Below are positions 1 to 10,842 of a DNA stretch of 10,842 bases, one piece after another. The position numbers were made by a program, and so were the translations under genes. A model generated the notes under the pieces. That model did not search any database and was not told the origin of the DNA. It worked only from the letters and a program-made list of their open reading frames with translations. Numbering within the stretch: position 1 is the first letter of the stretch; every line of letters starts with the position of its first letter. The DNA is from Promethearchaeota archaeon (GTDB taxonomy: Archaea > Asgardarchaeota > Lokiarchaeia > Sigyniarchaeales > SOKP01): contig JABXKD010000104.1 of assembly GCA_013375475.1 (NCBI GenBank), positions 1-10,842 on the forward strand, given 5' to 3'.

Positions 1-32
1 AATATTAATGGTAATGGTATATCCAAAGCCAT
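1..32 (-). CDS. Possible 5' end of a gene running off the left edge (MALDIPLPLI...)
   Basis: ATG at 32-30 on the minus strand, preceded by purine-rich GAAGTGGAA. The frame is open to the edge, but only 10 codons are visible. Confidence 0.3.
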   Translation of the reverse strand, partial: MALDIPLPLI

Positions 33-255
33 AAATTCCACTTCTGTTTAGAAAATTTTTATGATTACTCTCTCTATGTTTTAAGAATTGCGAAAAAAAT
101 ACATCTAATAAATTATAATATGATTAATCAAAATTGTATATAAAAGTTATTCCAAATTACTGGCAACCAACTAAAAGTTTCACCAGTATAAATTAAGTTT
201 TATTGGTAAAAAGAATCAAAAGAATTGTTTTTAACAAACATATAAAAGTTGGATT

Positions 256-280
256 AAATAAAAAATAAAATAAAAAAAGA
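256..280 (-). terminator. Oligo-T tract terminator candidate after cdhC
   Basis: Several T runs on the minus strand start a few nt after the cdhC stop, as expected for archaeal oligo-U termination. The AT-rich background lowers specificity. Confidence 0.45.
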
Positions 281-284
281 TTAG

Positions 285-1697
285 CTATTTCTTTCTTTTG
301 GCCTGAGAATCAATTTTTTTGATAATAATTGATTCTGCGTGAATCTTACAATTCTTTAGAATAATTTTGAATCCACCTGCACCACCAGCTCCTGGAATAG
401 TAAATGCTTGTGTTCCCATTGGTACCATTGCGCCTTCAGCTTCCCATTCGCCTTCTTCTTCCTCATCTGCGCCTAAAACTTCTGCCCATGTGCTCACTAT
501 TGGATGATCCACATCTTCGAGCCATTTCTTTAAGCCGTTAATGTCGGGAACATCTTCTTCAGTCGCAATCTTTGGTAAAAGTTCTTTCGGAAGGAACTCG
601 CCTACACGATCCTTTACACCCTTGTTCATCCAAACAATGGTCTCAATTCCACCGTCATATTGCTGATATTTTGGCGATACGATGTATTGAATGCTAATTC
701 CATTGAAACCGGGCATTTGCTTGCCTCCACCGGTCTGATTGGCCATCGCGCTGAACGGAAGCCCATTAATTGCTACATCGCCATAGTTTCGATCTACAAT
801 TCCGTGTCCATTTACTTCAGGAATATAGAAGTCAATAGCTTCGAAACAACCACAGGATGTATGAGGGAATTCCATTCCTGAAAATAGAAAAATTCTTTCA
901 ATTTCGCCCAATGAGCGCTTTTTTATCATTTCGTTTATTCCAGAATATTCGCCGGCTTCTAGGTTTATACATTCACCAGGAGGGACTTCGAATAGAGGTC
1001 CTTTTGGATCGACCTTCGAAGCAGCTCTAGCGTCAAACCAATTAATTGAACCACATAAACTTGTTCGGTCAGGAGTGATACAACAGGCGTGAGTAGGAGC
1101 GAAGGATTGGCATAATACGCATCCATAGAACATATCTACATCTTCATCATGAATTGTTCTAGCTCTTTCGTCTCTTTTATCGTAAATGCTCATTGCTAAT
1201 TCGTGTGGTTTCTCAATATCTTTCGCATCGGTGTAGAATGTTACCTGGGCTTTTTTAATTATAGGAAGTTCAGCTTTGTAAAGTCTAATTAGAATCGTTC
1301 CTAATAATTGGAAAGAATTTAGGCCTTTTTCGAAAGCAGCAGTAGAAATGCGCATCCAATTAGTATAGCGTTGGTTGAGATGCATTATCCCATTAACAAA
1401 ATTGCAAAATTCATGAATCCTTCGTTCGAAGACTGCTTCTAGATCTTCTTCAAGCTCTGGTCCGGAAACTTCGACGAAAATTCCAATTGGATGGGTCGAT
1501 CCTGGTTCCATGTCTTTAAGATCAGGACCATGTAATACTACTTCGCCATCTTTAATTTCTTTAGCAGGTTTAACTCGAACTAGTTCGAAATGCTTTTCCA
1601 TTTTAGGACCGCCTAATTCTACATACATTTGCTTAGCCCTGATGCGTTCCCCTTCGTAAACGGGACCAACATCTACAGGCATGTCTGAAAAACTCAT
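285..1697 (-). CDS. cdhC: Acetyl-CoA decarbonylase/synthase (ACDS) beta subunit, acetyl-CoA synthase
   Basis: 470 aa. N-terminal PVDVGPVYEGERIR, A-cluster Cys motifs CVLCQSFAP, LCGSINW and HTSCGCFE, GGGKQMPGF, and an acidic linker followed by the KIILKNCKIHAE tail typical of archaeal CdhC. SD-like GAGGAG at 1712-1707. Confidence 0.97.
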   Translation of the reverse strand: MSFSDMPVDVGPVYEGERIRAKQMYVELGGPKMEKHFELVRVKPAKEIKDGEVVLHGPDLKDMEPGSTHPIGIFVEVSGPELEEDLEAVFERRIHEFCNFVNGIMHLNQRYTNWMRISTAAFEKGLNSFQLLGTILIRLYKAELPIIKKAQVTFYTDAKDIEKPHELAMSIYDKRDERARTIHDEDVDMFYGCVLCQSFAPTHACCITPDRTSLCGSINWFDARAASKVDPKGPLFEVPPGECINLEAGEYSGINEMIKKRSLGEIERIFLFSGMEFPHTSCGCFEAIDFYIPEVNGHGIVDRNYGDVAINGLPFSAMANQTGGGKQMPGFNGISIQYIVSPKYQQYDGGIETIVWMNKGVKDRVGEFLPKELLPKIATEEDVPDINGLKKWLEDVDHPIVSTWAEVLGADEEEEGEWEAEGAMVPMGTQAFTIPGAGGAGGFKIILKNCKIHAESIIIKKIDSQAKRKK

Positions 1698-1735
1698 ATT
1701 GTTATTCTCCTCTTATAATTTTCCTTTTTTTTATT

Positions 1736-2266
1736 TTATAAATATTCAATTAACTTTTCCAAAAAATCTTTCCAATCGTCGTCACTCAAATTTGGAAGAC
1801 TAAATCTTGCATTTGGGTGAGAATATTTGTCCAACTCAACAAGTCGTAAATAGTTTTGAAAATTCTTTAAACGACTTAATGCTTGACTTACATAATACAC
1901 CAGATGTCCACCAAAAATAGCCATGCTGTATTGTCCCTTGTCATCTAAACCCTTCCAATCCTTATCAACTAATCTACCGGTAGCATTAATAAGAGACATA
2001 TCCCATAATTTATCTTTAGGGATTTTATCTTTAAGATATTTATATGTATGACCTGTAGATATGACGTGACAATCTAATTTCTTAGCAATTTCGATAAAGT
2101 AGTCAGCTACTTTTTTTCCACCAAGCTCCCAAGTTAATGATTCTGAACCTATAACAAAGACTTTCTTTTTATCGTCCTTTAAGATATTTGCCATAATCTT
2201 AGGATCGTAAACGCTTGTTCCTTGCTCAGGTCCTGGGATATTTGCTTTTTGATATGGTCTTGCCAT
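1736..2266 (-). CDS. cdhB: ACDS epsilon subunit (CO dehydrogenase small subunit)
   Basis: 176 aa. PYQKANIPGP, WKGLDDKGQY, YYVSQALSRLKNF and LDKYSHPNARFSLPNL match CdhB. It ends 38 nt before the cdhC start. Confidence 0.92.
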   Translation of the reverse strand: MARPYQKANIPGPEQGTSVYDPKIMANILKDDKKKVFVIGSESLTWELGGKKVADYFIEIAKKLDCHVISTGHTYKYLKDKIPKDKLWDMSLINATGRLVDKDWKGLDDKGQYSMAIFGGHLVYYVSQALSRLKNFQNYLRLVELDKYSHPNARFSLPNLSDDDWKDFLEKLIEYL

Positions 2267-2420
2267 ATTTTCATCAATTTCCTCTGTTAAAGATTTTACA
2301 TGTAAGTTTTTAAATAATTACTATATTTTATTTTATTAAGCGTATTTTAAAAAATTTGGTTTTATTTAACTTAACCAATTTTAAAAGCTCCAATATTAAA
2401 ATTTAGGTGGAATATTAAAT
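2267..2420. promoter_or_regulatory. Divergent promoter region between cdhBC and the cooT-like gene
   Basis: 154-nt very AT-rich gap between divergent starts with several TATA-like tracts (e.g. TTTAAA). SD-like AGGTGG at 2405-2410. The exact TATA boxes cannot be assigned. Confidence 0.55.
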
Positions 2421-2720
2421 ATGTGTGAATTTAAGATAATTAAGAAAAACGACGACTCTCAGATTTTAGAGGATATTGTAATTATATCGTATACAGAAGA
2501 TAATGAATTATTATTCAAAGATATTATGGGTATGGGCGAGATTTTAAAATCAGCTCTTATTGTTGATGTTAATACTTTAAATCAGACTTGTGTTGTTTTA
2601 GAACATCCGCTTGTTAGAGATTTCATAGGAATTGTTAAAAATATCAAAGATGAAACAATCTCTAAATCCGATATTGAAAAATTTCAAGCGCAGTTGGATA
2701 ATGTTAAGAATAAGCTTTAA
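2421..2720 (+). CDS. cooT: CooT-family nickel-binding protein with a C-terminal helical extension
   Basis: Met-Cys N-terminus (MCEFK), ILEDIV...FKDIMG...IVDVN beta-strand pattern over about 60 aa, SD-like AGGTGG, and position next to the Ni-enzyme genes cdhBC. Confidence 0.75.
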   Translation: MCEFKIIKKNDDSQILEDIVIISYTEDNELLFKDIMGMGEILKSALIVDVNTLNQTCVVLEHPLVRDFIGIVKNIKDETISKSDIEKFQAQLDNVKNKL

Positions 2721-2935
2721 TCTGAGTTATTTGAACTAGAAGGAAGAGTTTTTAAAACAGTGTGTCCTCTTATTAGGGGATGGAAGTAAACTAAACATCC
2801 TCCACAAGATTTATTTGGTTTTATGGTAATTGCCTTCTTTTCAGAATTGAATTTTCTTATTTCTAATGGGCAATATTTAACACATGTTCCACAGAATTGA
2901 CATTTTTCTAAAATCGTAACAGCTTTATACGACAT
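2717..2935 (-). CDS. 4Fe-4S dicluster-type ferredoxin with a degenerate second motif, possibly a pseudogene
   Basis: First motif intact (CQFCGTCVKYCP). Second motif reads CGGCLVYFHPL and lacks the third Cys and the CP. The stop codon overlaps the cooT stop (TTAA at 2717-2720). Confidence 0.7.
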   Translation of the reverse strand: MSYKAVTILEKCQFCGTCVKYCPLEIRKFNSEKKAITIKPNKSCGGCLVYFHPLIRGHTVLKTLPSSSNNSD

Positions 2936-3098
2936 ATTAGATAACTCTTTAATTGCCTTTTGTAAATCAGTTGAGCGTGAAACATCTATAATAGAATCAA
3001 TAAAAAAGGTCTAGAAGTTTAAAGTCTCTAATATGAAAAAAAGAAATAATGAATAAGAATTTATCTTTTCAATCAGATTATTGAATTTAGATTTTCTG

Positions 3099-3875
3099 TT
3101 ATTCTAATTTTTTTCTAAATTCTTGAATAAAATTATTTTTATCTTTATGTTCATACCATCCAGAAGCAGCTTTTTCTATTTCATAAGCATCTCTATAGGA
3201 TTTATCTAAGAAATGATTACTGCATAATTTAATTGCTTGTAATACAGTTTGATTTTTTGAGAAGAGGAAACGCGCTTTTTTCATAGACTCTTCAATTAAT
3301 TGGTCTTTCGTATCTACAATTTGGTCTATCAATCCGATTTCGAGAGCTTTAATCGCGTCCACCTTTTCACCGAACATTAGCATCTTTTTTGTCCATGGAA
3401 TTCCTATTATTTTTGAAAATACAATCACACAACCCGTTCCAGGGAAGATTCCCGAGAATATTTCAGGCATCTGAAAGAAACTACTTTTAACAGCAATTCG
3501 ATAATCACAACAAACCGAGAAAACAACCCCCTCTCCCATTGTTCTACCATTAATAGCACATATTGCAGGTTTCCCATTGAACAATAATTTACATATCTCT
3601 GCTGCCGTTCCTTCAAGTTTTTTAACTGCAACATGATCAGCACCATCAATAGCGTCTAAATCCATACCAGTACTGAACGAAGAACCATTATTTGTTAAAA
3701 TTATCCCCCTGATGTTACTATACTCTTGGCAGTGGTCTATAGCTTTCTTCAAATGCTCTAATTGTTCTTGAGTAAAGGCATTAGATCTGTGAATTCTATC
3801 AAGCGTGATAATTCCAAACCTTTTTTTTACAGAAAACTCGATATGCTCTCCAAAATCTAAATTATTAACAGACAT
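3099..3875 (-). CDS. Enoyl-CoA hydratase/isomerase (crotonase superfamily) protein
   Basis: 258 aa. ITLDR..RSNAF, FSTGMDL (oxyanion hole), KPAICAING, CDYRIA, MPE..GIFPG and ALEIGLID. Confidence 0.93.
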   Translation of the reverse strand: MSVNNLDFGEHIEFSVKKRFGIITLDRIHRSNAFTQEQLEHLKKAIDHCQEYSNIRGIILTNNGSSFSTGMDLDAIDGADHVAVKKLEGTAAEICKLLFNGKPAICAINGRTMGEGVVFSVCCDYRIAVKSSFFQMPEIFSGIFPGTGCVIVFSKIIGIPWTKKMLMFGEKVDAIKALEIGLIDQIVDTKDQLIEESMKKARFLFSKNQTVLQAIKLCSNHFLDKSYRDAYEIEKAASGWYEHKDKNNFIQEFRKKLE

Positions 3876-3935
3876 AAATAAAATTTATTTTCTTTCCATA
3901 AAAAATAATTATATTGAGAGTGTATTGAAATTAAA

Positions 3936-6053
3936 ATGCCTAAAACACTAGACGCTTTTACTAAAGAAGGAAAAGGCAGCGTAATTAGGAAGAGGGATCT
4001 AATAAAATCTCCAAATTTAAAAAGAGAATTTCTAGAAATCAATCAACATTTATATGGAAAATTAAAACACACAGAAACCGATACAAGAGCTCGTTCCAAA
4101 GAGATAATAAACTTGATATTGTGTAAATTGGTTGATGAAAAAATAAACTCCTTGCCCGATTCAGTTATGACATTTAGTATTCGAAAAGAGGAAAAAAGTA
4201 ATGAATTACTCGTTCGTCTTAAACAATTCTTTGATGACAATATAAAAGAGAAATATAAATCTATTGTTGATGAAAATGATAACATTAATTTAAACAAAGA
4301 ATTGGTAGTTTTAATTGTTGAGAAATTACAATACATTTCTCTACTGGATTCCTCTAAGGATGTTCTTGCAGATGCTTTTGAGATATTTGTAAGTAGGTTA
4401 TTAAAAGAAGCTGGAGGACAATTTTTCACACCGGCTAGTGTTGTCAAGTTTATGGTAAAATACTTGGATCCTGAGTTAGATACTAAAATTTTAGATCCTG
4501 CTTGTGGACACGGTGGATTTTTATTAGAATGCAAGGACCTTCTGTTATCAAAAATCAAGCAAAAGTACACTAGTCAAAAAAAAATTATTGAAACAAAATA
4601 TGCTAAAACAATCTCTAATCTCTATGGGATTGATAAAGATTCATATTTAGCAAAAATCTGTAAATTATATATTGATATAATAAGCCAAGGTAATTCTAAT
4701 ATTTTTTGCGAGGATTCGTTAGATCCAAATAACTATAGTAATCTAACATTAAATTTTATAAAAAATGACTACTTTGATTATGTGCTTACAAACCCTCCTT
4801 TTGGAGCTAAAATTCCTATTGATAATAAGGAAATTTTAGTAAAATTTGATTTAGCTCATAAATGGGATTACAGAGAAGATAAATGGATTAAGCAAAATAA
4901 ATTAATTAAAAAACAACCGCCACAAATTCTATTCATAGAAAGATGTGTTCAATTACTTAACTATGGCGGGAAATTAGGGATTGTTTTACCAGAAGGTCTT
5001 TTTGGAAATCCTTCAAACAGATATATCTGGGAATATTTACGAAATGTGGGTAAAATTTTAGGGATAATAAGCTTAGATCAGAATGCATTCCAACCTTACA
5101 CATGTAATAAAACTAGCATTCTTTTCTTTCAAAAATTAAAAAATATACCTGATAATTATCAAATCGATTTTGCTATAGTCGAAAATGTAGGTCACGATAA
5201 AGATGGAAAAGTACAGTATAAATTGAATAAAGATGGCACTATAAAATATAACAAACATAATGAACCAATCATAAATAACGACTTAATAAATTTGCATTTA
5301 AAGATTGACGAAAGTACTGAATTTAACTATTTGGAAGAACAAGATGTTTTCAAATTAAACATTAAACAAATTAAAAACAGTATCTTTATACCCTCTTATT
5401 ATACTGGCGTTGAAAAACCTCTCAAATCCTTATTGAAGAACCAGAACTTTATTTTATTATCTATTGCTGATCTAATTGAAAGGGGTATAATTTATACAAA
5501 AAATAAGGAATATCTTCCCAGGGGTGACGAAATTGGTTCTCAAGTTTATGGCTTAGGAGATGTTCCGTTTATACGTACCAGTGAAATTAATAACTGGGAA
5601 ATTAATTTAAATTCACATAAGAAAACATCTGAAGAAATTTATAACCAATTCAAGGAAAAACAAAACTTGGAAGTTGGAGATATTCTTTTGGTTAAAGATG
5701 GTGGTCCAAATTTAATTGGGAAAACTGCGTATATTACTGAATTAGATACACAAATCGTTATTCAGAGTCACATTTATCAGATTAAAACACTCAAAAATAA
5801 AGATTACATTGATCCTTACCTTATACTATACCTACTAAATCTAAAAATTGTTCAAAAACAGATCAGAGCAATAACTTTTGTTCAAGGAACTATTTCTACA
5901 ATTGGAAATAGGATCATGGATGTAAAATTACCTTTTCCCTCTGAATTAGATAAAAGAAAAGAAATTTCAAAACATATTAAAGAAATTATTGATGATAAAA
6001 CAGAGAATAGGAAGAAAATTCTTAACCTCTCTATTAATTCTTTTGATGATTAA
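3936..6053 (+). CDS. N6-adenine DNA methyltransferase (HsdM-like, gamma order) fused to one HsdS-like target recognition domain
   Basis: 705 aa. GQFFTP (motif X), ILDPACGHGGFL (SAM-binding motif I), NPPF (motif IV) and IVLPEG. The C-terminal ~200 aa (VPFIRTSEI, GDILLVKDG..IGKTA, IDPYLILYLLN, KLPFP) resemble a type I S-subunit TRD. Confidence 0.9.
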   Translation: MPKTLDAFTKEGKGSVIRKRDLIKSPNLKREFLEINQHLYGKLKHTETDTRARSKEIINLILCKLVDEKINSLPDSVMTFSIRKEEKSNELLVRLKQFFDDNIKEKYKSIVDENDNINLNKELVVLIVEKLQYISLLDSSKDVLADAFEIFVSRLLKEAGGQFFTPASVVKFMVKYLDPELDTKILDPACGHGGFLLECKDLLLSKIKQKYTSQKKIIETKYAKTISNLYGIDKDSYLAKICKLYIDIISQGNSNIFCEDSLDPNNYSNLTLNFIKNDYFDYVLTNPPFGAKIPIDNKEILVKFDLAHKWDYREDKWIKQNKLIKKQPPQILFIERCVQLLNYGGKLGIVLPEGLFGNPSNRYIWEYLRNVGKILGIISLDQNAFQPYTCNKTSILFFQKLKNIPDNYQIDFAIVENVGHDKDGKVQYKLNKDGTIKYNKHNEPIINNDLINLHLKIDESTEFNYLEEQDVFKLNIKQIKNSIFIPSYYTGVEKPLKSLLKNQNFILLSIADLIERGIIYTKNKEYLPRGDEIGSQVYGLGDVPFIRTSEINNWEINLNSHKKTSEEIYNQFKEKQNLEVGDILLVKDGGPNLIGKTAYITELDTQIVIQSHIYQIKTLKNKDYIDPYLILYLLNLKIVQKQIRAITFVQGTISTIGNRIMDVKLPFPSELDKRKEISKHIKEIIDDKTENRKKILNLSINSFDD

Positions 6054-6054
6054 A

Positions 6055-6507
6055 ATGAAAATAGAAAATTTTAATATTCAACATTACCCTGAAGTTTTGG
6101 AACTTTGGAAAAAGGCAGGAATTGGTGTAGGGTCCTCAGATACCAAAGAAGAAATTGCGTTGATCATAGCCCGAAACCCAGAGCTATTCCTTATTGGGAA
6201 AGAACAAGAAAAAATTATCGCTACAGTAATAGGTGCTTTTGATGGGAGAAGAGGATATGTTCACCATCTTGCTGTAGATCCAATGTATCAGAAAAAAGGT
6301 TATGGTAAAGCAATTATGGACGATTTAATTGAAAGATTTCGGAAAAAGAAAGTTCACAAAATTCATTTATTTATTCAAAAGCAAAATAAAAAAGTTGTGG
6401 ATTTCTACAGCAAACAAGGATGGGAAATCAGAGATGACATAATAATGATGAGTTTTATTCCAGATAACACTCTCTATAAAAGATCTTTAGATGAACAAAA
6501 ATTATAA
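6055..6507 (+). CDS. GNAT-family N-acetyltransferase (YpeA-like)
   Basis: FDGRRGYVHHLAVDPMYQKKGYGK (acetyl-CoA motif A) and N..VVDFY.K.G. Start revised from 5989 to the ATG at 6055, 1 nt after the MTase stop (TAA-A-ATG), giving 150 aa. Confidence 0.92.
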   Translation: MKIENFNIQHYPEVLELWKKAGIGVGSSDTKEEIALIIARNPELFLIGKEQEKIIATVIGAFDGRRGYVHHLAVDPMYQKKGYGKAIMDDLIERFRKKKVHKIHLFIQKQNKKVVDFYSKQGWEIRDDIIMMSFIPDNTLYKRSLDEQKL

Positions 6508-6515
6508 AAAAAAAC

Positions 6516-7538
6516 TTAAGATATTCTGGTAGCAAGGTTCTTTAATATTTTTTCTGCTTGATTTGAGAAGCCAGTAATAATATCTTCCACATCCATTATG
6601 GAATCGATCATACCGCAAGTTTGACCGGCAGGAACAGCCCCATTTTCTACATCTCCTTGAGTATACACGATCTCATACCGATAAAGATCTTCTAAAAATG
6701 AATCCATATCTAATGCTGATTCTTGAGCGATTTTCTCTTCTTTTGTCAAAGTTTTTCCGTGTTCAAGGCAATATTTATTCTTCAATAGCCTTATCGGACC
6801 AAAACCACCAGTTGTGATCATAGTATCTTGTGCTGTTGCGGGAGGAATTAAAGCTTTGTAATTAGGGTGAAATTCGCTTTCAGTAGACGCTATAAAACGC
6901 GTTCCCATAGCGACAGCATCTGCGCCCATAGATAACCCTGCTGCTACAGTCTCAGGACTTGCGATACCTCCGCAAGCAACTAACAGTTTATCAGGATATT
7001 TTTGAGCCACTTGTGAAACGAGAACTAATGTAGTAATCCCTTCATAACTCTGATGACCACCCCCTTCAGTCCCAGTCGCACATACTCCGTCACATCCTGC
7101 TGCAAATGATTTGTCTACTAACCATAAAGCCGGAGAGACGTGAAAATGTGTTACATCTGGTGTTTTTTCTTTCAATAATTTGCTGGCAAATTTTGAACCT
7201 CCTGCACTTGTAACGATGTAAACTAATTGTTCGCGAAGTTTAGGATTTTGTTTAATATTTTGGATAATTTTTCTTAGCATTATTTTATGATCGGTCTGAA
7301 GCCGAGCTGTTCGAATATTTACGCCAAAGGACTTGTCTGTGTGTTCAATAACATACTCCAACTGCGCAATCATGTCGTTTACAGAATTTTTTCCCTTTAA
7401 AGTCGCATGACTTAATACGCCAAGCCCACCCGCTTCAGAAACGGCAACTGTTAGCTTAGTGGTGTAAAATGGACCCATTGGAGCGCTTATTATAGGATAT
7501 TTTAGTCCAAATAATTCAGTTAATCTTGTCTTTATCAT
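6516..7538 (-). CDS. Nitronate monooxygenase / FabK-like FMN-dependent oxidoreductase
   Basis: 340 aa. TRLTELFGLKYPIISAPMG, AVSEAGGLG, EGGGH (catalytic His), ACGGIA, AVAMGTRF and AGQTCGMI. Confidence 0.92.
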   Translation of the reverse strand: MIKTRLTELFGLKYPIISAPMGPFYTTKLTVAVSEAGGLGVLSHATLKGKNSVNDMIAQLEYVIEHTDKSFGVNIRTARLQTDHKIMLRKIIQNIKQNPKLREQLVYIVTSAGGSKFASKLLKEKTPDVTHFHVSPALWLVDKSFAAGCDGVCATGTEGGGHQSYEGITTLVLVSQVAQKYPDKLLVACGGIASPETVAAGLSMGADAVAMGTRFIASTESEFHPNYKALIPPATAQDTMITTGGFGPIRLLKNKYCLEHGKTLTKEEKIAQESALDMDSFLEDLYRYEIVYTQGDVENGAVPAGQTCGMIDSIMDVEDIITGFSNQAEKILKNLATRIS

Positions 7539-7825
7539 CTTTTTTCCTAAATAGATTTCATTATATGATAGTTAATACTACCCTTTTGGGATTAAAAAAT
7601 CTTTTTTATATCTATATAAAAATGTCTAAAATTAGTAAAAAATAGTTTGAGGAATAAAAAGTTATTGTATATTATAGAACCCCGTAAAATCGAACAATCT
7701 AATTTACAAAAATCTTTTAATCAATCTTTATTAAGATTAAATTTAGAATTGTCTATGTCTTCCTCTTTAACAATAAAGATGCTTGAATCTGAACTTCAAC
7801 AAGTTTATTAAAACTATTTTTTTAC

Positions 7826-8299
7826 TTAATCGATTTGAGATACAGTGATGTTTGTAACACTTCCATTGGGAGTTAAATTAGAGTATTGCGCCACTGCTTC
7901 CTTCATTGTATATTTTTCAATCATTGCTGTCATAACCATAGCCATTGGACACACCCCTATATTACCTGCAACTGTATGAGCAGATCTCGCCATGAAACAA
8001 TTATTCAAGGAAAAAACGTACGAACCATCAGCTCTCTTCTTAAGAGAAGCGTTTTCAACTAATAAGGAAGTTTTTAATAATTTTATGAACCTTTTACCAA
8101 AATCCTCAATATCTTCTCCTAATATTGGTTCAATACCCAATTTTTCAGTTGTGTCCATAGACTCTTTAATTGCGGGAAATATATAATCAGTATATCCAAT
8201 TTTTCCTAAAGTCTCATCAATACATGATTGAAGAGTAAAAACCCCTACGTGAAATAAACCTGAGATAAATCCAAACTCCTTTGGCATCATTTTATCCAT
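7826..8299 (-). CDS. V4R-like (Bet3/TRAPPC3-related fold) Cys-containing protein
   Basis: 157 aa. Helical N-terminal half followed by YVFSLNNCFMA...H...GVCPMA..AMIE and two terminal strands, the pattern of V4R/MetOD-type domains. Assigned by pattern only. The start may be at 8320. Confidence 0.55.
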   Translation of the reverse strand: MDKMMPKEFGFISGLFHVGVFTLQSCIDETLGKIGYTDYIFPAIKESMDTTEKLGIEPILGEDIEDFGKRFIKLLKTSLLVENASLKKRADGSYVFSLNNCFMARSAHTVAGNIGVCPMAMVMTAMIEKYTMKEAVAQYSNLTPNGSVTNITVSQID

Positions 8300-8348
8300 T
8301 AATTTGCGCTTTAATCCTATTCTTTTTCACCTTATATGAATTTCTTAA

Positions 8349-8666
8349 TTATACATTATTCCAAATACTATTAAAGATTTCTTCAGTTTTTTCTACAATT
8401 AAATTATGTTCTATTACTTTGGTCATAGGAAATAAGATCATTATATACTTGTGTTCCCTTTTTGAGATTGAAATCAATTTATTTTCTGAAGAAATAACAA
8501 TGCTATTTACCTCACCAGCTTCAAATTCATTTGAAAATTTTTTAACTAAATTTATTAACATTCCTCCAATTGAGATCTGACGGGGCGAAGAAAATTTTGG
8601 AGGAACTTCGGAAAAAACAATTTTTCCTATTGTTTCATCAAATACAATAACTCCCTCTGCTTGCAT
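8349..8666 (-). CDS. Stand-alone roadblock/LC7 (MglB/LAMTOR)-like domain protein
   Basis: 105 aa. EGVIVFDE..KIVF, helix, EFEAGEVNSIVISSEN, two strands and a terminal helix fit roadblock topology. It shares 58 of 105 identical residues, ungapped by manual count, with aa 156-260 of the 9362-10162 product. Confidence 0.7.
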   Translation of the reverse strand: MQAEGVIVFDETIGKIVFSEVPPKFSSPRQISIGGMLINLVKKFSNEFEAGEVNSIVISSENKLISISKREHKYIMILFPMTKVIEHNLIVEKTEEIFNSIWNNV

Positions 8667-8778
8667 TGTAGTTTTTAGTTCCTCCAGTTAATTTTAAATT
8701 AATTTAATAATTTTTTATCGAAAAAATACAATTTCCTTTTGTTTTTGTTTGTATATTTTTAATTTTGTTAAAAAAATC

Positions 8779-9336
8779 TTATAAATTACTTTTATATTTT
8801 TCATATAATTCTCTAATTATTTTTTGGAACGCTTCGGTCACCCCTTGATTTGTTTTCGCAGAAGTTCGATAAACTCCAATTATGTTTTTCTCTTTAATGA
8901 AGTTTTGAATAAATTCGTCATCTAATTTATCTTCATTAATTAAATCTACTTTATTTGCAAATATAATGACAGGAATATCACCACAACCCTTTTTAAGGTC
9001 ATTATACCAATATTCAATGTGATTAAGACTTTCTTTACCAAGATCCTTATCTTCGAGGGAATAAACAATAATTGCAGCTTTACTTTCTTCATAAAAATCA
9101 GAACGTAAAAATTCAAACTCCTTTTGACCAGCAATATCCCAAAAATACAATTTACATTCATCTCCATTTACTTTCTCATCATAAAAAGAAAATTGGGCGC
9201 CTATAGTAGATATATAATCTTCCTCAAAAGTGCCTTGAGTATATTTTTTAATTAGAGATGTTTTTCCAACTCCTCCATCTCCAATTACAGTTATTTTAAA
9301 TACAAATTTTAAAGGTCTATCATTCATTAGTTTCAA
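8779..9336 (-). CDS. Rab-like small GTPase (Ras superfamily)
   Basis: G1 GDGGVGKTS, G2 YISTIG, G3 WDIAGQ, G4 NKVD and G5 SAK, plus RabF-like IGAQF and KLYFW. No C-terminal Cys. The start is either TTG at 9336 or ATG at 9327. Confidence 0.96.
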   Translation of the reverse strand: MKLMNDRPLKFVFKITVIGDGGVGKTSLIKKYTQGTFEEDYISTIGAQFSFYDEKVNGDECKLYFWDIAGQKEFEFLRSDFYEESKAAIIVYSLEDKDLGKESLNHIEYWYNDLKKGCGDIPVIIFANKVDLINEDKLDDEFIQNFIKEKNIIGVYRTSAKTNQGVTEAFQKIIRELYEKYKSNL

Positions 9337-9361
9337 TCAAATCCATTCGAATTTATAATTT

Positions 9362-10162
9362 TTATTTTAATATTTCAATCTTTAACATTTTCAAAATGCC
9401 ATCTAAAATTTCTTCTGTTTTTTCCACAATTATATTAAGTTCAATATTTTTTGTTTTGGAAAATAAAACAATTATGTAAATATAATCTCTTTTCGAGACA
9501 CAAATCCACCGATTCTCTGAAGAGATTATTATAGAATTTACATCTCCTCCTTGATATTCAGATGATAATTTTTTAGCAAAATTTATTAACATTCCACTCA
9601 TCGAAATTTGTTTTCTAGATGAATATTCTTCTGGAACTTTAGCAAAAAGAATTTTTTCATCATTTTCATTAAATAGGATTACTCCTTCAGATTGCACTTT
9701 ATAACCAAATTCTTCTAATAAGCCTTCAATAAGCGGTAGTTCCATGAACTGTAACAAATATTTGTTAAAATCTGAGAAAATGGTTATATTTCCATCACGA
9801 ATAGGGAGGTAATCTTGATATCCTTCTAAAAATTTATTTGATATTCTGTTTAGAATGTAATTAATTACTTGGTTTGGTAGATCCTCATAGCATTGTATAC
9901 AAAAAGTAATATTCACGAAGTTATTATAAAATAATTTATGACCACTCATTATTAAGGATTTAACTACCGTGCCTGGAATTAATTTCTCACCAAACTTCTT
10001 AATAGCCGTGAAAAATCCAGACACTATATTTTCATCCAAATCTCCAGTTTTTATACCACAGCTTGTCAAACAGACCCCTGCGTTATCATAAATATAAATT
10101 GATTCAACATAATTTTTTAGTGTTTTTTTTTCCTCTAACAACTCACCCTTATCCGTACTCAT
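9362..10162 (-). CDS. Two-domain protein: N-terminal longin-like domain plus C-terminal roadblock-like domain
   Basis: About aa 17-138 (SIYIYDNAGVCL...DENIVSGFFTAIKKF...VKSL...ILNRISNKFLEGY...DGNITIFSDF) fit the longin pattern seen in Asgard proteins. About aa 145-260 fit roadblock. SD AGGTGA at 10175-10170, 7 nt before the ATG. Confidence 0.75.
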   Translation of the reverse strand: MSTDKGELLEEKKTLKNYVESIYIYDNAGVCLTSCGIKTGDLDENIVSGFFTAIKKFGEKLIPGTVVKSLIMSGHKLFYNNFVNITFCIQCYEDLPNQVINYILNRISNKFLEGYQDYLPIRDGNITIFSDFNKYLLQFMELPLIEGLLEEFGYKVQSEGVILFNENDEKILFAKVPEEYSSRKQISMSGMLINFAKKLSSEYQGGDVNSIIISSENRWICVSKRDYIYIIVLFSKTKNIELNIIVEKTEEILDGILKMLKIEILK

Positions 10163-10231
10163 ATTTTTATCACCTATTTATCTGTAAATTTTACGAGTAG
10201 TCAAATTTTGAACTGTGATTTTGAAAGTTAT

Positions 10232-10450
10232 TTATTCTATTTTTTTATTTAAATCATCAATATGAGATTTTAATTTAGAATTTTCAGCTTGGCATTGGTT
10301 TAATTGTTCTTGTAATTTTTGGTTCTGTATAACAGTTTTATTCGCGTTTAGCAAGGTTTGATATAATTGATTCTTAACCTTCTTTAAATCCTTTTCCAAA
10401 GTCTTTACATATTGATCTTTATCAGATACATATGGCCATTCCTCTATCAT
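10232..10450 (-). CDS. Small coiled-coil protein of unknown function
   Basis: 72 aa. After residue ~10 it has no Pro or Gly, is rich in Q/K/N/E/L and shows heptad-spaced hydrophobics (VKTLEKDLKKVKNQL; LQEQLNQCQAENSKLKSHIDDLNKKI). Confidence 0.75.
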   Translation of the reverse strand: MIEEWPYVSDKDQYVKTLEKDLKKVKNQLYQTLLNANKTVIQNQKLQEQLNQCQAENSKLKSHIDDLNKKIE

Positions 10451-10538
10451 TTAATTTCCCTTCTGAAATTTCATATCCTCATTTTTTTACTTTTCTGTAT
10501 GATCTTACTTTTAATACATAATTATTTTAATATAATAT

Positions 10539-10842
10539 TTATTTTTGAGATGCTTTTTCTGCTTTAGCTTGTCGAGTGAAATAGCCAATAGTGCCACAAT
10601 TCTTACACTTTTGAGAATCGTCATCTAGAAAGACCATAGTTTTATTGAAACAAGTAGGACAAATGAAGAGTACTTCTTCTATCTTTTCCTCAGGAATTTC
10701 TACAATCATATCTATATTAGGAACTATTGGTGTTGTAATACAATACATACAAAAACACCTTTTTTTAGTAGCTTCAAGAACCTCATTTAATTTTTCTATA
10801 GGTGCGTCACTCTCAACAAATATTTCAAGTTTATAGTTCTCT
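10539..10842 (-). CDS. 5'-truncated OsmC/Ohr-like protein with a C-terminal Zn ribbon
   Basis: The frame of the 10539-10748 ORF stays open to the window edge and reads ENYKLEIFVESDAPIEKLNEVLEATKKRCFCMYCITTPIVP, which resembles the C-terminal half of OsmC-like proteins. It continues into CPTC-x13-CKNC. Confidence 0.65.
   Translation of the reverse strand, partial: ENYKLEIFVESDAPIEKLNEVLEATKKRCFCMYCITTPIVPNIDMIVEIPEEKIEEVLFICPTCFNKTMVFLDDDSQKCKNCGTIGYFTRQAKAEKASQK

Follow-up and report, generated by a model that had tools for sequence, protein, structure and literature searches.

The conserved core of the gene cluster analysed here is an adjacent pair of genes coding for a longin-roadblock fusion and a V4R-fold protein, and not the set of five genes in which the pair is embedded in this genome. 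The pair occurs as three paralogous types across several Asgard lineages. A Rab-like small GTPase stands beside it in one Loki/Hel clade only, in three arrangements and always in company with a small coiled-coil protein. On balance, we favor the view that the cluster encodes a GTPase-regulating longin/roadblock platform whose obligate partner is a V4R protein that probably binds a ligand or metal.

The window, a stretch of 10,842 nt, is the entire 10.8-kb contig of its assembly, and the cluster occupies positions 7826-10450. All features of the window described below lie on the minus strand. The ORF listing gives five co-oriented ORFs, and the intergenic spacers computed from their coordinates are 69, 25, 112 and 49 nt, just as the original prediction had described them. 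Judged by conservation, all five are real genes, because orthologues keep the same order in other contigs. The first gene (10232-10450) codes for a 72-aa coiled-coil protein, CC72, whose coiled-coil Pfam matches are all sub-threshold. Orthologues of CC72 lie 5' of the fusion or the GTPase in a series of contigs (L083-L087, L089, L092, L094, L096, L097, L099, L101, L103, L104, L107, L118 and L119). Upstream of CC72, the syntenic flank is the 3' part of a gene for an OsmC-like and zinc-ribbon protein (10539-10842), which is cut by the contig end and whose full-length orthologue has 228 aa (Pfam OsmC, 3.2e-13); the syntenic flank downstream is a nitronate-monooxygenase-family (NMO) gene (6516-7538; Pfam NMO, 6.3e-37). 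A T7 run directly 3' of the GTPase stop (8770-8776) may be a partial archaeal terminator and could split transcription in this genome. It had been proposed as a feature that would refute a common unit, but although present here it is not conserved, since T≥6 occurs at the GTPase 3' junction in 5 of 20 relatives; the cluster strand of the window holds six runs of T≥7, this one among them.

FUS266 (9362-10162), a protein of 266 aa, comprises two domains. Profile matches place a longin domain (PF13774 / PF19036) at about residues 15-145 (9728-10120), and hhalign together with a PDB profile match places a Roadblock/LC7-like domain at about residues 152-262 (9377-9709). Its 30 relatives share 53-100% identity. 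With 13.1 bits against Pfam Longin, FUS266 stays under the gathering cut-off of 26.2, and neither FUS266 nor the stand-alone roadblock-like protein RB105 reaches any Pfam gathering score; Robl_LC7 (PF03259) gave no row for FUS266, and RB105 matched no Pfam family at E≤0.1. Scanned at E≤1, however, 18 of 19 FUS266 orthologues matched Longin and 12 matched Robl_LC7 (best 1.4e-4). The FUS266 profile matched 642 library proteins at E≤1e-3, mainly over the longin domain. Among the best 149 of these, Fuz_longin_1 was found in 25 (best 2.8e-9), Longin in nine, and Sybindin and Clat_adaptor_s in three each, while most had no Pfam family at E≤1e-3. Searched against the PDB, the profile matched LD1 of MON1 (E 0.0078, profile residues 7-99), VAMP7 (0.038) and, at profile positions 159-245, the solved Roadblock/LC7 protein 9jue_D (E 1.5e-5). 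When the roadblock domain was compared by hhalign with the nine proteins that Pfam assigns to Robl_LC7 in this genome, the probability was 76.1% over 105 columns (E 2.3e-5). Since the AF2 model of FUS266 was unusable (pLDDT 38.9), profiles are the sole basis of the longin and roadblock calls; the model's low-confidence secondary structure for residues 142-259 is compatible with the roadblock order alpha-beta-beta-alpha-beta-beta-beta. At the level of remote homology, the proposed longin-roadblock fusion thus holds, and by the same profiles its longin domain is nearest to the longins of Mon1 and SNAREs and not to TRAPP sybindin or sedlin.

The prediction of a complete small GTPase proved sound as well. 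GTP185 (8779-9336; 185 aa) matches Pfam Ras (PF00071) with 138.4 bits against a gathering cut-off of 21.6 (E 2e-40), and the full set of motifs is present, with G1 GDGGVGKT, G3 DIAGQ, which includes the Ras-type DxxGQ glutamine, G4 NKVD and G5 SAK. Rab23, Rab35 and Rab21 are its top solved relatives (E 1e-28 to 4e-26), and the best 60 solved structures all come from the Rab and Ran families. Eukaryotic Rabs carry a C-terminal cysteine prenylation motif. This motif was absent from GTP185, the C-terminus of which reads ...EKYKSNL. The true start is probably the ATG at 9327 and not the TTG at 9336, because the orthologues in L105 and L107 begin there; with this start, the spacer to FUS266 becomes 34 nt.

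RB105 (8349-8666; 105 aa) is preceded by GGAGG 14 nt upstream of its ATG and shares 57% identity with residues 156-256 of FUS266 (E 5e-39). In the tree, the RB105 sequences form a single clade (support 1.0) that arises from within the C-domains of the type I fusions, the type to which FUS266 belongs (supports 0.80 and 0.92). The 43 orthologue clusters of RB105 are intact, with lengths of 99-126 aa in 41, and two were named Roadblock/LC7/MglB in the source. By identity and tree position, RB105 is a recent in-locus tandem duplicate of the FUS266 C-terminal roadblock domain. The assignment as a stand-alone roadblock gene stands at the remote-homology level, and the duplication of the roadblock domain of the fusion fits a roadblock heterodimer.

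The last gene codes for V4R157, annotated with 157 aa from an ATG at 8299 (7826-8299). Its frame is conserved for seven codons 5' of this ATG and begins at the ATA codon 8320-8318 (7826-8320); the evidence includes this upstream frame together with a ribosome-binding site. The AF2 model (pLDDT 70.7, pTM 0.69) predicts a two-layer alpha/beta fold over most of the chain that belongs to the V4R/H-NOX/Bet3 structural superfamily. In a wide structure search, the model matched the V4R protein 2oso with Z 8.3 (100 aa aligned, rmsd 3.5), TRAPP 3cue_B with Z 7.2 (134 aa) and Thor TRAPPC3 7yh2_A with Z 6.5 (135 aa), and 12 of the best 16 rows were V4R, H-NOX, TRAPP, BcsD or PoxR/DmpR. A second comparison yielded the H-NOX domain of soluble guanylate cyclase (8hbe_A, Z 8.8, 136 aa), 7e2d_G (Z 7.7, 136 residues) and Thor TRAPPC3 7yh3_C (Z 7.6, 131), with 49 of the 50 matches listed falling into the same groups. 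Z scores of 8.3-8.8 are middling, since the caution given with the tool puts the usual score of a model that matches nothing clearly at 7-8. Judged from the model, V4R and H-NOX are at least as near to this fold as Bet3 is. H17, C101, H108 and C117 are invariant across the 37 sequences of the V4R157 family (types I and II), and the basic N-terminus is conserved. V4R157 and the 23 orthologues scanned gave no match at E≤1 to Pfam V4R (PF02830) or to Pfam TRAPP (PF04051), and the V4R family was likewise absent from the distant type I, type II and type III partners.

Across Asgard genomes, the fusion and the V4R-fold gene stay together. Of 201 Asgard species genomes, eight contain the type I fusion at full length, and one fragment lies at a contig end; the next gene is the V4R gene in six of the eight, and in the other two only the GTPase and RB105 intervene. 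Five more directly adjacent type I pairs in metagenome contigs (L105, L107-L110) bring the number to 11 loci in all, and directly adjacent type I genes are spaced by -35 to +21 nt. In type II, the V4R gene comes first and the fusion-like gene second, adjacent in 9/9 loci, and each of the nine V4R paralogues has a hydrophobic helix at its N-terminus (Kyte-Doolittle 19-residue mean 2.7-3.3). In type III, a fusion-like gene (~370 aa), in which aa 235-357 show an additional roadblock-like repeat, is followed by a gene for a V4R protein of ~350 aa, adjacent in 8/8 loci. The type I cluster itself is patchy, since among the 61 genomes of the family it occurred in that of the window (G000) and in G195, with a V4R fragment in G203, and it turned up in none of the other 16 genomes that belong to the genus.

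The flanks of these pairs bear on an alternative that we regard as possible though doubtful, namely that the pair senses a ligand or regulates independently of any GTPase, in which case the V4R protein binds a small molecule or metal, the longin/roadblock protein acts as an adaptor and the GTPase is secondary, loosely coupled or a mere neighbour. No GTPase gene was found in the examined flanks of nine distant type I pairs (L038-L043, L108-L110), of nine type II pairs or of five of six type III loci, the sixth of which (L066) has a Ras-family gene ~1.2 kb upstream. The other neighbours are varied metabolic genes (HpaB, DAP dehydrogenase, ABC transporter, aminotransferase). Because the flanks of most pairs carry no GTPase, the pair may work without a dedicated one. 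V4R domains are, moreover, known as soluble-ligand or enzymatic domains, and a preprint describes them also as enzymes or sensors unrelated to GTPases (bioRxiv 10.64898/2026.10.19.760177). On the neighbourhood survey called for by the original prediction, the outcome was thus divided: fusion and V4R gene are widely kept together, but the GTPase is missing near the nine distant type I loci.

Against a GTPase-independent pair stand the three independent arrangements in which the orthologous GTPase adjoins a pair. The first, with the order CC72, fusion, GTPase, RB105 and V4R, is present in 5/5 genome contigs and eight full-length metagenome contigs, and the order in seven further contigs cut by their ends is consistent with it; order and tight spacing are kept across the 20 contigs at V4R identities of 66-96%. 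In the second, found in L105 and L107, the fusion is followed by the V4R gene and then the GTPase, in part with CC72 in front, and the GTPase fragment of L107 is identical to GTP185 at 62 of 81 positions. The third was found in G177 and G189, where a syntenic OsmC-CC72-GTPase locus (GTPase at 69-70%) without the fusion, RB105 and V4R genes has a divergently oriented type III pair beside it, so that a different paralogous pair occupies the same locus; the NMO flank is present in G177, and the contig of G189 stops at the GTPase. The closest paralogous GTPases (60-64% identity; G156, G150, G192, G171 and G008) each adjoin a longin-domain protein. Both Pfam V4R matches elsewhere in G000 also adjoin small GTPase genes, although this genome has a Ras gene only about every 56 kb (70 in 3.92 Mb). 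Among the best 149 FUS266-profile relatives scanned with Pfam, four join longin and roadblock domains to a Ras-family GTPase. As three different gene orders keep the GTPase and the pair together, conservation supports a functional link of the GTPase with the longin-roadblock and V4R proteins. Of the switch locus that had been predicted as self-contained, this link stands, while the five-gene unit does not, being restricted to a narrow Loki clade.

The original prediction had further labelled the locus a proto-TRAPP module. In its strict form, V4R157 would be a divergent Bet3 subunit and the longin of the fusion a forerunner of Bet5/Trs23, making the locus direct kin of the eukaryotic Rab1 GEF, which we consider improbable. 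Like the core of eukaryotic TRAPP and the TRAPPC3-like proteins known from Asgard archaea, the locus combines a Bet3/V4R-superfold protein with an adjoining longin-fold protein and a Rab-like GTPase, and the matches to TRAPP subunits (3cue_B, 7e2d_G and 7yh3_C) span nearly the whole V4R157 model. A passage of Tran et al. 2024 (PMC10933270) reports one Heimdall longin-TRAPPC3 fusion, and, as described there for Thor TRAPPC3 and PoxR, Cys/His residues of a Zn site tie the sheet to a helix, which the invariant Cys/His set of V4R157 recalls. Yet aligned with 13 Pfam-positive Asgard TRAPP proteins, the V4R157 family of 37 sequences gave an hhalign probability of 0.35%, and the fold scores of V4R (8.3) and H-NOX (8.8) equal or exceed those of TRAPP. 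Sybindin matched 1 of 19 FUS266 orthologues (E 0.13) besides the three of the best 149 relatives, and no TRAPP longin chain was among the PDB matches of the FUS266 profile at E≤10. Pfam TRAPP occurs in other Asgard families (f7, 17/17) and is absent from the pair-carrying families f1 (0/15), f8 (0/5), f15 (0/4) and f19 (0/6). The locus has a single V4R-fold subunit where TRAPP has several Bet3-family paralogues, lacks longins of the sybindin or sedlin type and carries a roadblock domain, which the TRAPP core does not. Membership in TRAPP/Bet3 is thus not supported, given the hhalign result, the missing Pfam TRAPP match, the single V4R-fold gene and a longin nearest to Mon1 and SNAREs. The proto-TRAPP label loses its support as well, and of the predicted V4R/Bet3-like protein, the superfold is borne out by the structure searches whereas sequence kinship to Bet3/TRAPPC3 is not.

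That the five genes share no function at all, and merely lie in a genomic island of variable content or came together by chance from gene families that abound in Asgard archaea, would suit the patchy distribution, the alternative contents of the same locus and the number of Ras (70) and Robl_LC7 (nine) matches in G000, which also has many longin genes, but is highly improbable given the order and spacing kept in 20 contigs, the adjacency in every examined locus of all three pair types and the retention of RB105 as an intact 105-aa ORF in 43 clusters.

Returning to the GTPase-regulating platform, its closest parallels are found in several known systems. As in MglA-MglB and Rag-Ragulator, a small GTPase gene directly adjoins a stand-alone roadblock-like gene, and FUS266 adds a second roadblock domain that could form the dimer. 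Unlike these systems, the locus has a roadblock domain fused to a longin and a V4R-fold protein as the constant partner, and GTP185 is Rab-like, with the Ras-type DxxGQ glutamine and Rab proteins as its top solved relatives. With the tri-longin-domain Rab GEFs (Mon1-Ccz1, Fuzzy-Inturned, HPS1-HPS4), it shares a multi-domain longin/roadblock chain adjoining a Rab-like GTPase, and the Fuz_longin_1 and MON1 LD1 matches point the same way; FUS266, however, has two domains in 266 aa and not three, and the locus holds no second subunit of this kind. The type III paralogues, with their extra roadblock-like repeat, are closer to these GEFs in layout. The ligand-binding domains of the V4R/H-NOX group (MJ1460, PoxR, DmpR, MopR, H-NOX) are the best or tied-best fold matches of V4R157 and resemble it in single-domain size and conserved Cys/His residues. 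V4R157 differs from them in having no Pfam V4R match, no fused transcription-factor or kinase output and, compared with the prokaryotic domains, a longin-roadblock protein as its constant partner.

Taken together, we propose that FUS266 and V4R157 represent an older two-gene unit, most likely acting as one complex. In one Loki/Hel clade, one particular Rab-like GTPase would have joined this pair, as would the small coiled-coil protein, and in the sub-clade of the window the GTPase would have come to lie between the pair members, along with the tandem roadblock duplicate RB105. The longin and roadblock domains of FUS266, with RB105 paired to the latter, may make up a dimeric platform for docking of the GTPase, and this platform would change its nucleotide state as a GEF and/or GAP. 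Platforms of this kind are Mon1-Ccz1, MglB, Ragulator and the longin pair of TRAPP. V4R157 may have a metal or a small hydrophobic molecule as its ligand and may position the platform at a membrane or gate it there, as suggested by the invariant His-Cys-His-Cys set, the basic N-terminus and the transmembrane helix that a paralogous pair has instead. A bolder version, which we think rather unlikely, holds that a longin platform with a Bet3/V4R-fold protein formed an obligate Asgard two-gene complex before eukaryotes arose and serves here as the dedicated, membrane-proximal GEF/GAP of one Rab-like GTPase, joined by the second roadblock copy and a coiled-coil adaptor and with a metal or lipid in the V4R pocket as its gating ligand.

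Asgard genomes encode dozens of Ras-family GTPases along with many longin, roadblock and V4R/TRAPPC3-like proteins, and at stake is which regulator pairs with which switch. A passage of Tran et al. 2024 (PMC10933270) states that operon structure in MK-D1 generally gives no clue, and the present locus is an exception to this general lack. The pair of longin-roadblock and V4R proteins was not described in the papers searched (supplementary files and subscription papers lay outside this scope). Although it encodes no true TRAPP complex, the locus names candidate partners for one archaeal switch, and with its relatives it offers a concrete target for reconstitution, four or five small soluble proteins that are conserved as a set. 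The conserved pair suggests that the cooperation of a Bet3-like fold with a longin platform may predate eukaryotes, although the pair itself is not TRAPP. If the reading as a dedicated membrane-proximal GEF/GAP were true, this would be the first assignable archaeal Rab-regulator pair, and the architectural signature of TRAPP would be pre-eukaryotic.

The five predicted genes of the cluster lie on the minus strand of the window. They encode a 72-aa coiled-coil protein (CC72, 10232-10450), a candidate fusion of a longin N-domain and a roadblock C-domain (FUS266, 9362-10162), a Rab-like GTPase (GTP185, 8779-9336 as listed, with a TTG start at 9336), a stand-alone roadblock-like protein (RB105, 8349-8666) and a protein assigned to the V4R/H-NOX/Bet3 superfold (V4R157, 7826-8299). 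The spacers between them, in this order, are 69, 25, 112 and 49 nt, and the ORF coordinates thus agree with the original prediction of a five-gene cluster at 7826-10450. GTP185 orthologues on two related contigs (L105 and L107) begin at an ATG aligned with window position 9327, and its true product is for this reason probably a protein of 182 aa starting there. The cluster is flanked by an NMO-family gene and by an OsmC-like/zinc-ribbon gene, the latter interrupted by the contig end. Beyond these flanks, genes for a DNA methyltransferase, a GNAT protein, an enoyl-CoA hydratase and CODH/ACS are annotated. The opposite contig end (285-2935) contains the genes for the CODH/ACS beta and epsilon subunits, together with a CooT-like gene and a short ORF for a ferredoxin; the DNA methyltransferase, of the N6-adenine type (3936-6053), sits between these and the cluster. 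All are ordinary annotations.

The binning of this contig to its genome (G000) deserves caution. The window spans one complete but isolated 10,842-bp contig from an Asgard assembly (GC ~27-40%), and the contamination of G000 is estimated at 6.41%. Source names of homologues point to Lokiarchaeota/Promethearchaeota. A full-length fusion of the FUS266 type (type I) was absent from all 16 other genomes of the genus, where the best matches had E-values of ~1e-11 to 1e-15 versus 6e-149 in G000, and none of them has the cluster. The nature of the locus would be unaffected by mis-binning.

The fold calls made from sequence for the GTPase, the longin and roadblock domains and the V4R-like protein were largely right. 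GTP185 is unambiguously a Ras-family GTPase (Pfam Ras, 138.4 bits) with complete G motifs and the DxxGQ glutamine. Among solved structures it is closest to Rab23, Rab35 and Rab21 (E 1e-28 to 4e-26), and Ran scores only slightly lower; a C-terminal cysteine was looked for in the sequence and is absent. FUS266 itself scored above threshold for no Pfam family, and a single-sequence PDB search returned chance-level rows only. Among its orthologues at E<=1, Longin was matched in 18/19 and Robl_LC7 in 12/19, all below threshold. When 1.84 billion representatives were searched with a profile, 642 relatives were retrieved at E<=1e-3, mainly through the N-domain. The best 149 of these included Fuz_longin_1 (25), Longin (9), Robl_LC7 (4), Ras (4), Sybindin (3), Clat_adaptor_s (3) and V4R (1) proteins, the majority being without any family. 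Compared with solved proteins, a 44-row profile matched Roadblock/LC7 9jue_D with its C-domain (E 1.5e-5), and MON1 LD1 (E 0.0078) and the VAMP7 longin (E 0.038) with its N-domain. The C-domain profile also aligned to nine Pfam-positive roadblock proteins of G000 over 105 columns (hhalign probability 76%). The profile evidence is consistent with a longin-roadblock protein. ESM Atlas clusters of Fuz_longin_1 and Robl_LC7 (both 0.82) served as leads only, and an AF2 model built on a 19-row alignment was unusable (pLDDT 38.9). The fusion profile also matched 21 separate stretches of a 2,500-aa library protein (P0098), the best one on FUS266 positions 79-132; this looks like a giant protein of repeated longin-like pieces.

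V4R157 is without a Pfam match and without a PDB sequence match, the single-sequence search giving chance-level rows, and two V4R profiles (A2 and A5) gave no meaningful match to PDB sequences either. Its AF2 model (pLDDT 70.7, first 60 residues weak) was used for structure searches. The wide search returned the V4R protein MJ1460 on top (Z 8.3), followed among the best matches by BcsD, H-NOX, yeast TRAPP 3cue_B (7.2), PoxR and Thor TRAPPC3 (6.5), and 12 of the 16 top rows belonged to one superfold. In a second structure look, 49 of the 50 rows listed fell into this superfold, with the H-NOX of soluble guanylate cyclase on top (8.8). A Foldseek comparison gave E-values from 1e-3 to 3e-2. Because Z-scores of 7-8 are common in such searches, as the tool itself warns, the predicted assignment of V4R157 stays at the level of the fold. 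Across 37 sequences of the family, four residues (H17, C101, H108 and C117) never vary. A complex prediction of FUS266 with V4R157, run without controls, gave ipSAE values of 0.02 and 0.03 versus a mark of 0.32, which speak neither for nor against a complex. The V4R157 frame is kept for seven codons (IGLKRKL) 5′ of the ATG (8297-8320, minus strand). The codon at this candidate upstream start is ATA in the window and in many close relatives and ATG or GTG in more distant ones; AGGTGA precedes the ATA by 6 nt, and an in-frame TGA lies just upstream of the ATA in eight of these relatives. This suggests either initiation at a non-canonical ATA or a conserved leader.

RB105 shares 57% identity with FUS266 residues 156-256 and is found in 43 orthologue clusters, with a length of 99-126 aa in 41 of them; the ESM Atlas places it in a Robl_LC7 cluster (0.89, a lead only). 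A FastTree phylogeny of the C-domains recovers RB105 as a monophyletic clade (support 1.0) nested among the C-domains of type I fusions (supports 0.80 and 0.92). Given this nesting, RB105 arose, as judged from sequence, by a recent duplication of the fusion gene's 3′ half. Profile matches extended into the 112-nt GTP185-RB105 spacer across 3-4 TAA stops, and a decayed remnant of the fusion linker was considered there; the idea was dropped because the spacer translation is of low complexity and its likeness unconvincing. A pseudogene fragment was likewise rejected for RB105 itself, which is an intact ORF in the 43 clusters and has its own GGAGG.

Across Asgard genomes, what is kept is the pair of fusion and V4R gene (the type I pair), while the full five-gene order of the window recurred only in G195 among the other type I species genomes. 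Full-length type I fusions were present in 8/201 Asgard species genomes, and one additional fragment was located at the end of a contig. In six of the eight (G064, G076, G006, G082, G018 and G048) the V4R gene directly follows the fusion, and no GTPase lies within ~6 kb on each side of the pair. In direct pairs the spacer ranges from -35 to +21 nt; no other conserved neighbour was found around distant type I pairs, whose flanking genes vary. The order OsmC-CC72-FUS-GTP-RB-V4R occurred in 5/5 named genome contigs as well as in metagenome contigs (eight complete, seven cut but consistent), often with NMO next. Three further contigs begin at V4R and are uninformative on order, and L111, a contig with one weak match, contained no recognisable genes. 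L105 and L107, with V4R identities of 66-68%, have the order FUS-V4R-GTPase, with CC72 ahead of the fusion in L107, where the GTPase fragment is identical to GTP185 at 62/81 positions. Three more distant contigs carry FUS-V4R alone.

Shine-Dalgarno-like AGGTGA or GGAGG motifs precede FUS266, RB105 and V4R157. A T7 run (8776-8770, minus strand) directly follows the GTP185 stop, and at least six T were found after the GTPase stop in 5/20 relatives. Runs of at least seven T follow V4R in 11 of the 26 relatives having sequence there, and T9-T11 follows NMO in all seven relatives with 60 nt past its stop. A bacterial-type scan, uninformative for an archaeon, returned 19 promoter-like sites versus 21.1 expected and 0 terminators. 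Plausibly, the genes from CC72 to V4R157 form a single unit that is attenuated to a variable degree past the GTPase.

Two paralogous types of longin-roadblock/V4R pair were found. In type II, a V4R protein of ~190 aa is followed by a fusion-like protein of ~250 aa (9/9 loci). The type II V4R paralogues (L055:4813-5385, L057:4708-5286, L058-L063 and L069) all bear an N-terminal hydrophobic helix (Kyte-Doolittle 19-residue mean 2.7-3.3), and because of this helix the pair is probably membrane-anchored. In type III, a fusion-like protein of ~370 aa precedes a ~350-aa protein with a C-terminal V4R domain (8/8 loci). An alternative state of the locus, OsmC-CC72-GTPase with 69-70% GTPase identity, occurs in L118 (G177:C18:19000-34000) and L119 (G189:C768); fusion, RB105 and V4R157 are all absent there. 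The GTPase of L118 is followed by a coiled-coil/zinc-ribbon gene of 249 aa and by NMO, whereas the L119 contig stops at the GTPase. Upstream, this state has a divergently oriented insertion of a type III pair (370 aa and 357 aa) and a GH1 glycosidase.

The nearest paralogous GTPases (60-64% identity) each adjoin a longin-domain protein in five genomes, and both Pfam V4R matches of G000 lie near GTPase genes. With ~1 Ras gene per 56 kb in G000, the chance of such proximity is ~6% per V4R gene, a rough estimate that ignores clustering. One of these two G000 loci encodes a Rab-like GTPase (182 aa), a thioredoxin-like protein (85 aa) and a V4R/DUF2507 protein (159 aa) in a row (L120, G000:C214:19455-22592); in the other, a 328-aa Arf-like GTPase fusion lies immediately 5′ of a V4R-like protein of 204 aa (L121, G000:C257:2205-5321).

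The term 'proto-TRAPP' of the original prediction is not supported in the sense of TRAPP family membership. The V4R157 family has no profile similarity to Asgard Pfam TRAPP proteins (probability 0.35%), which occur in other Asgard families (17/17 in f7, 0/15 in f1); the longin domain is nearest to Mon1 and SNARE longins, and the cluster has a roadblock domain, which the TRAPP core lacks. In f7 genomes, two Pfam-positive TRAPP(Bet3) genes lie on the same strand at a distance of ~3 kb (G005:C81:53728-57050 and similar), a separate TRAPPC3-like pair unrelated in sequence to the V4R157 family. The available text of Tran et al. (2024; PMC10933270) describes solved structures of Asgard Rab-like, roadblock and TRAPPC3 proteins and one Heimdall longin-TRAPPC3 fusion, and states that GTPase genes of MK-D1 do not, in general, share operons with genes for RB, longin or TRAPPC3 proteins. 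No earlier description of a longin-roadblock plus V4R pair was found in the searched literature, which did not extend to subscription papers or the supplements of that study. The cluster resembles the roadblock/longin GTPase platforms MglB, Ragulator and Mon1-Ccz1, to which it adds a V4R-fold partner. Its reading as a self-contained switch is plausible and has the backing of comparative genomics. On balance, and with somewhat more confidence than doubt, we consider that the locus is best explained as a longin/roadblock platform that may regulate a GTPase together with a V4R-fold partner.

Follow-up and report, generated by a model that had tools for sequence, protein, structure and literature searches.

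Dimers of longin or roadblock domains act as small-GTPase platforms in MglB, Ragulator, TRAPP and Mon1-Ccz1. The roadblock fold, a-bb-a-bbb(-a), is a five-stranded sheet with helix alpha2 on one face and helices alpha1 and alpha3 on the other. In the MglA-MglB system, the gene for a small Ras-like GTPase lies beside a roadblock-domain gene and the MglB dimer acts on the GTPase; Myxococcus also carries MglC, a diverged MglB paralogue. The paralogous roadblock domains of LAMTOR2/LAMTOR3, LAMTOR4/5 and the Rag C-termini pair through alpha2 and beta3 and thereby give a GTPase platform. The TRAPP core contains a TRAPPC1/C4 longin heterodimer flanked by TRAPPC3/C5/C6. Asgard genomes encode dozens of small GTPases as well as dozens of roadblock and longin proteins. 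MglB is reported as both GAP and GEF via an asymmetric dimer (PMC11016934), and growth of the TRAPP octamer has been attributed to duplications (PMC10152722). Mon1 and Ccz1, in which a longin is followed by a roadblock and a lamtor-type domain, are described as dimerising via continuous LD1-LD1 and LD3-LD3 sheets, with the helix missing from the lamtor-type domain provided by the LD1-LD2 linker (PMC8833172). For the Asgard archaea, Tran et al. 2024 (PMC10933270) describe roadblock proteins that crystallise as homodimers, truncated roadblock forms that leave space for a helix from another protein, a Heimdall protein in which a longin is fused to a TRAPPC3 domain, and a Thor-TRAPPC3 that binds Zn via 4 Cys. 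According to the same text, Asgard GTPase and regulator genes are generally located outside operons, so that GTPases cannot be matched to regulators from gene layout.

The cluster described here has its phylum and fold families in common with these Asgard proteins. In contrast to them, a GTPase, a longin, a roadblock-like domain and a TRAPP-fold protein are all encoded in one cluster, and no fusion of a longin to a roadblock-like domain accompanied by a free paralogue was seen in the available text of PMC10933270. The window, that is, the whole stretch of DNA that was analysed, covers 10,842 nt of contig JABXKD010000104.1 from a Promethearchaeota archaeon (assembly GCA_013375475.1). It contains a five-gene minus-strand cluster that is conserved in a Lokiarchaeial (Promethearchaeota) lineage, in the order cc72, two-domain gene, GTPase, free copy and p157, with the following features:

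10232..10450, minus strand: cc72, a 72-aa predicted coiled-coil protein (ORF) that heads the conserved cluster
9362..10162, minus strand: the two-domain protein (the fusion), 266 aa, a longin followed by a lamtor-type roadblock-like domain (ORF, AF2 model)
9704..10120, minus strand: N-terminal canonical longin domain, aa 15-153 of the fusion, predicted bb-a-bbb-a plus two more helices
9368..9700, minus strand: C-terminal roadblock-like domain, aa 155-265 of the fusion, predicted bb-a-bbb-a without alpha-1, the parent of the free copy
8779..9336, minus strand: Rab/Ran-like small GTPase, 185 aa (Pfam Ras, G1-G5 motifs)
8667..8687, minus strand: relic of the duplicated linker, in-frame and untranslated, just 5' of the free-copy start codon (sequence comparison)
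8349..8666, minus strand: the free roadblock-like paralogue, 105 aa, bb-a-bbb-a (ORF, BLASTP to the fusion)
7826..8299, minus strand: p157, a 157-aa protein of predicted TRAPPC3/V4R fold and old neighbour of the two-domain gene (predicted structure, synteny)

The ORFs of 266, 185 and 105 aa are intact and stand in a row, and the Rab-like GTPase gene is flanked on both sides by a copy of the roadblock-like domain, one fused and one free, as the original prediction had stated. Only weak Pfam matches of coiled-coil type were obtained for cc72; L003-L007, L036 and L042 carry a homologue directly 5' of the fusion gene (77-96% identity), and a search upstream in the outgroup loci L037-L041 found none. 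A search of openly available literature found no prior account of the cluster. Two 151-nt contigs from a sequencing run labelled metatranscriptomic (X1) cover 8157-8432, from the 3' end of the free copy to the 5' end of p157. This run was flagged as probably DNA and is not counted as evidence; two further runs (X2 and X3) gave DNA-type contigs of relatives and are likewise not counted as evidence of expression.

The order fused copy, GTPase, free copy, p157 is seen in the window, in five MAG loci (L003-L007) and in the metagenome contig L042, and part of it in L009, where a contig end cuts the locus. In 16 of the 17 outgroup loci with a two-domain homologue, a p157 homologue lies directly beside it, and GTPase and free copy are both missing; a contig end truncates the 17th. 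The adjacent pair of two-domain gene and p157 gene forms the ancient unit; the fusion gene has its conserved partner in the p157 gene downstream, a point that the original prediction had missed. The GTPase and the free copy are a lineage-restricted insertion between this old pair in one Lokiarchaeial lineage, and since both are absent from the outgroups, they appear to have arrived together. These counts leave out the seven loci L028-L034, which have weak free-copy matches inside unrelated frames of 172-929 aa and lack homologues of both the two-domain gene and p157; L021 is truncated by a contig end. The distribution is patchy, with full-length orthologues in 6 of the 400 phylum genomes searched and a free-copy-only fragment in a seventh.

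Homologues of the two-domain protein comprise 30 sequences of 251-282 aa and one fragment. The best Foldseek PDB matches of its AF2 model (pLDDT 69.9, pTM 0.50) are tri-longin RabGEF subunits (7q3e_B, E 2.3e-7; 8c7g_C, 2.5e-7), TRAPPC1, and Asgard and LAMTOR roadblocks, the Asgard matches being the Thor and MK-D1 roadblock chains 7f8m_B, 7yh1_A and 9jue_C. Residues 19-151 are modelled with the element order bb-a-bbb-a-a, as the longin fold requires. VIA alignments to the VAMP7 longin 4afi_A (Z 14.7, rmsd 2.2 A, 118 residues), Sec22b (Z 14.1) and TRAPPC4 2j3t_D (Z 13.7) leave the longin domain of the original prediction well supported. In Pfam, the fusion obtains only sub-threshold matches, namely LAMTOR5 (0.043), Intu_longin_1 (0.067) and Longin (PF13774; E 0.092, 13.1 bits, below the 26.2 cut-off), and no Robl_LC7; one homologue, P0025, has a precomputed PF13774 match. 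The signature of FLCN/SMCR8/Nprl2-type GAP longins was not seen by eye in 19 proteins: beta1-beta2 shows IYIYDNAGVCLTS, without a GP or a conserved Arg. The C-terminal domain, residues 155-265, aligns with residues 16-122 of LAMTOR2/p14 5y39_G (VIA Z 11.7, rmsd 2.8 A, 103 residues) and with LAMTOR2 1veu_B (Z 11.4), and has a weak profile match to the MK-D1 Roadblock3 chain 9jue_D (E 0.027). It is modelled as bb-a-bbb-a, with the roadblock core in place and helix alpha-1 absent, a predicted absence that had been overlooked before. The earlier label 'roadblock' has support from the predicted structure and not from Pfam, which makes no Robl_LC7 call on either copy. We refer to the domain as roadblock-like, with the truncated 'lamtor-type' topology of Mon1/Ccz1 LD3, an assignment supported by predicted structure only. 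In Ragulator-type truncated forms it is the C-terminal helix that is missing, whereas in the cluster domain it is alpha-1.

Tri-longin RabGEF subunits (Mon1, Ccz1, Fuzzy, Inturned, HPS1 and HPS4) resemble the fusion in having a canonical longin first and a lamtor-type bb-a-bbb-a domain last, and Rab23, the best solved relative of the cluster GTPase by sequence, partners Fuzzy-Inturned in entry 9rs9. However, these subunits possess three domains, whereas the fusion has two in 266 aa and lacks the middle roadblock-type LD2. Only single domains match, as seen from the whole-chain rmsd of 13-15 A, and sequence similarity is not detectable (Pfam Intu_longin_1 E 0.067). Also, in contrast to the tri-longin RabGEFs, the second lamtor-type domain of the cluster is encoded by a separate gene.

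BLASTP aligns residues 1-101 of the free copy to residues 156-256 of the fusion with 58/101 identities (57%), 81% positives, 0 gaps and E 5e-39, close to the gapless match of about 55% to aa 156-260 reported earlier. The repeat is also still visible in the DNA at the predicted offset of 1031 nt (9697-8666), where 218 of 315 aligned nt are identical (69%, versus 31% expected from composition); the best local alignment pairs 8665-8353 with 9696-9385, and by codon position the copies are 74/80/53% identical. The in-frame reading 5' of the free start is LEELKTT, preceded by stop codons, and residues 149-155 of the fusion are LEEFGYK; the free ORF of L007 still starts MEEFALK. From this comparison, the breakpoint of the duplication is placed within the inter-domain linker. 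The genome from which the window comes has exactly two copies of the roadblock-like domain, the fused and the free one. In a tree of 59 roadblock-like domains, the 21 free copies form one clade (support 100/99) inside a clade of 44 (99/90), which otherwise contains the other 22 fused C-domains of the lineage and P0079 and leaves out all 14 outgroup proteins and the outgroup-like P0078. The free copy has a single origin, in the fused C-domain of this lineage: one partial duplication copied the 3' half of the two-domain gene. Dating by phylogeny, a check proposed with the original prediction, gave one duplication in this lineage. With regard to the timing of the duplication inside the clade, the tree is a polytomy, and a tree holding all 22 fused C-domains as one clade is not rejected by the AU test (p 0.149). 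P0079 is an unplaced long-branch sequence of the free type within the clade of 44.

Among the 43 homologues of the free copy (74-94% identity), 39 are 99-113 aa long and 36 have exactly 105 aa, the other seven ranging from 72 to 126 aa; the free ORF is intact in 7 independently assembled loci. Values of dN/dS are 0.21-0.38 between the paralogues (free copy versus fused C-domain), 0.11-0.39 between free-copy orthologues (15/15 pairs) and 0.03-0.59 between fused C-domain orthologues (15 pairs). All cluster genes are intact and, by these estimates, under purifying selection. For the pair window-L006, dN is 0.158 for the free copy, 0.158 for the GTPase, 0.128 for p157 and 0.078 for the fused C-domain, and the free copy of L042 is 56% identical to that of the window, whereas its cluster neighbours are 75-83% identical. 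By such comparisons, the free copy is the fastest-evolving and least constrained of the four genes compared. All 19 fusion proteins share W219 and C221, in whose places the free copy has L64 and S66, respectively. Pfam at E<=1 gives no family for the free copy, none of the 18 members of its alignment matches Robl_LC7 (PF03259), NCBIfam recognises neither the free copy nor the fusion nor p157, and a PDB sequence-profile search with the free-copy alignment returned nothing meaningful. When the 50% representatives were searched exhaustively with the free copy, only 8 proteins reached E<=1e-3, which places its remote homologues beyond the reach of sequence. The JGI source label 'Roadblock/LC7/MglB family' is attached to 2 of the 43 homologues, and in the ESM Atlas, taken as a lead only, the nearest clusters are unnamed, and a cluster with Robl_LC7 on 38% of its members scores 0.89.

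The GTPase is assigned by Pfam to Ras (2e-40, 138.4 bits versus a cut-off of 21.6), with Roc at 6e-30, and by NCBIfam to small_GTP (1.5e-22); among solved proteins, Rab23, Rab35, Rab21 and Ran are its closest relatives, with E from 1e-28 to 1e-24. The translation contains G1 GDGGVGKT, the switch-I T, G3 DIAGQ, G4 NKVD and G5 SAK. A C-terminal cysteine motif for prenylation is typical of eukaryotic Rabs; the protein encoded here has no C-terminal cysteine and ends ...YEKYKSNL. A Rag/Gtr identity was considered and rejected, since the GTPase and the roadblock-like protein are separate ORFs with a stop codon between them and the score against Gtr1_RagA is low (27.4 bits, against 138.4 bits for Ras). 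In contrast to the Rags, the cluster GTPase is a separate Rab-like protein without a roadblock domain of its own. As in MglA-MglB, its gene lies beside a gene for a roadblock-like domain; however, the GTPase is Rab/Ran-like with DxxGQ intact, the roadblock-like domain lacks alpha-1 and the second copy is fused to a longin. The spacer between the GTPase stop and the free copy measures 38-112 nt in 7 loci, and it is gene order alone that ties the GTPase to its putative regulators.

The AF2 model of p157 (pLDDT 79.8, pTM 0.76) finds TRAPPC3/Bet3, PoxR V4R and BcsD as best Foldseek matches (best E 1.8e-3, TM about 0.5). The whole 157 aa align to TRAPP-domain chains with rmsd 3.5-3.7 A over 138-146 residues, and in VIA the yeast TRAPPII chain 7e2c_G and Thor-TRAPPC3 7yh3_B (rmsd 3.5 A, 138 residues) both reach Z 8.6, a middling value; a single superfamily, TRAPP/V4R, fills the structural match list. 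At the level of sequence, none of the 15 aligned members matches the Pfam TRAPP/V4R models at E<=1, PDB sequence-profile and NCBIfam searches with p157 gave no match, and the nearest ESM Atlas clusters, leads only, are RdxA_C, MJ0207 and ATC_hydrolase (0.90-0.93), pointing away from TRAPPC3/V4R. Residues H17, C101, H108 and C117 are invariant in 15 sequences and constitute a candidate metal site, as in V4R proteins and Thor-TRAPPC3. With the predicted fold of p157 included, genes for all three fold types of the TRAPP core stand next to one another and to a Rab-like GTPase gene: TRAPPC1 2j3t_C (rmsd 2.1 A, 107 columns) and TRAPPC4 2j3t_D match the longin of the fusion, and TRAPPC3-family chains match p157. 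In contrast to TRAPP, p157 gives a middling match that no sequence search supports and has a candidate His/Cys metal site, and the predicted pairing partner of the longin protein is a roadblock-like domain and not a second longin.

According to the original prediction, the free copy may pair with the fused copy. For this pair, the one covered by complex prediction, a score of 0.74 was obtained (three runs: 0.76, 0.68 and 0.74), whereas the best of three controls scored 0.00; of solved complexes, 116 of 157 attain this mark, as do 2 of 215 mismatched pairs, a calibration that is rough here because own alignments were used. The runs share at least 81% of contacts, with a partner pLDDT of at least 79. 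Fusion residues 184-218 are predicted to contact free-copy residues 29-63, with antiparallel beta3-beta3 pairing (210:59, 214:55) along the canonical roadblock alpha2/beta3 edge. Since roadblock dimers of this kind have already been solved, the passing score may reflect likeness to them. Identity between the copies is 23/39 in the interface and 35/66 elsewhere (Fisher p 0.68), only 2 of the 5 paralogue-specific conserved differences fall inside the interface, and the beta3 dimer edge is nearly unchanged (GEVNSIVISSEN versus GDVNSIIISSEN). Interface specialisation or covariation between the copies, looked for in identity and in paralogue-specific differences, was not found; conservation between the copies is similar inside and outside the interface, so that the sequences give no sign of a specialised hetero-interface. 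Hence, the pairing as such is predicted, but the interface residues have not diverged, and a transition from homo- to heterodimer is plausible but unproven. In comparison with Ragulator, one partner of the pair is fused to a longin domain, and no LAMTOR1-like scaffold was identified in the cluster.

We lean cautiously towards an explanation that combines the duplication, the insertion and a fused:free platform regulating the GTPase. In the outgroups, the two-domain protein is probably a symmetric homodimer. In the lineage of the window, the free copy would pair edge-to-edge, through helix alpha2 and strand beta3, with the roadblock-like domain of the two-domain protein, giving an asymmetric platform that carries one longin domain; together with p157, this platform would bind and regulate the co-encoded GTPase as GEF or GAP. 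The regulatory role is proposed by analogy with the longin/roadblock platforms introduced above. There is a lesser but appreciable chance that the free copy forms an MglB-like homodimer and serves the GTPase whose gene lies just upstream as GAP or GEF, and that the two-domain protein retains the homodimer of its ancestors and stays partnered with p157. Such a homodimer would fit the position of the free copy directly 3' of the GTPase at the spacing seen in the 7 loci, the joint absence of both genes from the outgroups, which suggests that they arrived together, their faster evolution relative to the older pair (window-L006 dN of 0.158 for both) and the homodimers formed by solved Asgard roadblock proteins (PMC10933270). 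The nearly unchanged dimer edge means that homodimers may still form, but it equally permits the heterodimer, which is predicted with high confidence; moreover, helix alpha-1, part of a full roadblock domain, is absent from the free copy, and the GTPase is Rab/Ran-like by sequence and not MglA-like.

The interface predicted for the fused:free platform is the same that would be used if the free copy were a cap or competitor, which blocks homodimerisation at the roadblock-like edge of the two-domain protein and tunes an active symmetric complex without creating a new platform. We consider this decidedly unlikely. The fast evolution of the free copy, highest in the cluster and evident from the divergence in L042, and the loss of the fusion-invariant W219 and C221 would suit a competitor, but the fixed operon position and the clade-wide purifying selection fit a stoichiometric subunit too. 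That the free copy represents a duplicate in decay or without function, or an artefact of annotation or assembly, is very improbable. Although it evolves faster than the other cluster genes and is recognised by no family model, its ORF is intact in the 7 independently assembled loci, 36 of the 43 homologues have exactly the same length, dN/dS is 0.11-0.39 in 15/15 orthologue pairs and third codon positions are the most diverged. Decay had been named with the original prediction as the outcome that would speak against it; this reading fails on the purifying selection acting on both copies (0.21-0.38 between the paralogues).

Taking the fused:free platform as the preferred explanation, a broader interpretation, which we regard as rather unlikely, is that the cluster may represent a minimal, forerunner-like archaeal version of the eukaryotic longin-platform Rab exchange factors such as the TRAPP core and Mon1-Ccz1, encoded in an operon with its own Rab-like substrate. 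It would consist of a di-longin and TRAPP-fold core in which half of a symmetric dimer has been replaced by a shorter paralogue through a recent partial duplication. More generally, the cluster offers a rare testable match between an archaeal Rab-like GTPase and its likely regulators, for which relatives with only the old pair of two-domain gene and p157 are natural controls. It comprises a few soluble proteins suited to asking whether longin/roadblock platforms acted on archaeal Rab-like GTPases, and it also bears on the involvement of TRAPP-fold proteins and on how a duplication can turn a symmetric dimer asymmetric. If the broader interpretation is true, the cluster would be a living example of the step from homo- to heterodimer that is thought to have made Ragulator, TRAPP and the tri-longin GEFs asymmetric.

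On the minus strand of the window (G+C of approximately 29%), five consecutive ORFs are packed tightly in the same orientation, with spacers of 69, 25, 112 and 49 nt in gene order:

10232..10450, minus strand: ORF of 72 aa (cc72), predicted coiled-coil protein
9362..10162, minus strand: ORF of 266 aa, two-domain protein carrying the fused copy
8779..9336, minus strand: ORF of 185 aa, Ras-superfamily GTPase
8349..8666, minus strand: ORF of 105 aa, free copy
7826..8299, minus strand: ORF of 157 aa (p157)

As the original prediction had it, the 105-aa protein is a gapless repeat of the C-terminal domain of the two-domain protein: it aligns with residues 156–256 with 58/101 identities and 0 gaps (E 5e-39), and at an offset of 1031 nt 218/315 nucleotides are identical, against a base-composition expectation of approximately 31%. 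Identity at the three codon positions is 74, 80 and 53%, third positions being the most diverged, and this genome (3.9-Mb assembly) contains no further copy of the domain. The GTPase encoded between the copies (Pfam Ras match, 2e-40) has Rab23, Rab35, Rab21 and Ran as its closest solved relatives; its translation contains a complete set of G motifs and lacks a C-terminal cysteine. Two 151-nt contigs span the boundary from the free copy (3' end) into p157 (5' end) at 8157-8432, with 0-3 mismatches; they stem from a run labelled metatranscriptomic and flagged 'probably DNA', and are too thin for a statement on expression. Elsewhere, the window encodes three proteins of the acetyl-CoA synthase/CO dehydrogenase complex (285-2720), namely a CdhC beta subunit of 470 aa, an epsilon subunit of 176 aa and a 99-aa CooT-like accessory protein, which mark the Wood-Ljungdahl pathway and are unconnected to the duplication, and a 705-aa Eco57I/type IIG-like N6-adenine DNA methylase (3936-6053, plus strand; Pfam N6_Mtase 7e-34, Eco57I 7e-9), the 3' end of which overlaps a GNAT acetyltransferase gene by 65 nt.

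Since the family libraries searched (Pfam, NCBIfam) give the duplicated domain no name, its identity was drawn from structure. For the 266-aa protein, AlphaFold2 modelling from 19 homologues (pLDDT 69.9, pTM 0.50) yielded two domains. Residues 19-151, with the element order bb-a-bbb-a followed by two helices, align to the canonical longin domains of VAMP7 (Z 14.7, rmsd 2.2 Å, 118 residues), Sec22b (Z 14.1) and TRAPPC4 (Z 13.7). By eye, the GP and conserved Arg of FLCN/SMCR8/Nprl2-type GAP longins, as described in PMC12290439, are absent from the beta1-beta2 region in the alignment of the two-domain protein. Residues 158-260 have the order bb-a-bbb-a and align with LAMTOR2/p14, starting at residue 16 of the latter (Z 11.7, rmsd 2.8 Å, 103 residues), and the domain is thus modelled as a roadblock core without helix alpha-1. 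The same topology in LD3 of Mon1 and Ccz1, where the missing helix comes from elsewhere, was named 'lamtor-type' by Klink et al. (PMC8833172). The earlier label 'roadblock' is acceptable for the modelled domain as a fold class, whereas Pfam membership was not found. The free copy starts exactly at beta1 and would thus be a free lamtor-type domain. In Foldseek searches with the whole model, the tri-longin RabGEF subunits Fuzzy/Inturned, Mon1/Ccz1 and BLOC-3 were the best matches (E 2e-7 to 2e-6), followed by TRAPPC1 and Asgard roadblock crystal structures; whole-chain superposition on the tri-longin subunits is poor (rmsd 13-15 Å), so the likeness is one of single domains and not of the whole chain.

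Two-domain homologues are also encoded at 17 outgroup loci. In 16/17, a p157 homologue is directly adjacent and both the GTPase and the free copy are absent, the 17th locus ending at a contig edge, and the older unit therefore consisted of the two-domain gene and the p157 gene. The p157 homologue lies downstream, as in the window, at six loci (L014-L017, L037, L038; 43-52% identity to the window's p157) and upstream at ten (L018-L020, L022-L027, L035; 21-28%). In one lineage, the GTPase and free-copy genes are inserted between the members of this pair. A conserved cc72 gene directly upstream of the fusion gene was observed in this lineage only; that cc72 might donate the helix absent from the alpha-1-less domains, by analogy with LAMTOR1 or the Mon1/Ccz1 linker helix, is pure speculation. 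Seven upstream-type p157 homologues (L018:2187-2756, L020:423-1001, L022:1027-1671, L024:443-1012, L026:2214-2804, L027:2214-2807 and L035:283-852) have an extra N-terminal stretch that includes a 19-mer of strong hydrophobicity (7/7 with a mean Kyte-Doolittle value of 2.7-3.3, versus 0.9-1.6 in 8/8 window-type proteins) and resembles a membrane anchor for the products of the gene pair.

The p157 model (pLDDT 79.8, pTM 0.76) matches TRAPPC3/Bet3-family chains, Thor-TRAPPC3, PoxR V4R, BcsD and H-NOX, the same set that Tran et al. list as relatives of Thor-TRAPPC3 (PMC10933270). The best values are a Foldseek E of 1.8e-3 and, with VIA, a Z of 8.6 against Thor-TRAPPC3 (rmsd 3.5 Å, 138 residues), which is in the middling range of that tool. 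Family support at the sequence level was not found in Pfam, PDB sequence profiles or NCBIfam, and the language-model neighbours are MJ0207, RdxA_C and ATC_hydrolase clusters rather than TRAPPC3/V4R. The model thus suggests a TRAPPC3/V4R fold with moderate confidence. Residues H17, C101, H108 and C117 are invariant and might together bind a metal, in the manner of the Zn site in Thor-TRAPPC3.

When 400 genomes of the phylum were searched with the free copy, free and fused copies were found together in six, including that of the window, and in a seventh the free copy sits on a fragment of a contig; in the others, matches fall solely within two-domain frames of 245-300 aa or are weak elsewhere. 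A fusion-protein profile matches 375/400 genomes, mostly via the longin domain alone, and full-length fusion orthologues (E < 1e-140) are restricted to the same six. Such orthologues are present in 5/41 other genomes of the window's genus and 1/54 of a sister genus. The cluster (7826-10450) is very patchy in distribution, its nearest two-gene versions being in other families of the phylum, and either recurrent loss or transfer between Asgard lineages could account for this. A maximum-likelihood tree was computed from 110 columns of 59 roadblock-like domains; in it, 21 free copies group as a single clade (support 100/99), supporting a single duplication. Together with the 22 other fused C-domains of the lineage and P0079, an unplaced long-branch sequence of the free type, they form a clade of 44 (99/90); 14/14 two-domain proteins of the outgroup fall outside it, as does P0078, which is outgroup-like. 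As for the dating by phylogeny proposed earlier, the tree shows a polytomy inside this clade, and an AU test does not reject a topology in which the fused copies together are the sister group of the free clade (p 0.149). The in-frame reading directly upstream of the free start codon, 'LEELKxx', mirrors the fusion linker 'LEEFGYK', and the free ORF of the related locus L007 still has MEEFALK as its first residues, which places the breakpoint in the inter-domain linker.

The free ORF is intact in the window, at five MAG loci and on one metagenome contig, and in 43 database homologues (36 of exactly 105 aa, the others 72-126 aa). Across 15 orthologue pairs, Nei-Gojobori dN/dS (own script) is 0.11-0.39 for the free copy, 0.03-0.59 for the fused C-domain and 0.07-0.46 for the GTPase; between the paralogues dN is 0.28-0.37 and dS 0.77-1.4 (ratio 0.21-0.38). 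Together with the intact ORFs, these ratios show that the free copy is alive and under purifying selection, and contradict a decaying duplicate, for which a value near 1 had been expected and which we regard as very improbable. It is nevertheless the least constrained gene of the cluster. On the metagenome contig (L042:3119-3448) it is an intact 109-aa ORF but strongly accelerated, with 56% identity to the window's copy compared with 75-83% for the fusion, GTPase and p157, and a dN of 0.29 compared with 0.14, 0.17 and 0.115, respectively. Two residues invariant in 19/19 fusion proteins are lost in the free copy (W219 to L64, C221 to S66) and may be contacts to the N-terminal half of the fusion.

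Complex prediction for the fusion (19-row alignment) and the free copy (18-row alignment) gave a score of 0.74 (runs 0.76, 0.68 and 0.74; best of three controls 0.00), a mark reached by 116/157 solved complexes and 2/215 mismatched pairs, counts that are only rough here because own alignments were used. The runs share at least 81% of contacts, with partner pLDDT of at least 79. The predicted interface, in which alpha2 and beta3 of the fusion's C-domain (residues 184-218) pair with their counterparts in the free copy (residues 29-63), beta3 strands antiparallel, is that of a classical roadblock dimer; the pass may reflect likeness to roadblock dimers already solved. A specialised hetero-interface was sought in the sequences and not found (23/39 interface and 35/66 other positions identical, Fisher p 0.68), and two of the five paralogue-specific conserved differences lie in the interface. 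The proposed homodimer-to-heterodimer transition thus gains a predicted heterodimer and finds no sequence sign of a hetero-interface; as a hypothesis it is reasonable and backed by a single prediction, but it is not a result.

We hypothesize that outgroup two-domain proteins form symmetric dimers via both domains, cf. Mon1-Ccz1, which pair via LD1-LD1 and LD3-LD3 (PMC8833172), and that in the window's lineage the free copy would take over the roadblock-like edge, so that the platform becomes asymmetric and has only one longin domain. Joined by p157, this platform would bind the co-encoded Rab-like GTPase and act as its GEF or GAP. Taken as a whole, we consider this scheme slightly favoured. 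The fused:free score does not rank the heterodimer against homodimers, and an MglB-like homodimer of the free copy alone, acting on the GTPase, is a less probable reading. The predicted occupation of the fused edge would also fit a free copy that is a pure cap or competitor, which seems to us improbable.

All the fold families involved, and the general principle of paralogous longin/roadblock platforms that serve small GTPases, are already known, Asgard archaea included (PMC10933270). New are the specific longin-plus-lamtor-type protein, the pairing of its gene with a putative TRAPP-fold gene, which is conserved in several Asgard families, and the insertion, confined to one lineage, of a Rab-like GTPase gene and a recent paralogue of one domain; no prior description of the cluster was found in the literature searched. 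According to Tran et al., GTPase genes of MK-D1 generally lie outside operons with roadblock, longin and TRAPPC3 genes, and the absent operon linkage hampers the matching of GTPases with regulators (PMC10933270). The cluster is an exception to this pattern and can be used to match a GTPase with candidate regulators.
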